From positions 1-46,052 of IMG/VR virus record IMGVR_UViG_3300032250_000128: a stretch of 46,052 nt of DNA. One strand, written 5' to 3'. Both the position numbers and the translations under genes were made by a program. The notes below the pieces were generated by a model. That model worked only from the letters and a program-made list of their open reading frames with translations, was not told where the DNA came from and did not search any database. This DNA comes from a virus. Lineage: Duplodnaviria > Caudoviricetes. This document shows, piece by piece, positions 1 to 46,052 of this stretch; positions within the stretch are counted from its first letter, which is position 1; each line of letters starts with the position of its first letter.

Positions 1-2
1 AT

Positions 3-419
3 GAGACCGAACAAGATCGCAGCAATGAAGCCAAAGTGGCGAACGAAATAAGCCAGTTCTGGGGATGCCATGTAAGAAAGCTGGATCCAACCAACAGCGC
101 GGATTATGCGGTCGAGCACAATGGATCTGTCGTCGCGCTTTTGGAGATTAAGTGCCGCAGGTACTCATTCGATCAGCTTCAAAAACTAGGCGGCCTGTTT
201 ATCAGCAGGCAGAAAATTGATCGCGTCATGGGGGTTTGCGCAGGGGAGGGTCTGTGGTTCACGCTGGCCATCAGCCTCCCCGACGGCATATACGCACTAA
301 GTGCAAAAGAATGGCCTTCTTTTGAAATAGTGCGTGCAGGCAGGATAGATAGAAACGATCCCGCAGACATTGAGCAGTGCTACCTAATCCCAATGAACTA
401 TTTCGAGGCCATCATATGA
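3..419 (+). CDS. PD-(D/E)XK-like phage nuclease, 5'-truncated by the window edge
   Basis: The frame is open from base 3 (ETEQDRSNEAKVANEI...). ADYA...LLEIKCR fits a D...E-x-K nuclease motif. The stop overlaps the helicase ATG (ATGA, 416-419). Confidence 0.6.
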   Translation, partial: ETEQDRSNEAKVANEISQFWGCHVRKLDPTNSADYAVEHNGSVVALLEIKCRRYSFDQLQKLGGLFISRQKIDRVMGVCAGEGLWFTLAISLPDGIYALSAKEWPSFEIVRAGRIDRNDPADIEQCYLIPMNYFEAII

Positions 420-2029
420 ATCTCCGCGGTTATCAGCAGCGCGTCATAGACGAACTCTACGCTTGGTTTGAGGCCGGCAACGGGGGCAACCCGTGCCTCG
501 TGCTTCCGACTGGCGCAGGCAAGAGCCACATCATCGCCGCTCTGTGCAAGGGGGCTCTCCAGACATATCCCGAGACGCGCATCTTGATGTTGACGCACGT
601 CAAGGAGCTAATCGAGCAGAACTCCGAAAAGATGCTCCAGCACTGGCCCGGCGCTCCGCTGGGCGTGTTCTCGGCGAGCCTGCGTCGCAAGAATCTGGAG
701 GAGCCGATCACCTTCGCGGGCATCCAGTCCATTCGTGATCGGGCATCTGAGATTGGCCACATCGATCTGGTGATCATCGATGAATGCCATCTCGTGTCCC
801 ACAAGAACGAGGGCGGCTACCGCAAACTGATCCGGGAACTGACCGCCATCAACCCCCGCCTGCGCGTCGTGGGGCTCACCGCCACGCCGTACCGGCTGGG
901 CCACGGGCTCATTACCGACGAGCCTGCGCTGTTCCACGCCCTGCTGGACTCGGTCAGCATCGAGGAGCTGATCTACAAGGGCTTCCTCGCCAAGCTGCGA
1001 AGCAAGACCACCGAGAACAAGCTGGACGTGTCCAAGGTTCATCAGCGCGGCGGCGAGTTTATCGAGAGTGAGTTGCAGGCCGCCGTGGACAACAAGCTCA
1101 CCAACGAGGCCGTGGTGCGCGAGGTCATCGAGCGCGCCGGCGACCGCAAGGCGTGGCTTTTCTTCTGCACCGGCGTCAAGCACGCCAACAATATGGCGGA
1201 GATACTTCGTGACTGCGGCATTGAGGCCGAGTGCGTGACCGGCAAGACGCCCAAGGCGGAGCGCGAGCAGATCCTGAACGACTTCAAGGCCGGCAAGATC
1301 CAAGCGCTCACGAACGCCAACGTCCTGACGACCGGCTTTGACTACCCGGACATCGATCTCATAGCCATGGTGCGCCCCACCATGAGCCCCAGCCTGTACG
1401 TGCAGATGGCGGGCCGTGGCATGCGACCAAAGTCGCACACGGACCACTGCCTCATTCTCGACTTTGCGGGCGTCGTTGAGACGCATGGCCCCATCACCGC
1501 CGTCAGGCCACCCAAGAAGAAGGGGGAGGCGTCTGGTGAGCCTCCTGTGAAGGTCTGCGAGGAGTGCGGCGAGCTTTGCCACCCCAGCGCAAAGGTCTGC
1601 CCGTCGTGCGGCACGCCATTCCCGGCCCCGCCGCCGAAGAAGTGGAAGCTGTCCGACATCGACATCATGGGGGTTGAGGGATCGGTCCTGAATGTGTCAG
1701 CGTGGCGCTGGCGCACGCACACCAGTCGGGCGAGCGGCAAGGAGATGATCGCGGTGACGTATTACGGAGCGCTGTCGGATCCACCAGTGACGGAGTACCT
1801 CACAATCGGGTACGATGGGTATCCGGGAGACAAGGCGGCGAGGCAGTTGCGCTCTTTGGCTGTAGCCGCAGGCGTGACGCGGGTCGCGCTTTCTCCATCC
1901 TTACAGCCTCTTGACTCCATCGCCACGGAAATGAATGCTGGCCGGCCACCAAAGCAGATTGAATACCGCCTCGATGGAAAGTATTTTCGCGTGATTAAGA
2001 GGGAGTGGAATGTCGCAGAAACCGTCTGA
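416..2029 (+). CDS. Superfamily 2 (DExH, RadD/YejH-like) DNA helicase with C-terminal Zn finger
   Basis: Walker A LPTGAGKS, DECH, motif III TAT, motif VI QMAGRGMR, CEECG...CPSCG. Start placed at the ATGA overlap. Confidence 0.93.
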   Translation: MNLRGYQQRVIDELYAWFEAGNGGNPCLVLPTGAGKSHIIAALCKGALQTYPETRILMLTHVKELIEQNSEKMLQHWPGAPLGVFSASLRRKNLEEPITFAGIQSIRDRASEIGHIDLVIIDECHLVSHKNEGGYRKLIRELTAINPRLRVVGLTATPYRLGHGLITDEPALFHALLDSVSIEELIYKGFLAKLRSKTTENKLDVSKVHQRGGEFIESELQAAVDNKLTNEAVVREVIERAGDRKAWLFFCTGVKHANNMAEILRDCGIEAECVTGKTPKAEREQILNDFKAGKIQALTNANVLTTGFDYPDIDLIAMVRPTMSPSLYVQMAGRGMRPKSHTDHCLILDFAGVVETHGPITAVRPPKKKGEASGEPPVKVCEECGELCHPSAKVCPSCGTPFPAPPPKKWKLSDIDIMGVEGSVLNVSAWRWRTHTSRASGKEMIAVTYYGALSDPPVTEYLTIGYDGYPGDKAARQLRSLAVAAGVTRVALSPSLQPLDSIATEMNAGRPPKQIEYRLDGKYFRVIKREWNVAETV

Positions 2030-2207
2030 GCCCGACTTCGTCGTCGCGTGGCGCGAGTGGACCCAAAAGGGTCCGCCGCGCTGCTGCCACACATGCGAGA
2101 ACTACAGCCTGAAGGGCGAGTGCATCGTGTTTAACATGACGCCACCGCCTGAATTTGCTGCAACAACAGACGCCTGCGAGAAGTGGACGCAGGAGCTTCC
2201 GTTTTGA
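2010..2207 (+). CDS. Small Cys-rich hypothetical protein
   Basis: 65 aa, CCHTC...C...C. GGAG lies upstream and the ORF is packed between helicase and MTase. Confidence 0.7.
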   Translation: MSQKPSEPDFVVAWREWTQKGPPRCCHTCENYSLKGECIVFNMTPPPEFAATTDACEKWTQELPF

Positions 2208-2782
2208 GGAAGGCTTCCTTTGGCCAATACGGCGCGCGAGAAAACGAACGAGAGGCGGAGGATTTTTACCGTTCTCCGCCGGAAGCTGTTTATTGCCTTA
2301 CCGACCTAACGGACCTCGCAATAAATGAACCGATCCTTGATGCAGGCGCTGGCGATGGTGTTTTGATAGATGGGCTCAAGGAGCGCGGTTATCAGGTTTG
2401 TGGCATCGAGCTTTCAATAAACCGAGCGGAGCACTCGGATGTGGCGCGCGGAATTGATTTCCTGACCTTTAAGCCAAAGGTCCAGTATCGCTCGATCGTC
2501 ATGAACCCGCCGTTCAAAGATTCCGACGCATTCATTCGCCATGCGCTAAGTCTTCTTCCCGAGCGCGGTCGCGTGTATGCGCTTCTGCGTCATACATGGC
2601 CCTGCGCCAAAAAGCGCGCGGACCTCCTTCCGTTACTACGAGAGATCATCATATGTGGGCGGTTAAAGATGCTTCCCGCCGGCAAACAGGATCTTGATAA
2701 GGGCCACAGTGGAACGGTCGATTTTTCGTGGTTTGTTTTTGAGCGCGGTTGGCGCGGCGGAACGAGGATATTCCGGGCATGA
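2204..2782 (+). CDS. N6-adenine (or N4-cytosine) DNA methyltransferase
   Basis: SAM-binding LDAGAGDG and catalytic NPPF. TTG start chosen from AGGAG at 2191-2195 and the TTGA overlap. Confidence 0.88.
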   Translation: MRKASFGQYGARENEREAEDFYRSPPEAVYCLTDLTDLAINEPILDAGAGDGVLIDGLKERGYQVCGIELSINRAEHSDVARGIDFLTFKPKVQYRSIVMNPPFKDSDAFIRHALSLLPERGRVYALLRHTWPCAKKRADLLPLLREIIICGRLKMLPAGKQDLDKGHSGTVDFSWFVFERGWRGGTRIFRA

Positions 2783-3102
2783 GCGAACACCTTGAGCAGC
2801 GTGAGTTCGTCTCGTGGTTTCGCAAGAACCACCCCGGCGTGCGGATCTTCGCCATCCCCAATGGCGGAGCCCGCTCACCGGCCACAGCCGCCCGCTTGAA
2901 GGCGGAGGGCGCAACAGCCGGCGTGCCGGACCTGCTCATCCCGGCGTGGATGGTGTGGATTGAGATGAAGCGCGTAGACGGCGGCACGCTGAGCCAGAAA
3001 CAAAAAGACTGGCGAGAGTACCTGATCTCAATCGGCCACACGGTGATCGTCGCGCACGGGCAGGAAGACGCGAAGGCTCAGTTAACGTCCCTGCGCCGCT
3101 GA
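2779..3102 (+). CDS. VRR-NUC domain nuclease
   Basis: E-x-x-E-Q, FAIPNGG, GVPDL, IEMK and Q-x-x-W pattern. ATGA overlap with the MTase. Confidence 0.9.
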   Translation: MSEHLEQREFVSWFRKNHPGVRIFAIPNGGARSPATAARLKAEGATAGVPDLLIPAWMVWIEMKRVDGGTLSQKQKDWREYLISIGHTVIVAHGQEDAKAQLTSLRR

Positions 3103-3275
3103 TTGTCCATCTTGTGGTACTGGTCCCAGCGGATCCGCCCGTCTGACTTCAGAACAATCGGCAGTCGCCACTTGTAGGGTACTTGCCCGCGCTGCCGCCA
3201 CTTGGCGGTGGCGTACTTCGTCACCCCAAGCTCATGAGCGATCTGCTCGATTAAGTCCCAGTTCACAACAGGCAT
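3078..3275 (-). CDS. Cro-like helix-turn-helix regulator
   Basis: 65 aa, IAHELGVTKYATAKWRQRGQVP resembles a Cro/CI HTH. It has its own promoter-like elements upstream. Confidence 0.7.
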   Translation of the reverse strand: MPVVNWDLIEQIAHELGVTKYATAKWRQRGQVPYKWRLPIVLKSDGRIRWDQYHKMDNQRRRDVN

Positions 3276-3297
3276 GCGTCACCCCTTATCTGACGGG

Positions 3298-3374
3298 AAA
3301 CTAAGACAAATTGTCTGTGTGGTCAATTGCGAGACAATTTGTCCTTGACGCCCTCGCCGACCTGCGAGTATGTT
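3298..3374. promoter_or_regulatory. Divergent sigma70-like promoters with two palindromic operators
   Basis: Leftward: TTGACC (3326-3321)-17 bp-TAGTTT (3303-3298). Rightward: TTGACG (3345-3350)-18 bp-TATGTT (3369-3374). GACAAwTTGTC palindromes at 3305-3315 and 3333-3343. Confidence 0.7.
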
Positions 3375-3402
3375 TGTGTCGTCGTCGAGTTAAGGAGATG
3401 AA

Positions 3403-3657
3403 ATGAAGTTTCTTCTGACAATGCACATGCCGTCAAACCAAGGTAAGCCAGTCCATCAGATCACATGCGAGATGAATGCGATCACCTCAATTGATGCACT
3501 ATACCATTTCGTGCAAAAGCACGACTTCATCATGGTGAATGAATACTACTATGATGCAGAGGATCGTTTTCAGTCTGCTGGAAAGTACAAGTTTCGCGGC
3601 ACTAGCATCATAAATTGTTCTTTCATCGGCAAGATCCGCGTGCTTGAGGAGAGATAA
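3403..3657 (+). CDS. Hypothetical phage protein
   Basis: 84 aa ORF with a strong AAGGAG RBS. Confidence 0.75.
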   Translation: MKFLLTMHMPSNQGKPVHQITCEMNAITSIDALYHFVQKHDFIMVNEYYYDAEDRFQSAGKYKFRGTSIINCSFIGKIRVLEER

Positions 3658-3658
3658 A

Positions 3659-3970
3659 ATGGATCCGCAGAATACACTGAAAGAATGCGCATATTTGATT
3701 GATGAACGCGGCGAAGACTATGGCGGGATTGAGGACAACTTCACCAAGATCGCCACCATCGCTTCGCTGGCGACCGGGCGCATGGTCACGGCATACGATG
3801 TCGCCATGATCCTTGCGGCTACAAAGCTCGCGCGCATGTCCGGCATCCGGGACAAGCGCGACAACTATCTGGACGCCATCAACTACTTAGCTTTTGCATC
3901 GGAGATGAGATATGGGGCCGCTGACAGCAATGGATCTTCTACTGTCCCTCCCGATGGAGGGGGCAAGTAA
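3659..3970 (+). CDS. DUF6378-like phage protein
   Basis: RGEDYG..EDNF.KIA, DVAMIL..TKLAR, DNYLDAINY. GAGGAG RBS. Confidence 0.8.
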   Translation: MDPQNTLKECAYLIDERGEDYGGIEDNFTKIATIASLATGRMVTAYDVAMILAATKLARMSGIRDKRDNYLDAINYLAFASEMRYGAADSNGSSTVPPDGGGK

Positions 3971-4142
3971 CGAGCCCTGTCACCTTGCCAATCCCGAGCT
4001 GTGGGAGGCGTGGTGCTCGGTAATGGATCGCCCACACGAGAACCCGACAGATGTCTGGTCTGAGTACGATGTGGCGATCTCAACAGAGGCGATGCTTCGC
4101 CAGTACATTCGCGACCGAGTGATAGGGAAGCGATCTGAATGA
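3912..4142 (+). CDS. Hypothetical protein
   Basis: 76 aa, GGAG upstream, ATGA coupling to the next gene. Confidence 0.55.
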   Translation: MGPLTAMDLLLSLPMEGASNEPCHLANPELWEAWCSVMDRPHENPTDVWSEYDVAISTEAMLRQYIRDRVIGKRSE

Positions 4143-4588
4143 ATGCCCAAGAGTTAATGGCGCACTATGCGGCAGTGAAAAGCCGCATAGCGCCGAGACG
4201 TGCGCCTGTCGTCTCAATCAAGATACCGCCAAAGATTGAAGAAGACCCTCTGGAGAAAGAGAGGCGCAGGATTGCGCTTCTGGCCTACGGCATGCCAGCC
4301 GTAGCGTCTGACGTGAGATCCTCAATCGTTTCGATGTTGTTGGCGTACAATGTTTCTTGGTTAGCCGTAATAGGCAAGGGGCGCCGACATCGCATCTGCA
4401 TGTGCAGGAGAGCGATAACTTGGGTTCTGTACCTGCGGGGCTGGTCGCACCCGAAGATCGGCAAGCTGATGCAGTGCGACCACTCCAGCTCTGTGTATGC
4501 GGTCCATAAGGCCAACTCGTGGGCGCACGCTAACAACAAAAAGCTACAAGGAAAAATTCGGCATGATCCTAGTTCCAAGAATACTTAG
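4139..4588 (+). CDS. DnaA C-terminal-like HTH DNA-binding protein
   Basis: RRAITWVLYLRGWSHPKIGKLMQCDHSSSVYA matches the S.P.IG....DH(S/T)(T/S)V..A pattern of DnaA domain IV. Confidence 0.75.
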   Translation: MNAQELMAHYAAVKSRIAPRRAPVVSIKIPPKIEEDPLEKERRRIALLAYGMPAVASDVRSSIVSMLLAYNVSWLAVIGKGRRHRICMCRRAITWVLYLRGWSHPKIGKLMQCDHSSSVYAVHKANSWAHANNKKLQGKIRHDPSSKNT

Positions 4589-5024
4589 AGAGGCAGGCAT
4601 TATTGATCCGTTCTCAGAGAGGGCGGTGGCGAATGGCATGACATACGGCCTCGGACCCGCAGGGTATGACGTGAGGATAGCGGAGCGCATTTTGCTGAAG
4701 CCGGGGGCTTTTGCACTGGCGTCAACAATGGAACGCTTCACCATGCACGACGATGTTATCGGCTTCGTCCACGACAAATCGACGTGGGCGCGCCAAGGTC
4801 TTGCCGTGCAGAACACCGTGATCGAGCCCGGATGGCAGGGGTGGTTAACATTAGAGTTAACTAACCACGGCTACAGCGAGATCATGATCGAGTCTGGATC
4901 ACCTATCGCTCAGGTGATCTTCCACCTTCTGTCTGAACCGACAGAGCTGCCCTACAGGGGCAAATACCAGAACCAGCAACGTGGCGCACAAACAGCGAGG
5001 TTTGAAGATGGCGAAAATTGCTAA
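4563..5024 (+). CDS. dcd: dCTP deaminase
   Basis: GPAGYDVRI, DKSTWARQG, VIEPGWQGWLTLELTN, PIAQ, YRGKYQNQ. Confidence 0.9.
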   Translation: MILVPRILREAGIIDPFSERAVANGMTYGLGPAGYDVRIAERILLKPGAFALASTMERFTMHDDVIGFVHDKSTWARQGLAVQNTVIEPGWQGWLTLELTNHGYSEIMIESGSPIAQVIFHLLSEPTELPYRGKYQNQQRGAQTARFEDGENC

Positions 5025-5199
5025 ACTTGGTCGCCCAAAAAGGAGCGTCGGTAACCCAAAAATCGTATCAATATCCAAGGAAAACGCCGATAGGCTTGAT
5101 GTGATCCGAAAGAACGTCAAGGAATCGATGGGGCTTGATCTTTCGTACAACTCCGCGTTGACTATAGCGTTGCGGGTGTTTGAGTCCAAACAGAAGTGA
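5008..5199 (+). CDS. Small hypothetical DNA-binding protein (possibly ribbon-helix-helix)
   Basis: Basic GRPK N-terminus followed by a strand-helix-helix-like pattern. Coupled to its neighbours. Confidence 0.55.
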   Translation: MAKIAKLGRPKRSVGNPKIVSISKENADRLDVIRKNVKESMGLDLSYNSALTIALRVFESKQK

Positions 5200-5384
5200 G
5201 GATACCGTGCATCGGCGTTTGCAGGCTAGGCTCTGCAAACGTCTGTATCGGGTGCAGACGAGCTATTGCGGGAAGGAGCAAGCATGAAGCCAGTCTCCCT
5301 ACGCCAGCACCGGGGCAACTACAGCCCGGAGAAGAGACGCCAGAAGGCAATCGCTGGCGCGGCGAAGAGCAAGATCCTAAATGA
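5196..5384 (+). CDS. DUF1289-like Cys-motif fragment (possibly degenerate)
   Basis: PCIGVCRLGSANVCIGCRR at the N-terminus, then unrelated sequence overlapping the next gene. Confidence 0.4.
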   Translation: MRIPCIGVCRLGSANVCIGCRRAIAGRSKHEASLPTPAPGQLQPGEETPEGNRWRGEEQDPK

Positions 5385-5457
5385 ATTTAAGCCAGTGACG
5401 CTGGCTGAAGTGAAGTCTCTAACTCTGGAAGAGATAGAGAAAAAGTACGGCAAGTGA
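5284..5457 (+). CDS. Small basic hypothetical protein
   Basis: AAGGAG RBS before ATG 5284, 57 aa. Confidence 0.6.
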   Translation: MKPVSLRQHRGNYSPEKRRQKAIAGAAKSKILNEFKPVTLAEVKSLTLEEIEKKYGK

Positions 5458-5522
5458 GAAAGCATTTTTCGTCAACCGCAGTGCCTATGGAGTGAATGGT
5501 CCTGCCAGCAACAGGAGTTAGC

Positions 5523-6068
5523 ATGCGAGCGCTTATCGTGATTGTGGCCCTCTTGGCGTCTTCAGCGCCAGCATTTGCAGAAATGTCCTCTGCCGAGTTC
5601 TTTGCGCGTGATAGGTCGGGAAGCTGGAGTGAAAAGCACACTCAGCCCGCACCATCAGCCCCCGCAGTGCGGGGAGACGTGCAGAAGATCGTCGCTCGGC
5701 AGGCGGCGCAAAAGCTAGGTCCGCAATGGGTGGATGCCGCGCTTCGCATCGCCAAACTGGAGAGCGGGTTTAATTGCCGCGCCACCGGTCCATCCACCCG
5801 CCATGGACGCGCGAGGGGCGTAATGCAAGTCATGCCGGGATCCGCGAGAGGGCTTGGATACAACCCCGCTAGGCTCCACGAGTGCGAGTATGGCGTGGCC
5901 GCCGGGATCGCGCATATGAATTTGTGCATCAAGCACGGCGTTCGCACGACACAGGAAATGGCTCGGTGCCATGTGGCGGGCGTCGGCGGATGGAACAAGA
6001 AACTCAATCGCAACGCCGAGCGGTATAAGCAGCGTTATGCGGCTATGATTACAGCGAGAAGGATGTAA
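5523..6068 (+). CDS. Secreted lytic transglycosylase (SLT domain)
   Basis: Signal peptide ending AFA. IAKLESGFN (catalytic Glu) and ARGVMQVMP. AGGAG RBS. Confidence 0.88.
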   Translation: MRALIVIVALLASSAPAFAEMSSAEFFARDRSGSWSEKHTQPAPSAPAVRGDVQKIVARQAAQKLGPQWVDAALRIAKLESGFNCRATGPSTRHGRARGVMQVMPGSARGLGYNPARLHECEYGVAAGIAHMNLCIKHGVRTTQEMARCHVAGVGGWNKKLNRNAERYKQRYAAMITARRM

Positions 6069-6175
6069 ACTCGCAGGTCTTCGGCGCGAGCCGAAGGGCA
6101 TCGAGATGTTCTCGGTGCCTTATTCGCAGGCGCTAATCAGCCTCCTCTGATTAACCCTGTCTGTGTCCCTGACTT

Positions 6176-6204
6176 GACCCCCGGCTTGTCACCGGGGGTC
6201 TTTT
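6176..6204 (+). terminator. Rho-independent terminator between the convergent gene blocks
   Basis: GACCCCCGG-7 nt-CCGGGGGTC followed by TTTT. Confidence 0.8.
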
Positions 6205-6206
6205 CA

Positions 6207-7058
6207 TTAGTAAGCGCCACGCATGATGTACGCGAGAGCGTAATACGGGGGCAGGTTAGCGTTCGTCCCTGACGAGCCAGTCGGGGAGTTAGAAACAGAG
6301 ATGCCCGTCCCGCTTCCACCGGTGGTGTTGCCGCTAATAGATCCACGCGCTTCGCTGCTTCCAGACCCAGTTGGATGCGGCTGGGTTGTCACAAGTGCCG
6401 AGTATGAGTGTGCGTGGCCCGGGTCGTTGACCGTAGCCGTATGCGTATGCGAGACGACGATGGCGTCCCTCGAACCACCAGTCGCGGCCACGGCGTAAGA
6501 CGACCCCGCCCCAACGATGAACCGATCTCGTAGATCCGGCGTACCGTTACCTCCATCGCACAAAAACCATCCTGTCGGGATAGTGGCGATTGACCCCGAC
6601 CACATAATGATTCCGCCGACTGGGAAAGAGGGTTGCGCTGTCTTTGAGAGAGACACATTTATTCCGTCAGAATAAATGGTGTCTGTGCTCCCCTGTGGGA
6701 TCAGAACTGACGTTCCACCACCAGAGACCGGCGAAATCGTGACCGTGAAGCTGCCCGTAGTCGAGTTGCGAATGATCCACTGGCCGGCGACAATGCCTGT
6801 CGCGGCAGTGTTGACTGGCAACGTAAAGATCGCATTGGAAGCGAGCGTGCCCGAGATCACGATGACGAGGTTCTGAGTCTCGGTGATAGTCAGGTTCGTC
6901 GTGCCGCCAGTCGTGGACTTCGACAGGACGCCACCGAACGCTCGATCAATGATGTCCCAATCGGCGTTGATCGGACCCGACCAGCCTGTCGGGTTGGCGG
7001 CGTAGTCGTTGTAGCCGGGCTTTTCGATGTTCTTGTTAGTGGTGAATGAACTGGCCAT
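6207..7058 (-). CDS. Tail fibre/baseplate-type protein with a phage tail-collar-like domain
   Basis: PVGGIIMWSG...IPTGWFLCDG.NGTPDLRDRFIVGAG, H-x-H motifs, C-terminal NLPPYYALAYIMR. Confidence 0.8.
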   Translation of the reverse strand: MASSFTTNKNIEKPGYNDYAANPTGWSGPINADWDIIDRAFGGVLSKSTTGGTTNLTITETQNLVIVISGTLASNAIFTLPVNTAATGIVAGQWIIRNSTTGSFTVTISPVSGGGTSVLIPQGSTDTIYSDGINVSLSKTAQPSFPVGGIIMWSGSIATIPTGWFLCDGGNGTPDLRDRFIVGAGSSYAVAATGGSRDAIVVSHTHTATVNDPGHAHSYSALVTTQPHPTGSGSSEARGSISGNTTGGSGTGISVSNSPTGSSGTNANLPPYYALAYIMRGAY

Positions 7059-7068
7059 TTAAGCCCCC

Positions 7069-9441
7069 TCAGATGTGCTTGTTGGCAACTTCAAGCGCCT
7101 TGGCGACGGTATCGTCGTGCTCGTTAAGGAGCTTTTCAGTGCTTGATGTTACATGATTTTTCGCCGTCTTGGCGAGTTCGCGGAGGTTCACTGCGCCGCC
7201 TGTTGCGCGGGCAGGGCGCTGCTGCTCTCTCTCCATAGTGCGAACATGCTGGTCGTAGGCGGTCGCCAGTGTGGTGTTCATGCGATTGAACACGCGCCGG
7301 GCGACTGCGTTTTCCTCGACTAGTCGAGCCAACTGAGCCACCTGATTGGGATCCTTTGAGAGGACCATAGGCATCATGGCGCTGGCTACACGACGATCTG
7401 CCGCCGCGTACATGCCCTTTCCAGCAGCTCCGATGCCTGCGGCGATCAGCGCCTTTGTGATTGTCTCCGGCGGAAGGGCCGCCTGCATCTGAATGATGTT
7501 GGGTAGGTTATCTATCGCCGCAGCAGTCAGTCCAGCAGTAACACCAACCGTCCCGGCGGTGGGGCCGCCAGTAGCAGGGCGCATTTGCGGGAGGCGGCGA
7601 AGAACGTCCTCCGCTATCACAGACCCTGCAATCTGGTAGTACCGGTCATCGCCAAGAACAGTGCGCATGTCGCGCTGAAAATTTTTATCGTTGCGGAACT
7701 TATTGGCTAGAGGGCCAATGTTTCCACTCATAGCCCTCTGCGAGATGGCGTGAGCCACACCAACGCGCAGGGCTTCCTGATTTTCAGGAGGCATTGACTG
7801 AAACTCGCGCCTCACATCCCCGCGCTTAAACGGGTTCTGCTGCGCCGAGAAAAGAGATTGGGCGAAGTTGAAGCCGGCCTCTGGTGCGCTTTCTCCCTGA
7901 AACGTCCTGCGGCTTACGCCGAGAGCTGTTTCGTACTCCGGAACAACACGGTAGATCCTTTGGCGCAGCTCGTTACGGGTCGCCGCATATTCGCCGGCAA
8001 GGTCATTCGACCCTTCCCGCTTAGCCTTCTCGATCATATCACCGAACTTCTGGTCAACCTTGTGCCAGTAGCTCAGATTGCCGTCGATAACTTGTGCAGG
8101 CTGACCGGGAGATCCCGGCTGGGGCCGGAGCCCCTGCGGCGTCTGAACAATCTTGCTTTCAACAGCAGGGATCGCAGGAATTTCCTGAAACGGCCTAATG
8201 TTAAAGCGCGTCAGCTCTTCAGCGGAAATATCCGCCTTCCGCATTGCCTCCTGCATGGACGGCGCGCGCATCAGATCACGCAGAACTCCACTGGGAATGG
8301 CGTCTGCATTGGGGTTTGAGCGAGCAAGATTGAACACGATGTCGCGGGTGATATTGCCCTGTTCACGCTTAAATTGCGTAAACGCATCCGCATCCACAGG
8401 GCGGCCAACCGCAGACGCGACAGTTTGATCAACCCTGTCGCCTGCTTGGCCAGCACGCTCCGCCATATCGGCATTGAACTGGGCGAGGCGCGTCTGGTTA
8501 AGAGACGAAGTCCCGGCCTTTTTCTGGATCAGGAGCATAGTCTCCGGACCCGCCATGTCTGTCAGAGTGACAGGGCGGCCCTCATTGATCGCCTGCCGGA
8601 CCTGTTCCGGCGTCATGCGCAACTGGCCCTTGCTCTGGTCTCGCAGGAGAGCGTCAGCAATCTCGTCACGGGCGGTGGCCGCCGGTAAAAGCGTATTGGC
8701 GACCTTGGCCCCAGCGAACCCGCCGCCAAGGGCCGACACGAGCCGCCAGAAAGGCTCGTTCTCTTGCCCCTTTGTAATCTGCCCAGCCGTCTCGCCAGCC
8801 GCCCCAGCGGCTGCGCCAGTCAGTACACGGCCAGCCATAGTGCGGACGCCTCCGGGGAGGCCAGTGACGCCGCCCATGACAGCCTCTTCCGCCACCTTTC
8901 CGTAGGGCGTCTCTGGCTCACGGGCCAGCAAAGGCAACTGCGTTCCGAACAGCTCCGGGCGAGCCTTCAGTTCCTCGCGCGTGCCCTTGAACGTCGGCTG
9001 GCCTGAGTAGGGAGACACATTCCCGGCCTTCTGCTCGGGTGTCAGCTCAAGCCCAAAGAGCGGAGCTTCGCGACGCTTCCGTGCCTCGGCGGGCGAAATA
9101 AGATCCGCCTTTTCCATGCCGCTGTAGAAAAGATTTCGCCCCAGTGTGGGGAGGTCGTAGCCGACCGTGCGCTCAACGCTGCCGGCTGCTCCGCGCATAA
9201 GGGAGGGAACAGAGCGCCCGGCCTCGGCCAGCGCGCTCATGCCAACATCCCGAGCCGTGCTCTGAATGTTTTCACGCTTCTGTTCTGGCGTCGGCGGAGG
9301 TGCCGGCGGCTCAGGCTCTACGAACTTGAGAGGCCCGCTCAGGGGTCCAGAGCTGGGCGGCGCGGGTTCGCGGCGAGGCTCCGGCTCAATGAAACGGAGA
9401 GGCCCCTCAATGAGTTGGGCAAGCTGAATTTGATCAGCCAC
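7069..9441 (-). CDS. Putative internal virion/ejection protein
   Basis: 790 aa, helical, with Ala/Gly-rich amphipathic stretches. Lies at the end of the structural block. C-terminal RATGG motif. Confidence 0.65.
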   Translation of the reverse strand: MADQIQLAQLIEGPLRFIEPEPRREPAPPSSGPLSGPLKFVEPEPPAPPPTPEQKRENIQSTARDVGMSALAEAGRSVPSLMRGAAGSVERTVGYDLPTLGRNLFYSGMEKADLISPAEARKRREAPLFGLELTPEQKAGNVSPYSGQPTFKGTREELKARPELFGTQLPLLAREPETPYGKVAEEAVMGGVTGLPGGVRTMAGRVLTGAAAGAAGETAGQITKGQENEPFWRLVSALGGGFAGAKVANTLLPAATARDEIADALLRDQSKGQLRMTPEQVRQAINEGRPVTLTDMAGPETMLLIQKKAGTSSLNQTRLAQFNADMAERAGQAGDRVDQTVASAVGRPVDADAFTQFKREQGNITRDIVFNLARSNPNADAIPSGVLRDLMRAPSMQEAMRKADISAEELTRFNIRPFQEIPAIPAVESKIVQTPQGLRPQPGSPGQPAQVIDGNLSYWHKVDQKFGDMIEKAKREGSNDLAGEYAATRNELRQRIYRVVPEYETALGVSRRTFQGESAPEAGFNFAQSLFSAQQNPFKRGDVRREFQSMPPENQEALRVGVAHAISQRAMSGNIGPLANKFRNDKNFQRDMRTVLGDDRYYQIAGSVIAEDVLRRLPQMRPATGGPTAGTVGVTAGLTAAAIDNLPNIIQMQAALPPETITKALIAAGIGAAGKGMYAAADRRVASAMMPMVLSKDPNQVAQLARLVEENAVARRVFNRMNTTLATAYDQHVRTMEREQQRPARATGGAVNLRELAKTAKNHVTSSTEKLLNEHDDTVAKALEVANKHI

Positions 9442-12400
9442 GGCGGCTCTCCGTCTGCTGGCGAAGCTGGCGAACGCGGTTCGGGTCTATGCCAAAGTAG
9501 CGCAATGTGTTTTCTCCGAACTGGCTTGCGATCTGCAAGATCTGTTCAGCCGGGAGCTGAGCGGCATTCTTGGCGACGTATTCAAAAACAGTCATGGGCT
9601 GACCGCCAACAGATGTCGTCCCCTCCAGCCGGGTGTCCATCATCTTCTCAAGATTGCTGCGATCCTGCGCGAAGAATGGCTCGCCATAGCGGCGGTCAAA
9701 CTCTTGGTTGGCCTCTTGGCCGGTCAAGCGAGCGTAGTCAGAGAACACGCCACGCTCTCCGCCCGGAGCCGTAGATCCCGCCTCAATCCACTGCGAGAAC
9801 CAGCGGTCCTTGTCGATGTTGCGCTGCGTGTCAGTGAGAACCTTGGCGAGGATCTTACGCTGGCCTTCCGGCGCGTTTTTTAGGCTGACAAGGCTCTTGG
9901 CCATCTCCTCAAGCGCCGCAACAGCGCGCTGCCCGGCCTCGGAGGTGGTCTGACCGCGAAGCTTGTTGATTTCCTTCTCAACGCTTTCGCGCGAGGCGAG
10001 GATTTCAGGGTCAATGACCGCCCCAATCCGACCAGTGGCAACCTCGACGAGGTTGTTCATCGCGGCGACATACGGCGCTATGGCCTGCGTGAAGGGGCCG
10101 CTCGTGCCGAGGCTCTGCCCACGAGGCAGAGAGAGGATCGTTGCCGTCAGGGGCAGGGTAGCCTGAATGACACCCTGAGAGGCTGTAGCCGCCGCCCTCT
10201 GGGGCTGGAAGAAGTCGCTCTTTCTGCGGTCCTCAAGGGACTGGCGGCCTTCAAGCGAAACCCGACGCGCCAGCTCAAATGCGCTGGTGCGGTCCTCTGG
10301 GGAAAGCTCGACGGCTGTCGGAATGCCGCTTGGGCGAGTTGCGCCGGCCTCCGAGGGTACGGGCCTGCCCGGTTGCTCTGTAGTGGGAGCCGGGGGCGTG
10401 GATCCGCCAGCAGGAGGCTGCTGCGTGCCGGTGGCCCCAGCCGCAACCGATGGAGCTGCCTGCTTGCGATACGTCGGCTCGATTGACTCCAAATACTCCC
10501 TGAAGCGCGGATCAACCGGCGGGCGCTTGTCGCGAGGAAGCGAGAAGTAATCCGCAAAGCCCATGGTGCCGTAGCTGCCATCAGGCTTGAGGAAGCGAAC
10601 CATGCCGCGACCCGCGTACTCGAAGAATGCCTTCTGGGAGATGTCAGCCATCTGGGCTTCTGTCCGCGCCCTGCTCTCGCCCATCTCCTGCTGCTGCTTC
10701 TGGAGAGCGGTGTAAGCCCCTGTGCCGCCCACCAAGCCCTCGCCAACTGCGCTGGCAAGATAGGGCGAGCGAGAAGACAGCATCGAGCCAATGCCGGCGA
10801 GAACAGGAACCACGAAGTTCTCGGAGGTCAGCGCCTTTTGTGTTGGCGTTCCCTCACCCTCCATGCCAAACGCTCGGCGGGCGAGCGTCAAGAACGGTGC
10901 GGAGGCCGGATCCATTGGGCCGCGACCGGGGCCGGCGAGGCCGGGCGTCACGCGCTCGGCAACGACGCCGGTGGGATTGGATGCCCGCACGACCCCGGCG
11001 GGACGCGCGCCACCGACATCAACGCCGCGAACAATTCGCGTCGGCCCGAAGTCAGTGTACTCGCGATCCTTCGCCCACGAGGGGACGGGCTCGCGGTCGC
11101 CACGATCTCGCGCCAATTGAGCCTGAGCTGCGGGGGCATAAAAATGCAACGCCCCGCCAGTGATGTCCTCGCCACCCCGCGCAGCAGTAAGAGCGTCGCG
11201 CGCCATCTGGAAGCGGGGGCTGTCGGCTGCGTATCTCATTGGATAGTTTGGCGCTTCCGGGTTCGACCACGGCTCAAACTGCCGAGGAGCCTGAACAATG
11301 CCCCTGTACGTATCGCCCCACCGACCAGAGGCGCGACGGTTCTCAATCACATGTGCAATTGCCCGCGCCTCTTCAGGATTGCCGCCGCTCATCTCTGCGG
11401 CGATGGTCCTGATGGCGTAGTCCTCATCCGACATGCCGTCGCTGGTCGGAGATCCACCAGCCTGATAGCCCTGCCGAGGCGCGAGGCCCGCCGCCACGTC
11501 GGTGGCGCGCTTGTAATCAACCATCTTGAGGCCGCCGAGGCCGGCGACCGCGTCGCCATGGCCATTGTGCTCCAGATCCTGCGCCATTAGGCCGAGCTGG
11601 GTCTTGGGCGAGCCCTTCATGTTGTAGCGATAGATCGGCTGGCCGTCGTAAAGCTCGCCGACTCGCTCGATGTTGTCCTTCATGCGGGCGTCGGACATTG
11701 AGAAGATGGTCGCGCCAATCTTGGCGAGATTTGCAATGTCGCCAAGCCCGCTGCCGCCAGAGCTGGGAGGCGGAGACGCGGGCTTCAGCATCTCGTACTT
11801 CTGGTTGTCGTCCTCGCCAATTTCCTGAAGCGGGTCTTTGCCCACTTCTTCGGTCGCGTAAGGCAGTGATCCGCCGAGATCGTAGTGGCCACGGATCAGG
11901 CCGCCACGGGCAGCGAACATGCTCGTGATGTCCTCGACCTCCGGGATCTCTGCACTGGCGAGGCCGACGCTTGCAGGTGGAGCGCTGGCGATGGGAGTGC
12001 CCCCAGCAACGCCCGGCTTGGCGACATTTTCAACGGACGGGGTCTTTGCGGAGGCCGTTGCAGCGCCGGGTCGATTTCCACGCAGGTAGTCGTAGCCCTC
12101 TTTGCCCATCTTAACGAGGCCGGCGATCTGCGATCCCGTCTGCGCGGCTTCCGAGAGGCCAGAAGCGCGCTGCGCAGGCAACCCACCAGCCGTAATAAGC
12201 TTTGGCTGCGCAATCTGCGACTGCGGAATATAGCCAGCCGCGCCGACGCCACCCTTGTCCGCTCCGCCGTAGATGCCCTTGCCACCATAGAATGCGAGCG
12301 GCTGGCCAATTGCAGCTAGGATCGACTGCATATCGGCGTCGCCGACAACCTGACCGCCTGTCGCGTATGCGCCAGAGCGGCCAACGAGGCCGCCCATGGA

Positions 12401-13423
12401 GTTCATATCCACCACTTTGTGGCCGTTTACGTCACCAACGAGGCCGGGGGCGCGCTCCTCGATGTCCTGTGCCATGGGGCCGACGCGCTTGGGCGGCATG
12501 GGCCGGCCCTCTTCTTCAGCGCGACGCACGTCGTCAATGTAGTCGTAGGCGTAGAGACCATCCCCGAGGGGTTGGATGTTGGTCTTTTCGCGCTCGTCCG
12601 AGAAGAACGGGGCAGGCTGCGTTGTGGTGGTCGTGGAACCAGACAGCGCACCAGTACCCATCGCAATGTTTGCGAGGAACTGAGCGACTTGGAACGGATA
12701 GCCACGCTCCTGAAGGAACTGGTTGTAGAGAGCCTGCTTGCCAGCCTGCTCCGTCTGCTGCTCTGCGGTGCCCGCGCCAAGCTGGGCCTGCGCTCCGGCC
12801 AACGCCGCCTGCTGCGACTGAGCGCCAAGACCGCCAAGCTGTTGACCAGCCGCCAACTGGCGCTGGAGATCCTGCGCGAGGACGTTCTGCTGGCCCATCG
12901 CCGTCTGGACGCCCTGCTGGTATCCCTGCATCATAAGCGGCGAGATCGCCTGCGCCGTGGCAAGGTTCTGCTGGCCCTGAAGCTGGGCGCGCTGAATGCC
13001 CGCCCGGTCGCCACCAAAGGCCCCGCCCTTGATTGCTTCGGCCTGCTGCTGGGCGAGCTGCTGCCCCTGCTGCTGCTGAAGGCCTGCCAGCGTGGAGCCG
13101 ACGACCGACTGCGTGAACGGGTTCTGATAGTAGCCGATCTGCTGCTGCGTCAGCGGCCCAACGCCCTGAGCGCCACCAAGCGTAAGCCCGGCGGCGGTCT
13201 GGAAGTACGGCTGGGTCATCCCAGCCGACTGATTGATGTTCTGAATGGCGGAGCGCTGCGTCTGCGTCAGCGGCGCAACGAACGCGCTGGGGTCTTGACT
13301 GTAAGCCTGAAAGGGCTGAGCGGCGGCGGTTTCCGCTCGCGCATTAACGGCGTTGTAACGCGCCATTACCTCCGGCGGAATTTGAACCTGCTGAGTAGAT
13401 GTTTGGGTCTTTCCGCCGCTCAT
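9434..13423 (-). CDS. Large internal virion/ejection protein with two S74-like autoprocessing motifs and a SleB/Hydrolase_2 cell-wall hydrolase domain
   Basis: Q/A-rich N-terminus. SDEREK..I...GPMAQD and SDARMKDNI...GLMAQD. RTIAAE...AIAHVIENR...IVQAPRQFEPW...GALHFY. Confidence 0.8.
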   Translation of the reverse strand: MSGGKTQTSTQQVQIPPEVMARYNAVNARAETAAAQPFQAYSQDPSAFVAPLTQTQRSAIQNINQSAGMTQPYFQTAAGLTLGGAQGVGPLTQQQIGYYQNPFTQSVVGSTLAGLQQQQGQQLAQQQAEAIKGGAFGGDRAGIQRAQLQGQQNLATAQAISPLMMQGYQQGVQTAMGQQNVLAQDLQRQLAAGQQLGGLGAQSQQAALAGAQAQLGAGTAEQQTEQAGKQALYNQFLQERGYPFQVAQFLANIAMGTGALSGSTTTTTQPAPFFSDEREKTNIQPLGDGLYAYDYIDDVRRAEEEGRPMPPKRVGPMAQDIEERAPGLVGDVNGHKVVDMNSMGGLVGRSGAYATGGQVVGDADMQSILAAIGQPLAFYGGKGIYGGADKGGVGAAGYIPQSQIAQPKLITAGGLPAQRASGLSEAAQTGSQIAGLVKMGKEGYDYLRGNRPGAATASAKTPSVENVAKPGVAGGTPIASAPPASVGLASAEIPEVEDITSMFAARGGLIRGHYDLGGSLPYATEEVGKDPLQEIGEDDNQKYEMLKPASPPPSSGGSGLGDIANLAKIGATIFSMSDARMKDNIERVGELYDGQPIYRYNMKGSPKTQLGLMAQDLEHNGHGDAVAGLGGLKMVDYKRATDVAAGLAPRQGYQAGGSPTSDGMSDEDYAIRTIAAEMSGGNPEEARAIAHVIENRRASGRWGDTYRGIVQAPRQFEPWSNPEAPNYPMRYAADSPRFQMARDALTAARGGEDITGGALHFYAPAAQAQLARDRGDREPVPSWAKDREYTDFGPTRIVRGVDVGGARPAGVVRASNPTGVVAERVTPGLAGPGRGPMDPASAPFLTLARRAFGMEGEGTPTQKALTSENFVVPVLAGIGSMLSSRSPYLASAVGEGLVGGTGAYTALQKQQQEMGESRARTEAQMADISQKAFFEYAGRGMVRFLKPDGSYGTMGFADYFSLPRDKRPPVDPRFREYLESIEPTYRKQAAPSVAAGATGTQQPPAGGSTPPAPTTEQPGRPVPSEAGATRPSGIPTAVELSPEDRTSAFELARRVSLEGRQSLEDRRKSDFFQPQRAAATASQGVIQATLPLTATILSLPRGQSLGTSGPFTQAIAPYVAAMNNLVEVATGRIGAVIDPEILASRESVEKEINKLRGQTTSEAGQRAVAALEEMAKSLVSLKNAPEGQRKILAKVLTDTQRNIDKDRWFSQWIEAGSTAPGGERGVFSDYARLTGQEANQEFDRRYGEPFFAQDRSNLEKMMDTRLEGTTSVGGQPMTVFEYVAKNAAQLPAEQILQIASQFGENTLRYFGIDPNRVRQLRQQTESRRG

Positions 13424-13438
13424 CTTAAGTCCCTCAAA

Positions 13439-13930
13439 TTATTCAGCAGCCTGACGCCATTCTCCGGTCCTGACGCCATATAGAAAGTATGCCCCGGAGG
13501 CCTTACCAAAGATCCGCTCGTACATTCGGATCTTGCCCTCTGTCCGCTCGTTGGAGAGAACGCCGATAGTCAGCGGTATCCCCAACTCGTCGGACACCTT
13601 CTTTCCAAACTCGCAAAGCTTGCGAGCCCTTCCACCCTTGGCGGAGCGATAATCCGGGTGAATAAAAACGGCACGCTCCTCAAGTATTTCCGCATCACTA
13701 TACCAGATGTTGCCAATTCGCAAAAGAATGGCTCCCTGCGGCTTCTGCCCCGGAACCCCGACGATCCCGATGATCCCTTTGTCTCTATTAAGGGCTGGCC
13801 ATATCTCCCCAAGCAGTCGCTCCGGATTCGGCTGAACGAAGCCGTTCTCGTCGCACGCCGCGAGCGCCAGCTCCATGATGTCATAAACGTCTTCTGGTGT
13901 GCCTACCCAGACCTTCAGTTCGTTCGTCAT
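13439..13930 (-). CDS. GNAT-fold (acetyltransferase-like) phage protein
   Basis: VFIHPDYRSAKGGRARKL resembles the acetyl-CoA-binding motif A. GGGAG RBS. Confidence 0.65.
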   Translation of the reverse strand: MTNELKVWVGTPEDVYDIMELALAACDENGFVQPNPERLLGEIWPALNRDKGIIGIVGVPGQKPQGAILLRIGNIWYSDAEILEERAVFIHPDYRSAKGGRARKLCEFGKKVSDELGIPLTIGVLSNERTEGKIRMYERIFGKASGAYFLYGVRTGEWRQAAE

Positions 13931-13949
13931 AGTTCTCCCCTTATTTGCC

Positions 13950-14501
13950 TCAGTCACGGCGAGGCCCCGGTAGCTTTTTGAGCGTACTAATCGTCTCCGC
14001 TCGGGTCTGCTTCACCCATTGATCGAGCGCCTTGTGGCCGGCATCCATGTCTCCGCCGCCAGCCCACGCAACCTCGTCCGGCGTCAGAACGTACTCGCCA
14101 CCAGCCGCGACGATAGCCACTGGCTCGCCAACAGATCCGCCCTCGGCATACGCGCCGGCTGGCGCTTTGCCAAACATCGTCTTGACAGTGCGAAACCCCG
14201 CCATCGTATTTCCCTCGCCAAGCGCGGAAACAATGTCTGCGGGGATCACATACGAGCCAGACGGAACGTGCATAGGCAAGTGGTCCGTGCGCCCGGCAAC
14301 CGGCGAGTGAATCGGCCCAACGTGCAGCTTTGAGGCAGTGGGTATCTGCGGCTTCGGAGGAGACATACCGCCCATAGCGCGAGCTTCCCGCGCGGTCTTT
14401 AAGGCGATGGCTATCGCCTGCTTCTGGGGGCGACCAGAGTGGACCAACTCTGAAATATTGGAGCTGACCGTCTTCTGAGATGAACCCTTCTTGAGCGGCA
14501 T
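13950..14501 (-). CDS. Virion-cluster protein with A-x-GG...G(S/E)YV repeats
   Basis: N-terminal MPLKKGSSQKTVSSNISEL...QAIAIAL, then RAMGG...RTDH...SGSYVIPADIV and YAEGG...GGEYVLTPDEV. Confidence 0.75.
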   Translation of the reverse strand: MPLKKGSSQKTVSSNISELVHSGRPQKQAIAIALKTAREARAMGGMSPPKPQIPTASKLHVGPIHSPVAGRTDHLPMHVPSGSYVIPADIVSALGEGNTMAGFRTVKTMFGKAPAGAYAEGGSVGEPVAIVAAGGEYVLTPDEVAWAGGGDMDAGHKALDQWVKQTRAETISTLKKLPGPRRD

Positions 14502-14504
14502 CTC

Positions 14505-14858
14505 TTACCCCTGCGAATAGGTGACGTTGATTGACTGCCCCGTTCCCGGAGCAATAACCAACCCGTCGGTGAAGACCATGTTTACCGCATAAACGCCAAC
14601 CGTGGCGGGCGTCGTGACAAGAGCGTTTGCCGGCGCGCCCCCAGAGGGTGTGCCGGCGTTGTAGATCAGGCCGTTCGCGCTGCCAGCTACAACAACCGAG
14701 AACGAAATCAATCGACCGCTGCCGGTGATGACGAGGGTGGATGAAGTAACGGTTGCCGAAGTAACAGTCGGGTTCAGCGCGGAAAGCGCCTGAAATATGT
14801 TGTTGATGGCGACAACGCCGTTCTTTTGGGTGGTTAACAAATCACCAAGAGAGGCCAT
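14505..14858 (-). CDS. Small beta-rich structural protein
   Basis: 117 aa, Thr/Val/Gly-rich, GGAG RBS, in the structural operon. Confidence 0.7.
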   Translation of the reverse strand: MASLGDLLTTQKNGVVAINNIFQALSALNPTVTSATVTSSTLVITGSGRLISFSVVVAGSANGLIYNAGTPSGGAPANALVTTPATVGVYAVNMVFTDGLVIAPGTGQSINVTYSQG

Positions 14859-14898
14859 ACTTGACTCCATTCAAAAACGATGGCGAGTTTGCTAAACA

Positions 14899-17400
14899 TC
14901 AATAGCGGCCATCCTCTTGGTATCGATACCTGATGTTCCCAAGTCGCCAGAACGACCCGATATCGTTGCTTTCGACCTTAATCGAAACGAGGCGACCACG
15001 GAAACGGGGCGTTATGAACGTGGTCGCCTGCGTCATGAGGAACGGCCCATATTGGAGGGGCGTCTGGCCGGCGTAGTCGGCCACGAAGAACGTCAGTTGG
15101 ATCTGCGCGTTCTGTGTTCCATCGTAGTATCCCCACTTCATGTCCGGCCAGATCTGGTCAATGAACATCTTCACGTTTGCTTCCGTCAGGACAAAGTAGC
15201 CCGTCTGGAAGCTTGCATTGATGGCCTGACCGTCTGCGTCCGTCGATGTCTCGTGCTGGTAGATGAACTGGTCTGGAGCGGCACCAATCGGAGGACCAAG
15301 AACGCTCTCATTGATCCAAGCCGTCCGGGCCAGCGTTCCGAAGTCCCACTGGTCAAGGATGAAGTTGTACTTGACGTAGTGGCTCACCTCGCCACCGTTT
15401 GATTTGGTCGGATAGAACCACGAGATCTCACCAAAGCGGGAATTTGGCGCAACGCGGATCTTATCGAGATTGTTCGTGTCCAAATCTTGGAAAATAACGT
15501 CCCAAACTGGACAGCGGATGGGCTCAACGCCACCGCCGGCAAGCCGGAAAAACTGGCTCTGGCCCATCCAATAGACCACGCCGTTGATCGACGCAGCCGC
15601 CTTGCGACCAATCAGGCCGCAGCCAGTGCCGAGTTCGTTGAACTGATAGACGTAGGGCGGCCCGACGTACTGCATCGCCCAGATGGCGAGATCCGTCCAG
15701 ATAAGACCTTGCTGCGGCCCCTGAATACCCTGAACAATGCGAGAGCCCTTCGGTATCCGATAGCTGCCGGCCTGATTGGTGACGAGGCCAACCCACGAGT
15801 TGTAGTTGGCGACATCGCACCAGCGAATAAGCAGCGCGTCTTTCACGCCGTTGAACGTGCTGCCGTAGGCGATGATTTGCTGCTGCGGCATCGCCACAAA
15901 GAAGCCCTCGTTGACCTGAGGGGCCTCTGGAATGACGGTCGCAATAGGATTGTTGGCGGACGGAGACCACTCGTAAATAGGACCATCCAGAGGAGACGCA
16001 ATCAACGTCTCTCCCCAGTTATCGAGAGACCAGTCGACTACATTGGTGATCGGCGTGCCAGTTCCGGCGGCAGGGGGAATGCCGGAGCCGTAGCCACCAG
16101 TCCCATAGCCGCCGACGCCGTAACCGGAATTGATTGCAAGCGGCCCAACACCGTTGAAATAAACCAGTCCAGCAAGATTGTTGTTCTCCCGCACAACGCT
16201 GACAAAAATTGTTCCGGCAACAGTCTGAGCGCCTGTCGTTGCGTTGGCGTAAGAGACGCTGCCCGCCGAGGATCGAGTGACCGTGTAGGTGCCGTTGTAG
16301 CCGCCCGGTGTCACGCCCGCCACGACAATCGTGCTTCCCACAGGCACAGTGTAGGTTGAAGCAAAGGTCAGAGTTGCGACAGACCCCGTGCCAGACGTCG
16401 TAAGTGTCGGCGTTGTAGTTGCAGCGTTTGCGGCTTGAATGGTGAAGATATTGGTTGGAGAGCCACTATCCAGAGACTGAACCAGATAGTTTCCGCTAAC
16501 GGTGACGCCGCCCGCCACAACAGGGACAAGGACGGGGAAGGTATCACCAACCTGAAGACCATGGTTGGCAAGCGTGACAGTGACGGTAGAGGGGTTGGTT
16601 GTACTGAAAGCAAAGGATGGTACGGCCCCGCCACCAGACACGGTCGATGTTGCGTATGCTGGATTGCCCAGAACATCGCGCGCCTGAATGGAATACTGGT
16701 TCGCCGAAATCGGAGTGACGCGGTACAGACCAAAAAGGATCAGGCCGCCAACGCTCACCTGTGTCTTGATGTCAACGACATCGAAGGCGTCAAGAGTGCT
16801 TCCCGTGTCGTCAATGGTAACAGTAGAGCTACCCGCTATCGTGCTGAACGACACGGGAACGCCCTGCGCACTGACAATTGTGCCGCCGCTCACATACGCG
16901 CCGGGGTTAGGCGTTTTCGCGTACGAGATGCTGCCCGAACCACCGACAGTCAGAACATACGTTCCGTTATACCCGGATGGGTTTATACCGCTCACGACGA
17001 CGGTCGTTCCCAGCTGAAACGGAAACGAAGTCGAGAATGTCAGTGTCGCGACGCCACCAGACCAAGACGCGCCCGTCACGCCGATGGATGTTGATGCCGT
17101 TGTCGTTTGGGGCGTGATTGTCTTAGCGCCGCCGTCCACGATTGCCGACAGGGACTGATCTGCGCCCACGCCGAGCCATGAGTTGGAGTTGATGTCCTGC
17201 CACGCCCACAGGGCTCGAATGGTCGAGCCGATCTGGTTCGGAAAGAATTTCGTCCAGCCGCCGAGCTTTTGAACAAGGCCACCGAGCGTGCGGTCGGGGA
17301 TGAACCGCACAAAGCTGGTTGTCGAGATTGCGGCCTCGTTGAGGGCCGGGGTCTTGTTTTGATCAACGCCGGGGATGAGACGCAAGGAATTATGGGGCAT
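14899..17400 (-). CDS. Podovirus tail hub / DNA stabilisation (tail tubular B, P22 gp10-like) protein with inserted beta-sandwich repeats
   Basis: 833 aa. Beta-propeller-like C-terminal half (WSLDNWGE, IRWCD, IWTD.AIW.MQY, WRLG..R). Internal GxTVVVxGxxPxGYNGTY repeats. Confidence 0.75.
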   Translation of the reverse strand: MPHNSLRLIPGVDQNKTPALNEAAISTTSFVRFIPDRTLGGLVQKLGGWTKFFPNQIGSTIRALWAWQDINSNSWLGVGADQSLSAIVDGGAKTITPQTTTASTSIGVTGASWSGGVATLTFSTSFPFQLGTTVVVSGINPSGYNGTYVLTVGGSGSISYAKTPNPGAYVSGGTIVSAQGVPVSFSTIAGSSTVTIDDTGSTLDAFDVVDIKTQVSVGGLILFGLYRVTPISANQYSIQARDVLGNPAYATSTVSGGGAVPSFAFSTTNPSTVTVTLANHGLQVGDTFPVLVPVVAGGVTVSGNYLVQSLDSGSPTNIFTIQAANAATTTPTLTTSGTGSVATLTFASTYTVPVGSTIVVAGVTPGGYNGTYTVTRSSAGSVSYANATTGAQTVAGTIFVSVVRENNNLAGLVYFNGVGPLAINSGYGVGGYGTGGYGSGIPPAAGTGTPITNVVDWSLDNWGETLIASPLDGPIYEWSPSANNPIATVIPEAPQVNEGFFVAMPQQQIIAYGSTFNGVKDALLIRWCDVANYNSWVGLVTNQAGSYRIPKGSRIVQGIQGPQQGLIWTDLAIWAMQYVGPPYVYQFNELGTGCGLIGRKAAASINGVVYWMGQSQFFRLAGGGVEPIRCPVWDVIFQDLDTNNLDKIRVAPNSRFGEISWFYPTKSNGGEVSHYVKYNFILDQWDFGTLARTAWINESVLGPPIGAAPDQFIYQHETSTDADGQAINASFQTGYFVLTEANVKMFIDQIWPDMKWGYYDGTQNAQIQLTFFVADYAGQTPLQYGPFLMTQATTFITPRFRGRLVSIKVESNDIGSFWRLGNIRYRYQEDGRY

Positions 17401-17403
17401 GCA

Positions 17404-18117
17404 TCACCTCGTCGGGGTGGCGACAGGCGACGGGGACTGCGAAGACCAAGCAGACGCCTCGTACTTCTTCCTCGCCTCTTCGACAGCAGCGCCCTTCAGC
17501 AAGCCCTGATACTGGCTCTCGTAAGTGATCGCCATTTGAGGGTCGTCGTTCGCACGCCCGAAATTACGCTGGTATGCAGAAATGTAGACCATCGACGCCA
17601 TCACGAAGAGATCGGGCAGGTACTGACTGATGAACGTCGTCGGGTTGCTGACCGAGAGCGACGCCGGCCTGAAGGTGCCTGTGATTTCGACGCGATATGC
17701 CTGATCCGGGAACGGCCCGATCAGGAACACGTTGTCGTTGAATGCGCAGTAGAACTTGGGCAGCCCGGGGGCGCTTGGTGTCCCGTACACCGCGTCAAGG
17801 AACTCTTTCGTCGTCGGCAGGAGCGCGTTTCTGGTTCCAGCGTCCGGGTTCGCCGTACCGGCTGGGGAGATGACGTTGATCTGGTCAGTGACGACGAACG
17901 TGCCCACCGGAACGGTGATCTGCCGGCTACCGACGACGCAGGTCTGCGTGCTGTTTGTGGTGGAAGTGAACAGGAAGTCCAAGTCGCGGTACATCCGCAA
18001 CTCGGCGTAATCAATCATCATGGGCAGGATGGTCAGAAAGTTGGGATCTGACTCCTCGACGACCGCCATCGTCGCAATCTGCGACTTGTATGTTGTGTAG
18101 GTTAAGCCTGTCGTCAT
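17404..18117 (-). CDS. Head-tail adaptor (tail tubular A-like)
   Basis: IDYAELRMYRDL, G.PKFY, GPFPDQAY, YLPDL. Lies directly upstream of the hub gene. Confidence 0.7.
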   Translation of the reverse strand: MTTGLTYTTYKSQIATMAVVEESDPNFLTILPMMIDYAELRMYRDLDFLFTSTTNSTQTCVVGSRQITVPVGTFVVTDQINVISPAGTANPDAGTRNALLPTTKEFLDAVYGTPSAPGLPKFYCAFNDNVFLIGPFPDQAYRVEITGTFRPASLSVSNPTTFISQYLPDLFVMASMVYISAYQRNFGRANDDPQMAITYESQYQGLLKGAAVEEARKKYEASAWSSQSPSPVATPTR

Positions 18118-18157
18118 GATGATCCCGCCGATTTTGCTGGACTTTACACGATTTTGG

Positions 18158-18346
18158 CTACTTGCACCACGCCGCCCGCTTGGCGTTATTGATCTTCACT
18201 TCGGTGATTGTCTGGGGCGTGTCCTTCTGGCTCCAGCTGATTGGCCGCCAGAAGTCGCACTCGTTAATCCCGCCGGTGCCCGTCGTTCTTGAGCAACCCA
18301 CCAGCAGCAATGTCGCGGCGCACAGCATCATCAGCTTGAATCGCAT
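18158..18346 (-). CDS. o-spanin (Rz1-like lipoprotein)
   Basis: Lipobox LLVGC, Cys pair, overlaps the 3' end of the i-spanin. Confidence 0.8.
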   Translation of the reverse strand: MRFKLMMLCAATLLLVGCSRTTGTGGINECDFWRPISWSQKDTPQTITEVKINNAKRAAWCK

Positions 18347-18506
18347 TTTTCGCCCTCCGCTCGCGCTCCCGCGCCTGATCCTGCTCTAAAGCTGCTTTAC
18401 CTTCCGCACGGCCCTTCAGATAGGCCGCCGACAAGATGGACAAGGCGGCTCCAATGGTCGCCAGCCAGCGCCCCACCGGAGAGAAGATCCAACGCAGCCA
18501 GATCAT
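18264..18506 (-). CDS. i-spanin (Rz-like)
   Basis: N-terminal TM helix, YLKGR, then a coiled coil. ATGA-coupled to the endolysin. Confidence 0.75.
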   Translation of the reverse strand: MIWLRWIFSPVGRWLATIGAALSILSAAYLKGRAEGKAALEQDQARERERRAKNAIQADDAVRRDIAAGGLLKNDGHRRD

Positions 18507-19156
18507 GAGGATGTCTCCCGAGCCCACTTGCGGATGCGCTCACGCATAATCCATGCGCCAGCAGCGATGATGACGAACGCCAGACCAATGACAACAAGCT
18601 GCGCGTAGCCGTCCAGTGCGCCAACCGCCGTGGCCGCAGCGCCCGCCCCGGAGGCGATCTGGATGGCGCTGGCCTGCACGGTCTTGCTCTCAGTCAGCTT
18701 CGGCTTTGCGGATTTGCCCTGCAGCCATCGCTTGACGTTGAAGCCCGGACACGCCTTCGCGGCGACCTCGTTGTGCCCTCGGATCTGGGTGATGTTGGCG
18801 CGGGTCTTGATGTCTTGGATAAGGTTGAAGAGAGCGACTTCTTGTTCGTGGGTGTAATGTTCCCCGAAACGGTCGTTCTCGCTCGACCCGTGACCGCCGA
18901 TCAGGCAGATGCCGAGGGAACCAGTGTTGTGGCCGGCGACATGAGCCCCCGGCGTGCTTTCGTCGCGGCCCTCGGCCACCGTTCCATCACGGTCAATGAC
19001 GTGATGATAGCCAATGGTTCCCCAGCCGCGCTTCTTGTGCCAGCGGGTGATCTCCGCGATCTTAGAGGATAGCGGTTTCCCCTCCATCCAATCCGGCTGC
19101 GTGGCCGAGCAGTGGATGAAGACCGTTGTGATTGGTGTGTTGCCATGCTTGAGCAT
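18503..19156 (-). CDS. Endolysin, N-acetylmuramoyl-L-alanine amidase (T7 lysozyme-like) with a C-terminal hydrophobic segment
   Basis: IHCSAT, GWGTIGYH, GAHVAGHN, GICLIGG, GHNEVAAKACPGF. Confidence 0.92.
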   Translation of the reverse strand: MLKHGNTPITTVFIHCSATQPDWMEGKPLSSKIAEITRWHKKRGWGTIGYHHVIDRDGTVAEGRDESTPGAHVAGHNTGSLGICLIGGHGSSENDRFGEHYTHEQEVALFNLIQDIKTRANITQIRGHNEVAAKACPGFNVKRWLQGKSAKPKLTESKTVQASAIQIASGAGAAATAVGALDGYAQLVVIGLAFVIIAAGAWIMRERIRKWARETSS

Positions 19157-19165
19157 CAATAGCTC

Positions 19166-19411
19166 CTATTTATCAGCCTTCTCTTTTCTAAGCTCATCGA
19201 TCTTGCGAAAAATCTCCGCTTGGATGTCTCGAATCTCCTTCAGGACATCCTTAAATTCGTCCTTGCGGATGTAATGACGGGGGAGGTCCACCTCGATCTG
19301 GTGGACATCCTCCTTCAGCTTCTGAACACTGTCCCACAGTTGCCGAGCCAACCAGCCGCCAACGCCGATGGCGAGGCCCGCGAATAGATTGAACAGGAAC
19401 TGCGTGTCCAT
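19166..19411 (-). CDS. Small membrane protein with coiled coil (holin/lysis-associated candidate)
   Basis: N-terminal TM helix and charged helical tail, immediately upstream of the endolysin. Confidence 0.6.
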   Translation of the reverse strand: MDTQFLFNLFAGLAIGVGGWLARQLWDSVQKLKEDVHQIEVDLPRHYIRKDEFKDVLKEIRDIQAEIFRKIDELRKEKADK

Positions 19412-19419
19412 TGCTATCC

Positions 19420-20493
19420 TCACGTCTCGCCCCCATCGCTACGCATGAGGTTCAGATTGTTGAGCAGCCGGGCGTCGTCCGGTGCAAACGAAACAGCGTT
19501 AGTGGCATGATACACTGCGAGGTTTTTCAGGCCAAGATTCCAAGACGAAATGGCCGCCAGATCATGCGGCCAGTAACCCCAAACCGCCGGATCGCAGGTG
19601 TACACAAAGTCCTTGTCCACGACCTTAAGAGCCCGCGTGGATGCCGCAAAGCACTCTTCCCAACGGCTCTGGCGATACATCAGCATGGCGAGATCGCACC
19701 ACGGCTCGCGCGTGTTGGGGGTCTCGCCGCAGGCCATGTGGAGCCACTTCTCGGCCTCGTACGCGTTGCCCAGTTCTTGGTAGGACTTCCCGAGCAAACG
19801 CATCGCGTAGCACCGCTCGTTCTGCCATGTCGCCGCCGGCAGATCCAAGTATCGCTTCAGCGCCGCGATGGCCTCCTCCCATCGATTGTGGAAGGTCAGC
19901 TCTCGGGCATAGTAGAAGGCGTTGCGCGGGCAATGCGGGTCTTCCTGAACCGAAATGGTCAGAAGGTCGATGTACTGGCCACGGCTCTTGGTCGGGTCCG
20001 GGTGGTGCGACACCAGCAGCGCGTCAGTGTCGACCCAGACCTCAGTGATGCGACCATCGGGGACTGGGTACTCGTGGCAGGGATGGTGCCACCGATACCC
20101 GTGCCGGGCGTGGATCTTCTCGTATCGAAACTTGATCCCGCAGCCCCAGTCGAACATGTACCGAAGCCGGGTCGTCTCGCCCAGCTTCCACACGCGCTCA
20201 ATCTCTTCGCGCCATCCGGGTTCCAGAACCTCGTCGATGTCTAGGGAAATACAGACATCGACATCAGCCGGGACAAGAGCAAGAGCAGCATTCCGGGCAG
20301 TATCAAAACGCCAAGGAGAAATGTGGATGCTGTAAACACGAGCCCCACACTCAGCAGCTTTTTCCACCGTGCCATCGGTTGACCCCGTATCTGCGATGAG
20401 GATCAGATCGGCATCTTTGGCGCTTTCACAGAAACGCTCTACGAAGTGCTCTTCGTTCTTGGATATGGCGTAAACGCAAATCTTCAGCGGCAT
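19420..20493 (-). CDS. GT2 glycosyltransferase with C-terminal TPR repeats
   Basis: ISKNEE, DTGSTDGT, FDTARNAAL, DxD motif (LDIDE), HE, helical TPR-like C-terminus. Confidence 0.92.
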   Translation of the reverse strand: MPLKICVYAISKNEEHFVERFCESAKDADLILIADTGSTDGTVEKAAECGARVYSIHISPWRFDTARNAALALVPADVDVCISLDIDEVLEPGWREEIERVWKLGETTRLRYMFDWGCGIKFRYEKIHARHGYRWHHPCHEYPVPDGRITEVWVDTDALLVSHHPDPTKSRGQYIDLLTISVQEDPHCPRNAFYYARELTFHNRWEEAIAALKRYLDLPAATWQNERCYAMRLLGKSYQELGNAYEAEKWLHMACGETPNTREPWCDLAMLMYRQSRWEECFAASTRALKVVDKDFVYTCDPAVWGYWPHDLAAISSWNLGLKNLAVYHATNAVSFAPDDARLLNNLNLMRSDGGET

Positions 20494-20521
20494 CTTTTCT
20501 CCCCCTCAATGCCGGTTACCC

Positions 20522-20905
20522 TTAACTATTCGGTAGGCACGGAACCCACGTCTGCGTGGCCTCATCCCATTCATACATGCCGCCATCGCTCGGATAAGGA
20601 ACAGGCGGCTCCCACTGGAACGTGTTGGTGTCCAGCAGCCAAGACGGGTACGGCTTGGGCGGAATGAACGCGCCATTCGGCGCAGGCGTCGGGTCAAAAG
20701 TGTAGCCAATCCCGGCGTAGTTGTAGCGGAAGTTGGCGTTATAGGATGTCTGCGCCCATCGTGTGTCCGGGCCGAGCAGCGACTGACAGAACGCGATGCC
20801 GACAGGCTCGCTTTCCGGGAACGGGAGGTTGTTCACGTCATTGTTGCTGACAACGATGACCTGAAGGACGGTGTTGTCCTGATCCAATTCTGCGAAGTGC
20901 GCCAT
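20522..20905 (-). CDS. Conserved phage fibre-associated protein
   Basis: MAHFAELD...WAQTSYN..FR.NYAGIGY...F.PPKPYPSW...WEPP.PYP...WDE, a family typically found next to Gly-rich fibres. Confidence 0.8.
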   Translation of the reverse strand: MAHFAELDQDNTVLQVIVVSNNDVNNLPFPESEPVGIAFCQSLLGPDTRWAQTSYNANFRYNYAGIGYTFDPTPAPNGAFIPPKPYPSWLLDTNTFQWEPPVPYPSDGGMYEWDEATQTWVPCLPNS

Positions 20906-20914
20906 GGTCCCCTC

Positions 20915-21772
20915 TTAGAAAGTAATGCTACCTGATCCGGTCCATGTATAGACCCTAAAGCCACCTGCAACCGTGATCGTCGGTGAGCCAGTGGTCGATG
21001 CCGCAGCCGCGAATACGTCGGGGTAGCGGATAACCACGATACCGGAGCCGCCAGCAGCGCCGCCAGAGAAGTTTCCGCCGCCGCCGCCGCCGCCCGTGTT
21101 CGGAGTGCCAGCCGTCCCAGTTGACGGGTTGGTCGCGCCGCCCGCACCACCGCCGCCGGAGCCGCCCGACCCAGCAGTAACTGTGCCAGCGCCGCCACCG
21201 CCGCCGCCGCCAGCGTAAGTTACAGAAGATCCTGAAATAGACGATGCGCTGCCGTTGCCGCCCACTCCCGCAGTGCTCCCAGCAGCCGTTCCACCAACAG
21301 CACTTGCGCCGCCACCGCCGCCGCCAGCGAAGTTTGCAGATGAATTGCTGCCGCCGCCGCTGCTTCCTTCTGCCGGGCTATATCCACCTTGGTTGCCCGA
21401 GCCTCCCGCGCCACCAAAGCGAGAACCAGCGCCAGATCCGCCAGCGCCACCGGCTTGCACGCCGCCGCCACCAGCCGCTGCGCCTGCGCCGCCGCCTGTG
21501 GACGAAATAGAACCAAACGCGCTGCTGCTGCCTTGCGCTGCCGCGCTGCCGCCGCCGCCAACAGTGACGCTGACAGTTGAACCCGGCGTAACAGAGAACC
21601 CTGACGCGGTTCTATAACCACCTGCGCCGCCCCCGCCGCCATAAAATCCGCCGCCGCCGCCGCCCGCAACTACAAGATAGTCAACAGTCGTCGGGGCGCT
21701 CCCTCCACCCATGCGCCGGAATTCGCCGAAGCCCCGAGACGAAAGCGAACCAAGGGTCGAGATGACGGGCAT
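20915..21772 (-). CDS. Glycine-rich tail fibre-associated protein
   Basis: YLVVAGGGGGG...GGGGAGG, NTGGGGGGG, GGSGIVVIRY. Confidence 0.85.
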   Translation of the reverse strand: MPVISTLGSLSSRGFGEFRRMGGGSAPTTVDYLVVAGGGGGGFYGGGGGAGGYRTASGFSVTPGSTVSVTVGGGGSAAAQGSSSAFGSISSTGGGAGAAAGGGGVQAGGAGGSGAGSRFGGAGGSGNQGGYSPAEGSSGGGSNSSANFAGGGGGGASAVGGTAAGSTAGVGGNGSASSISGSSVTYAGGGGGGGAGTVTAGSGGSGGGGAGGATNPSTGTAGTPNTGGGGGGGNFSGGAAGGSGIVVIRYPDVFAAAASTTGSPTITVAGGFRVYTWTGSGSITF

Positions 21773-21781
21773 TGATTAGCC

Positions 21782-22306
21782 TCACGCAAATCTGGTTTGC
21801 GAAGCGAGAACGGTGAACGCAGCGTTCCCGGTCTTGATGATCGTGTAAACATAAGCATCAATTCCGGACACGTTACCACCCGTCCACGCCGTACCCCCTT
21901 GGTACTTCGGCGTCACAGACGAGCCATCAACCTGCACAGCGTTGTTGTAGTAAGCAGTCGTCCCTTGCGTGACCAAGAACGCAACGGTGATGGACTGGCC
22001 CGTAGACATCAGCGTGTTGAGAGACGTGCCGGACGAACCACGGAAGTTCACCGTCCAGTTTGCGGAGGCGTTGCTCGTGTAATAGAGCACAGCCTGCGTC
22101 GTCACGTCATAGTTGATGGTGCCCGTCGCCGCCGTAGCGGAGATGGTCACCACCTCAGCGATGTCGGTGACAATCGCACCGACTGAGGCAGACGTGCCGG
22201 GGATCGACAGCGTGCCGCCGATGGACACGTTCCCGCTGGCGTCGGTGACGATGTTGTTCGTGGCGCTGGAGGGGTGCGTGACGTTGATAGCTTTTAAGGT
22301 GCTCAT
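21782..22306 (-). CDS. Tail fibre module protein
   Basis: Thr/Ser-rich 174 aa, translationally coupled within the fibre cluster. Confidence 0.75.
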   Translation of the reverse strand: MSTLKAINVTHPSSATNNIVTDASGNVSIGGTLSIPGTSASVGAIVTDIAEVVTISATAATGTINYDVTTQAVLYYTSNASANWTVNFRGSSGTSLNTLMSTGQSITVAFLVTQGTTAYYNNAVQVDGSSVTPKYQGGTAWTGGNVSGIDAYVYTIIKTGNAAFTVLASQTRFA

Positions 22307-23274
22307 CAGCGGGCCTCCAGAGTTGCGATGCGGGCTTCCGCCGCTTCTAGCTTCGCGCTGAGTTCCTGAACGGCGGCGACGAGGTGAACGACGATTTTGC
22401 TGTAGTCCACGCCCTGCGGCTTGATGGAGCCGTTTTCGTTTAACCCATCCTTCTCACCGGTCACGGCAAGCGGAATGTGCTCTGCAAGCTCATGGGCGAT
22501 AAAGCCTTCGCCGTAGCTGTCATTGGATTTCCATTTGTAGGTAGAGGGCTTGAGAGCGCCGATGGTCGCAAGACCTCCGGTTAGCGGCTGCATATCATGC
22601 TTGAGACGGTAATCGGACGAGGTGTTGTACGACGTGTTCGTTCCGTTCGTGGTAATACCGCCCACCCCTGCGGGCGTTGAATTCAGGTTGCCGTACCAAA
22701 ACGCAAAATAACTTCCGGCCGCATCGCGCTGCATATATGCGCTGTCAGAACCGCCAGACCTCCCGTTAGAAAAGACACCGTTGGACTGCACACCAAAGCC
22801 CGATCCCGTGGCATATCCGGGCACAAGCCCCGACGTTGATGCAATCAGAACATCGCCATTAGCGGTGACGCGAACACGCTCAGAGCCACCGACGACGGTA
22901 ATAAGGTTATTTCCGGTGTTCGTGAGAAAAGATAAGTTCCCAGAGTTATCACGCAAAACCACTTCCATATTGTTAGAAGCGGTCATGAAGAAGCCGGAGT
23001 CATTTGTGACGCCGGTTGCTTTGATGTGATACGCCCAACCAGCCGATCCAGATGCGCGCTCTGCACTTACTTTACCAATGGGCGTCGTCGTCCCAATGCC
23101 TACGTTCCCGCTGGAATCCATCCGCACCGCCTCCACACCACCCTCTGCGAAGGCGATGGTGTCAGCGGCGGGGAAGAACATCCCGGTGTTCGTGTCGCTG
23201 CCCTGAACGGCGGGAGTGGCCGCAGATCCGTCCGTGCCAGAGATACCCGTGGAGCCGTTGATGATGACTGGCAT
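22306..23274 (-). CDS. Tail fibre with C-terminal intramolecular chaperone (peptidase S74)
   Basis: GNVGIGTTTP repeat, YNTSSDYRLK, GFIAHE, GVDYSKI, terminal coiled coil. Confidence 0.9.
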   Translation of the reverse strand: MPVIINGSTGISGTDGSAATPAVQGSDTNTGMFFPAADTIAFAEGGVEAVRMDSSGNVGIGTTTPIGKVSAERASGSAGWAYHIKATGVTNDSGFFMTASNNMEVVLRDNSGNLSFLTNTGNNLITVVGGSERVRVTANGDVLIASTSGLVPGYATGSGFGVQSNGVFSNGRSGGSDSAYMQRDAAGSYFAFWYGNLNSTPAGVGGITTNGTNTSYNTSSDYRLKHDMQPLTGGLATIGALKPSTYKWKSNDSYGEGFIAHELAEHIPLAVTGEKDGLNENGSIKPQGVDYSKIVVHLVAAVQELSAKLEAAEARIATLEAR

Positions 23275-23465
23275 TAGGCTGCTCCTGAAGCAGGTTGGTC
23301 AGCAGGCGCGATGGTCAGCTCCCCCGCCGCAACCAAAGCCATGATGCTCTGGTAGTCGGTGTTGGCAGGGTCCAGTGGGACGAAGCTGGTCACGCCGTTG
23401 ATGTCGCAGCGGATGCCTGTTGGATTGCCGGATGGGTCGTTGTAGTACTGAGCGTTCGCGTACAT
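23274..23465 (-). CDS. Small tail-fibre accessory protein
   Basis: VPLDPANTDYQ motif, located between fibre genes. Confidence 0.7.
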   Translation of the reverse strand: MYANAQYYNDPSGNPTGIRCDINGVTSFVPLDPANTDYQSIMALVAAGELTIAPADQPASGAA

Positions 23466-23467
23466 GG

Positions 23468-24532
23468 TCAAAGCTCCGCTGACGAAAAAACATCCCTGTT
23501 AAGAGAATAACAATCCCCAGTTCCCGCGCTAACAAGAGAAAATCTTGCACCATAAACTGTTGCACTTTCTGCCGATGGTGGGAAGGTTACAGACGTATTC
23601 GCTTGCGTTCCCCCGCTGGATGATACAGTGGGAGCGGCGCGCATATTTGCCGGCCAAAATATAGGAGTTTCAAAATTCTGGCTACCTGTTGCGGGGAAGC
23701 GGGCTGTTGCTGTTGTTCGACAGTAATACCTCTGACACAGCATCAGCTCCTGCCCGAACTGCCTACGTTCAAACGGTGTGGCGGCGGTGCCGACTTCAAG
23801 CTGGACGTTGTCAATATCCCAAGTGCCGCTGGTCTGCGCGCCAACGGTGAATAGGATTTCAATTCCTGTGGTTGCGGCTGACGGCACCGCAATATTAACG
23901 GAGTAGCGCGTCAGCGTGCTAGTGACGGTGAAGGTGCCAGTGGCAATTTGCGTTTTGGTGGGCGTGCCGATGGTGCCGAATGTGTCGGTTGTATTGGCGT
24001 AACTTGCCGTCCATGTCACCGTCGTCAGCAGAGAATTGGCAAGCTCGACCGAGAGTGTGCAGGTCTGCCCAGCAAGGTCGATGCTGTTGTTGGTTTCGAT
24101 ACGCTGGCCAACACCAACTGCGGTAACAGACGCAGCCCCGGTAATCCGAAGAAGAAAAGGAGTAGCCCCGGTTGCAGCCACTTGGGCGGCCGTGACATTC
24201 GCGCCAGTGCTATAGACGAAGAAGCGGTCAACGCAGGGATAGCCGGCGCTGGCCGTGGGAACGCCCGTACCAGCCGTAACGGTGGCAGATGTCGCTCTCT
24301 GGGATACGAACATCGCCCCGTTGATGATGCGATTCCGCAGGAACGAAGAAGACGGGACAAGAGCGCCCGTGACAGACAGATTATCAGCGGTCGTTGTCCC
24401 CGTGAACGTCGGGCTTGCGTTCAGGACCACCGTACCATTCACGTTAGGCAGGGTCAGGGTCGTGCTGCTCGCAGCCGCGCCTGCGTCTAGCGTAACCCCG
24501 CCGCCCCCGGTGCCTTTGATACTTACGGGCAT
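23468..24532 (-). CDS. Tail fibre / carbohydrate-binding-like protein
   Basis: RNRIINGAM.VSQR, DRF, VQLEVGTAATPFERR..QEL.LCQRYY, MRAAPT, terminal SAEL. Confidence 0.85.
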   Translation of the reverse strand: MPVSIKGTGGGGVTLDAGAAASSTTLTLPNVNGTVVLNASPTFTGTTTADNLSVTGALVPSSSFLRNRIINGAMFVSQRATSATVTAGTGVPTASAGYPCVDRFFVYSTGANVTAAQVAATGATPFLLRITGAASVTAVGVGQRIETNNSIDLAGQTCTLSVELANSLLTTVTWTASYANTTDTFGTIGTPTKTQIATGTFTVTSTLTRYSVNIAVPSAATTGIEILFTVGAQTSGTWDIDNVQLEVGTAATPFERRQFGQELMLCQRYYCRTTATARFPATGSQNFETPIFWPANMRAAPTVSSSGGTQANTSVTFPPSAESATVYGARFSLVSAGTGDCYSLNRDVFSSAEL

Positions 24533-25731
24533 TAGACAATGCTCCATGTTGAACCAGAGGGAACCGTGACGGTAACCCCGGCATTAATAGTGACCGGCCC
24601 GAATGTACCAGCGTTGTAGCTTGCAGTCAGCGTGTAGTTTGCCGTGATCGTCTGCTGGTTCTCGTAGAAGATACGATCAGGCGATCCACCCGTAGGATAG
24701 ATCGAGCCGGTAGGGCCGGTCGGCCCAAGCGAACCAGTGGGGCCTGTTGGTCCGGCAACGGCAGAAGGCGCTCCTGTCGGACCCGTTGGACCGGCAGATC
24801 CTGCTGTACCCGTCGGGCCAGTAGGGCCAGCAACGGTAGAAGGTGCTCCTGTCGGACCCGTTGGACCGGCAGATCCTGCTGTACCCGTCGGACCGGTCGG
24901 ACCGGCAGATCCTGCTGTACCCGTCGGGCCAGTAGGGCCAGCAACGGTAGAAGGTGCTCCTGTCGGACCAGTCGGGCCGGCAGATCCTGCTGTGCCCGTA
25001 GGTCCAGTTGGGCCGGCAGATCCTGCTGTACCCGTAGGTCCAGTAGGACCAGCAACTGTAGAGGCGGCACCCGTCGGACCAGTCGGGCCGATGCTGCCCG
25101 TTGGGCCAGTAGGACCAGCAACTGTAGAGGCGGCACCCGTAGGTCCAGTCGGACCTGTAGCCCCAGTAGGTCCAACAGCGGTGGATGCAGGCCCCGTAGG
25201 ACCAGTCGGACCTGTAGCCCCAGTAGGTCCAACAGCGGTGGATGCAGGCCCCGTAGGACCAGTCGGGCCACCAAACTGACCTTGCGGGCCAGTGGGGCCG
25301 GACGGACCCGTGGGGCCGATGTCACCCTGAACGCCCTGCAACCCCTGCGGACCCTGCAAGCCAGTGGGGCCGGTGGGGCCAGCCACAGAGGACGCCGCGC
25401 CAGTCGCACCGGTGGGGCCGACAATGCCCTGCGGACCGGTGGGGCCTGCAACGCCGGTGGGGCCGGTGACGCCAATTGAGCCCGTTGGACCCGTTGAGCC
25501 AGTGGGGCCGGTCGCGCCGGTGGGGCCGGTTGGGCCAATGGGGCCACCAGAGGGGCCAGTGGGGCCGGTCGAGCCGGTCGGACCCGTCGGGCCAATCGGC
25601 CCGGCAGGCGTGAGAGCGCCAATCTGTGCCGTCGTGATGCGAACAGACGTTCCCGCCTGCACGGCTTCAAGCTGCTCGGTCCCGTTGAGGGCTATCGCCG
25701 CGCCGAGGTTCGGGATTTGGACTTGCGACAT
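24532..25731 (-). CDS. Collagen-like (GPT-repeat) fibre protein
   Basis: About 300 aa of interrupted G-P-T triplets. C-terminal FYEN...[19 protein letters not shown] domain. Confidence 0.92.
25145..25258. repeat. Perfect 57-bp tandem duplication inside the collagen gene
   Basis: 25145-25201 equals 25202-25258 (19 codons). Further near-perfect repeat units lie at about 24770-25140. Confidence 0.85.
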
Positions 25732-26225
25732 CAGAGCGGCCCTGTCTCTGGAATGGAAGTGTTGTTTGGAGGCAGATTGACAGGGCCGGGAACATTTGGA
25801 TCCGTACCGGGCTGCTCGTTGAGGCCACCCGGCGGCTCGCCAGTCTGCTGCGTGACACGAGTGTCGTCGTTCTGCGTGATGCGCGTATTGCCACCGGGGA
25901 CAGGGATGCCCGTCTCTTGATTGACGGTATCCAGCCCGGAAGTGACGCGCGTATTGCTCGCCGCCTGCGCGTAGTTCGGCACGCGTGGGTTCTGGATCGG
26001 CATCGGATCAGCCGGCACGACAATGGCGCGAAGCTGGTTCTGGGGCGTGTCTTCGCACGACCTGCACACAAGCAGGCGGGTGTTCTGAAGCGACGCGCCG
26101 CGCCAATCAAATTGGAACCGCAAGTCTGAGTGTGTGTACAAAAAGCCACAGCGATCACATTGACCGGCTGCCCTCGGGCTCTTGGCACTGACTTTCGCGC
26201 GACCCTGCTGGCTGGCGTAACCCAT
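25731..26225 (-). CDS. Conserved phage protein with Cys4 motif
   Basis: CDRCGF.Y...L...W.G.....LLVC..C.D.PQ.QL...DP.PI.NPR. Confidence 0.8.
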
Positions 26226-26902
26226 CAGGCCCTCCAGTAGCCGGAAAGTTGGGGCGAGATGTACTGCTGCGCCTGCTCGATGCCCTGAGCCGCCGCGATC
26301 TCGTAGCTTTCGTCCGCCTGAGCCTTCAGCGCCGGAGCCATCTGGGGCGACCAGATCCGCGCCAGACGATACGTCAGGCCGTCAGCAAACGCCTCAAGCC
26401 ACAGATAGGGCACCTCGACCTGCTCGCCGCCTTGAAGGTTGCTGTCCTGCAAACGGCGCACTCGGTAGTATTTCAGGCTCGTCTGGGAGCCATCCGGGAC
26501 GGGCCACAGCGTGACGATCGGCGAAATCAGGCGGTCGAACCAGAACGTGGTCGGGAAGCCCTGCTGCGCCTTGTTGGGGTAGGACGCGTACTCGGTGCGG
26601 CTGATCGGTAGGATGATGCGGTCGATGCTGTCCGACACGATGTAAGCGTCGAGGATCATCACCGTGTTCGCATCGACAGCATACGTCGCCGTGCCCTGAA
26701 CCAGTGGCGTCGTGATGAGATCCACGGCCCACAAGTTGACTCCTTGGTTGCTAAAGCGGGAAAGCATCATGTTGGTTGCCATTCTGGCAACCTCCATGTG
26801 CTCCTGCAGTATAGCCGCAGGCCTGACGCCGATGTTCTGATAGGCGTACAGAACGATCTCGCCGAGCCCGGGGTTGAACGTGTACGTGCCGCTGGTCGCC
26901 AT
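26225..26902 (-). CDS. Head completion/adaptor protein
   Basis: MATSGTYTFN...NQGVNLW...ISRTEY..YPNK..QG.PT..WFDR...LWPVPD. Confidence 0.75.
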   Translation of the reverse strand: MATSGTYTFNPGLGEIVLYAYQNIGVRPAAILQEHMEVARMATNMMLSRFSNQGVNLWAVDLITTPLVQGTATYAVDANTVMILDAYIVSDSIDRIILPISRTEYASYPNKAQQGFPTTFWFDRLISPIVTLWPVPDGSQTSLKYYRVRRLQDSNLQGGEQVEVPYLWLEAFADGLTYRLARIWSPQMAPALKAQADESYEIAAAQGIEQAQQYISPQLSGYWRA

Positions 26903-26911
26903 GACAGCTCC

Positions 26912-27697
26912 TTACGTGGAAGCGTCGTTTTTGACGAGAACGAGGATGAACATCGAGGAGCAAGCGTTGTTCGCAGCATCGCCGATGGCCTGCGCCTCAA
27001 TCGTCGTCTTTTCAGGGACGACAAGCGGGTACTCGAAGGAGTAATCCGCAGCACTGTTGTTCACGGTGACCACCGCAGCCGTGAGGCGGATATTGTTGGT
27101 CCCACGCGTCATGAGGCGACCCGTCACAGCGTTCGACCCGGAAACCTGACCGGACGAGAACAACCCCTGAAACACGTAGGCCGTGTACCCGGCAGGAACC
27201 GTGTAGCTCCCGGTAACACGGGCGTTGTAGTCGAACGCAATAACGTCGTAAATCGTAGCGGGGACGCCCGCCGTGACGGTGCCCGTGCCGAAATAGATCG
27301 TTCCCGCAGCCGTATTGCCCGAACCCGCCGTCCGCACATAGCAGTTGTTGATGTGCAGGTACGATTTCGTCGTAGTAACCGCCGTCTGACCGTTCAGCGT
27401 AACAGTCTCGCTGATCACATTGTGGTTCGCGTCCAGACCTTCAAGGTAAACGGTACGAGCACCCGTTCCCGCAGACGTGTCCGCAGCATTGCTGGAGCTG
27501 ACCGAAAGCTGGAGAGCCGCAGCAGGGAAGGTGAGAAGACCACCTTGGGGCCACACGGTTTCGACAGACGTATCAACATCTGGGTTGTAACCGAAAACAG
27601 TGATGGACTGGTGCCACGAGATCTGGCCTCGCGCCACCTGAAGCTCGAACGGCTCATACCGACCGCTCTGCGTGATTGACCAAGCTGTAGTGGACAT
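26912..27697 (-). CDS. Structural protein, unknown function
   Basis: 261 aa beta-rich (FGYNPDVD, D.SAGTGARTV.LEGLD), in the structural operon. Confidence 0.75.
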   Translation of the reverse strand: MSTTAWSITQSGRYEPFELQVARGQISWHQSITVFGYNPDVDTSVETVWPQGGLLTFPAAALQLSVSSSNAADTSAGTGARTVYLEGLDANHNVISETVTLNGQTAVTTTKSYLHINNCYVRTAGSGNTAAGTIYFGTGTVTAGVPATIYDVIAFDYNARVTGSYTVPAGYTAYVFQGLFSSGQVSGSNAVTGRLMTRGTNNIRLTAAVVTVNNSAADYSFEYPLVVPEKTTIEAQAIGDAANNACSSMFILVLVKNDAST

Positions 27698-27699
27698 AT

Positions 27700-28098
27700 T
27701 CAGTCTTCCTTACGCTTGCCCGAGGGGCTGACAGGCCACGTCTTCCGGGCCGAACTGGTTTTCTTCCGTGCCATTGACGCCTTGTCCTCCTTGGACATGG
27801 AGGCGGCAGCGGCGGCAGGACGACAGGCCGGATAAGGACGCTTGCCCTTTTCACCTTCAATCCTACCACATTCCTTTCCGGTTTTCACATCGCGCCAATC
27901 TTCGCCAAACCACTTGCCCAAGCCGCCGCCAGACGCCTTGTTGACTCGATTGTCATCGCCGGACCACTTACCGCCCTTGGACTTGTACCACTTAGCCGCC
28001 CACGCATTCGCGTAGGCGCTCGGGTACACATCAAACTTAGCGCGGGCCGCTGCCTTGGCGCGGCCCCAGAGCCCTGAGTTTTGCGGCTTGGAGGCCAT
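27700..28098 (-). CDS. Basic conserved phage protein
   Basis: KFDVYPSAYAN.WA.K.YKSKGG.W joined through KASGG to L.KWF.EDW.DVKTGKECGR...YPACRP. Confidence 0.8.
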   Translation of the reverse strand: MASKPQNSGLWGRAKAAARAKFDVYPSAYANAWAAKWYKSKGGKWSGDDNRVNKASGGGLGKWFGEDWRDVKTGKECGRIEGEKGKRPYPACRPAAAAASMSKEDKASMARKKTSSARKTWPVSPSGKRKED

Positions 28099-28099
28099 G

Positions 28100-28345
28100 T
28101 CAGCAGTCCCACTTTCGCAACGCTTTATTGATCCGGCTATTAGGATCAGCAGCCGCAGCGGCGCCAGTCAACTTGCGCTTCATGCCGGTCATTCTAGCAC
28201 AGAATGACTTTTTGCGAGCACCGCCCTCGGGCTGCGGTCGCTTAATATCTTGACCTGCGGCACGGAGCGACGCGCGGCCCTTCTCATTGAGACCGCCGCT
28301 CGGGCTCTTGCCCTCCTTGCGGGTCCATGCCGGTGACTTCGCCAT
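28100..28345 (-). CDS. DUF6321-like basic phage protein
   Basis: AWTRKEGKSPSGGLNEKGRAS...RKKSFCARM.GM...DPNSRINKALRKWDC. Confidence 0.8.
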   Translation of the reverse strand: MAKSPAWTRKEGKSPSGGLNEKGRASLRAAGQDIKRPQPEGGARKKSFCARMTGMKRKLTGAAAAADPNSRINKALRKWDC

Positions 28346-28416
28346 CGCACCCTCCATACAAGTGCGGGGGCTCAAAGGCCCCCGCTCCCACGACTGAACG
28401 GAAAGGGAGAAAACGC

Positions 28417-28653
28417 TCAGTAGTGGGAAGCCTTGCCGCGAGGCGTGCCGGACGCCGCCGAGGAAAACACGCCGCCGCCGCTCTTGCGGGCGGGACGCTC
28501 GCAGCTTTCAGCAGAGGACATGACCTTCTTGGACGAGCCGCCCTTAGCATATCCGCCGGCCATCTTCTTGGCGGCCATGCCGCCCTTCTTGAAGCCGTTG
28601 GTCTTCTCTTCAGCTTCCTTGATCGTGGAAGCCTTGCCTTTGTAAGCACCCAT
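28417..28653 (-). CDS. Small Lys/Gly-rich protein with x-K-x-GG motifs
   Basis: 78 aa, GGAGG RBS. FKKGG, YAKGG, RKSGG. Confidence 0.7.
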   Translation of the reverse strand: MGAYKGKASTIKEAEEKTNGFKKGGMAAKKMAGGYAKGGSSKKVMSSAESCERPARKSGGGVFSSAASGTPRGKASHY

Positions 28654-28665
28654 GGAAGCCTCCTA

Positions 28666-29130
28666 TTAGACGATGTTACGAGCCTGAACGTACTCGACCT
28701 CGATGAATCCCGTTCCAGCGCCCGTGTTGGCCGAAAGAACGAAAATGCGCACGTCGCTGGCGCCAACATCGGCCCAAGCATTTACGCGCGTAGCACTAGC
28801 GCCCGGGGCAACATTGACGATTGCGAGCGTGCCGCCGGCCTGCGTGATCGCAAGCTCTGTCGCCGTAGCTGACGTGCCGACAGAAAACGTCGTAGCGGCC
28901 CCATCCCACACGACATTCACGTAAACGCGAATAGCGGTGACCATAGATCCAGCCGGAACGACGATGTCAGTCGTATAAAGGCCAGCCGTCGAGCCGTTCG
29001 TCGCCTGAGTAAGCGCCGAGGACTGAGACATCTTTACGAAGCCGACGTTTTTAATCGATCCGACCGTCGTTCCAGTCGTGTCGAGAACGTCACCGGCCTT
29101 GATCGGCCCGGTGAAAGTAGTAGTTCCCAT
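28666..29130 (-). CDS. Putative capsid decoration / minor head protein
   Basis: MGTTTFTGPIKAG, beta-rich, directly after the major capsid gene. GGAGGT RBS. Confidence 0.75.
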   Translation of the reverse strand: MGTTTFTGPIKAGDVLDTTGTTVGSIKNVGFVKMSQSSALTQATNGSTAGLYTTDIVVPAGSMVTAIRVYVNVVWDGAATTFSVGTSATATELAITQAGGTLAIVNVAPGASATRVNAWADVGASDVRIFVLSANTGAGTGFIEVEYVQARNIV

Positions 29131-29139
29131 CTTTACCTC

Positions 29140-29206
29140 CTGCACGAGATAAATCGCGTTGTCTGTGCAGCGCCCGCTAGGCCGGTCAACGCGATTAAAC
29201 GCCTAG
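29140..29206 (-). ncRNA. Candidate structured cis-regulatory RNA (interlocked double pseudoknot)
   Basis: Three perfect complementary pairs of 6, 10 and 6 bp in the order A-B-A'-C-B'-C', ending at the RBS. Confidence 0.6.
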
Positions 29207-29233
29207 AAAAAGGCGGGGCCGAAGCCCCGCCTT
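29207..29233 (-). terminator. Rho-independent terminator after the major capsid gene
   Basis: AAGGCGGGGC-TTCG-GCCCCGCCTT-TTT on the - strand. Confidence 0.9.
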
Positions 29234-29239
29234 GTAGCA

Positions 29240-30145
29240 TCAGGTCGGGAGCGATCCGAAGATCGAACGCCAGTTGTAGTAACCGAAGCTGTAACGTTCG
29301 TAACCCTTCACGAGAAGGTTATCAGTTACGAAGTCCACTTGCATGTCGGTTTCAAAGCCGACGCGCTCCATGTAGGAGAGGCCGTCGATGTTCGTGAGCA
29401 GGAACCAAGCACGAGCCGATGTGAGGTAATCGTTGACCATGTAGCCCTCGGGCAGGCCGCCCGAAGTCATCATGATCGCATTAACATCGTTGTCGGCAGT
29501 GCCGGGACGCAGTTCCGTCTTCGTCAGACGGATCGCAACCGGCTCAAGCTGCGGCGGGACGATCAGGCGACGACCGCGCGCGAAGACCTTCAGGCCAGCC
29601 TGATCCTTGAAGTTCGTGCGGATGGCGATCATGCCATTCAGCAGCGTGGCTTCGTTAAGATCGTTGGTGACGTAGTTGGAAATCGTGCCGCCATCAATCG
29701 GATGCGACGCCGACACAAGAGCGACGCCGTCACCGCCGACCGACGCATTGTAGGTCGTGGCAGTGTTCAGCACGTTCGCGCCGTAGATTTCCTTGGTCTG
29801 AGCGAAAGACTCGATCAGGCCGAGGTTCGACGGGGCGAACTGGCTCTTGTAGAGGTTGTCGTCGATGGCCTTGCGGGTGATCGCGTAACCCAACCCGATT
29901 TCGACGTGCTCCTGATTGTAGACGTAACGTTCGCCGGCGCTGTTATCGAACGCCGTCTGACCGCCTTCCGTCTTCAACTGAGCATAGCCGAGGAAGCGCA
30001 TCTCAGCGGTGCGCTCCAGAGCCATCTTCGAGTTGTGCTTCGTGAAGATCTTGTCGTACTGGCTGGGAATCATTTCGTACTTGCCTTCGATCCCCCGCAG
30101 CCCGGGAAGGAGCAAGTCTCTGATTGCACTAAGATTTACGGCCAT
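29240..30145 (-). CDS. Major capsid protein
   Basis: 301 aa. LLLPGL, K.EG....FD, LGYAITR.AIDDNLY, GGDGVAL.S.SHP, LIVPPQL, AWFL.T, ERYSFG..NWR. Followed by a strong terminator. Confidence 0.88.
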   Translation of the reverse strand: MAVNLSAIRDLLLPGLRGIEGKYEMIPSQYDKIFTKHNSKMALERTAEMRFLGYAQLKTEGGQTAFDNSAGERYVYNQEHVEIGLGYAITRKAIDDNLYKSQFAPSNLGLIESFAQTKEIYGANVLNTATTYNASVGGDGVALVSASHPIDGGTISNYVTNDLNEATLLNGMIAIRTNFKDQAGLKVFARGRRLIVPPQLEPVAIRLTKTELRPGTADNDVNAIMMTSGGLPEGYMVNDYLTSARAWFLLTNIDGLSYMERVGFETDMQVDFVTDNLLVKGYERYSFGYYNWRSIFGSLPT

Positions 30146-30156
30146 AGGTTCTCTCC

Positions 30157-30645
30157 CTAATGGCTAGGGTTAGAAGGAATGTGTCGCCACGACCTGCCTG
30201 TGCGGACTAGCCACACATTTGAAGGATCTATGCCGTAACGCTTAGCCAGAACGTCATTGCTCTCAGTTGAAGCCCTGATTTCGAGGACATCTTTTTCAGA
30301 AAGCTTTGATGTTCCAATTGCCTCGCCATTAACAACACGCCGCCCTCTGGCCTCGCGGTCAGACACGTTATCTTTTTGCGTTCCGAGGGTGAGATGATCC
30401 GGGTTTATGCAAGCAGGGTTATCACACGAGTGACGAACAACCATTCCTTTAGGAATAGGCCCTTTGTACACTTCATATGAAATACGATGAGCCCGCTGAT
30501 TTTTGCCAGCGCGGCTCATCATCCCATAGCCGCCAGAACCATAATAGCCGACCCACTCCCAACAACCATTCTCAGCAAGGCGAGAGCGATTGAAGAGCGT
30601 GTACTTCAGCAAATCAGAGTTCGTGACAACTTTAAACTCAGTCAT
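30157..30645 (-). CDS. HNH homing endonuclease
   Basis: CWEW.G....GYG, AHRISY, VRHSCDNPACINPDHL.LGT..DN. Visibly AT-richer than its flanks. Confidence 0.92.
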   Translation of the reverse strand: MTEFKVVTNSDLLKYTLFNRSRLAENGCWEWVGYYGSGGYGMMSRAGKNQRAHRISYEVYKGPIPKGMVVRHSCDNPACINPDHLTLGTQKDNVSDREARGRRVVNGEAIGTSKLSEKDVLEIRASTESNDVLAKRYGIDPSNVWLVRTGRSWRHIPSNPSH

Positions 30646-30654
30646 CTCAATCTC

Positions 30655-31287
30655 TTACGCGAGGCCAGTCGGGCCGGCACCGTTGGTGCGGCTGGACGCG
30701 TTGTTGAAGGCAACGATCACGCGGTTGAACTCGGACGCCGCGTCAGTACCCTCCGCGCCCGGAGGCGAATCGATGAGACCAACAACAATGAACGGGTGCG
30801 TGACCGTGGTGGCGAGCGTGTTGACGTTCACGGAAGCCGTGGACAGGCCGTTCGCGGTGTTGCCATTCGGCGTACCCGAGAGGCCAATGCCGTACCCGAT
30901 GTTGACGTACTCGCCAATGTTGGCGAACGCCACGGCAGCAGTGCCAGCGCTATCAGAGGACTGAACCTCAAACTGCATCTGGGGGTTGCTGTACAGGTAC
31001 GCCTCAACGTCCGAAGAGGCGTCCGCGCCGGGCCAATAGTTTGACCAGACAACGCGCTTCTGAGAGGTCGAGAGATACTTGCAGCCCGAGAAAATGCCTT
31101 CGCAGCGGACAGTGCCGCCGGCAGACATCTGGGTGATGTACCCAGTCGTCAGGGGGATTACAGGATCGCCCTGAAAGATCTTCGTCGTGTTGTCGGACTT
31201 GATGTAGCGGGTCGCAAGCTCGTAGGTCGGCGCAGCGCCATTACCACGGTACGGAATGAAACCGAAGGGTGCGTTTGTATTCGGCAC
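30655..31287 (-). CDS. Capsid stabilisation/cement-like protein
   Basis: N.NAPFGF.P, IFQGDPV, GIFSGC.Y, FEVQ. Upstream of the capsid gene. GTG start with AGGAGG. Confidence 0.75.
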   Translation of the reverse strand: MPNTNAPFGFIPYRGNGAAPTYELATRYIKSDNTTKIFQGDPVIPLTTGYITQMSAGGTVRCEGIFSGCKYLSTSQKRVVWSNYWPGADASSDVEAYLYSNPQMQFEVQSSDSAGTAAVAFANIGEYVNIGYGIGLSGTPNGNTANGLSTASVNVNTLATTVTHPFIVVGLIDSPPGAEGTDAASEFNRVIVAFNNASSRTNGAGPTGLA

Positions 31288-31380
31288 GACGGCTCCTCCT
31301 TCTTACAGGAAGCTCCGTCACCTCACACCGGGGAGGCTAAGGAAGCAAGGATAAGCTATTCTCCCGCGCCGGGGGGAGAA
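31288..31380 (-). promoter_or_regulatory. Structured 5' leader: two hairpins with CCCGGYGY loops plus an RBS-sequestering hairpin
   Basis: TTCTCCC-CCCGGCGC-GGGAGAA, CCTC-CCCGGTGT-GAGG, and GACGG..CTTCC...GGAGG..CCGTC. Confidence 0.55.
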
Positions 31381-31435
31381 ATGGACGCAGAGCACCCATA
31401 AGCCGATCATAATACTGTTCGTTGCTGAAAAGTAA

Positions 31436-31457
31436 AGAGCCGCCCGGAGGCGGCTCT
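31436..31457 (-). terminator. Terminator-like hairpin
   Basis: AGAGCCGCC-4 nt-GGCGGCTCT followed by TTACTTTT on the - strand. Confidence 0.65.
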
Positions 31458-31472
31458 ATTTGCTGTCACCAA

Positions 31473-32033
31473 TCAATCTTTGGGGATTGGTATGGCCTCG
31501 AAGGACTTGCTGATCCTCGGCGAAACTCGCGAGTCATCGCGGGTCATCGTCCCGTCCGGGGTCGAGGCGAGCTGCTGCTCCTTCACCCGAACCTGCTGAC
31601 GGGCGCGCAGAAGATCCATGCGACGCACCTCTGCCGAGATCTCGGCGGGGCGCTCCATCAGCACCATGCCCTTGCGCTCAATGGTCCCCTTCGTCCAGTT
31701 CTCGGGCATCATTGACCGATGGCGAGCGCAACGATCAACGGGGACCGGATCCCAGCCCTCACGCGCCAACTGGACGGTGTAGGCAGGATCCTCTTGATTG
31801 AAGATCGTGTGGCGCTTCCACTCATACGTCCACCCGTCCGGGACAATGCTGGGCGGGATGTAGAACTCATCCGTGCCCTCATCGAGGCCGCCAAGGTGCC
31901 CACGGATCTCTTCCGCACGCTTTCTGGCGCGTTCACGCGGATCCTCTTCCTTGGGGTTGGTGCGCAGTGGCGGGCGCTCCGGGGCGGCCTCAACGGTGGC
32001 CGCCGCTTCCTGAAACTTGCTAACGCGAGCCAT
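31473..32033 (-). CDS. Conserved head-cluster protein
   Basis: PDGWTYEWKR, REGWDPV, IERKGMVLMERP. Between scaffold and capsid genes. Confidence 0.78.
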   Translation of the reverse strand: MARVSKFQEAAATVEAAPERPPLRTNPKEEDPRERARKRAEEIRGHLGGLDEGTDEFYIPPSIVPDGWTYEWKRHTIFNQEDPAYTVQLAREGWDPVPVDRCARHRSMMPENWTKGTIERKGMVLMERPAEISAEVRRMDLLRARQQVRVKEQQLASTPDGTMTRDDSRVSPRISKSFEAIPIPKD

Positions 32034-32048
32034 TGTAGTCTCCAAGAA

Positions 32049-32945
32049 TTAGAGACGCCCTTCCTTCTGAAGCAGCGTCTTGTTGAGGGCGTACTCTTCT
32101 TCAGTCATGCCAAGATCGCGGGCCGTTTCCGCCTCCGCGCGCGTCAGACGCACCGTGCCGGGGCGCTGGCCGCTGGCGTTGCCTGCCCGAGTGACGGGCG
32201 CAGCCGGCGGAGCCGAGCGACGCTGGACCACTTTGGCAGCAGACGACGAGGCGTCGTCATCAGCCTCCGCCTCTTGCTTGGCGGCGGACGGGCGACGATT
32301 GATCTTCAGCGTGTCCTCGATGAAGCCGAAGTAGTCGTCGGTGTCCGGCTGCATTCCGTCCGCGAGGGCCAGATTGTGAGCCGCCACCATCTTCTGGTAC
32401 ATGCGCTGATCGGTGACGCAGCTCGGGTTTTTGCGGATCCAGTCCGCAGAACGAGGCGAAAGCTGATTCGCCAGCGCCTCCACCGGGTCTGACGGGCGCG
32501 CGGGCTCTGGACGTTGCGGCTTGGGAGCCTGCTCCATGGCCGAGCGGCCCCTTTCTAGCTCCATGAGGCGCGCAGCGTTGAGCGAAAGCGCCTCTTGGAT
32601 CTCGGCGGTTTTGCCGTAGTCGCCAACAGACAGGGCCTCGCTGTACGCGCGCTTCAGAACCTCGTTGTTACCCTTGACGGTCTCAATGGCGCTCTTCACG
32701 AGCTGCAAATTGGTGTCATGCACCTCATTGCTGGCGTAGTAGGCGTGCTCGCGGGCCGCCTGAGCCTGCTTTTCGGCCTCCGCACGGGCCATTCGCTCCT
32801 GTTCGAGGCGCATTTTGAGGTCTTTGATCCCATCATCGGGCTCAAGTTCCTGTCTTGCCTCTACTTCAGGCTCTTTTCCGGTCTTTTCGACCTCGGGAAC
32901 GCTGTCTTCGATCTCAACTTCGATTTTTTCGTCGTTGCTGGACAT
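32049..32945 (-). CDS. Putative scaffolding protein
   Basis: Acidic N-terminus, long coiled coil, C-terminal VRLT..E...ARDLGMT.EEYA. Confidence 0.7.
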   Translation of the reverse strand: MSSNDEKIEVEIEDSVPEVEKTGKEPEVEARQELEPDDGIKDLKMRLEQERMARAEAEKQAQAAREHAYYASNEVHDTNLQLVKSAIETVKGNNEVLKRAYSEALSVGDYGKTAEIQEALSLNAARLMELERGRSAMEQAPKPQRPEPARPSDPVEALANQLSPRSADWIRKNPSCVTDQRMYQKMVAAHNLALADGMQPDTDDYFGFIEDTLKINRRPSAAKQEAEADDDASSSAAKVVQRRSAPPAAPVTRAGNASGQRPGTVRLTRAEAETARDLGMTEEEYALNKTLLQKEGRL

Positions 32946-32952
32946 GTTTTCC

Positions 32953-33345
32953 TCACCAAACCAGATCGGGATGCGAGATTTTGGCGCGGATAGACATGTC
33001 ATCGAGCATCCGGCAGAGCGTGCCGTTCACCGTGACGTTCCAACCGTCAGACGGGCGGAACACAATCCAGTCGCCTTCCTTGATGTCGAGGCCAGAGAAC
33101 CACTCTCCGTCCTTATCAACGAACGCAGTCGGCCCCTTCTTGATGATGAGGCCCACTTTTGATTGGTAACGGTCCTCGTCGCGGGCCTTATCGGACAGAA
33201 AGATGCCGCTTTTAGTCTTTTCGGGGCGAATATAGACCGCCACAAGCACTTGCATGTTGAAGACATCAATCTTGGAGATGTCCCCAACCTGCTCCAGAAG
33301 AACCTCCTTTGGATCCTTCTCGTGCAACATCGCAATGTTAGACAT
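32953..33345 (-). CDS. GroES/Cpn10-like co-chaperonin
   Basis: EKTKSGIFL mobile loop, GLIIKKGPTA, IKEGDWIVF, RMLDD..I.A. Confidence 0.85.
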   Translation of the reverse strand: MSNIAMLHEKDPKEVLLEQVGDISKIDVFNMQVLVAVYIRPEKTKSGIFLSDKARDEDRYQSKVGLIIKKGPTAFVDKDGEWFSGLDIKEGDWIVFRPSDGWNVTVNGTLCRMLDDMSIRAKISHPDLVW

Positions 33346-33362
33346 TTTGTCTCCCCTTATTG

Positions 33363-33581
33363 CTACCGACCGAACTCTTTTCGGTTGCAGCTATCTTCAG
33401 CCAAGCTGAAAAGTTCGTCTTTTACTAGCCGGAGGCCAGTAATTACCCCAACTTTGTGTCGGTAATCGACGAAATCAACCACGCCCATGCCTGTGCCAAG
33501 ACTGTCTGTCCTCTCTTTGATTTCCTGTTCGATGATTTTTTGCAGTTCGTGCGCGAAATACGCGCTGAACGTCTGCGCCAT
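33363..33581 (-). CDS. Small conserved phage protein
   Basis: 72 aa, G...DF.DYR..VG.I.GL, next to the GroES-like gene. Confidence 0.78.
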   Translation of the reverse strand: MAQTFSAYFAHELQKIIEQEIKERTDSLGTGMGVVDFVDYRHKVGVITGLRLVKDELFSLAEDSCNRKEFGR

Positions 33582-33605
33582 GGTAGATCCCCCTTCGAGA
33601 AGTAA

Positions 33606-33635
33606 GGGGCGGCTGAGTACCGAACCAGCCGCCCC
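33606..33635 (-). terminator. GC-rich hairpin, possible terminator or processing site
   Basis: 10-bp perfect stem GGGGCGGCTG/CAGCCGCCCC with only a weak U-tract. Confidence 0.5.
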
Positions 33636-33641
33636 CGTTTA

Positions 33642-35009
33642 TCAGCTCTTGCGCGCTTGGATTTCCGTCTTTTCTAAGCGCCCAAGCCCTGATCCTGCGC
33701 CCGCGTCCATGTCCTTGTAGGAGCGGTAAACTTTTCCGCCGGCCTTGCGCGCCTCGCGCTTGCCTTCGGCAATCTCGGTCTTCTGGATGCGACCCTCGCC
33801 AGACCCAGCGCCAGCCGTCATGTCCTTGTAGGACTTGGCGACAGTGCGACCGCCGGTCTTACGACCCATCGGGCTGGGCATGCTCGGAGGGGCCGAAGGC
33901 ATCGGCATGGGCATCGGTATCGGCATCGGGGAGGGAGCGCCGCCCGGTGCGCCACCCGGAAGCGGAACCGGAATGCCACCCGGAGGCATTGAGGGGCCAC
34001 CAGCGCCCTGCATCATCTCGGGAGTTGCAGGCTTGCCAGCGGCAATGACGATATTGATGTTCGTCTTGCCCTTGGCCTTCGTGCGACCGCCAGACTTGCG
34101 AGCCGTGCGGCCCTCGTCCTTGTCCTTGCCGCCCATCTCGCCCATGGCCATGGCCGGGAGGATGCCGCCCATGAGAGCGCCGCCGCCAAGCTTCTTGGTG
34201 CGGCCACCCTTCTTGTACGGCGTGCCCTGAGCGCCGGTGAAGTCCATAGCCTTCGGCTTCACGATGTTCATGCGCGGGTCCATCATCGGGCCGCCCATCA
34301 TCTTCTCAGCGCGACCGCCCTTCTTGTAGTGCTGGGCCTTGCCGCGCGTCGGCTTGGAAGCAGCCGCCTGCTCCTTCTGGATCTTCTCCTGCCCGGCGAG
34401 GGTCGTGGCGATCTTGCCGCCATCCTTGCGCTTGGCGCGACCGCCCTTCTTCATGCCGGACTCTCCGGCCATCCGCTCCATGCGAGCCCGGTCCTCGGCG
34501 GGGATGTTGCTGGTCTGGCTGCTGCCAACATCGCGAAGCTGCTCGCGCTGGACCGCCGCATCGCCGGGGTGGACCTTCTTCAGCATGTCGCGAACGCGGC
34601 CACGGATGCCGGGGGGCGGGGCGCTGTTCTCGCCGCCATGCTGCTTCTTCGCACGCCCGCCAGACTTCAGGCCACCAATGTGCTTGATGCCCTCGCGCTC
34701 CTGATTGGCCGCCTTGGCGTCGCGGTTGATCTTCGCCTTGGCGTACTCTGCCGCCTCGGACTTCTCTTCGGCCTTGCCGCCAGCCTTGCGCTGGGCGCGA
34801 CCAAGGTTCTTCGGGGCGCTCGCGCCCTCGACCTTGCCGCCAGACTTGTACGCCCGGCGCGAGATCGGGCGCATGCCCGTCTTCACTTCCGCGTTCAGCG
34901 GCTCGGCGGGCGACCAGTCAGAGCTATCGACCTTCTGATCCTTCTCACCAGCGAGCTTTCGGGCCTTGCCCTTCATTGCCTCGCGGGCCTTCTTTGCCAT
35001 GTCAGACAT
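33642..35009 (-). CDS. Highly basic low-complexity protein with about 13 x-K-x-GG-type motifs
   Basis: YKSGG, RKAGG, LKSGG, MKKGG, RKDGG, YKKGG x2, RKSGG, RKTGG, RKAGG. Duplicated C-terminal SYKDM.AGAGSG.GR..KTEI. Confidence 0.8.
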   Translation of the reverse strand: MSDMAKKAREAMKGKARKLAGEKDQKVDSSDWSPAEPLNAEVKTGMRPISRRAYKSGGKVEGASAPKNLGRAQRKAGGKAEEKSEAAEYAKAKINRDAKAANQEREGIKHIGGLKSGGRAKKQHGGENSAPPPGIRGRVRDMLKKVHPGDAAVQREQLRDVGSSQTSNIPAEDRARMERMAGESGMKKGGRAKRKDGGKIATTLAGQEKIQKEQAAASKPTRGKAQHYKKGGRAEKMMGGPMMDPRMNIVKPKAMDFTGAQGTPYKKGGRTKKLGGGALMGGILPAMAMGEMGGKDKDEGRTARKSGGRTKAKGKTNINIVIAAGKPATPEMMQGAGGPSMPPGGIPVPLPGGAPGGAPSPMPIPMPMPMPSAPPSMPSPMGRKTGGRTVAKSYKDMTAGAGSGEGRIQKTEIAEGKREARKAGGKVYRSYKDMDAGAGSGLGRLEKTEIQARKS

Positions 35010-35053
35010 GCACGTCACTCCGGAGTTGACGGGGCGTCCCCCGTGCCGCTTGG

Positions 35054-38000
35054 TTAAGGGACAGTTTCCTCGCGCGGCGACGAGTTAATCTCACGAGCAA
35101 GCATCATAGCACGATCTGCAACAGATCCGCCGTCGGCGTATCGGTTCAAAATCTCGACATCGCGCGCTGGATCAAAAACAACATAGTTGTGTGAGGGGCG
35201 CGAAAGTCCAAAGCTCTTGGGATCTTGGTACAAATTCCCTGAAAGACCCAAATCGCGCAAAACTGAAGTTGAGCGATCTGGATCGTTGCGGCCAATCATG
35301 TTGTAGATTCGATTTCCACTAAACTCAGAGAGAAATGGCTTCTTTGGCATTTTATTGGAAATGACACCAACAGGCATCCCAGTCTCATCTACCCACGCAT
35401 AATTACCGCCCGGCAGCAGGGCCTCGCGAAGACCCATTCTCTCAGGAGTAAGCACACTCTGGACATCTAGTGATTGCTCGGAAAGGGGTCTGTTCCAATT
35501 CAAAAATTTTTTACGCGGCGCATTAATGTCAACTTCGTATAAACTACCACGACGCTTCATAGCATCTAGAGCAATGGATTGAGCTTCGTCAAAAGAGATG
35601 TTTTCGCCATACTTCCTAGCAAGCGCCGAGATGATGTCCATGTCCCTCGCATCCGGGCGATTTGCAAGATCAAATGCAATCTCTTCTTTAGGTGTCATTT
35701 GGCCAGAAAAGCGACGATAGCGATCTTCCGGGTCACCAACGAACTCTAAAGCGCGATTTTTATCATCCGCGAAGTACATGCCCTTGCCATAAAGCTGCTG
35801 GCCCTCCCCAGATCCGGCACGCGATATATCAAAGCGCTCAAATTTACGAGGAGATCCGTGCCATGCACGAATAGGATTTATCGCCTCAAGCCCACGGCGA
35901 ACCAAACCCGAACCGCCCGCCTCCGCCTCTTCCGGTGTCATGACGGCAGCACCAGCGCCAACCGCAGTCGCCGTGCCGGGGTTGCCAGCGACGAAGCGGC
36001 GAGCGGCCTCAAGACCGCTGCGCACGGCGTCTGCCGCCTGCTTGCGATAGGCAAGCGCAGGTGCCACAACGCCAAGAGCGCCGGTCACTCCTGCGCCGAG
36101 GTAGTCGCCCTTGTCGAGGGCGCTCTTGGTGTCGATTGCCGCCTCGCCAAGATCTGCCGCAGCAGCAAACGGCGCAGCCGGCGTGAAATAGAAGGGCACG
36201 GTCTTGAGCGAGTACGCGGTCTGTGCCATGCCCGACAGGGGGCCTGCCACGTCGTAAGGGGCCTCACCAAGCTGACGTTTGCCGATGAAGCCGCCCTCAA
36301 TCTCGATGGGGCGCATCGGCTTACTGGGCGCGTGCGTCATGCTTTGGATGTCTGCGGGCTGCTGCGCAATAGCGCGCATGCGGTTCTCGTATTGCTGGAT
36401 GTCAGCTTCTGGCTGGGAGCCGCCACTCAGCCCCAGCATACGAGAGAAAAATCCGGGCATCGCCTCGTACTTTTCTGCCGCAGGCGATCCACCGTCCGCA
36501 TACATGCCCCGCACGACATTCATGGCGCTCTCGACTTCGCCACCATCTGCACGCTCGCCGCGCATTCGGATGTACTGCTCCTCGTTGGGGTACTCTTGCG
36601 TCGTTCCGGGGAACGAGGCCCGGCGCTCATCCAGATCCATCTGCATGCGGTTCTGGACGTTGCGGGCTTCAGTTTCGCCCGCAAGACGCCGGTAAAGCTC
36701 GTAGTTCTTCAGGGAACCCCAGCGCCCTGTCGGATTAAGCTCTTCAAATCGCTGTTTTAGAGCCGGAATGCGTTCCTGCTCGGAAGCGATTTGGCGCTCG
36801 TTTTCTGCTTGAAACTCGCGAAACTTGGAAAGCTGCTCAGGATCCGCATAATCGGTATCAAACATGCGGTCCATTATTTGCTTCCGCATTTCCGTGGCCC
36901 TGCGGCTGGCGCGCATCTGCTCCAGAAGAACCTCGGACTTCAGAGCCTCCTTGATCGCAGTGCTGCCGCCGCCAGTGCCAAAATTTTCGCTATTCTGAAT
37001 GCCGTGTTGCAATTCGTGCAGCATGGTTGACTGAGCCTGCTTCGGATCCGGAGGCAGCGACAGGGTGTTTGTCCTGTTGTTGAAGCTACCCATCAGGCCC
37101 TGATCGTACTCACTCTGCGGCACCATCCCGAGATTAATCTTGTTGAGGTTGGGATACATTTCAAACAGGCGAGGATGGCTAAGAAGCTCGCTCGGGCGAA
37201 CAGGGTTTCCCGCGCGCAGGCGCTCAAAGTTCTCCGGATTAATGGTGGCGTCCTTGTCGCTGACCTCAAACCGCCAGCGCCCATCGGCACCTTGGAACCA
37301 GCCGGTCGAACCGTCGCTGGCAGAGCCGCGATAAGCCTCCTCGGGGCTCGCGCCCTCGGCAATGAGCCGCTTGGCAAGCTCCAAAGACTGCAAGGGTGCC
37401 CCAACAGCGCCCTCGCCGGCAAACATGGCAACGCGAACGGGCTCCTGCTGCGGAAGCTCACGCACCACACCGAGCGCGTCGTCTACGATGCCGCCCGTCG
37501 CGCGCCCCTGACGCTCGCGCTTAGCGCGCTCCAGCCGCTTGGCGTAGGCCGGCGACGCATTGAAGAACGTGTGCGAGCCGAGACGAGCAGCATTCGCCGC
37601 CCCGCGCTTGGCGTTGAACGACGTGCTGCCCCGATTGAAGTCGGTCGCGTTGGCAAACTTGGGCTGGATCGTTCCCTCGATGAGGCCGCGCGCGATCTCG
37701 CGGGCCTGCTGCGCAATGGCCTGCTGCTGAGGCGTCTCGCCCGCCATGATGGCCTTGGCGTTCGGAGAGTTGTAGCCCAGAAACTGGCGCGGGCGCGAAA
37801 GCTGCGCCTGAAGCGTGTTGCCGTAGTCGTTGTAGTTCATCAGGACGCGATTGAGCGCGACCTGACCGACCTGCGCCATGCCCTCACGGCCCTGCGTCGA
37901 GGCTTCGCCAGCGATCATGTTCGCCAACGCCTCAACGTCGGCGTCACTGAACTGACCATACGGGCCGCGAACTTCCGCCGTCTTCGCAACCGGCGTCTGC

Positions 38001-41000
38001 GCCGGGGGAGCCACTGTGCTCTGAAAGGACTGGCTGGAGGGCAGCGTTCCGTAGTCTCTGGGGGCTGGAGGCACGCCAGCACGGTCAGGCAGAACCGCGC
38101 CGCTACGAATGTCCTCGACGCCCAGCGTCGCCTTGCTGCCGAGCAGCGCAGGGTCCACCAGATTGTTGATTAGGGTGTCAAGGCGACGCCGCCCGTACTC
38201 ACCCGGAGGCAAGCTAGGGTCTGGCGGAGCGAAGAGGTTCTGCGCAGCAGAAACTGCCCGCTCGCGCGCATTAGGGCCAAAGATCCCGGTCATGATCCGG
38301 TCGAGCTTCTGGCGACCGTACTCGCCGGGGGGAAGTTCAGCCGGAGCGTTGGGCGTCAAGCCAGCGCCCGTCTGGGGCGGCCCAAATGCTTCCAGATAAG
38401 ACTGGCGGTTCGGGTCCACGGCGGGCTGCTGCGCCGAAACAGCGTCGCGATAGCGCCTCTGATCAGCAACGTCTCCACCGTAAGTCGTAAGGACGCCAAT
38501 TCGCTCATTTGGCGTCGTGTGCGGCTCGCTCGGCACGGGCAACCGATTGAACTGCATGGCCGGGCCGCGATTGAGGCTCTGGTCAACAGCGTCTTCGAGG
38601 TAGTTGTCAATCACGTCGAGGCGCTGATCCGGCGTCGTAAGCGGAGGGTCCATGGTCTCTCCTCCGTCAGCATACATGCCGCGAGCAATGTGCAAGGCAC
38701 CCTCCACTGCACCACCGTCTCGCTCTTTGGAACGCTCGCGGACGATTTGCATCTCATCCGGGAACTGTTGCGTCTCCCATGGCCGCTTGTCGTATCCCTC
38801 TTGTGCGCGCGTCTGGACGTTGCGGGCTTCAACTTCTCCGGCAGATCGAAGATATGCGGTTTTAACCGCATACTTTTGAGCTTCAGTTTTTACAAGCTGA
38901 GAAGGATTTTTGACGGCCTTCAGATATGAAGGGTAAGACTTTCTAGCGGCTTCAATGTCGTTTCCAAAACCAGCGACAGCAGCATAGGTTTCAAGCGGTA
39001 AAGGTTTTTTGATCGCAGCAAGGCGCTCTTGGTAAATAGCCCACGCCGGCGTTCCCTTCTTGAGAGCAAGAGTATTTCCTCCCGGAGCAAAGTTTTCCAT
39101 GGCCTGAACCCCATGCTGCAATTCATGCAGCGCGCTTGAAAGCGGATTCTTCGCATACTTGCCAATTTGGAGCGTGGGGAACGTCTCTTTTACGTTTGGA
39201 TTGCCACTCCACATCCCCTGAATGCCGCCCTTCTTAATCGGGTTCGCGTAAAAATCCACATCCGCAAGCTGCGGATATGCCCTGAACAATTCAGGATGAT
39301 CGATTGCTTCGCCAACAGTATACTTTTCTATGTATCCCGGACGCATAGACGCTGCCGTGTCAGGGATCTCAAACCTCCACTGTTTGTCTGCGCCTTGAAG
39401 CCACTTGGTCGCGTCATAGATCTCGTCTCGGGTTGCGCCTTTCTTTACCATATCGCGGGCAACTTCGAGCGCCTGAAGGTCTGCCGTCTTAGCGGACGGG
39501 CCAAGAAACATGCCGATAGATCCGCGCGGCGCTGACCCTACAGTCATGCCGCCACCCATCACCGCGCTAGATAAATCCATCGCCCGCTGAATGCCTATCT
39601 CGCTCGTAGGATCTACGCGCCCTTCGTACACGTCACGCGGAAGAGCCGCTCCGCCAACGATAGAGCGAGCAAGCTGCGCGGGCCATGTCTCAGACAGAGC
39701 CTGACCAACATCGCGCATGCGGGCCGCCCGGTCGAGCCTGTCCGCATATGCAACCATGTCGTTCAATTGGGCGTTTTTCTCACCTTCAGAAACAGGTACG
39801 CCACCATCCGCCATCACCTGACGCCCGACGTTCGGCAGGTAGTGCGTAAGGTACTGGTCTTCGAGGAGGCGGCCGCCTTCCGCACGCCCCGCACGCATGG
39901 CGTTGCTGGCGCGAACGAAGTCTGCCGGGTTGCCAGTCTCGTTGTAGATCTCCCAGAGACGCCGGGACTCGGACCTGTCGGGTGCAGCCGGAGCACGAGC
40001 CGGGGCACGCACAGGCGCAGGACGCGGGGGCGGAGGAGATTGGCGCGACACCCGGATGTCCATCGGGCGAGGCTCGGAGCGCACCACTTCAAGCGCCCGG
40101 TCAACCACTTCGGGCTGCGCTGGCCTGAACGACCTGTTGAGCGGAATGTCCTCCGCGCGATTGGGGATCTTGCCCGCCGGTGCTGGCGGAAACACGCGGC
40201 TCATGTCGAAGAAGGCAGCATCGCTGTCGAGCGTGTAGTTGGGCGCGTCGTTGAAATCGACTGCGCCACCATCCTCGCGATTACGCCGGAACATGATCGA
40301 CGCCGCGCCTACATCGGAGGGCTCGACATCGAAGCGGGGGCCGAGTGTGTCGCCCACGTATTCGCGCAGCTCACGCGGCGTGAAGCCCTTCTGGTAGCGG
40401 GCGCTGTCGCCCTCGCCGATGATGAGCGACATGGGCTCCGGTCCCGGCTCGCCCCTCGCAGCCATCACGTCGCGACCGCGCGTCGAGATCACGCCACCTC
40501 CGCCCGGCTCCACGACGCGGCCCATGTTGAGCACCGCCGACTGGCGCGCCTCCGGGTCCAGCACGTTGAGCACGTTCAGGTTCACGAGGCGACGATACAC
40601 GTCGTCCGGGATGTCTTCGGGCTTGGTGAACGTCGGCGTCCAGCCCTGCGGGTAGGGCTCGAACGTGTCGGCCCCGATGCTGCGCAGGCCGTGGCCTCGC
40701 CCCGCGCCGTAGTCGATGGCCCGGCCCTCAATGCCGGCACGCTCCAGATGGCGGAGCGCTTTGTCGTAGGACGGCCCGGTCGTCGCGATCTGGGTCAGCC
40801 GGGAGTTCTCGGCGGGCGGCAGACCGCGCACGGCCCGCAGCGCCTTCAGGATGACGCCACCGTCTGCGAAACCGTCGCGAGGCTCTTCCTGCCCCGGCTG
40901 CGCCATGCCGAGGCCGACAGCACCCGGAACCATCGTAAAAAGCGGCAGGCCCTCTTTGATCTTCTCGCGCATAGCGGGGGTGATGTTGAGGGAGGGGAGG

Positions 41001-42472
41001 TCAATCATCTCCCGCTGCATTTTCCCTGCGTTGTAGGCGCTACGGGCAGCGTCCTCGTCGAGGCCCGACAAATCGGCTGTATTCCTCATCTGGCCCGGAA
41101 TGCTCACTGTCCCAAACTGGGCGTTCGGATCCATCGGGCGCACGAGCTTCTGAAGCTGCGTCGGCACGATCTTATCGTAGTAGCCCCTCATGCCCTCGCC
41201 GCCGACAGATAGATCTTGCCCTTCAAGAAAGTGCGAGCCGGGAACAGGGGTGCCGCTCGCATTGGTGTAGGGGGCGCGCGGACGCGCCAGCAATCGCTCT
41301 GCGGCCTCTCTGCCGATGTAGTCGGAAACCTTGTCAGGAGTCACGCCACCCTGATCGATAACGTTCTCGCCGTCAGGATCGTAGGCCCACAAGCGTCTCT
41401 TGTCAGGATCGTAGGCGACGCGCGACACCTGCTGAGACAGATCAAACCGTTTTGCCTGCTGTGCTCCGGGCGTCCACGCAAGCGCGTCGTAGCCGCCCTC
41501 CGCCGCCTCGCGCAGGGCGCGCTTGAGGGCGAGGTCGGTCCATTTGGGAGTGCTCTCGACGAAGGGGGCGGAGGGGACGCCTCCTGTATTTCGTTGAAGA
41601 GCCACCAACTCATCTGAAATCCCACGAAGTCTTTCAATCTCTTCAGGGGACATCTGGTTAGGCATACGGCCAGCAATTAGGTCGGAAGATTGCTTTTGCA
41701 AATCAGCAATCCGGTTCGCATTGTCCGCTGCAAACCCTCTCTTCCGCCCCTCCTGCGCCCAGTCAGATTGGATCTCCTCGACGTGCAGAATACGCCGCCC
41801 CTCCGGGTCAGTGCGGTCCTTCAAGCGAAGATGCGCGAGGATATTGGGGTCGTCGAAGTGGGAGGAGCGGTAGTTGTTGGGATCGACGCGGCGCATTCCC
41901 TGCCCGCCAAGCATCGAAAAGAGAACCGGCTCATCATTTTTGACTTCCGGCCTCTTTAACAGCAACTCACGATAGTTATCGCCGCCGGGGAGGGTGTATT
42001 TCTCGAATTTGGTCGGCACCTCACGAGACATTCTATTATCAATGATGTCGTAATACTCGTCAGAAAGTGCCTTATATTGTGGATGTTCAGCAGGCACGCG
42101 GCCCGCCGCTATTTCACGAGAAGCGATTGCCTCAATTTCTCTATCTATTTCCTGCTTTCGCGCCTCAAGAGAAGCTACCCTCGGATTGTATCCAAGCACG
42201 CTCTCCTCAACCCGCACCTCATTACGCCGCAGGAAGTCCGCCACCTCGTCGCGGGTGACGCTCTGGCGGCCCTTGGCCCAGTCGTCAAAGCCGGTCCACT
42301 TCAGCTCGTCCGGCTTGACGCCCTGCTTCAGGAGCGCGGCCCGCATCTGCTGGGGCGTGCCCTTGGCCTGCGGGATCTTTGACGCCTCTTCCGTGGCGCG
42401 GGAGAACAGGCCCAGCGGGTTGAGCTCACGAACCGCCTTCAGCGCCTGCTGGACAATCTTCTCACCGGCCAT
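35054..42472 (-). CDS. Large polyvalent (multi-enzyme) protein
   Basis: 2472 aa. EEIQSDW domain; SAM MTase (IDYGAGRG, NVLNV); two LPD23-like plus HELQH zincin modules; SleB-like hydrolase (NMIAGEA...V.LNR...RQF); ART-like C-terminus (WHGSP...GEG...YGKGMYFA). Confidence 0.88.
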   Translation of the reverse strand: MAGEKIVQQALKAVRELNPLGLFSRATEEASKIPQAKGTPQQMRAALLKQGVKPDELKWTGFDDWAKGRQSVTRDEVADFLRRNEVRVEESVLGYNPRVASLEARKQEIDREIEAIASREIAAGRVPAEHPQYKALSDEYYDIIDNRMSREVPTKFEKYTLPGGDNYRELLLKRPEVKNDEPVLFSMLGGQGMRRVDPNNYRSSHFDDPNILAHLRLKDRTDPEGRRILHVEEIQSDWAQEGRKRGFAADNANRIADLQKQSSDLIAGRMPNQMSPEEIERLRGISDELVALQRNTGGVPSAPFVESTPKWTDLALKRALREAAEGGYDALAWTPGAQQAKRFDLSQQVSRVAYDPDKRRLWAYDPDGENVIDQGGVTPDKVSDYIGREAAERLLARPRAPYTNASGTPVPGSHFLEGQDLSVGGEGMRGYYDKIVPTQLQKLVRPMDPNAQFGTVSIPGQMRNTADLSGLDEDAARSAYNAGKMQREMIDLPSLNITPAMREKIKEGLPLFTMVPGAVGLGMAQPGQEEPRDGFADGGVILKALRAVRGLPPAENSRLTQIATTGPSYDKALRHLERAGIEGRAIDYGAGRGHGLRSIGADTFEPYPQGWTPTFTKPEDIPDDVYRRLVNLNVLNVLDPEARQSAVLNMGRVVEPGGGGVISTRGRDVMAARGEPGPEPMSLIIGEGDSARYQKGFTPRELREYVGDTLGPRFDVEPSDVGAASIMFRRNREDGGAVDFNDAPNYTLDSDAAFFDMSRVFPPAPAGKIPNRAEDIPLNRSFRPAQPEVVDRALEVVRSEPRPMDIRVSRQSPPPPRPAPVRAPARAPAAPDRSESRRLWEIYNETGNPADFVRASNAMRAGRAEGGRLLEDQYLTHYLPNVGRQVMADGGVPVSEGEKNAQLNDMVAYADRLDRAARMRDVGQALSETWPAQLARSIVGGAALPRDVYEGRVDPTSEIGIQRAMDLSSAVMGGGMTVGSAPRGSIGMFLGPSAKTADLQALEVARDMVKKGATRDEIYDATKWLQGADKQWRFEIPDTAASMRPGYIEKYTVGEAIDHPELFRAYPQLADVDFYANPIKKGGIQGMWSGNPNVKETFPTLQIGKYAKNPLSSALHELQHGVQAMENFAPGGNTLALKKGTPAWAIYQERLAAIKKPLPLETYAAVAGFGNDIEAARKSYPSYLKAVKNPSQLVKTEAQKYAVKTAYLRSAGEVEARNVQTRAQEGYDKRPWETQQFPDEMQIVRERSKERDGGAVEGALHIARGMYADGGETMDPPLTTPDQRLDVIDNYLEDAVDQSLNRGPAMQFNRLPVPSEPHTTPNERIGVLTTYGGDVADQRRYRDAVSAQQPAVDPNRQSYLEAFGPPQTGAGLTPNAPAELPPGEYGRQKLDRIMTGIFGPNARERAVSAAQNLFAPPDPSLPPGEYGRRRLDTLINNLVDPALLGSKATLGVEDIRSGAVLPDRAGVPPAPRDYGTLPSSQSFQSTVAPPAQTPVAKTAEVRGPYGQFSDADVEALANMIAGEASTQGREGMAQVGQVALNRVLMNYNDYGNTLQAQLSRPRQFLGYNSPNAKAIMAGETPQQQAIAQQAREIARGLIEGTIQPKFANATDFNRGSTSFNAKRGAANAARLGSHTFFNASPAYAKRLERAKRERQGRATGGIVDDALGVVRELPQQEPVRVAMFAGEGAVGAPLQSLELAKRLIAEGASPEEAYRGSASDGSTGWFQGADGRWRFEVSDKDATINPENFERLRAGNPVRPSELLSHPRLFEMYPNLNKINLGMVPQSEYDQGLMGSFNNRTNTLSLPPDPKQAQSTMLHELQHGIQNSENFGTGGGSTAIKEALKSEVLLEQMRASRRATEMRKQIMDRMFDTDYADPEQLSKFREFQAENERQIASEQERIPALKQRFEELNPTGRWGSLKNYELYRRLAGETEARNVQNRMQMDLDERRASFPGTTQEYPNEEQYIRMRGERADGGEVESAMNVVRGMYADGGSPAAEKYEAMPGFFSRMLGLSGGSQPEADIQQYENRMRAIAQQPADIQSMTHAPSKPMRPIEIEGGFIGKRQLGEAPYDVAGPLSGMAQTAYSLKTVPFYFTPAAPFAAAADLGEAAIDTKSALDKGDYLGAGVTGALGVVAPALAYRKQAADAVRSGLEAARRFVAGNPGTATAVGAGAAVMTPEEAEAGGSGLVRRGLEAINPIRAWHGSPRKFERFDISRAGSGEGQQLYGKGMYFADDKNRALEFVGDPEDRYRRFSGQMTPKEEIAFDLANRPDARDMDIISALARKYGENISFDEAQSIALDAMKRRGSLYEVDINAPRKKFLNWNRPLSEQSLDVQSVLTPERMGLREALLPGGNYAWVDETGMPVGVISNKMPKKPFLSEFSGNRIYNMIGRNDPDRSTSVLRDLGLSGNLYQDPKSFGLSRPSHNYVVFDPARDVEILNRYADGGSVADRAMMLAREINSSPREETVP

Positions 42473-42477
42473 CTACG

Positions 42478-44730
42478 CTACTCCGTCAGCGGGGGCTCGT
42501 TGCTTTGCAATCTCTGCAACATAGCAGGGTCGAGCATGTTCTGCACTATCGGAAGCCCCATTGGGTTCTTCGCAATGTCCTGCGCCAGCCTGACTGCCGC
42601 CAGACGCTCGCGGCTCTCGCGCTCGCGCTCGCGGTTCACGGCGTCAAGTCGCGTGTCAGCCTGCTTCAGGCCCATCTCGCGCTCGCGAAGCTGCAACTCC
42701 GCCACCTTGAGCGGATCGGTCTGGTCGCCCGGCTGACCGCCTAGCGTCTTCTGCACGTCGGCCTGCGCTCGCATGGTGTCGGCGTCGGCCTTCTGCTTCT
42801 CAATGGCCAGCTTCGCCTTGGCGTACTCGACCTCGGGCGGATCCTTCTGCTGGAGCGACGCCGGCGGGACCATGAACTGCTGCGGGTTGCTCCAGCCCAT
42901 GGCCTGCAACGCGGCGCTGTCGATGGCAATCGGGTCGTAGAGCGACGGGCTCGCCTGCTGGAGCTGCTTCAGGCCCATGATCTTCATCATGCGCTGCGTC
43001 TGACTCGCCGTGTTCGGGTCCGCCTGCGGGACCAGATCGCAGTCGTTGATGGCCTTGAGGAACGTCTGCTCGTCCCACTGCATTGAGGGCTTCTGACACC
43101 GCTGCCAGAAGCTCTCCGGGTGCTCCTTGAAGCACCGCACCAGCAGCTTGAACTCGTCGGCCTGTGCCGCATGCATGCGCTTGTGGACCGAGTTCAGCAC
43201 CTTCGTGGCCTGATCGATCAGCGCCAGCGTCGTGCCGACAGGCGCGTCCGCGCGCCCCTCGCCGACAGCCAGCTCAGCCGTCCCACCAACGCGCTGGCCC
43301 GTCTCTGCCATGTTCTGGGCGAGGTTCATCAGGGCCGGGCCGGGCTCCTTGTAGGGGAGCGGCATGATCGCCTGATTGATTGGCATCCCGCCAGTCTTCA
43401 CGAGCGCGCCGCCACCCGGCGGCACTCGGAAGATGTTGGTGTTTTGCCTCCCGCCCATGTCGGCCATTAGGAAGCCGGGGAAGTTGGCGAACATACCTGC
43501 GTCCAACATTTCGCGCCATGCAGCAGTCACCGCGTTGGTGGTGTTGCCCAGAATGTGCAAAAGGCCGATGTCGTAGAAGCCAAAGCCCGGCACGAACGTG
43601 TACTTGACGAAGTTCACGCGCGCCTCGGGCAGCTCCGCGCTGTCCTCATCGTAGTTGCGCACCACCGACAGGATCTCGCGCGACGACACGTCGATGGTCA
43701 CGCGGTAGGGGATTTCGAGGCCCGTCTCCTTGCCCTTGAAGCGGTGCTCGAAGCCCCGAAGGTCCAGCTCGCAATAGCACTCGTAGATCTCGCGGTCGCG
43801 GTCGTCCGGATTGATGGATGAGTCCGCAATGCCTTGCGTGGCCCGCTGGGCGCGCTGGACGGCGTCCAGAGAGGCCGAGCGGGGCTGCGACAGGTTGATA
43901 TCGCGGTAGACGCCGAGGAGCTGGAGCCGCTTGACTGTCGAGGGCCGCAGGTACGTCCGGTGCGTGATGCGCTTGGCGTTGCGCAGGTCGGTGGCCGCGT
44001 TGTTGACGATCAAGTCGTCAGCATCGACCGTCTCGCTGACCGGGCGGTTGCGCAGCGGGCAGTAGTAGACCTTCTTGAACGCCGTCCCGCCGAAACCGAG
44101 CATGAGCAGCATGCGGTCGGTGTCAGGGTAATACTCGGACGCCGTGTCTGTCAGGTAGTGGTTCAGGTCGCGCTCTAGCGCACGGGCGAGCTGATCCTGC
44201 GCCAGATCGGCGTTGTTGTTGTCGTTCCGGATCTTCACCGGGCCATCGGTCGGGAGCATCTCGGATCTGGCGTTGGCCTGAAAGCGGAGCACCGCCTCCA
44301 GCAGCAGCGGGTGCCGGACCTTGCTCATGCCCTCGACGGGTGCGCCGTCGGACGCGCCCTGAAGGCCGGGGATCTCGATCTTGAGGCCCAGCAGGCTGAT
44401 GCCCTGCGCCCGGTCGTCGATCCATTCCTGCCGGCTCTGGATGTCGTCGCCAATGCCGCGCAGCAGATCGTCCGCGATCCGAGAAAGCTCAATGTCGTCA
44501 ATCTCGTCCACCAGATTGTCGAACCAGCCACCGGCCTTGCTGGAGCCCGGCCCGTCGATGGGCTTGCCGTCGAGGCTGACCGTGACCGAGCCGTCATCAT
44601 GCTCGATGCGCAGGATGTTGCCCTGCACGTCCATGTCGGGCACGTCTTCTCCGGCCTCGATAATGACTTCCGGGAGTTCCGGCTCAGGCAGGCCGGGCAG
44701 GCGGATGTTGGGATTAACGAGACCGGCCAT
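42478..44730 (-). CDS. Portal protein
   Basis: 750 aa after the terminase. HPLLLEAVLRFQANA..E.LP.DGPVK, G.AFKKVYY, PYRVTID, FVKY.FVPGFGFY.IGL.H, APVGTTLALI. Confidence 0.88.
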   Translation of the reverse strand: MAGLVNPNIRLPGLPEPELPEVIIEAGEDVPDMDVQGNILRIEHDDGSVTVSLDGKPIDGPGSSKAGGWFDNLVDEIDDIELSRIADDLLRGIGDDIQSRQEWIDDRAQGISLLGLKIEIPGLQGASDGAPVEGMSKVRHPLLLEAVLRFQANARSEMLPTDGPVKIRNDNNNADLAQDQLARALERDLNHYLTDTASEYYPDTDRMLLMLGFGGTAFKKVYYCPLRNRPVSETVDADDLIVNNAATDLRNAKRITHRTYLRPSTVKRLQLLGVYRDINLSQPRSASLDAVQRAQRATQGIADSSINPDDRDREIYECYCELDLRGFEHRFKGKETGLEIPYRVTIDVSSREILSVVRNYDEDSAELPEARVNFVKYTFVPGFGFYDIGLLHILGNTTNAVTAAWREMLDAGMFANFPGFLMADMGGRQNTNIFRVPPGGGALVKTGGMPINQAIMPLPYKEPGPALMNLAQNMAETGQRVGGTAELAVGEGRADAPVGTTLALIDQATKVLNSVHKRMHAAQADEFKLLVRCFKEHPESFWQRCQKPSMQWDEQTFLKAINDCDLVPQADPNTASQTQRMMKIMGLKQLQQASPSLYDPIAIDSAALQAMGWSNPQQFMVPPASLQQKDPPEVEYAKAKLAIEKQKADADTMRAQADVQKTLGGQPGDQTDPLKVAELQLREREMGLKQADTRLDAVNRERERESRERLAAVRLAQDIAKNPMGLPIVQNMLDPAMLQRLQSNEPPLTE

Positions 44731-44732
44731 TG

Positions 44733-44963
44733 TTACGCCTTTTCAGAAAGTAAAAGCTCGATTTCCTCGACAAACAGCCGAAGACCTTCCTGCGCGGCGA
44801 GAGTATCAGATTTCGCCCGGACGGTATAGACGCGAACGTAATCATGAGGCTCGTCTCCGAAAACCTCAACCCGGAAGCGCCCGAGCTTGATCGGGGTCGG
44901 GCTCTCCTCCACGTCCACGATGGCGCGGGCAAGTATTCGCTGGCTCACGATTTCAACCTCCAT
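44733..44963 (-). CDS. Small hypothetical protein
   Basis: 76 aa. TGATG-coupled to the terminase, and its stop is 2 bp from the portal start. Confidence 0.75.
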   Translation of the reverse strand: MEVEIVSQRILARAIVDVEESPTPIKLGRFRVEVFGDEPHDYVRVYTVRAKSDTLAAQEGLRLFVEEIELLLSEKA

Positions 44964-46051
44964 CAAACTGGATACAGCGGCGCGGGAGCGCCCGCCCGAT
45001 GCATAAGCTGGTCCTCAATCTCCGCCGACCGTTCCGCAGAGCGGGACAGCATGCCAAGCTCGCGCAGGTGGCGCAGCGCCATGGCCACGGTGTCCACCAA
45101 GTCGTCGTTCTTGCCCTTCGGGAAGACTTCGCACTGCCTTATAACCAGATCCGCCCAATGTCGATCCGGGGCATAGATCAGCCCCTCCGAGAACAGGTGC
45201 TGGACGCTGTAGAGCCGGGCCAGCTTGTCTATCGCGCCCGGATTGATGAGCTGGACGGCCCAGTCCTCGGAGCCGTAGAGGCGGCGGATCTCTTGCGCCA
45301 CCGAGATGCCGGCGGCCTTGGACTCGATCAATAGCTTGTCCACGCGCATGCGCTGGCAACTGTTGGTCACCTTCTCGACCAGCTCGGATAGCTCCAGCCG
45401 CTCCTGCCACGCAGCCATGAGCATGACGCGGGGAGCGCCCTCGACGTAGTAGCGCTGAACCTCGGCGATGGTCTCGCCGTCGCGGCTGGCGACCTTGTTA
45501 GCCAACGCGATGGTGTTGTCGCGCGAGAACACGCCCCAGACGGTGAGCGCGCTGTAGTCGTTCTCCTGCTTGGTCGTGTAGGCCGTGTCCAAGCTGGCGA
45601 TGACGAAGTCCATGGGCGGGTAGGCGTCGGCGTCCCACGGCTGCCACCAGCTCGCCTTGATGACGCCACCGCCTCGCGGCGTCGGCTGCTGCTGGAACTG
45701 GCCGGCGGTCGCGTATGGACCCATGACCTTCTCGTCGCGGTCCACCACGTCCTCCGGGAACCGGGCCGGGAACAGCAGCTCGCCATCCTCCGTGCGCGGA
45801 TCCTCGACGCCCAGCAGGGTGACGCAATGGCGCGTCTCGTCGTAGCGCATGGGCAGCATGATGTGGTCGTAGCCGAGCTGCTTCTCCGTGATGATGCCGC
45901 TCACGTCCTCCTCATGCAGGCGCTGCATAATGACGATTATGGCCGAGCGCTTCGGGTTGTTGAGGCGCGTCGGGACTGCTTCGAGGAACCACTCGTTCGT
46001 CGAGCGGCGCATGGCGTCCGAGTTCGCGCCCTCGACCGAGTGCGGGTCGTC
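44963..46051 (-). CDS. terL: Terminase large subunit (5'-truncated)
   Basis: Open to the window edge (DDPH Walker B). IMQRLH..D, Q.QQ.P, SLDTA, DYSA, IESKAAG, FP.GKNDDLVD. Confidence 0.93.
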   Translation of the reverse strand, partial: DDPHSVEGANSDAMRRSTNEWFLEAVPTRLNNPKRSAIIVIMQRLHEEDVSGIITEKQLGYDHIMLPMRYDETRHCVTLLGVEDPRTEDGELLFPARFPEDVVDRDEKVMGPYATAGQFQQQPTPRGGGVIKASWWQPWDADAYPPMDFVIASLDTAYTTKQENDYSALTVWGVFSRDNTIALANKVASRDGETIAEVQRYYVEGAPRVMLMAAWQERLELSELVEKVTNSCQRMRVDKLLIESKAAGISVAQEIRRLYGSEDWAVQLINPGAIDKLARLYSVQHLFSEGLIYAPDRHWADLVIRQCEVFPKGKNDDLVDTVAMALRHLRELGMLSRSAERSAEIEDQLMHRAGAPAPLYPV

Positions 46052-46052
46052 G

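Follow-up and report, generated by a model that had tools for sequence, protein, structure and literature searches.

The leaders of E. coli rpsO (S15) and of the alpha operon (S4) are pseudoknot operators which are bound by the product of the gene itself. The preQ1-II, SAM-II and NAD+-II riboswitches embed the Shine-Dalgarno (SD) sequence in a pseudoknot, and placing the 3' strand of a pseudoknot at the SD is a known mode of action of translational riboswitches. Among phages, the leader of T4 gene 32 is described, in the accessible part of PMC10690425, as a pseudoknot operator that is stabilised by its own product and holds back initiation. The same source, as far as it was accessible, reports 10,006 candidate structured RNAs predicted from IMG/VR, which may include the element described here; neither its core sequence nor six related contig ids were found in the accessible portion of its tables. 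The closest described motif is Mu-gpT-DE (RF03012), an orphan motif of 53 nt which Rfam lists under the type 'Gene; sRNA', with a gathering threshold of 49 bits and a structure line that has no pseudoknot. The accessible literature on 'Mu-gpT-DE' gave the name only, and the main text of PMC5737381 does not carry it; the element was also not mentioned in the accessible part of the Minerva preprint.

The present analysis concerns a stretch of 46,052 nt from a virus of the Caudoviricetes (IMG/VR record IMGVR_UViG_3300032250_000128). The whole of this stretch is referred to as the window. An RNA element lies on its - strand between a capsid gene and the gene that follows. Our data suggest, with moderate confidence, that it is a conserved, doubly pseudoknotted leader, an enlarged relative of Mu-gpT-DE, which gates the initiation of translation of a predicted cement gene.

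Layout of the element and its flanking genes

The gene upstream of the element (29240..30145, - strand, stop TGA at 29242-29240) codes for a major capsid protein of 301 aa. It matches PHROG 371 'major head protein' (E 1.2e-11), has a weak match to Pfam Mu-like_gpT (E 0.01, below the cut-off) and is 40% identical (E 2e-55) to the Roseobacter phage CRP-901 head protein that precedes an RF03012 match. The product of the downstream gene (28666..29130, - strand, 154 aa, start MGTTTFTGPIKAG) has no Pfam or PHROG family match; at least 1297 homologues were found, all unnamed. Its AlphaFold2 model (pLDDT 74.6) is a beta-sandwich, for which the best Foldseek matches were capsid structure entries of KHP30, Pam1 and GP4 with TM 0.45-0.63 and E values of 2.9e-3 to 5.4e-3, none of them below 0.001. 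In addition, it is 35% identical to a DSL-LC04 gene annotated 'cement protein' by the depositors. The sequence-only reading of the window had called it a decoration protein, and from the weak structure matches and the DSL-LC04 homologue it is predicted to be a jellyroll capsid cement or decoration protein. In other phages the cement protein is present in about the copy number of the capsid protein, and a leader that lowers translation and lies behind a terminator would be odd for a protein supplied in such numbers.

A hairpin resembling an intrinsic terminator (29233-29207, - strand) stands between the two genes, with a 10-bp GC-rich stem (29233-29224/29219-29210) and a UUCG loop. It is among the inverted repeats found and is also formed in the minimum free energy (MFE) structure, and its U run (29211-29207) stops exactly where the first helix of the element starts. 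The element contains three perfect Watson-Crick helices on the - strand, of which H1 crosses H2 and H2 crosses H3, with 44 of 67 nt in use. H1 pairs CUAGGC (29206-29201) with GCCUAG (29182-29177). H2 pairs AAUCGCGUUG (29196-29187), the final G of which is invariant, with CAACGCGAUU (29161-29152), and H3 pairs CUGCAC (29170-29165) with GUGCAG (29145-29140). These three crossing helices were already present in the sequence-only reading and were reproduced to the base, together with its placement of the RNA between the capsid terminator and the next ribosome-binding site (RBS). A fourth helix, H4 (CCG, 29185-29183, with CGG, 29176-29174), closes the 3' arm of H1 as its entire 6-nt loop.

In the complete fold the 10-bp H2 closes a junction, the 3-bp hairpin H4 stands inside it and pairs its loop with the 5' tail as H1, and H3 is formed by 6 nt of the junction together with the 3' tail; the strand order is H1a-H2a-H4a-H1b-H4b-H3a-H2b-H3b. 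Three G-A-C triplets around the junction are almost invariant. The unpaired junction bases are A29186, which precedes H4, the GCG that follows the 3' strand of H4 (together 29176-29171), and AGA (29164-29162), which with C29161 makes up the third G-A-C and whose columns are invariant or nearly so in alignments A1 and A3. The core of the window reads G-A-CCG[GCCUAG]CGG-GC-G-CUGCAC-A-GAC; most relatives have A-C-N after H4 where the window has a G at 29173, that is, A-C in place of its G-C. The last strand was said to run into the RBS, and this is the case, as H3 ends inside the SD (AGGAGGU, 29141-29135). The last two bases of H3 are the first two of the SD and its final G is the first G of GGAGG (29140-29136), with the ATG at 29130. 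The spacer UAUCUC (29151-29146) can pair with GAGGUA (29139-29134) as a candidate helix H5.

Chance and covariation

The evidence for the fold from the single sequence is suggestive only. When the 76 nt were shuffled by mononucleotides (n = 200,000), a 10-bp helix arose in 265 shuffles and the crossing triple in 1. Across the whole window 10-bp inverted repeats number 10, against 3.55 +/- 1.9 in 100 simulated windows. A single 10-bp inverted repeat is thus not rare window-wide.

Covariation in homologues had been proposed as the check on the fold, and it was found that the helices do covary. Alignment A1 was made with MAFFT from 122 distinct homologous sequences, and 90.4% of its cells are paired as against 78.0 +/- 0.4% after shuffling (0 of 500 shuffles reach the observed value) and 25.7-38.1% with partners slid. 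The covariation score is 0.404 against 0.175 in shuffled alignments (0/500). Both sides have changed in 5 of 6 pairs of H1, 9 of 10 of H2, 1 of 3 of H4 and 3 of 6 of H3. Similar analysis was done on alignment A4, which holds 100 distinct sequences fitted to H2 and H4 only; H1 is 83.4% paired there with double changes in 4 of 5 pairs, and H3 is paired in 99.2% of cells with double changes in 3 of 6 pairs.

The individual helices agree with this. The H4 loop, which occurs in 27 distinct forms, forms at least 5 bp with the 5' tail of the same sequence in 119 of 122 cases, as compared to 224 of 1220 with foreign loops. H2 is represented by 77 distinct arm pairs among homologues. The pairs seen for H3 are CUGCAC/GUGCAG (77), UUGCAC/GUGCAA (29) and CUGUGC/GCACAG (7), besides CUGCGC/GCGCAG, and in Pelagibacter phage HTVC023P the helix reads GUAUAG/CUAUAC. 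H4 covaries as well (C-G, A-U, U-A). A search that left its partner free found a middle A to be matched by U in 47 sequences, one of them a chance match by eye, and a middle U by A in 3; on A4 the middle pair is C-G in 80, A-U in 18 and U-A in 2. G.U pairs exceed A.C in H2 by 62 to 15 among homologues, which argues for an RNA on the sense strand, the strand on which the structure was originally seen. Because of these compensating changes in 122 distinct homologous sequences the fold is, on comparative grounds, real.

Probable relation to Mu-gpT-DE, and distribution

No Rfam family reached its gathering score in the window. A comparison of the element with Rfam had also been suggested from the sequence alone, and no model matches it in the window at E <= 10; the only hits around it at that limit were sub-threshold sRNA look-alikes, all of them on the terminator hairpin. 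Nothing relevant was found in 17 homologues (E <= 1) or in 16 capsid loci without the element. The model of RF03012 in particular gave no match at E <= 10 in the genome of the window or in the 551 nt around the element, and none in the 33 further loci (the 17 homologous ones, at E <= 1, and the 16 capsid loci without the element), and it scored 72.3 bits in CRP-901 as a positive control. On five related records it gave no match at the leader and otherwise one weak match elsewhere in DSL-LC04 (E 0.012) and one at E 1.69. In the reverse direction, model R1 gave no match in CRP-901 at E <= 1.

The two nevertheless have much in common. When compared by eye, both show a core of G-A-C, a hairpin and G-A-C-N-(6 nt)-A-GAC which is closed by an outer helix, and each pairs its 6-nt junction strand with a stretch on the 3' side that lies at the RBS. 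The hairpin base of RF03012 is found among the H4 variants of the window family (CAG/CUG). The flanking genes are also shared, as both follow a Mu-gpT-like head gene and directly precede a homologous gene whose product starts M..TTF.GP. In the window 33 nt separate the end of the capsid gene from H1, in line with the placement of RF03012 directly after a head gene, and the downstream protein is 37% identical (E 2e-14) to gp56 of CRP-901. Among the classical loci, that is those of RF03012, 113 of 114 downstream proteins start M..TF.G[PAV]. The shared junction signature and the two shared flanking genes point to a common family, so that the element of the window looks like an enlarged, doubly pseudoknotted relative of Mu-gpT-DE, the link being one read by eye.

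The differences lie in the outer helix and in the knots. The outer helix of RF03012 has 4 bp, CCUG/CAGG, and runs into the SD (CAGGAG), the motif ending at the AUG, whereas that of the window, H2, has 10 bp with its 3' arm ending at 29152, 11-16 nt upstream of the SD, and the 3' arm of H3 in between. The hairpin of the window, of 3 bp, has its 6-nt loop engaged in the extra pseudoknot H1 with the 5' tail; the classical motif is without H1. The junction strand of the window pairs just upstream of the SD, whereas the classical one pairs with the start codon, UAGCCA being complementary to AUGGCUA there and the variants UACCC and UUGCCA to AUGGGUA and AUGGCAA. An own-versus-foreign test of this classical pairing gave no discrimination, most sequences sharing GCCA/UGGC, and only the switch from GCC/GGC to CCC/GGG is informative. 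In the fold of the classical motif both the SD and the AUG are paired.

The expanded pattern is estimated to occur in about 560 IMG/VR stretches and the classical pattern in about 2400. The element was present in 63 of 81 capsid-anchored loci. It is a single-copy feature, found once in the record of the window and once in every complete IMG/VR genome examined (3/3). A scan of genome contigs returned 70 pattern matches, 13 of them at E <= 0.01 with model R1; only 4 are full-length elements, at about 80 bits or more, the rest having the core of the pattern alone. The same model found full four-helix versions in HTVC023P (31.3 bits, E 9.3e-7) and in phage DSL-LC04 (26.4 bits, E 1.8e-5), with helix sequences quite different from those of the window.

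The small proteins encoded downstream, which start M..TTF(T/S)GP, form one family, and the element always lies directly upstream of it. Out of 145 readable downstream ORFs, 131 are homologous to the protein of the window and 11 of the other 14 start M..TTF.GP. When an ORF is inserted after the capsid gene, the element stays directly before the second gene and not beside the capsid gene. The 5' flank is not conserved. In most relatives a hairpin was seen by eye within a few bases of H1, the terminator context classes having been read by eye because an automatic detector under-counted U tails. Other lineages have a -10-like box at 7-13 nt upstream of H1, which in one locus (L209) is part of a full TTGACA-17-TATAAC. 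Classical loci have a TGTATAnn box about 17 nt upstream of the motif; an extended -10 box was matched by regular expression in 19 of 114 of them, a figure which carries no quantitative claim. The place next to the capsid terminator is not kept in all relatives; the element stays before the downstream gene when an ORF replaces the terminator or a promoter-like box intervenes. In the loci compared the element is tied to the downstream gene and not to the terminator.

Probable function of the leader

The position of the RBS is fixed relative to H3. In 92 of the 122 sequences an SD-like tetramer begins 2 nt short of the H3 end; in 15 it begins 1 nt short of it, in 13 right at it and in 2 it begins 1 nt beyond, which places 120/122 between 2 nt before and the end of H3 and 122/122 within +1 nt. 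In the type seen in the window only 1-2 bases of the SD are inside H3. The candidate H5 (29151-29146/29139-29134) would take in the SD, with the 3' arm of H3 as its loop. In the window it appears in the MFE structures (locally, at -6.0 kcal/mol). Its pairing in the family as a whole is 89.8%, as compared to 85.7% after shuffling, with slid registers equally good, and on A4 it is 71.4% paired; the local pairing probability of the SD is 0.444 against 0.395 with shuffled spacers. As H5 is thus without family-wide support, the RBS of the window-type variant may be largely free.

Three functions had been offered for the element, a translational switch, a nuclease-blocking element and a small ribozyme-like RNA. 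Translational control is the best supported of them, because of the fixed position of the RBS and because SD and AUG are paired in the related classical motif. The folded GAC junction would be the unit of folding or binding, and its state could set the access of the 30S subunit to the adjacent SD. The effector would, as a first guess, be a protein, possibly the product of the gene itself, rather than a metabolite. In most relatives and in the window the leader directly follows a terminator and would be read only on read-through transcripts, and in the lineages with a promoter-like box a few bases upstream the mRNA would begin with it. It is plausible that the element sets the stoichiometry of decoration to capsid protein, as the sequence-only reading supposed. 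A bolder proposal, which we regard as unlikely, is that the knot at the GAC junction is a new class of functional RNA core, which would either cleave itself as a ribozyme or sense some factor of the phage or the host. Such a core would be common to thousands of aquatic phages including those of SAR11 and Roseobacter, and the form in the window would be the most elaborate, with a pseudo-two-fold plan in which each half consists of a strand, an arm of H2 and a hairpin whose loop pairs back to the strand; this form would turn the synthesis of the capsid-cement protein on or off during assembly.

It could also be that the element marks an mRNA processing boundary and protects a 5' end, the knot, the 5' end of which is base-paired, shielding the downstream message from decay that depends on a 5' end and the hairpin shielding the capsid message. 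Either the U-rich stretch that joins the terminator hairpin to H1 would then be cleaved or, in the promoter-type relatives, transcription would begin immediately upstream. H1 directly follows the U run in the window and, by eye, is near a hairpin in most relatives, and the -10-like boxes of other lineages and the TGTATAnn of classical loci would put the fold at the extreme 5' end of the mRNA. The two knots, one for each tail, also loosely recall exonuclease-resistant RNAs. However, a plain hairpin would suffice for 5' protection, and the invariant junction bases and the fixed spacing of SD and H3 would be superfluous in such a role, which is rather unlikely. The sole RNA-library contig over terminator and element, X15, comes from a relative and covers 29153-29995, that is the terminator and most of the element; it carries adapter at both ends, may be DNA, and is silent on transcript ends. 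Among the other Logan contigs X18 and X20 are parts of the capsid gene only, and X16 is probably DNA.

A metabolite or ion riboswitch would have the GAC junction as aptamer and H3 with the SD as expression platform. The 3' strand of a pseudoknot that abuts or contains the SD, along with invariant unpaired junction bases, is what such a device would show. Few bases are both invariant and unpaired, however, and the sole gene under control is a virion structural gene with no metabolic logic for a ligand. Moreover no known class fits, as the Rfam riboswitch aptamer models had no match in the window or in the 17 homologues, and a riboswitch is improbable. Small ribozymes are common in phage genomes, and the element, at about 75 nt, equals them in complexity through its four helices, its two pseudoknots and its near-invariant junction; the non-conserved 5' flank would be expected with cleavage at the 5' edge. 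A self-cleaving RNA that belongs to no described class and would cut the capsid message apart from the next one is distinctly improbable all the same, as its tight coupling to the SD, and to the AUG in the classical motif, would be superfluous and its strand order is unlike that of HDV-like ribozymes. Searches with the Rfam ribozyme models, those of twister, pistol, hatchet and hammerhead among them, found nothing around the element with a limit of E <= 10 and nothing in the 17 homologues with a limit of E <= 1, and X15 is uncut across the 5' edge of H1, a weak point since it may be DNA. That the element is a trans-acting small RNA is suggested by the Rfam label 'Gene; sRNA' of RF03012 but is highly improbable, as no terminator follows it, the sole nearby one being upstream, and it runs into SD and ATG in 122/122 sequences and in the classical motif. 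The likelihood is negligible that the helices are inverted repeats arisen by chance or a site acting at the DNA level, for instance a palindrome bound by a protein. It may be said for this reading that a single 10-bp inverted repeat is nothing unusual in 46 kb (10 against 3.55 expected), but it is refuted by compensating changes in four helices over more than 100 sequences, the free-partner search for H4, the excess of G.U over A.C on the sense strand (62 against 15) and the occurrence of the crossing triple in 1 of 200,000 shuffles.

Seen with the window and its relatives, Mu-gpT-DE, so far an orphan motif typed as an sRNA, would belong to a much larger family of mRNA leaders with an expanded branch that the Rfam model misses and whose pseudoknots reach the RBS. 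The family could be tested directly for a role in controlling the translation of a virion structural gene, and phages in culture, HTVC023P (Pelagibacter) and CRP-901 (Roseobacter), carry versions of it. If the conserved junction does bind a factor or act as a catalyst, viruses that are among the most abundant in lakes and oceans would have a new RNA mechanism. Should the fold be constitutive, its roughly 75 nt would still offer structural studies a natural double pseudoknot that is compact and rich in covariation.

HDV-like and twister ribozymes and flaviviral exonuclease-resistant RNAs resemble the element in size, in having two crossing helices and in being frequent in the genomes of viruses. 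HDV-like ribozymes are nested double pseudoknots with the order P1-P2-P3-P3'-P1'-P4-P4'-P2'. The strand order of the window differs from this, H4 enclosing the 3' arm of H1 and H3 crossing H2, and no Rfam ribozyme model matches, in keeping with the original remark that the topology is not that of HDV. Twister has a stem that encloses all else, whereas the element has none, and the arrangement of flaviviral exonuclease-resistant RNAs is the reverse of its pairing of loop with 5' tail and junction with 3' tail. The likeness to the leaders of T4 gene 32, rpsO and the alpha operon would be a functional one, a pseudoknot beside or over the SD or AUG; there is no similarity in sequence or model, and the element is a three-way-like junction with two knots between loop or junction and strand. 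The preQ1-II, SAM-II and NAD+-II riboswitches share with it a pseudoknot whose 3' strand overlaps the SD, a compact form and conserved junction bases. They control genes of metabolism and transport, whereas the element precedes the gene of a virion protein.

Layout of the element

The element lies on the - strand, where the capsid gene (30145-29240, stop codon TGA at 29242-29240) is followed by a GC-rich hairpin with a UUCG loop (29233-29224 with 29219-29210) and a run of five U (29211-29207). It begins at the next base with the 5' arm of helix H1, CUAGGC (29206-29201), and continues through the spacer GUUU into the 5' arm of H2, AAUCGCGUUG (29196-29187). After A29186 come the 5' strand of H4, CCG (29185-29183), the 3' arm of H1, GCCUAG (29182-29177), and the 3' strand of H4, CGG (29176-29174), which pairs with CCG. 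GCG then leads to the 5' arm of H3, CUGCAC (29170-29165), AGA to the 3' arm of H2, CAACGCGAUU (29161-29152), and the spacer UAUCUC to the 3' arm of H3, GUGCAG (29145-29140), behind which stand GAGGU and, further 3', the start codon AUG at 29130. H1, H2 and H3 had been proposed in a sequence-only reading, and on the - strand they are exact and cross as claimed. H4 is the helix added here, and it closes a small hairpin whose 6-nt loop is the entire H1 3' arm. ViennaRNA, which cannot draw pseudoknots, recovered H2, and the stretch folded better than 200 of 200 shuffles (z = -2.79).

The same reading had called the arrangement unlikely by chance. When the 76 nt were shuffled 200,000 times, a 10-bp helix arose 265 times and the crossing triple once. 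Perfect inverted repeats of 10 bp or more number 10 in the window, as compared to 3.55 +/- 1.9 in simulated windows, and for this reason the evidence of the single sequence is only suggestive. The eight further repeats (3307-3341, 14991-15028, 16802-16857, 20233-20262, 25737-25788, 33606-33635, 36073-36128 and 38126-38188; loops of 3-60 nt) probably represent terminators or structured RNAs of other kinds.

It should be noted here that a -10-like hexamer, TTTAAT, lies at 29194-29199 (-), over the H1-H2 spacer and the start of H2. TATAGA, CATAGA or TATAGT occurs at this spacer in the related loci L015, L020, L040, L076, L119, L125, L136, L144, L147, L158, L186 and L194, and other relatives lack such a box. 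If active, it would give transcripts without H1 and most of H2.

Covariation among relatives

A capsid-protein search of IMG/VR gave 599 related stretches (about 1800 by estimate), of which the best 80 were kept, and the same element with other helix sequences was found in the 170 nt after the relatives' capsid stops. A conserved-core pattern gave at least 120 more stretches (about 560 by estimate). From 183 matches in 202 sources, 122 distinct sequences were kept and aligned with MAFFT without the use of structure (alignments A1 and A3). Covariation in post-capsid regions of relatives had been put forward as a check, and in A1 both pairing and covariation exceeded all 500 shuffles: 90.4% of 3026 cells were standard pairs, against 78.0 +/- 0.4 shuffled, and the covariation score was 0.404 against 0.175. 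When the partners were slid by 1-3 columns, 25.7-38.1% remained paired. Double-sided changes were seen in 5 of 6 pairs of H1, 9 of 10 of H2, 3 of 6 of H3 and 1 of 3 of H4.

Because MAFFT splits the H1 5' arm between two registers, H1 was tested on its own. In 119 of the 122 sequences the hairpin loop forms 5 bp or more with the upstream tail of the same sequence; foreign loops did so in 224 of 1220 trials. There are 27 distinct loops. H2 is built from 77 distinct arm pairs; its non-Watson-Crick cells are 62 G.U and 15 A.C, which points to RNA on the sense strand. H3 varies little in sequence, with clean switches between CUGCAC/GUGCAG (77), UUGCAC/GUGCAA (29) and CUGUGC/GCACAG (7), with CUGCGC/GCGCAG also seen. 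For H4, IMG/VR cores were collected that have a middle 5' base other than C, with the partner left unconstrained. Among 53 matches, A stood with U in 47, U with A in 3 and other combinations in 3; these last three and one A/U match (L255) are put down to chance, the rest of the element being absent by eye. A covariance model built on H2 and H4 only (R1) realigned 100 distinct sequences (A4). In A4 the helices absent from R1 were paired at 83.4% (H1, double changes in 4 of 5 pairs) and 99.2% (H3, double changes in 3 of 6).

The downstream gene and the possible role of the element

R1 detects the element once in the window (77.4 bits, E 2e-18; second-best score 10.2 bits), the one match on the whole 46-kb record, and one copy in each of three complete relatives. 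The element is present in 63 of 81 capsid-anchored loci. Among the 18 without it, L039, L043 and L053 end soon after the capsid gene, and in many others, for instance L030, L055, L075 and L079, the hairpin is lacking and the next gene starts a few bases past the capsid stop. In nine loci (L003, L004, L008, L014, L027, L046, L049, L071, L201) an extra ORF stands between capsid gene and element (3912-4664 in L004); there the hairpin or terminator is absent and the stop codon of the ORF lies 1-6 nt 5' of H1. The C-terminal CxxC...DHCH...CNxCN pattern of this ORF resembles that of an endonuclease VII/HNH-type nuclease. Other lineages have 20-35 nt between a terminator and H1, with a -10-like box in this interval, and L209 has a full TTGACA-17-TATAAC 5' of H1. 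These contexts indicate that the element belongs to the downstream gene. Homologues of the window's 154-aa protein are encoded by 131 of 145 readable downstream ORFs (33-95% identity), and 11 of the remaining 14 start with the same M-x-(S/T)TTF(S/N)GP motif.

Upstream of the capsid gene, the window carries a 162-aa HNH endonuclease ORF (30157-30645, -; PHROG 1872, 59 and 6254, with E as low as 2.2e-33), placed next to a 210-aa ORF (30655-31287). The HNH ORF appears to be a homing endonuclease inserted into the head module. Among GTDB species genomes, the only full-length elements were on contigs of three Opitutae MAGs (L291, L297, L306; two of 58-61 kb) and one Aestuariivirga MAG (L268). The contigs of phage-genome size in the Opitutae bins could point to the host or result from faulty binning.

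The 154-aa protein has at least 1297 homologues, all unnamed, and its sequence matched no family of Pfam or PHROG and no PDB entry. Its AlphaFold2 model (40 sequences, pLDDT 74.6) is a beta-sandwich with 28 disordered N-terminal residues. The best structure matches were capsid entries of phages KHP30, Pam1 and GP4 (E 2.9e-3 to 5.4e-3, TM 0.45-0.63), none being below E 0.001. The protein is 35% identical to the product of a phage DSL-LC04 gene named 'cement protein'; that genome is reported to be metagenome-assembled (PMC10611076), and the name is its depositors' annotation. The window's gene is thus predicted to encode a cement or decoration protein. A 7-bp hairpin, TCACCGG (29114-29108) with CCGGTGA (29096-29090), lies 16 nt after the ATG (29090-29114, -) in codons for the conserved FTGP...AGD N-terminus, and may be a mere by-product of these codons.

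Control of translation initiation of the downstream gene is the role we favour from the sequence comparisons. The position of the Shine-Dalgarno (SD) sequence relative to H3 is fixed: the SD-like tetramer begins 2 nt ahead of the H3 end in 92 of 122 sequences and 1 nt ahead of it in 15, while in 13 it begins right at that end and in 2 it begins 1 nt past it. The start codon lies 9-12 nt past H3 in 108 of the 122. In addition, the related classical form, that of Rfam family RF03012, pairs both SD and AUG, and the element occurs once per genome, always 5' of one gene. The junction is nearly invariant while every helix varies, which suggests a specific binding or folding unit; a protein would be our guess for the putative effector.

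A role of the fold in stability or processing has support of its own. The fold begins exactly at the end of the upstream hairpin's U run, and in other lineages a few bases past the promoter-like box, which would leave the mRNA 5' end base-paired. A metabolite effector, or catalysis, could also take the place of a protein effector. A fold that simply hides the ribosome-binding site is disfavoured for the window's variant, as only 1-2 SD bases are surely paired and the helix H5, by which the spacer UAUCUC (29151-29146) could pair with GAGGUA (29139-29134) around the H3 3' arm, is unproven. H5, if formed, would bury the SD and give a pseudo-two-fold layout, in which a strand, an H2 arm and a hairpin with its loop pairing back to the strand occur twice. 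Across the family, H5 was paired at 89.8% against 85.7% shuffled, with slid registers equally good, and at 71.4% on A4; the local pairing probability of the SD was 0.444 against 0.395 with shuffled spacers. H5 is thus a candidate helix, for which family-wide support was not found.

Relation to the Mu-gpT-DE family

A comparison with Rfam had been put forward as a check, and Rfam models gave no match to the window's element, to 17 homologous loci or to 16 capsid loci without the element; RF03012 (Mu-gpT-DE) gave none in the window's genome at E <= 10. Cultured relatives were found by tblastn of the capsid protein and their post-capsid gaps were inspected. RF03012 matched that of Roseobacter phage CRP-901 (72.3 bits), and R1 matched Pelagibacter phage HTVC023P (31.3 bits, E 9.3e-7), DSL-LC04 (26.4 bits, E 1.8e-5) and, doubtfully, HTVC027P (9.8 bits). 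HTVC023P has by eye all four helices in other sequences (H1 CCUAG/CUAGG, H4 CUG/CAG, H3 GUAUAG/CUAUAC). A second, weak RF03012 match in DSL-LC04 (OR003939.1, 34582-34634, -, locus L330; 16.2 bits, E 0.012) lies far from the cement-gene leader and represents either noise or another leader of this kind.

A scan with a classical-form pattern gave about 2400 stretches by estimate, and 114 distinct loci were examined. GCC junctions go with AUGGC, nine CCC junctions with AUGGG, and UUGCCA with AUGGCAA; the same N-terminal protein motif follows in 113 of 114. Most of the classical loci (L332-L451, by eye) carry, 3' of a terminator, a TGTATAnn box that resembles an extended -10 and stands about 17 nt 5' of the motif; a regular expression caught it in only 19 of 114. 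This promoter-like box would make the classical motif an mRNA 5' end and not a 'downstream element' or the sRNA of its Rfam type.

The Mu-gpT-DE family is already in Rfam, as an orphan typed sRNA, and the expanded, doubly pseudoknotted form escapes its model. No paper describing the expanded form was found in the literature searched; the 10,006 unnamed candidates in PMC10690425 may include it. The RF03012 consensus reads CCCUG-A-CAGcc[loop]ggCUG-AC-A-cUAGCC-A-cGAC-AGG-AGAU..AUG, and its three G-A-C triplets and their spacing equal those of the window's G-A-CCG[loop]CGG-GC-G-CUGCAC-A-GAC. The downstream protein of CRP-901 is 37% identical to that of the window (E 2e-14). This signature and the two flanking genes, rather than a model score, lead us to infer that the window's element belongs to the Mu-gpT-DE family as an enlarged branch. 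Forms with a short H2 and no H1 (L042, L070, L080) and HTVC027P look like intermediates. In RF03012 the outer helix is CCUG/CAGG, whose 3' strand extends into the SD, and the complement of the junction strand UAGCCA is found at the start codon, in AUGGCUA. As compared to this classical form, H2 of the window's element is long, the 5' pseudoknot H1 is added, and the ribosome-binding site lies at the 3' edge of the fold, whereas in the classical form it lies inside.
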